Source of the DNA: Eledone cirrhosa
Taxonomy: Eukaryota
DNA length: 64,000 nt
Reading direction: 5' to 3'
Assembly: GCA_964016885.1 (NCBI GenBank)
Contig: CAXHJY010000522.1
Span: 1-64,000, forward strand
A model generated the notes under the pieces. That model did not search any database and was not told the DNA's origin. It saw nothing but the letters and a program-made list of their open reading frames with translations. The position numbers and the translations under genes are program-made. Numbering within the stretch: position 1 is the first letter of the stretch; each line of letters begins with the position of its first letter. This document shows positions 1 through 64,000 of this stretch, piece after piece.

Positions 1-34433: not shown

Positions 34434-34569
34434 TCCTTTGTCAGTGTTGAATAAACGAGCAACGATGGTTGCTAGACACTACGGCTTAATACGGGATGTT
34501 TGTTTACAAACACACCGACCATTATAATAAATGTTCGGTGAATCCATACGTACATATATATATGTGTGC

Positions 34570-34612
<43 letters not shown>

Positions 34613-34717
34613 CTACTGTACGTCTGTATACATATATGTATGTACGTGTACATACTTATATTTAAGTAACAGCCTTACTAAGATCGAGAAATGAAATTTC
34701 GTTTCATTTTTTCCGTT

Positions 34718-34799
<82 letters not shown>

Positions 34800-34849
34800 T
34801 ATACATATATACATATACATATATATACATATACATATATATACATATA

Positions 34850-35464
34850 TGTTGGTATGGTCACGTGATGCGCATGAAGGATGATAGCTGTATAACAAAG
34901 TGCAGGGCAATAAAGATAGACGGTAGCCACGGAATAGGCAGACCCAGAAAAACCTGGGACGAGCTGATAAACTCCGACCTCACACACTTACACCTCACCA
35001 AGACAATGTCACTGGACCGAGACCTTTGGCGGTACTCAGTAATAGAGAAGACCCGCCTTACCTAAATACAAAGTAAAACCTACTACAGTCAGTAGGCATC
35101 TCTAACAAAATACACCCCCGTCCCACCACCCCCACCCCATCCACACCACCCCCTTCTATGTAAAGTTATGTTGGTGCCACACCATCCAGGCCGAAACAAA
35201 TGAGATCGTGTAGGTGTCACGACAAAAAACACACAGTCCACGCTATAATGTGGCCGTGTAGGCAACACGGTAAAAACCTCCCAGACCCACACTGTAAATG
35301 TGGTTGGTGTTAGGAAGGGCATCCAACTGTAGAAAACCTGCCAGACAGTCCTATGCGAGCAAGACAATCACTCTTGCCTCAAGTGGGAATACCCCCGTCC
35401 AAACCCATGCAAGCGTGGAACATGGACGTTAAACGTTGATGATGATGATGATGATGATGATGAT
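34850..35464 (+). mobile_element. RTE family A 3' end
   Basis: WYGHV...KTRLT*, 3' UTR and (TGA)n. Confidence 0.93.
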
Positions 35465-35549
35465 ACATATATATACATATACATATATATACATATATAC
35501 ATATATATACATATATATACATATACATATACACATATATAGATATACA

Positions 35550-35575
<26 letters not shown>

Positions 35576-35581
<6 letters not shown>

Positions 35582-37075
35582 GAATTCACAGGAATCAAAG
35601 CTATGTTCAAAGCATTTATTAGCTTACAATTGTTTCATCCAAACCGGGGGTGCAGTCTTCGGAGCATTTTTCAATGTTTGTATACATACATGACCTCCTT
35701 TCCAACGCAAGAGACATACAGATACATATGTATATATTGATGTAGAGTCGGGTGACATATATTATATTATATTTCTGAATGGCAATTTAAATTCAAAAAT
35801 TAAAATCACATTAAAACAGAATCAAAGCAAAATTAAAATAAAAATAAGAATACAACATCAATGCAAATTTAAAATATAATCGGCAGTTAACGTAGATAAT
35901 GTAAGAGGATAGTTTGTTAGTCAGTTGTAGTAGTTATTGTATGCATTAGTTACACGTGGGGCATGCACGTGTGTCTTATTTATATATGATTATTGTGTGG
36001 CAGGGTGTTATATGTAATACAAGCACATAATACAAGAGTATTATGGAGGTTGTAGTGGTAAGGCTTTTTTTGTATATGATAAAGAAGCTTGTGTGCAGAA
36101 AAATAGTATAAATGAGAAGCAAAAAAATGTTATGGTGATTAATCACACACATACTTCCGGATAATAAAACGATGTAAATTCTTGCAACAGAAACAACCTG
36201 CTCTATAAAATTGGATTAAAGAAGACTGAGCTGCAACAAGCTAAATAATTTAACTTAATACATCAAACACCCAATACGGAATCATAGTTAATTATGTGAA
36301 GGACATATACATTATATATTACGCTTCCTGAATGTGAAAATGGTGGTGTATACAAAAACCATAACATTTTTTTGCTTCTCATTTATACTTTTTTCTGCAC
36401 ACAAGCTTCTTTATCATATACAAAAAATACCTTACCACTACAACCTCCATAATACTCTTGATTACCCGCTTAAAGTGCTTGTATTACATATAACACCCTG
36501 CCGCACAATAATCATATATAAATAAGACACACGTGCATGCCCCACGTGTAACTAATGCATACAATAACTACTACAACTGACTAACAAACTATCCTCTTAC
36601 ATTATCTACGTTAACTGCCGATTATATTTTAAATTTGCATTGATGTTGTATTTTTATTTTTATTTTGCTTTGATTCTGTTTTAATGTGATTTTAATTTTT
36701 GAATTTAAATTGCCATTCAGAAATAATATAATATATGTCACCCGACTCTACATCAATATATACATATGTATCTGTATGTCTCTTGCGTTGGAAAGGAGGT
36801 CATGTATGTATACAAACATTGAAAAGTGCTCCGAAGACTGCAAGCCTCGGTTTGGATGAAACAATTGTAAGCTAATAAATGGTTTGAACATAGTTTTGAT
36901 TCCTGTGAATTCTATATAACTGCTCTGTAGAACAACTAATATTATTACATTGAGCTATTTATGTTACTGGTAATAAAGTAGTAATAAATTACTGTCTTTC
37001 ACTGTTTAGGGTTTAAAATATATATAACTATAAAAAGTTTTAGTATATACATAACCATAAATAGTATCCTTAATA
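35576..37075 (+). mobile_element. Non-coding PLE-like remnant with 560-bp inverted repeat
   Basis: 35576-36136 is the reverse complement of 36358-36918. Hammerhead-like motif in both arms, ACATTGAG motif at 36947 and (TA)n flanks. Confidence 0.65.
36828..36872 (+). ncRNA. Variant hammerhead (CCGAAGA core); mirror copy at 35622-35665 (-)
   Basis: GCT-CCGAAGA-hairpin-GAAA-CAATTG-TA-AGC. Confidence 0.55.
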
Positions 37076-38056
37076 CTACATATATATATATACATATATA
37101 TAGATATATACATATATATATACATATACATATATACATATATATATACATATACATAGATATATACATATAGATATATACATATATATAGATATATACA
37201 TATATATAGATATATACATATATATATATACATACATATATATATATACATATAGATATATACATATATATAGATATATTCATATAGATATATACATATA
37301 TATATAGATATATATCATCATCATCATCATCAGATATATACATATATATATATAAATATATATGTATATATATAGATATATACATATATATAGATATATG
37401 GTGGCTGCCAACTCGTTTTCGAGTACGGCCACTACTTTATATCCATGTAGGAGAACCCCTACCGATGTGCTGAACGAGTGTGACTTTTTAGTCCAGCCAG
37501 CGACTTGAAAACTCTGGTACAAACACGACACTTTTGACAATTATTGACACCTAGTGATGGCCCCATGTTACCCAATATATATATACATATATTTTTACAT
37601 ATATATAGATATATACATACATATATACATATATATATACATATATATATATACATATATACATACATATATACATACACATATACATACATATATACAT
37701 ACATATATACATACGTATATATATACATATATACATACATATATACATACATATATACATACATACATATATACATACATATATACATACATATATTTCA
37801 TACATATATTTCATACATATATACATACATATATATATATACATATATATATACATAGATACATACATATATACATACATATATATACATATATACATAC
37901 ATATATATATACATATATACATACATATATATATACATATATTCCATACATACATATATGTATACATATATACATACATACATATACATGGAGGCATTCA
38001 TTTCATTTCATTTTACGTCCGCTTTTTCCCTATATATATATACATATATATATATA

Positions 38057-38100
<44 letters not shown>

Positions 38101-38390
38101 CACATATATATATACATATATATATATACATATATATATATACATATATATATACACATATATATACACATATATATACATATATATATATACACATATA
38201 TATTTACAAATATATATATACACATATATATATACATATATATATATACACATATATATATACATATATATATATACACATATATATATACACATATATA
38301 TATACATATATATATATACACATATATATATACATATATATATACATATATATATACACATATATATACATATATATATATACACATATA

Positions 38391-38424
<34 letters not shown>

Positions 38425-38719
38425 CACATATATATATACATATATATATATACATATATATATATACATATATATATACACATATATATACACATATATA
38501 TACATATATATATATACACATATATATTTACATATATATATATACACATATATATATACACATATATATATACATATATATATATACACATATATATATA
38601 CATATATATATATACACATATATATATACACATATATATATACATATATATATATACATATATATATATACACATACATATAGACATATATATATACATA
38701 TATACATATGTATATATAC

Positions 38720-38750
<31 letters not shown>

Positions 38751-38751
38751 C

Positions 38752-38832
<81 letters not shown>

Positions 38833-38833
38833 C

Positions 38834-38880
<47 letters not shown>

Positions 38881-38998
38881 CATATATATATATATACATA
38901 TATATACATACATATATATACAAATATATATAGACATATATATACATATATATATACATATACATATACATATATATATACATATACATATATACATA
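37076..38998. repeat. (TA)n/(TAGA)/(TACA) arrays with small retroelement tails
   Basis: Interrupted by 37400-37573 and a SINE tail at ~37990-38030. Confidence 0.9.
37400..37573 (-). mobile_element. 3' end of the C2H2-ending RTE-like family
   Basis: Similar to 14819-14990. Encodes CRVCTRVFKSLAGLKSHTRSAH. Confidence 0.8.
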
Positions 38999-41407
38999 TC
39001 ATCATCATTGTTTTACGTCCGTTCTTCCACGCTAGCATGGGTTAGACGGGTTGTCCTGTTGTGGGCAGTGTCTGGTCGGCTGACCATGCCTTGCTCAGAC
39101 AGGAACTGATTTGGCTTGATTTCTACAGCTGGATGCCCTTCCTAACACCAACCTCATTTACAGTGAGTGCTGGGTGCTTTTTCGTGGCTACACGTCCACT
39201 TTACAGTGTAGGCTGGGTGCTTTTTTGCCGTGTCACCTCCACGACCACCTTGCGGTGGGAGGGTGTGGGGGCATATTGACTGTATGCTTCAGCTTGTACC
39301 CATGGGAGGTTGGATACTCTGTATTTCTGCGTGACGCCAGAAGTCACGGTCGTGTATCATCGCCTTTGAGAGGTGTAATTGGGTAAGGTCGGCTTTTATC
39401 ACCTCATCCCAGGTCATCTTGTGTCTCCCCACTCCGCGGTTTCCATCGACTTCTAGTGCTTTGCACCTTTTTATGCAGCTGTCATCCTTCATACGCATCA
39501 CATGTCCATACCAGCGCAACCGCCTCTCCTGCACACAGCATTTGATTCCTCTTATGCTCAGTCGCTCTCTCAATTCATTTATGCTTTGTCGTTCGCGTAT
39601 ATAACTGTTACACATCAATCGGAGAATGCAGGCTTCGTTTCACTCTAATCTACGTAAGTCTTCCACCTTCAGCGCCCAGGTCTCACTACCATGCAACACC
39701 GCTGTTCGGATACAGGCATCATACAGTCTGCCTTTCATTTTGAGGGAGAAGCGTTTTGCAGCTAGCAGTGGTAGTAGTTCCCTAAACTTCTTCCATTTCG
39801 TTCTTACCCTAGTTATTGTACTTTCTGAACACCCACCTCCGCTGCTAATTCAGTCACCTAGGTAGCAGAAGCTGTCTACTGTTTCTACAGAGCCCTCCCA
39901 GAGATTGGTGGTACTTGTTTCCTGTGGCTGTTTGCTGCTTGCTGTCCCAGCACAGCTGCTGCATTTGAAGCCTACATTCTTAATGAAGCTTCCTGAGATC
40001 CCGCTACATCTCTTGTGTACCCATTGTTTGCATTTGGCGCAGAGAATGGAGTTCCTACCTACACCTTTCCTACATACTGAGTAAGGCCATTTACCTGGGG
40101 GATCTGGGTTCTGTTTTCTCGTCTACTTACAAGGACCTTAGTCTTTGTCATGTTGACTTTGAGACCCTTTCTTTCTAGTCCCTGCTTCCAAGTTTGGAAT
40201 TTCTTCTCTATATCTACCATAGATTCAGCTATAAGTGCGAGGTCATCAGCATACAGGAGTTCCCTTGGGCATCCGGTCTTAAACTCCTGCGTTATTGCCA
40301 GCAGGACTATGATGAACAGAAGTGGGCTAAGAACATAGGCCAGGTGGACCCCAACCTGTACGCTAAATTCCTCGCTATACTCATTGCTAATCCTAACTTT
40401 GCTGACTGCTCCCCTATACATGGCTTGTACCGCTTTCACAAGCCATTCATCTATTCCTAGTTTTTTAAGAGCCCACCAGATTACAGCACGTGGAACTCTG
40501 TCAAAGGCTTTCTCAAGGTAGACAAATGCCAAGTAGAGTGGCTTACTTTTAGCTAGGTACTTTTCCTGTAACTGCCTCACAAGGAAGAGGGCATCGGTGG
40601 TGCCTCTTCCTGGTACAAACCCAAATTGCATCTCGTCTATTTTCACCCGGTCCCTAATCAACTGTGCTATAACTCTTTCTGTTACTTTCATGACCTGGTC
40701 CATCAGTTTTATACCTCTATAGTTTCCTCTATCTAGTGCATCACCTTTACCTTTGTAGCAGTTGACAATGATGCTACTGCACCAATCTTTTGGTATGATA
40801 CCTTCTAGTATTACCTGGTTAACAATACGTGTGGTTATAGTGTGACCTACAGTATCTTGGCAGCTATACCCGATGGACCGGTTGCCTTCCCCATCTTCAT
40901 ATCTTTGATTGCCTTACTTACTACGTTGCTGCTGACTTGTACTGCTGGCCCCTCTATAGGGTCTACTTGGGGTAGGGTCTCTTCTTCCCATGCCTTCTCC
41001 TAATTTAGTAATCTATCATAATGACTCTTCCATGCATCTTTCTTCTCAGCACTTGTGAGGGCAAGCTCACCTTTATCATTCCGGATACACTTCTCTCCAA
41101 TGACATCACAACTATCTCTGACACACTGCCTCGCAATCTTGAACACCTCCTGTTTCTGGTCCTCACGTTGCAAAAGATGCTTGAATTTTCTATCCTCTGC
41201 TTCCCTCCTAACTAAGTATACTTGTCACCTAGCTTCCCTCTTGGTCTCTATGTAATGTACCCTGCTACCCCCATTCTTCCATTCTTTCCATGCCTGTCTC
41301 TTGGCCTTAACTGCCTCATCTACCTTATTGTTCCATCACCAAGTCACTCTCCTCCTGCTTGAGGTCTTATTCCAGCCCCAGACCTCATCCGTCGCCTCTA
41401 GTAAGTT
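38999..41407 (-). mobile_element. RTE family B, 5'-truncated and degenerate
   Basis: QFGF, LEKAFD and YADD motifs with frameshifts and stops. Distinct 3' UTR with (TGA)n. Confidence 0.93.
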
Positions 41408-41523
41408 ATACATATACATATATATACACATATATACGCACATATATATATACACATATATACGCACATATATACATATATACATATATACGCACATATA
41501 TACATATATACATATATACGCAC

Positions 41524-41556
<33 letters not shown>

Positions 41557-41577
41557 CACACACATATATATATATAT

Positions 41578-41618
<41 letters not shown>

Positions 41619-41657
41619 TATATATATATATATACACACATATATATATACACACAC

Positions 41658-41688
<31 letters not shown>

Positions 41689-41826
41689 TATATATATATA
41701 CACACACATATATATATATATATACACACACATATATATATATATATACACACACATATATATATATATACACACATATATATATATATATATACACACA
41801 TATATATATATATATATACACACATA

Positions 41827-42876
41827 TCATCATCATCATCATCATCACCGTTTTACGTCCGTTCTTCCACGCTAGCATGGGTTAGACGGGTTGTCCTGTT
41901 GTGGGCAGTGTCTGGTCGGCTGACCATGCCTTGCTCATACAGGAACTGATCTGGCTTGATTTCTACAGCTGGATGCCCTTCCTAACACCAACCTCATTTA
42001 CAGTGAGTGCTGGGTGCTTTTTCGTGGCGCCTACACGTCCACTTTACAGTGTGGGCTGGGTGCTTTTTTGCCGTGGCGCCTCCACGACCACCTTGCGGTG
42101 GGGGGGGGGGCATATTGTTTATATGCTTCAGCATGTACCCATGGGAGGTCGGGTACCCTGTATTACTGCGTGACGCCAGAAGTCACGGTCGTGTGTCATT
42201 GACTTTGAGAGGTGTAGTTGGGTAAGGTCGGCTTTTATCACCTCATCCCAAGTCATCTTGGGTCTCCCCACTCCGCGGTTTCCATCAACTTCTAGTGCTC
42301 TGCACCTTTTTATGCAGCTGTCATCCTTCATACGCATCACATGTCCATACCAGCGTAACCGCCTCTCCTGCACGCAGCATTTGATTCCTCTTATGCTCAG
42401 TCTCTCTCTCAATTCATTTATGCTTTGTCGTTCACGTATATTACTGTTACACATCCATCGGAGCATGCAGGCTTCGTTTCTCTCTAATCTACGTAAGTCT
42501 TCCACTTTCAGCGCCCAGGTCTCACTACCATGCAACATCGCTGTTCGGATACACGCATCATACAGTCTGCCTTTCATTCTGAGGGAGAAGCCTTTTGCAG
42601 CTAGCAGTGGTAGTAGTTCCCTAAACTTCTTCCATCCCGTTCTTACCCTAGTTATTGTACTTTCTGAGCACCCACCTCCGTTGCTAATTCGGTCACCTAG
42701 GTAGCAGAAGCTGTCTACTGTTTCTACAGGGCCCTCCCAGAGATTGGTGGTACTTGTTTCCTGTGGCTGTTTGCTTGCTGTTTCAGCACAGCTGCTGCAT
42801 GTGAATCCTACATTCTTAATTAAGCTTCCTGAGATCCCGCTACATCTCTTGTGTACCCATTGTTTGCATTTGGGGC
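41827..42876 (-). mobile_element. RTE family B 3' portion
   Basis: [12 protein letters not shown]...RLRWYGHV, 3' UTR and (TGA)n. Confidence 0.93.
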
Positions 42877-43113
42877 ATATATATATATACACACATATAT
42901 ATATATACACACATATTTGGGGCATATATATATATACACACATATATATATATATATACACACATATATATATATATACACACATATATATATATATATA
43001 CACACATATATATATATATATACACACATATATATATATATATACACACATATATATATATATATACACACATATATATATATATATATACACACATATA
43101 TATATATATATAT

Positions 43114-43198
<85 letters not shown>

Positions 43199-43271
43199 TA
43201 TATATAAACACACATATATATATATATATAGACACACACATATATATATATACACATATATATATATATAT

Positions 43272-45115
43272 ATCATCGTTAACTATTATAAGGGTAAAGG
43301 AGACGCCCTAGATAGGAGTAACTATAGAGGCATTAAATTAATCGACCAGGTCATGAAGGTCACTGAAAAAGTAATAGCGCAACTAATCAGAGAGAGAATT
43401 GACCTAGATGAAATGCAGTTCGGGTTTGTGTCAGGCAAAAGTACCACAGACGATCTTTTCATAGTACGACAACTACAGGAGAAGTACCTAGCTAAAGGTA
43501 AACCCCTCTACTTAGCTTTTGTCGACTTGGAGAAAGACTTCGACAGAGTCCCCCGCTCCATTATCTGGTGGGCTCTTAGAAAACTAGGCGTTGACGAATG
43601 GCTTGTGAGGGCTATACAAGCCATGTATAAAGAAACAGTCAGCAAGGTTAGAATTAACAACGAATATAGTGAAGAGTTTAGCGTAAAAGTTGGCGTCCAT
43701 CAGGGCTCTGTTCTCAGCCCCCTACTATTTATTATTGCCCTTCAGGCTATAACAGAGGAGTTCAAGACCGGCTGCCCATGGGAACTCCTATACGCAGACG
43801 ACCTGACACTCATAGCGGAATCAATGGCCGAGCTAGAGAAGAAATTCCAAACATGGAAGCACGGCCTAGAGTCAAAAGGACTTAAAATTAACCTGGCTAA
43901 GACTAAAGTTCTAGTTTGTAGGAAAGAAAACAAGGCGGCGGTCCCTTCTGGGAAATGGTCGTGCTCGGTGTGTAGGAAAGGCGTAGGTAGAAACTCCATT
44001 TTATGTCCTAAATGCAAAGTATGGGTGCATAAAAGATGTAGTGGGATCACAGGTAAGCTAACTAAGAACATAGATTTTACATGTGGCCGGTGTTCTGGTG
44101 CAATAAGTAGCAGCAAGTGCCCACAAAATACTAGCTCTTTCAATTGCGCAGAGGGTTCTATAGAAATAGTGGACAGCTTCCGTTACCTGGGCGATAAAAT
44201 CAGCAGTGGGGGAGGGTGCTCTGAAAGTACAGTAGCTAGAGTCAGAACTGGTTGGAAAAAGTTCAGAGAGCTTATACCACTATTAGCTGCTAAAGGGTTC
44301 TCCCTAAAAATGAAAGGCAGATTGTACGATGCCTGCATACGAACAGCAATGTTGCATGGCAGTGAGACCTGGGCATTGTGTGCAGAGGATATACGCAGAC
44401 TAGAGAGGAACAAAGCTTGCATGCTCCGCTGGATGTGTAACAGCAATATACGTGAACGGCAAAGCATAAACGAACTAAGGAAAAAATTAGAGATAAGAGG
44501 GATCAGATGTTGTTTACTCGAGAGAAGGCTACGTTGGTATGGACACGTGATGCGCATGAAAGTCGATAGCTGTATAACAAAGTGCAGGGCAATAAAGATA
44601 GACGGTAGCCACGGAATAGGCAGACCTAGAAAAACCTGGGACGAGCTGATAAAGTCCGACCTCACACACTTACACCTCTCCAAGACAATGTCACTGGACC
44701 GAGACCTTTGGCGGTACTCAGTAACAGAGAAGACCCGCCTTGCCAGTAGGCATCTCTAACAAAATACACCCCGTCCCGCCACCACCCCCACCCCATCCAC
44801 ACCACCCCGTTCTATGTAAAGTTATGTTGGTGCCGCGCCATCCAGGCCAAAACAAATGAGATCGTGTAGGTGTCACGACAAAAAAACACACAGTCCACGC
44901 TGTAATGTGGCCGTGTAGGCAACACGGTAAAAACTTCCCAGACCCACACTGTAAATGTGGTTGGTGTTAGGAAGGGCATCCAACTGTAGAAAACCTGCCA
45001 GACAGTCCTATGCGAGCAAGACAATCACTCTTGCCTCAAGTGGGACTACCCCTGTCCAAACCCATCCAAGCGTGGAACACGGACGTTAAACGTTGATGAT
45101 GATGATGATGATGAT
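43272..45115 (+). mobile_element. RTE family A, 5'-truncated, open RT frame
   Basis: Uninterrupted frame from IIVN through YADD, PHD-like finger and RLRWYGHV to 44759. 3' UTR and (TGA)n. Confidence 0.95.
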
Positions 45116-45120
45116 ATACA

Positions 45121-45515
45121 CATCATCATCATCAGGTTTAGTGTCCGTGTTCCACGCTTGCATGGGTTTGGACGGGGGTTTTCCCACTTGAGGCAAGAGT
45201 GGTTGTCTTGCTCGCATAGGACTGTCTGGCGGGTTTTCTACAGTTGGATGCCCTTCCTAATACCAACCACATTTACAGTGTGGGGCTGGGAGGTTTTTAC
45301 CGTGTTGCCTACACGGCCACATTACAGCGTGGACTGTCTGGCGGGTTTTCAACAGCTGGATGCCCTTCCTAACACCAACCACATTTACAGTGTGGGGCTG
45401 GGAGGTTTTTACCGTGTTGCCTACACGGCCACTGGATGTTGTGGGACCAACATAACTTTACATTGAAAGGGGTGGTGTGGATGGGGTGGAGGTGGTGGGA
45501 CGGGGGTGTGTTTTG
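45121..45515 (-). mobile_element. RTE family A 3' UTR with internal duplication
   Basis: Tail-to-tail with the preceding copy. ~45219-45318 is repeated at ~45331-45432. Confidence 0.88.
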
Positions 45516-45526
45516 ATATATATATA

Positions 45527-46540
45527 TAGCTCTTTCAATTGCGCAGAGGGTTCTATAGAAATAGTGGACAGCTTCCGTTACCTGGGCGATAAAATCAGCA
45601 GTGGGGGAGGGTGCTCTGAAAGTACTGTAGCTAGAGTCAGAACTGGTTGGAAAAAGTTCAGAGAGCTTATACCACTATTAGCTGCTAAAGGGTTCTCCCT
45701 AAAAATGAAAGGCAGGTTGTACGATGCCTGCATACGAACAGCAATGCTGCATGGCAGTGAGACCTGGGCATTGTGTGCAGAGGATATACGCAGACTAGAG
45801 AGGAACGAAGCTTGCATGCTCCGCTGGATGTGTAACAGTAATATACGTGAACGGCAAAGCATAAACGAACTAAGGAAAAAATTAGAAATAAGAGGAATCA
45901 GATGTTGTTTACTCGAGAGAAGGCTACGTTGGTATGGACACGTGATGCGCATGAAAGTCGATAGCTGTATAACAAAGTGCAGGGCAATAAAGATAGACGG
46001 TAGTCACGGAATAGGCAGACCTAGAAAAACCTGGGACGAGCTGATAAACTCTGACATCACACACTTACACCTCTCCAAGACAATGTCACTGGACCGAGAC
46101 CTTTGGCGGTACTCAGTAACAGAGAAGACCCGCCTTACCTAAATATATAGTAAAACCTACTCCAGCCAGTAGGCATCTCTAACAAAATACACCCCGTCCC
46201 ACCACCACCACCCCCACCCCATCCACACCACCCCGTTCTATGTAAAGTTATGTTGGTGCCGCGCCATCGAGGCCGAAACAAATGAGATCGTGTAGGTGTC
46301 ACGACAAAAAAACACACAGTCCACGCTGTAATGTGGCCGTGTAGGCAACACGGTAAAAACCTCCCAGACCCACACTGTAAATGTGGTTGGTGTTAGGAAG
46401 GGCATCCAACTGTAGAAAACCTGCCAGACAGTCCTATGCGAGCAAGACAATCACTCTTGCCTCAAGTGGGACTACCCCCGTCCAAACCCATGCAAGCGTG
46501 GAACACGGACGTTAAACGTTGATGATGATGATGATGATGA
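45527..46540 (+). mobile_element. RTE family A 3' portion
   Basis: SSFNCAEG...KTRLT*, 3' UTR and (TGA)n. Confidence 0.94.
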
Positions 46541-47932
<1,392 letters not shown>

Positions 47933-48006
47933 TGTCACAAACAGTCATGGCCAGCATAGACTGGTCTTAGGATTCTTTCGATCGATTGGTTATTGATTAG
48001 GCGATA

Positions 48007-48116
48007 CCCGCTGATGAAGCCGCATAAGCTGATTGTGCATTGTAGCATAATATATGCAGACAGATGGTGCAGTGCACCTTACTGCTGCATTAGTGCTGCA
48101 GAAACTCGAGTCCGGG
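48007..48116 (+). ncRNA. Type I hammerhead ribozyme with extended helix II
   Basis: CCCG-CTGATGA-83 nt-GAAA-CTCGAG-TC-CGGG, with a GUC triplet. Confidence 0.82.
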
Positions 48117-48850
48117 AACCTTATAGGCACCCATTTTACGTGTGTTGTGTTGAGGCAAATAACTATGTGTATACTCTGGTAATGTATCTTATATTGCCCA
48201 TTGATTGCGCTGAGATACAACCGGTACTGGCATTGATAAATATGCTGGGTTCGTCAACCCTTATTATTATTATCTCCCAACCAGCACACTATTGAATGTA
48301 AGTTAAACAATTTTTCACTTTTTATTGTGATTTTGTTTTGATATGCACTCTTTTTTCCTGCTATTAATTTTGTCTCTCACTCTTTCAAGTTGTGAAACAG
48401 ACTGGTTATCTACGCACGCAGCTGACACATTTCAGCTCGCTACTATATTGCTATATAATGGATGATCGCATTTAAAGTCTGTTAAAGATTCTTGGCACTA
48501 CCATTGTTACCATCGCTTTCCTCTAGCCATGGGGTTTAGAGACATGAACCGAATGTTACCATTCTATTTTATATCAATGTGAACTGCTATTTCTAATGGC
48601 CATCTTTTCACCCCTTGATAATTTGTGTGTGAGTCACGTTGGCTGAGACTTCTGACAGGAACAAAAAGATTGATTCTTTTTAGCTTCCCGTCCCCACGTA
48701 AAATTTGTAAATCAGTGGCTAGTTGAGGGATAGAGTCCTATCGGGTGCCAGTTGCTAATAGCTTTACCGTGTCAGTCGTCACAAACAGTCATGGCTGGCA
48801 TAGACTGGCCTTAGGATTCTGTCGATCGATTGGTTATTGATTAGGCAATA

Positions 48851-48960
48851 CCCGCTGATGAAGCCGCATAAGCTGATTGTGCATTGTTGCATAATATATG
48901 CAGACAGATGGTGCACTGCACCTTACTGCTGCATTAATGCAGCAGATACTCGAGTACGGG
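48851..48960 (+). ncRNA. Degenerate hammerhead copy (GATA for GAAA)
   Basis: CCCG-CTGATGA...GATA-CTCGAG-TA-CGGG. Confidence 0.6.
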
Positions 48961-49097
48961 AACCTTATAGAATAAATTTGTGCATACTCTGGGAATGTAT
49001 CTTACATTGCCCATGGCGTACACTGAGATACAACCGGTACTGGCATTGATAAATATGCTGGGTCCGTCAACCCATAGAGAGAGAGAGAGAGAGAGAG

Positions 49098-49476
49098 AGG
49101 CACATGGCTTAGTGGTTAGAGCATTGGCCTTGCAATCGAAAGGTTGTGAGTTCAATTCACAGACCGAGTGATGTGTTTTTTCCTTGAGCAAGACACTTTA
49201 TTTCACATTGCTCCAGTTTACTCAGCTGTACAAATGAGATGATAGGACTGGGGTCCCTATCATTCCACTGCAAATTGGTCATGGATGTGCCACGGCAAAA
49301 AAGCAACCAACCCACACTGTAAAGTGGACATGTAGGCGCCACAAAAAAAAAAGCACCCAGCAATCACTGTAAATGATGTCGGTGTTAGGAAGGGCATCCA
49401 GCTGTAGAAATCAAGCCAGAATCAGTTCCCGTTCCACCCTTGCAAGCAGGGAAAAGCGGACGTAAAATGAATGATA
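49098..49476 (+). mobile_element. tRNA-head, CORE-like SINE with RTE-derived tail
   Basis: A-box TGGCTTAGTGG, B-box GTTCAATTC, TCCTTGAGCAAGACACTT and tail GGTGTTAGGAAGGGCATCCAGCTGTAGAAATCAAGCCAG shared with the RTE-B 3' UTR. Confidence 0.88.
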
Positions 49477-52399
49477 ACATACACACATAATACGTACTGC
49501 TTTTAGGAGTAAAGATCAAAGCAATCCCAACACAACAATATGTACAAGATCTCTAACTTTTTATTGTATCCACAAAACTTATCTAAAGGTATAATGAGAC
49601 CTGTATAACATAGATGAAAATAGAAATAGCCTTATAATATACGAACAATTAAATAAAAGACTTATCTAAAGATATAATGAAACTTGTTTTATAATGTAGA
49701 TGAAAACAGAAACAACCTTATAATATACAAAGAATTATCCATGGAAAGAGGGAAACTGAAGATGAGAAGATAATTTTGAATGGCAACGTGGGCAATTTAG
49801 AATATCTTTGAAAATCATTGATTTAACAGATAGAAGAAAGACAGAGAAAAGGTGAGGGAGGAAGTGTTAATTTAAAGACAGAGGCAAACTTCAGATGAAA
49901 GTTTGTTAATGTCCAAGAAATATTTCACTTTCAACAAGCATTATTTTCAAAACATTTTGTAAATTCAAAAGTAATATAGATTTCCAACCTAAAAATATCA
50001 CAGAATTCAATTCTAAAACTAAAAAAAAAGTGCAAAACAAACAAACTAAAAAAAAGAGAGAGATGGATAAATAAATAAAATTCAAATTAAAAACAGAACA
50101 TGCAATAGAATTTGTCTGATGAGGAGGAGGTGAAGGAGGAGATGCATACATAAAGCAGGCCAATGACATTTTCAGAAAACCTTTATCTGACAAGATGCTA
50201 ATAGATAGTTAGTCAACATTCACTTTAGTTATTTTAGGAAAGAAGAATGTTTTTACTGAGAAATCATGTTAAGTGGAAAGATTTCTAGAATTTTCTTTAG
50301 TAGAATAATCAAAGAGATAGAATAAAATAAGGTAAAGCCAAGTCAGATGAAAGCATCACAATAGCTCAACTAGAGTTTATAAAAAAAAAACAGACAAAAT
50401 AAAAAAGAAAGATAGCAGAACAAGACATTCTAAAGAGGAGGAACCTATTTTACCATGTTTTATTTTTTTTTTTCCATTTATAAGTCTATAGATATGGTGC
50501 TTCAACGTTTGACATCCTTGGAAAACATACTTGAGCAGCTGTTTAGCTAAAACAACAAAAACACCTTGAAATGAGAAAATGGGTTTTAATGCTAAAAAAT
50601 AAATAAAAAAAGCAGTTTATAAAAGAAAAAAATAATGATGACATTCCTTAATAAATCTTTAAATAAAAACCCCATTAAGGACAAAATTAACATTTCTAAG
50701 GTGAAATTATCAACTATAGAAATGAAGAGACACTGATTAACTTTTAAAGTCCGATACCACATGAAACCACATTTGAAAGTAGAAATCTGCACTACGATTG
50801 CATTACATTAATTATTAATACTGCAAATTTATACAACAATCTGACAGCTAGTCAGAATACTATAAACTTTTGAATCAAAAAACCTGTTTTTAGATACTTT
50901 CTGTTAAACCATGACAGAATTACAATATTTCTACATAAAGGTTTTTAAAAAATCCCTCTTTTTTTAAAGAATAGTATGAGTAAAGGAGGGGAATAAGATT
51001 GTGTGGCAAGCATTCTTTGTTAAGGACATTAGCATATATGAGGAGTGGAAGAGAAAAAAAAAGTAAACAACTATTTTTAATTAAAATTGGTTTTTGGTTG
51101 GGATCTGTTAGAGCAATAGAATATTTATAATTCAGGAATTAAATGGTACATCACTGTGAGTCATAAGAGCTGCCTAAATGAGTTAGTACAAGGAAGGGTA
51201 TCCAGCTGTAAAACATTGCCTCAAAAAGGATTCCATGTCATGAAGCTCACATGACTAACACCTGCTTTGGCAAGGAAAATGGCCTTAAAATGCTCGTTGT
51301 TGTGTATTAATGGATCCTCAGACATATAACATTGTCAGAGATTCCCCAATTAAAACAACATGTTGACAGTAGGCTAATGTTAAAGGCTGAGATTTTGCAA
51401 AGTCATTGGTGCATTGGGTTAAAAACCTTGCAGTATTTGTACTGGCTATCTACACCCTGATTTCAAATCTCTTTCGAGGTCAACTTCACCTTTCCTCTTT
51501 CTGGGGTCGATAAAGTAAAGCACTTGTCTAGAACAGTGAAATGGCAGAATTGTTAGTGTGTCAGATATGATGTTTTGCATTCTGAGTTCACATTTTGCAA
51601 CCAGAATGAATGTGGAAAGCAATGGCAACCTATTGTGTTTACTCTAACACTTACCATCAAAGATATCCTCTTCATCTAAGTCTGACTGATACATCCCAAG
51701 GACACCATCAAAGACATCCTCTTCATGCAAGTCAATTTCAAGGATCCTCTACCTTTTTCAATAGAGAGGGAAGGGCAATGACCATGACCAATTTCAGGGC
51801 CTCAAAGTCTGGTGAAAGGAAGGTATCTTCAAACCAGAAACCTAGCCTGAATATTCATAATAAAATGAATACTGCCAAAGGTATCCAAGGTACAGGTGGT
51901 GGTGTTAAACTGGGCAACAGATTAAACTTACCAACCAAGTAGGTCACTGCAGGATTTGAAATCTAAACACATTGGGCAAGAACAAATATCACAAGGCAAC
52001 TCAATGAATGCTCTAACAATTCTGCTAATCCCTTAATTTTGACTGGTAATTTATTTTATTGCTCCAGGCAGGATTTGAATGCAAAGTTGATCTCTAAGAT
52101 ATACTTATAGTTGAACACATCACTGCAAAATATTGGAATAGTGACAGGATTTAGGAACAAAGTTGACCATTAAGATAAACCGGCTGAATGGAAAGAAATT
52201 CCCTATTTAAAATTCTTAATAACTCTATTCGATTTTCATAAAACATGTTTTATTTTGAACAGTACAATTGTAGAAGTACAGTACAATGTTAAACTTCTAC
52301 ATAGGCCCCCACCATTTTCCATCAATTGTCTGGGTATATCCTCGACTGACTTTATCAGGAACTCAGGCAGTATGCTGGTCAGTACATGATGAATGTGTT

Positions 52400-52670
52400 C
52401 CTCTAATTAAATCAGAGGTTTTGGTTTTGAGCTATAAACTTCTTTCACCCACCTCCTCAGAAAAACATCGCAAGCCTTTAAGTCAGAATTTCTTGCTGGC
52501 CAATTCATGTAGACCTCGCCAACCCAGACACCAAGCCACTTACAGACAGTGTGTGCAAAATGAAGAAGGGCCCCATCTTGCATGAATATAAGGTCATTGA
52601 TGTTGTCCCAAGTGGTGACAGTAGGCCAAAATTTACAAATAATTTTAAATAGGAAGTTTCTTTCCACCTA
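52400..52670 (-). pseudogene. Tc1/mariner transposase remnant
   Basis: FMQDGA..H...V..WL...WPARNSDLKACDVFL...VKEVY..KP resembles the QDGA..H and WP.RSPDL.P.D motifs. Confidence 0.75.
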
Positions 52671-52779
52671 CCCTATACTTATATTTGAACTCATCACTGC
52701 AATATTGTGGAATAATAAGCAAATTTTAGTACTTTTACTTATAGTGGTGAGTTGTTTCTATTCATAGTTTTCACTTTAA

Positions 52780-52986
52780 CCCTTTAGCATTTACATTACT
52801 CTATATTTATAATTGATTTTCACAGTAAATGCTTTATCTCACATTATTTTAAATCTATGAGATTTTGATATTATTTACTTTGAGAATAATACCTTAATAT
52901 AAGTATGAGCAGCTATTTACAGATGGTTTGAACAGAAAAAGGTGAGATAATTCTAGCTGGATATGGCCAGTTTAAATGCTAAAGGT
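52780..52986. mobile_element. piggyBac-like MITE
   Basis: TTAA|CCCTTTAGCATTTA ... TAAATGCTAAAGGT|TTAA. Confidence 0.65.
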
Positions 52987-53976
52987 TTAAGCCTGGAGTA
53001 GACCTAACACATTTGACAGTGAAGTGTGTTGGATATGGACACTATATGAAACACTGAACTAATTAATTCAGCAAGCAAACTTGAAACAGTGAACAATCCA
53101 TGTTGGCAGAATAATCAAAGAGATTTAGTATAAGTTAGATATAACAGTTCGATTATTGGTAGACATGCAGTCACTGTTCTGTGAAAACCAGTGGGGACTT
53201 GCTGAATAAATAGATGAAAGAGACAGTGTTAATGTAACAATGTCATTTTAATAAGAACGAGGACAACCTATTGTGATAATGACATTTACAATCTGAGGTT
53301 GAAAATGATTTATTACTGGCAACATTAACTTAATGAATTCATTCTACCAGATGATTATACACTAAATATAGTTGCTGGCATGGTTGAATAGTTAAGAAGT
53401 TTGGCTTGCTAACATGATGTCCCAGATTCAAACAAAATACACGGCATTTTCAGCAAGTATGTTTATCATAGCTTTGGCTCAACCCAAGCCTTATGGGAGA
53501 AATTGGATGGATAGATAGACATTATATGGCTAGTAATGTTACATACTGTCATAATGATTGACTTTGCTTGGGAATTATGGTAAGAAACACGTATCTGTGG
53601 AATACTCAACCACTTACATGTTAATTCCAGAGTTGAACGCTTAGTTAATCAAATAACTGAATGCTCATTAAATATGTGACATAACATAAAAAAAAACAAG
53701 AAATCGACTAAGGCTGGACCAGAAAATAAAGCAAGCAAATGAATACAGTAAACATATTGCAAACATACATTCCTCTATTTAGTTGAGAGTTTTGTTTAGA
53801 TTAAAGCAGCAACAGAAGGTAGAACACTCACAGAAAGTGTGACAGAAAATTCAACAATAAATCTATGGCTTGTCATTTCTGTATAACATCAAAGCAGGAA
53901 AGGAAGTGACATTAAGATACCATATATGTTGCAGACAGAATCTTCAAAGGAAGGTGTATATAGGAAACAGACATTG

Positions 53977-54013
<37 letters not shown>

Positions 54014-56223
54014 TATATACATACACTATACTGAAGGTAAATAAAGATTTTTATGTTGATAATATTTTTAGGTCAATGCAAATCCACAATCACCATCAAA
54101 TAAGATGAATCTTATTAGTGGCATGTATAATCCATAAATTTGGTTAAGAATCAGCTCTCCTATAAGCAAATTTGACAAGCTGTATAAATGTGGTAGTACA
54201 GAACATACATGTAACAATGCAACTAAGAGCAAAGACAAAGTTTTATTCGAAACATGTTTTTTTTTTTTAAATAAGAAAAATATAAACAAAATCATTCACT
54301 CAAAATCCATTAAATATATAATTAATATTTTTATATATTATAATCTGATTTGTGACTTAAGTATTTAATAATTATTTTGTATTATCAGAGAAAACTAAAA
54401 ATGATCCCTATTGTAAGAAGCAAGGCTGTTATGACTCATCATTATAACAACAACCACAGGACAACACAACATTATTAATACAACCTTAATAGCTGCATTT
54501 TAAATGACTATTGTGTTTAATATCAACAAAAGAAGAAAATAGAAAATCAGCTTCTATGCATAACTTTCAAAATAAAATAAAATAAAAAATAAAAATAAAT
54601 ATTCAAATGGATATTAGAAGTTGTATTAAAAGTGGTATAGTCCCATAATTCCTGATGGAGTTGTAGGGGTGCTGTATTGACATACAGCATTTCTTGGACA
54701 TTTTAAGCCTGGTTGACCCCATGCGCCTCCACACCAGAGTACACCAGATTTTTTCCAGAGAAGGATTTAGAGTGAGAGAATAGAAGTGAGAAGGAGATAT
54801 AGCGGGTGAATAGACCGCAGTACTAGAGTGGTACTTTATTTTATCAACCTCAAACAGATGAAAAGCAACATTGACTTTTGCATGATTTGAACTCAAAGAG
54901 CAGAGAGCTGGAACGAATACCACAAAGCATTCTATCCAAAGTTCTAATGACTCAATTTCCACCCTATAATATATGAATATATTAGTAAAACAGGAAGTAA
55001 ACACTGCCAGTGTTTAGAAAGAGTAACTTTATTCAATTAAGAATCTGAAATATTACAAGCGCTATTAAAAATTATGGATATCTCAGAATATATATAAAGT
55101 GTAAGAAAACATTTTAAAATATATAGGCTGGAAGGGTAAAGAAGAATTGGATTCAAATTATATTTTCAGGTTAGACACTAAACGATAAATATGATTATTT
55201 GAGACTAGATACTAAATGATGAAAGATAACACGTTTACCAAAAGAAGGAGAAGTAGAGTTTAGATGTTTGAATGTCATTTTAAAAGGATTGGAAAGGTGA
55301 GATATTCTAAATTGCACAGCAATGGCTAGAAGGACAGAAGACATTGAGACTCAGTATTGAGATATAACTGGGGTGATATATAAGGGAGTATGTATAATTA
55401 AAGAACAGGCAGGAATTTTAACAAGATTTCAGGTTAAACCAGGAGTCAAGAACCTTTTCAATTCGAAGAGCTATTTTTAGTTAAAAAAAAAAAATAGTTG
55501 AGACAATTAGAGCCGCATAATTTATTATAAACAAAAATACACGAATTTCGTAAACGTGTTTTTACTCATGTCATTTTTTTCAGTGAATCCTATCTGAAAT
55601 TGTTTTGATGTCCAGGTAATAATAAATAAATAAATGAATACGATACAATAAAATAAAAATTTCAGAATGCCCAAGAGCCACCTGTGATAGCCTAAAGAGA
55701 CACATGCACCTCTGGAGCTGCTGGGTCCAACCCTGGGGTGAGAAATAAGTTTAATTCTTAACATCCTGTAACTATTTAGTAGAAAAATCTTAAAAACGGG
55801 TTCTTTTAATTTAAATATTCATAGTATCTTTATTGATAGACTTCATAGTGAAATTTGTAGCATTGGAGTTCAATTTTTTATATAATGTGATCATAGAGGT
55901 ATTTTGTAATTTCTAGAATGTCTTGCTGAGTTTTCATGTGGTACAGGATGTTAAGATTTAAGTCTACTATATAAATTGAACTAGCCAAAGAGTATGAGAA
56001 TGTGTTGATTTGGTTGTTGTCATCTGTAAGATGAGAGATACATTATACACTTCAGGTGACTTTAAGTTAAGACTGTAAAAGATGGAGGGGAGGAGCAGAC
56101 AAGATACAGAGGGATCTCTGTATGTATTGGTTGTTCAAATTAATTTGCTGTGTAATCTGAATTCAACTGACTTGGTAAAATATTAGTCGGAAACAATAAT
56201 AGAAATGCCTTAAATAGCATATA

Positions 56224-56825
56224 CTAGCAGAATGGCCCGGCGTTGCTTGGGATTTGCTCTAGGGTTCTTATATATTTGATATATATTTATCCTTATCGAG
56301 CCTCGTGAAATAAATACGTTTGTTTATATTTTGTTATTGTGTATGCAAAAATATCTGTACATGAATATATAATGTGATGTGTTGTTTCCTTGAGCAAGAG
56401 ACTTTATTTCACATTGCTCCAGTTTACTCAGCTGTAGAAATGAGATGATAGGGACTGGGGTCTCTATCATTCCACTGTAAAGTGGTCGTGGAGGTGCCAC
56501 AGCAAAAAAGCACCCACCACTCACTGTAAATGAGTTTGGTGTTAGGAAGGGCATCCAGCTGTAGAAATCAAGCCAGAATCAGTTCCCGTCCCACCCTTGC
56601 AAGCAGGGAAAAGTGGACGTAAAATGAAATGATGATGATGATGATAACAGTACAGAGAAGTACGGAATACCTGGCCTTGGGATGGTGTCTACATTTTGTG
56701 CTTATAAAAAAAATTTGTCATAGATTACCAGGGTTTTTTTCCGTGTGAAGAAAATCAATACTTTTGCGCGAAATAAATACTTTTGTTTATATATTGTTAT
56801 TGTGTATGCAAAAATATCTGTACAC

Positions 56826-56902
<77 letters not shown>

Positions 56903-57344
56903 TAACAGATTAAAGTTTAAGCAAAGAATCGCTGCTTTCACCCTTAACGAGATCTTCTGAAACTAAAATAAAAAAATCAATCTGTGAACGCAGAAGTAAA
57001 TATTTCGAAAAACGTTACACACTATATATATATATATACACACACTATATATACATATACACACACACAGCTATGTCATAATGCAGACAGTCAGGCATAC
57101 AGACAGATATTATAAGGGCGCAACATTATATCTATGTATCTATCTAAAAAGAGAAAGACTAAGAATTATAGAGAGAGATCGCTAAATCGCCTAATGCGGT
57201 CCCTAGGGCATTGAAAATTTGAAATTTTCTTTGCTCAAAACCATAAGTATTACATGTGTAAAGTTTGAAAACAATCGGTTGGGTGGTTCTCGAATTTTAG
57301 TGATTGGACAAACAGACAGACATTCTCTGTTTTCGATATATAGA
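56224..57344 (-). mobile_element. Non-autonomous Helitron
   Basis: Minus strand starts TC and ends CTAG, has a subterminal GC-rich imperfect hairpin (56236-56251) and sits between A and T. Confidence 0.7.
56373..56646 (+). mobile_element. 5'-truncated SINE nested in the Helitron
   Basis: Similar to 49168-49476, with a (TGA)n tail. Confidence 0.85.
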
Positions 57345-57639
57345 TTTACATAGTGAACAACCAATATATACATAGGTACTTATTTACTCACACACACATA
57401 TATATGTGTGAGTATGTATTTATTAACAACAAAAACATTTAATGTCCACTTTCCTAGCTTGAAAGGGTTGGATGGGTCTACATAAACCAAGTCAGTACTG
57501 AAGTGGGGGTACTGATCTCCAGACAGGCCAAGGGGTCTGTATCCAGCTTACATACAATTGTATCGAGTGTGAAGAAGCTGTCATGTCTTTTGACACAAAC
57601 TGGAGGATCCTCCCAACCCCTTGTTTGGCAAGCTTTCTA

Positions 57640-58160
57640 CAGCTCTATCGCCCAAAAGATGAAGCTCCATATCTACAACACATCACTCCTCTCTGTCCTC
57701 ATCCATGGAGCTGAAACATGGTCCCCCACAGAGACCCTGGCAAAGATAATTGACAACTTCAATAGCAGAGCCCTGAGTACCATTGAGAACATCAGAGGGT
57801 ACCACCACATTTCCAACAAAGAGTGGCTTGTATGCACGCATCAGCCCACAGCCTCCTGCCTCATAATCATCCACGGCATATGCTGGTACAAACATGTCCT
57901 CTGCTTGCTACCGGGTCATCATACCAGGACCTTACTCTTGTTTGACGCAGCAGCTACAACCTGGAAGAGGTCCTGTGCCAGAGGCCCTTCACCAAATGGC
58001 TGGAATTTATTAAGGAAGATCTCCAGAGACTTGACGTCACCATGGAGGATGTAGAGGGGCTGGCAGTGATGGAAGGCACTGTTGGACTTGGTTGGCTCTA
58101 CACTAATGCCACTGGGATCACTGACCTAGAATAACCCCAGTCCCATCAAGCAAGAAGAAA
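57640..58160 (+). pseudogene. Old RTE-like LINE 3' fragment
   Basis: KLHIYNTSLLSVLIHGAETW...WYKHVL, a degenerate RTE C-terminus. Confidence 0.7.
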
Positions 58161-58534
58161 CATTTATTAAATTCAACAGAAATATTAATATTGCAGATAA
58201 TAAAATAGAAAGACTTCAAAAAAACAAACAATGAATGTAACCTCTTGTAAAATATATATATATATATATATATGGAATAGAATGAAATGAAATTTCATTT
58301 CTCACTCTTAGTACGGCACTTACTTAAATGTAAGTATGTATACGTACATACATATATGTATACAGACGTACAGTAGTATGTATATATATACATACATGCA
58401 CACATATATATATGCACGTATCGGTTTACCAAACATTTATTATAATGCTCTGTTTGTAAACAAACAAACAGCCGAATTACGCCATACAGTGTTTAGGCAA
58501 CCACGTCACCTTTTTGTTCAACGCTGACACAGGA

Positions 58535-58577
58535 ACGATGTACTAGTTTCAAGCTTATTAGCTATCATCAGCATCGT
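58535..58577 (-). ncRNA. Minimal type I hammerhead ribozyme
   Basis: ACGATG-CTGATGA-TAGCTAATAAGCTT-GAAA-CTAG-TA-CATCGT on the minus strand. Confidence 0.88.
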
Positions 58578-58880
58578 ATACCTTCCTGTCAGATGGCTGA
58601 ACGTCTGAAAGTATATACTTTCCTTATGCATATTAACGGCTGAGCAGCCTAATTTGCATATTGAGTGAGTTCAGTTGGCCGGGCACACCGAAAACGATAA
58701 ATGGAATAGAATGTAGTATGTATATATATACATACATGCACACATATATATATGCACGTATCGGTTTACCGGTTTACCGAACATTTATTATAATGCTTGG
58801 TTTGTTTGTTTGTAAACAAACAAACAGCCCGAATTACGCCGTACAGTGTTCAGACGTTCAACCATCTGGCAGGAAGATAT

Positions 58881-58923
58881 ACGATGCTGATGATAGCTAA
58901 TAAGCTTGAAACTAGTACATCGT
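58881..58923 (+). ncRNA. Minimal type I hammerhead ribozyme
   Basis: Same motif as 58535-58577, on the plus strand. Confidence 0.88.
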
Positions 58924-59121
58924 TCCTGTGTCAGTGTTGAACAAAAAGGTGACGTGATTGCCTAAACACTGTACGGCGTAATTCGGGCTGTTTGTTTACA
59001 AACAAACAAACCGAGCATTATAATAAATGTTCGGTAAACCGATACGTGCATATATATATGTGCGCATGTATGCATATATATACATACTACTGTACGTCTG
59101 TATACATATATGTATGTACGT

Positions 59122-59170
<49 letters not shown>

Positions 59171-59172
<2 letters not shown>

Positions 59173-59510
59173 GCCTTGCTATGAATTATAGAAGTGAATT
59201 TCACCACTGGTCTTTATAACCTAGGGAGAGCACTGTAACAGCTGTTTCTGGTTCATTAACCATCTTCAGTGGGGATAACTCCACTTGGGTGCTAAGACGA
59301 AAATCAGCTAAAAGTTTATAGTACTTATGCTTATGAACATCAAGAGATGAACCTCATTTGCATACAGGGCAAAAGCTGGCAGGCTCTAATTAGTGAGAGG
59401 TAGTGATGCTCTGGCATAGCATGTTTGATACATGATTGAGGATGTATACTGAATCATTTGCTAAAGACCAGTGGTGAAATTCACCAATGCTAAAATTCAT
59501 AGCAAAGCTA
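59171..59510. mobile_element. MITE with ~46-bp imperfect TIRs
   Basis: TAGCCTTGCTATGAATT..GTGAATTTCACCACTGGTCTTTA versus TAAAGACCAGTGGTGAAATTCAC..AATTCATAGCAAAGCTA, with TA flanks. Confidence 0.75.
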
Positions 59511-61049
59511 TAAAAATGTTTATTTACATGAACATTTCATATACGATTCAATATACAACCCCAGTCAAGTACCAATCATGCAATGTCAGAGAATCACCAC
59601 CTCTCATCGCACACATGCACATATATACATATATATATATATATATATACATTATAGAGGTAATCAATACTGCATAAATAGGTGTATAAATTTACATAAA
59701 TTTATTCAAGGTATTTATCTTTTTTTCTTCAATTGACAAGGAAAAAACGTATATTTAGCATATTACATGTCTATTTACAAAAAATGTGTAAATTTATATA
59801 TAGATTTACACAGTCTTTGTTAGCTCTATTCTTTGTGTATACAGATATAACGGTATAAAATCTTTGGTCTAGATTCAAAATTTTAGCTGTTAACATAACT
59901 AATATTTTAATATCTGTACATCAAAGTAAATATACATTGAAAATATTGAAGTTTGCAAGGGGAAAAACCATATAACCTCAGTTTCAGACAACAGATTAAG
60001 TTAAGGAAAATATGGTTTATGCATTTAGGTGTATAATATAGAAATGTTCGTTTGGTATACAGCAGGATATTAGTTTATGATTTGGAATCTGTGTGAAAAG
60101 TAGGTTAGCAGGATAAAGCGTTAACATAATTCTATGTTATTCTTTAACATTTTGTATACAAACTACCTGAACCGGACTCTGGTTCTATGATACAAAACTA
60201 TTTTAAAGTGTCTATCATTATCATTATTTAATATTAAGTAATGTTCAAACATCAGCTTAATCCTTTCGTTACTTCATTTCTAATAAAATGCACCTGCTTA
60301 TATGTTTCAAAAAGTTTGGAAAATAATAAAATATTTGGAGGAATTTAATAAAACAACCAGTTGTTTCATTAATAAGCCGATATTTCGAACAATACTTTAA
60401 AAATTCTTTGATTATAATTTTATTTAAGTATAAAGTTTTGTATCATAAATCCAAACTGGTTTCTATTAGGCAGTCTGATATCAAAATGACTAATAATGGG
60501 AAAGTCAGTTATATTTACTAAACATATCTAAATTCTTGATTATTTTCAAAATGATTTGAAAACTAGAGGCTGATTCTTTCATTATAAATATGGTAATGAA
60601 AGATTACTCTACCAATGCTGTTTCAAGTACTCAGGTCCTAGCTCTACAAACTATTGAACAGAAATATTACAAACTAGCAGGTATTTATCTAAAAGGACAA
60701 CTTGTAAATTATATTGGTTGCTATGGAAATATAGTTAATTACTAGATTAGCAACATTAGAAGAGTGATTACCAAACAGCTTATACTGAGGGTTTTTTCTT
60801 TCAGATTAAGTAGAATAGTTTTAAAACGTTAATAGTAAGCAAAACCACACAAAACACACATTCAGATAAACTTAGATACACACATACATTCACACAAACA
60901 AATACATACATGTGCACATATTAACACAAATAAACAAATCTATACAGTCACACACATGCAAATACACATACACAGAGAGCCAGAGCTGGTCACATTTTTA
61001 TGGGACATAGGAATGGAATTTAGTAAAGATAAATATTCATAGTTGGTAA

Positions 61050-62330
61050 TCAATTGAGTAAAAATTGTAGACCAGACAAGGAATGTGGATATCAATGGCC
61101 TGATGACTATTTCCAGTAATGATATGCTACAGTTATCTTGAAATTGATGAGAATGTTGCTTACTGTGTCAGTTCTGTGAAAGAAGAAAAAATGACCGAGG
61201 AATTTTTCAGCAGACTTCAAAATGTATGGAAGTCAGAGAAGTCCATATTCAGTAAAACCATATCCTATTGTGCTTTTGCAATACCAGTATCTGGGTTACT
61301 AGACTAGACTTAAGATCTACCCCTTGAATTAAGAAGATCCATACCACAAGTAGTAACTTCCACATCAACTGACAGAGTCTATGTTAGAGGGATGGTGGCA
61401 GAGACATAAGATAACAGCCTTTAACTGCCACATCTTATCACACTGATTTACAAGGAGAAATTACTCCATCACATGTACTGAACAGTGAAAATAATATTTT
61501 TGAGAGTAAGTGAAAGACTCTTGAATAGGTATTCTAAGTCTACAACTGTTCCATCTGACCCAAAGGTAGCTAACTGACTTTGAAAACTTAGAGAAGCACT
61601 CATTCATCATTCCAGCAGAAAATAATGCATGAGTATTTAACTTGAAAACTAGAGGATATCTAGTAGCTGTTCCTGGATCTGTGATGGATGCATCACATCC
61701 CACCCAGAAGGATGTGCTTTTGATATCCAGGATCAAGAAATAGCTACTAAATACCTGATTAATAAGAGAGACAAGGATGCCTCCAAACTTCCACATTGTG
61801 ATTGTGCCGTATCAATGTTGAAAATATGAATGGAGAGATACATGACATTGTTTCCAAAACCATTTACAAGGAAGGAAGGGTTGCTCTGACAGTCATGCCA
61901 AAACCACCCCTGAACCAGAATGTATCCATACCTTTAAAAGTATAGAATATTGGTGGAAAGTCCCAATAAAAACAGTAGCCCAATGCAAATGCAACAAATC
62001 TGATATTGTTCTATACGACAGGGAATAAAAGTTATGCACTGTTGTAAAGGTTAGCTGTCCAATAGATATGTATGTCTTGTCTATATTTGTGGAAAAAGAG
62101 TATATCTATGGTGAATTAATGAAGAATCTACAACTCTTGTATCCTGATTATAGATATTCATTTATATCTATTTGTATGCATTATCATTGGTGTATTGGAC
62201 TTTGTAACCTCATATTTGCATAAAAGTCTAAATATTCTGAGTTGTTTCAAGAAGGACCAAAACAAACTGATTCATATGCTCCAAATCCAATCGATTAGAA
62301 TTACAGTGAAGATTTGCAAGACAGTACAAA
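61050..62330 (+). pseudogene. Degenerate RLE-type (R4-like) LINE remnant
   Basis: Fragmentary HD.V.K.IY (~61840), YWW.VPIKT (~61950) and NK.DIVL.D (~61995), typical of the zinc knuckle / restriction-like endonuclease end. Many stops. Confidence 0.5.
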
Positions 62331-63058
62331 GATTCTCCATTTGAGCTTTCTGGAAATGAACATATGTACACTATCACACGTACATAGGACATACACACAC
62401 ACACATACACTCCCACAATGAGTGATTAAGTACATGCATTCAGGCACTAAAAAGATATGTACACCTATTATGTGATTTATGTGAGTGCAAGTATATCCAA
62501 GCAATGCCTACATGTATGCACACATTAACTGACATATTTCACAAATCACTGGGCCTGTGATTTATGAATGCATTGTTCATAATTAGTTTGAATTCTAAAG
62601 AAAAAAGAACTTAAATAAATTTCAAAGAAACAGACCATGTATTTCTTTGTGCATAATGTGCTTGAGTGTAATATAATATGAATCCTGCTTATGGAGCTAA
62701 ATATATGAGAGCAAAGTGTAATATGACCTTGGAGTACAGCTATATCTTCATAAATTCCTTTGTAAACTTGTACCATGTTTCCCATCAACATTCATTTTCT
62801 TATTACATTAAAGAATGTAAAACAACGGGAAGTTTAGTATTTTGTAAACAATTTTTATCAACTTATATCTGCAATCTTACCTTTTGAAATTAGTAATTTT
62901 AAGTTCAGTAAAACATTTTTGAAAGGTGTCTTCATGTATAATACAACCCCAACATATTTGCTCTTAATTTTAGTTCAAAATTTTGCATATTATGCAAGAG
63001 AAAATGCAGTACACATATACACACACAGAAACACTGAGTAAGATAATAATAAACTTAC

Positions 63059-63201
63059 AGCTATAACGCATTTTTTGCTTAGCCATTCCTGTCTGTGCCA
63101 ATCTATACCATTGGAACATCTCCCGACAGCAGAGCACCAATTGCAGGAGAAGTTACTTTGTTGATTGAAGCATGTATTACAATCTTCAGCTAAATTACAA
63201 G
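63059..63201 (-). CDS. PLXDC2: Plexin-domain-containing protein exon (PSI domain)
   Basis: 143-bp exon bounded by polypyrimidine-AG and GTAAGT. Encodes CNLAEDCNTCFNQQSNFSCNWCSAVGRCSNGIDWHRQEWLSKKC, matching the PLXDC1/2 PSI pattern. Confidence 0.9.
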
Positions 63202-63801
63202 CTGGGGAAAAAAGAAAACAGAAATGTCATTTAGTAAATTCAAAAACTACTTTTAATCAAAACTAAGGGGCAATAAGGAAATTATCTAAAAAACAAAACA
63301 TCAAACATTTCAAAGCCACCGACCCTGCAAAAGCAGGAGTTATCATTGTGGGCCCCATGACAAGCTTGCCTATTTTTTCCTATCATCTGCATCCACTTCA
63401 TTAATGCCCTGATTTTCATTTCCTCCTTCAACATCTTTAGCAATGTCTTCCTTGATCTTTCCTTCCTCTACTTCCTACCACATAAATTTATATCACTCCT
63501 CTCAGCCAGTCACAGTCATTCTTTCTCAACACATGACCTCACCAACTTATTCCATTTCTCTTCACAACATTCAGCACTGGCCTTATTCCCATCATACTCT
63601 ACAATTAACTGCTTGTTTCTCCTCTCTGAGTCATACTCCACTCAGCCACTAGACCATTCTCATTTTCATTCTTTCCAGAGTAAAAGATACACTAGAGTTA
63701 CAAGGATGTCATACAAATCAAAGGGAGGAGATTAAGCTAGCTCACATAAAATCTGAAACTATACAAAACAAAGAGTTAAAGAAAATCATTAATAGACTTA
63801 C

Positions 63802-63894
63802 TTGGAAGTGGAGAAAGTATCACAACTGTTCTTTGTCGGATTTTTGTCTTGTCAATTGTTACTCTGTGGTACTCATAAATTATTCGAACTATAC
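63802..63894 (-). CDS. PLXDC2: Plexin-domain-containing protein exon
   Basis: 93-bp AG/GTAAGT exon encoding IVRIIYEYHRVTIDKTKIRQRTVVILSPLP. Its phase-1 junction splices in frame to give PLP-T-C, as in PLXDC proteins. Confidence 0.9.
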
Positions 63895-64000
63895 CTTGAA
63901 GAAAACGAAAATGAAAAATGAAATGAAATATACAGCTCACACTGATACATGTCTAACTGGCTTCCTACAAGGTTGCATCTCATAGGAGGTTTCTCAAGGA

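Follow-up and report, generated by a model that had tools for sequence, protein, structure and literature searches.

A retrozyme copy with diverging arms in a TA repeat of Eledone cirrhosa, likely inserted by a Penelope-like enzyme

Anatomy of the insertion and its hammerhead motifs

The window, i.e. the whole 64,000-nt stretch of Eledone cirrhosa DNA analysed here, carries at 58272-59129 a copy of an animal (metazoan) non-LTR retrozyme, an element of known kind (Table 1). The first-pass annotation had described two arms that diverge from a TT overlap at 58849-58850 and lie between (TA)n flanks. Both points hold, the TT being the sole overlap between the minus arm, which runs from 58850 to 58272, and the plus arm. 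The span given earlier, 58272..59135, is right at its start and wrong at its end, since 59135 lies 6 nt inside the TA-rich flank and the true end is 59129. A target site duplication (TSD) is unreadable within the (TA)n. No stop-to-stop frame of at least 90 aa overlaps 58272-59135, and the insertion is therefore non-coding. A MITE-like element with terminal inverted repeats of ~50 nt (one indel) occupies 59173-59512 and adjoins the right TA flank directly. The best named homologues of a protein encoded in the neighbourhood come from Argonauta, as would suit a cephalopod host.

Table 1. Features of the retrozyme insertion at 58272-59129, its sister insertions and the neighbouring Penelope-like elements (PLEs).
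Feature	Position	Strand	Remarks
Left (AT)n flank	58252..58271		target microsatellite
Left arm, main part	58272..58712	-	one whole 428-nt unit + 13 nt; 3′ end = long site
One-sided tail, 62 nt	58272..58333	-	present in left arm, absent from right arm; equivalent end 34272 in 34 X1 contigs
Perfect 18-nt palindrome	58284..58301		predicted stem-loop, just within long end site
Type I hammerhead motif	58516..58602	-	extended helix I; core start 58571; predicted GUA cleavage site 58541
Octamer ATGCAAAT	58652..58659	-	upstream of ribozyme; also at 27819, 34309
Left arm, 5′ partial unit	58713..58850	-	138 nt; ~90-nt jump to main part at 58712/58713
Inversion junction	58849..58850		TT, 2-nt microhomology
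Right arm	58849..59129	+	5′-truncated unit, terminates at short end site
Type I hammerhead motif	58856..58942	+	helix I 58881-58886/58918-58923; core from 58887; predicted cleavage after 58917
TA-rich right flank	59130..59172
Sister insertion, subfamily A	27419..28146	+	inverted arm of 21 nt (27419-27439; end = long site), followed by 1.7 tandem units of period 418
Sister insertion, subfamily A	33956..34720	+	1.8 tandem units (period 430), no inversion; long-site end, then (TA)n
PLE 1	13628..24466		830-codon frame without interruption at 17708-20200 (-); inverted arm, diverging, at 20713-24466
PLE 2	28592..32127		5′-truncated 622-codon frame 29020-30888 (+); inverted arm 28592-29051; (TA)n flanks

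The minus arm does not simply mirror the plus arm, since its partial unit is followed by the jump and then by the main part. An alignment of the two arms shows 14 differences in 282 positions, of which four reflect an alignment slip in a GTTT repeat, one lies in the flank and nine are transitions; several indels also separate them. Inverted repeats and long (TA)n tracts are difficult to assemble, and the inverted structure might accordingly be an artefact of assembly or of library fold-back. This is scarcely credible, given that the arms are asymmetric and diverged to this degree and that the architecture is repeated at the 27-kb copy. A fold-back copy of one read in particular was rejected, because the nine transitions and the indels over ~280 nt are incompatible with it. 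The jump at 58712/58713 comes after a full turn plus 13 nt and lands in a TA-rich tract; a template switch or a later deletion might have produced it.

Each arm carries a type I hammerhead motif with the full conserved core and the NUH site that characterise this class. A 6-bp helix I, prolonged by a long interrupted stem, is followed by CUGAUGA, a U·U and then a 4-bp helix II, and GAAA; helix III is the palindrome ACUAGU and the cleavage site is GUA. Helix I reads ACGATG/CATCGT in both arms and ACGTTG/CAGCGT at 27475 and 27893, so that, as first annotated, U·G is replaced by A-U through changes on both sides. The statement that the conserved core differs at N7 alone (CTGATGA versus CTGACGA) is likewise correct, and the 27-kb copies differ also in loop II (AACA versus AATA). 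A type I hammerhead descriptor run over both strands of the 64 kb gave six matches, five in the retrozyme family and one in a PLE end, which is more than expected by chance. A looser pattern caught a sixth copy of the retrozyme family, with a GUG site. The 99-nt ribozyme region has a predicted fold with z of about -2.6. Rfam gave no match at the gathering score, Hammerhead_HH9 being weak on both arms (21.1 and 20.3 bits versus 52); microRNA matches at the E-value level were rejected, as they arise from AT tracts. The exact ribozyme pattern was found in none of the metagenome contigs and in none of the viral contigs.

Since helix III is a minimal palindrome, the source RNAs likely self-cleave as dimers, for which the dimer helix is predicted at -4.8 kcal/mol. 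In the axolotl, ribozymes whose helix III is minimal and palindromic, or which have a U·U at helix II, are described as cleaving poorly alone and well as dimers (PMC7229834). The present hammerhead unites a single-pair helix III and palindromic tetraloop, as in Amex1, with a U·U at the base of helix II, as in Amex2, features that are separate in the axolotl ribozymes as presented there.

Sister retrozymes and Penelope-like neighbours

Six ribozyme copies lie in three insertions of the window. The two sister insertions belong to subfamily A and 58272-59129 to subfamily B, A and B being ~83% alike. The unit periods are 418, 430 and 428, the GC content is 37-39%, and there is one hammerhead per unit. 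The unit circles are predicted to be 66-67% paired with z-scores of -6.2 to -6.6 (40 shuffles), values inflated by self-complementary AT tracts, and the ribozyme is predicted to fold freely within them. The tandem units of the 27-kb insertion end at the short site, contain two intact ribozymes of the same sense and are enclosed by an 11-bp TSD (27408-27418 and 28147-28157). In the 34-kb insertion the cleavage site of the second ribozyme is GUG. Metazoan non-LTR retrozymes have been characterised by a non-coding tandem unit of ~150-450 bp with a GC content below 50%, a hammerhead, a self-paired circle and, when present, a TSD longer than 4 bp, as well as by self-cleaving RNA that accumulates in linear and circular form (PMC7229834). 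The copies described here share with them the non-coding tandem unit of 418-430 nt, one type I hammerhead, a predicted self-paired circle and, at the 27-kb copy, a TSD longer than 4 bp.

The octamer ATGCAAAT is present in all three units that contain the corresponding part, 80-90 nt upstream of the core; it occurs 12 times in the window and is without variant among the read variants listed. We take it to resemble the snRNA-type promoter of newt satellite 2. It is possibly a promoter element, or just one strand of a hairpin. A 350-nt segment at 33602-33955, between (TA)n and the 5′-truncated retrozyme, has no homologue in the window and gave no match when compared with the retrozyme unit; it may be captured sequence or target.

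Which of the three insertions could have been a source? By the criterion of Li et al. (2026), an active copy is recognised by two consecutive units of the same sense with a complete ribozyme; the 27-kb copy has them, whereas the 58272-59129 copy has one ribozyme per strand. Moreover, a read-through RNA of the latter is predicted to fold back and bury the ribozyme, the predicted pair probability falling from 0.71 to 0 for helix I and from 0.95 to 0 for helix II. On these two grounds the 58272-59129 copy has likely reached a dead end and might at most give rise to long double-stranded RNA; as a source copy, the 27-kb dimer is the stronger candidate.

Two PLEs lie in the same window. PLE 1 has (TA)n flanks, a one-sided tail of 134 nt and a 3.7-kb inverted arm; its arms are ~99.5% alike, and it is therefore young. 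A hammerhead-like motif with a helix II of ~120 nt has its core at 13960 on the minus strand. PLE 2 has a tail of ~95 nt containing a type I hammerhead (core 32034), and as its inverted arm stops exactly ahead of the hammerhead core, the ribozyme lies wholly within the tail. Hydra elements are reported to insert into (TA)n and to be diagnosed by RWK, DKT, CxCX5C, CxxC and CxH (PMC8557442). The proteins of the two elements, P0001 and P0002, have DKT, the CxCX5C linker, CxxC, CxH and, at the C terminus, GIY-YIG, together with the (TA)n target; P0001 has RWR where the family consensus is RWK, and P0002 is without the N-terminal part. Pfam and NCBIfam returned nothing for P0001 and P0002 themselves, and the profile matches to PLEs are weak (retron RT, E = 0.0065; GIY-YIG in 2 of 39 members). 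From these motifs and weak profile matches the two neighbours are probably Hydra-clade PLEs, and PLE 1 is a candidate source of the integrating enzyme.

Similarity between the retrozyme units and the ends of both window PLEs stayed within that of 100 shuffles. In this respect the elements differ from known retrozymes: no pLTR homology, by which a non-autonomous PLE derivative is recognised, was found to either of the two window PLEs.

End sites, tail and the likely route of integration

A diverging inverted arm is present in two of the three retrozyme insertions and in both PLE insertions of the window, with an extra tail at one end only. Mapped in the RNA sense onto the 34-kb unit, the five 3′ ends of the retrozymes fall into a long group (34267, 34268 and 34272) and a short group (34207 and 34214). 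In both inverted retrozyme insertions the inverted arm has the long end and the other arm the short end, and the uninverted insertion has the long end. The three long ends lie within 6 nt of each other, for which the probability by chance is 0.0005 with uniform ends or 0.002 if only AT/TA ends are allowed; the two short ends lie within 8 nt. These figures rest on three retrozyme insertions (n = 3). The resulting tail measures 53-65 nt (62 nt at the 58272 copy and 53 nt at the 27-kb copy). No retrozyme end coincides with the cleavage site, all being 210-275 nt from the predicted one.

The long end is found in public data as well. In run X1, 7,981 contigs align to 34205-34555, and the first loose end listed is 34272, where 34 contigs continue as (AT)n. 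No RNA run was among those listed by a search of sequencing runs. Read ends in RAD data pile up at AATT sites, and neither contig nor RAD depth is a measure of copy number. X1 and X21 together show seven strand-changing joints at scattered positions among the 15 listed of 28, which may be ligation chimeras of the RAD libraries. Runs X5 and X7 carry other organism labels and contribute only 18 and 9 contigs, and they were not used for host range.

An inverted 5′-truncated copy, a partial tandem and a tail at one end are hallmarks of PLEs (Craig et al. 2021, PMC8557442). A purified Poseidon protein (PAc) is reported to cleave AT-rich DNA on both strands and to extend them (Frangieh et al. 2024, PMC11167929), with two internal start sites that define the tail and without the need for ribozyme cleavage (PMC11167929). 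The present insertions resemble Hydra-clade PLEs and Poseidon in all of this: the partial tandem, the inverted 5′-truncated copy abutting the 5′ end, the tail at one end, the (TA)n target and ends unrelated to the ribozyme cut. The idea of a PLE-style inversion during integration, already raised in the earlier annotation, is thus well supported: the one-sided tail is fixed, a second insertion is inverted and has an 11-bp TSD, and the window contains two PLEs built in the same way. From these observations we infer an RNA intermediate, its cleavage and circularisation, and the kind of enzyme: the copy was likely pasted into the TA repeat by a PLE reverse transcriptase with a GIY-YIG endonuclease, probably one of the Hydra clade.

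Several features do not favour a PLE. Different from PLEs, the retrozyme has no ORF and does not match the adjacent PLE ends, and its tail of 53-65 nt exceeds the published 30-40 bp, the tails of the two neighbours being longer still (~95 and 134 nt). The (TA)n target does not discriminate, since copies of an RTE-type LINE in the window also lie within (TA)n, and the short site falls in a TA-rich tract to which any twin priming could anneal. Could such a LINE have integrated the retrozyme RNA, the inversion arising by ordinary twin priming on multimeric RNA? RTE copies are the commonest element of the window, the short end could anneal to the second target strand, and twin priming gives the diverging geometry. 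However, the retrozyme ends are without the (ATG)n/(CAT)n tail of the window's RTE copies (e.g. 35437-35464), the same stretch of the unit is represented in both retrozyme arms, the one-sided tail, fixed in position, is like that of the PLE neighbours, and in an informal look through the repeat listing of the window no RTE copy was seen to abut a diverging arm. We therefore regard integration by an RTE-type LINE as unlikely. Two 2060-nt RTE copies, at 4044-6103 and 9071-11130, share 99.95% identity and are both enclosed by very long (TA)n tracts; they reflect either duplication in the very recent past or a repeat in the assembly.

A second alternative dispenses with the RNA step: the satellite would have spread as DNA, and the inversion would have arisen after insertion, by DNA-level rearrangement or by template switching in a hairpin-rich and AT-rich tandem repeat. 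The 2-nt microhomology, the 90-nt internal jump and the palindrome-rich unit are in keeping with this. Yet an 11-bp TSD frames the inverted 27-kb insertion, and the same two outer end sites recur across independent loci and in the X1 contigs, which makes a post-insertion origin very unlikely, more so than the LINE.

For integration by a PLE enzyme, we propose the following course. Tandem source copies would be transcribed, and the RNAs would self-cleave as dimers to yield RNA circles or multimers. The enzyme would introduce nicks into each strand of the (TA)n, and reverse transcription would begin at two internal sites ~60 nt apart. The first cDNA would start at the long site, run through one full turn plus 13 nt, jump and continue for 138 nt more, while the second would start at the short site and break off 38 nt upstream of the ribozyme core. 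Finally, the 5′ ends of both cDNAs would be joined at the TT. Only tentatively do we add that a recently active Hydra-clade enzyme may recognise the RNA circle by its structure, starting at the stem-loop near the long end, which would leave a PLE fingerprint without any sequence shared with the adjacent PLE ends.

PLEs were proposed as the mobilisers of retrozymes by Cervera and de la Pena (2020, PMC7229834), and Li, Clavereau and Pollet (2026, 10.64898/2026.07.22.740005) argue for them on the basis of co-occurrence and of homology to the pLTR. Arguments about the mobilising enzyme of animal retrozymes have so far relied on co-occurrence and similarity to pLTRs, and the signatures of end sites and tails add independent evidence. 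Inverted arms and a tail set the present copies apart from known retrozymes, as far as the main texts of PMC7229834 and 10.64898/2026.07.22.740005 describe these. A literature search returned no inverted, tailed retrozyme insertion and no cephalopod retrozyme, though subscription journals, Repbase entries or supplements may contain one; 235 hammerhead matches have been noted in a squid genome (PMC6962438). Publications already cover the element class, the inversion of PLEs and compensatory changes in the hammerheads of satellites, and the gain here is incremental. The window does offer a candidate template together with a young, apparently intact PLE frame. If recognition is indeed based on structure, the 830-aa frame 17708-20200 and the 27-kb dimer are at hand as partners with which the mobiliser of animal retrozymes could be shown in vitro for the first time.

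Constraint on the ribozyme across subfamilies

The structure-keeping changes in the ribozyme had also been read as selection on its function across subfamilies, and for this our evidence is suggestive and divided. Such selection would in any case have acted in source lineages and not in the 58272-59129 copy. Subfamilies A and B show fixed differences at 26 of 295 aligned positions, and the ribozyme changes at the background rate, with 3 of 43 positions against 23 of 252 outside it (Fisher P = 1). None of the 11 core positions has changed (P = 0.36, the core being too short for the test), nor any of the 25 positions of the core plus helices II and III (P = 0.09). What support there is lies in where the changes fall, all three being tolerated ones. 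Three random changes in the ribozyme would all be tolerated with P = 0.047 (~0.05), and with P = 0.007 if the two-sided pair change is included, the double change in helix I being a single event between two lineages. Covariation in the six-copy alignment is not significant, since 36 of 500 shuffles reach its score and 303 of 500 reach the number of two-sided pairs.

Public reads add a third form of the same helix I pair, G·U. In the plus-mate reads of X21, 83% have G at 34394 and 91% have T at 34430, and two X7 contigs combine G at 34394 with T at 34430, as judged from matching depths. X1 counts against the pairing reading, with T at 34430 in 45% of the depth versus G at 34394 in 13%; given this mismatch, and with the T>A row outside the listing, up to a third of the X1 depth may be A-U or unpaired U·U. 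Variants were recorded at 38 places in the best-supported 40 of 89 variant rows, nine of which were dropped because the reference copy is the outlier. The remaining 29 include none in the 25 sites of the core and helices II and III (P = 0.085). A test on 39 sites gave P = 0.02; it is post hoc, as it excludes the covarying pair and uses a GG/CC register picked after viewing the reads.

Compensatory changes in hammerhead satellites of cave crickets have been reported with far more data (PMC2837043). The Dolichopoda satellite pDo500 resembles the present family in its hammerhead, C/T variation at N7, stem I changes that compensate each other and the dimer form proposed for it, its repeat being ~500 nt as described there (PMC2837043). 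Constraint on pDo500 was significant on 198 sequences (PMC2837043), whereas the six copies and read tallies available here remain suggestive. Pairing is kept between A and B also in a hairpin 3′ of the ribozyme. Since structure-keeping changes thus occur outside the ribozyme too, any constraint likely acts on the fold of the whole unit.

The reads also reveal further variation. In X21, 9,918 reads match over the ribozyme part and pass into B-like sequence at 34455. Reads at 34383-34438 represent a third subfamily, related to B, in which the upper helix I pair of 34384 with 34438 changes from A-U to U·G and 34385 from A to G, the GG/CC register still being paired.
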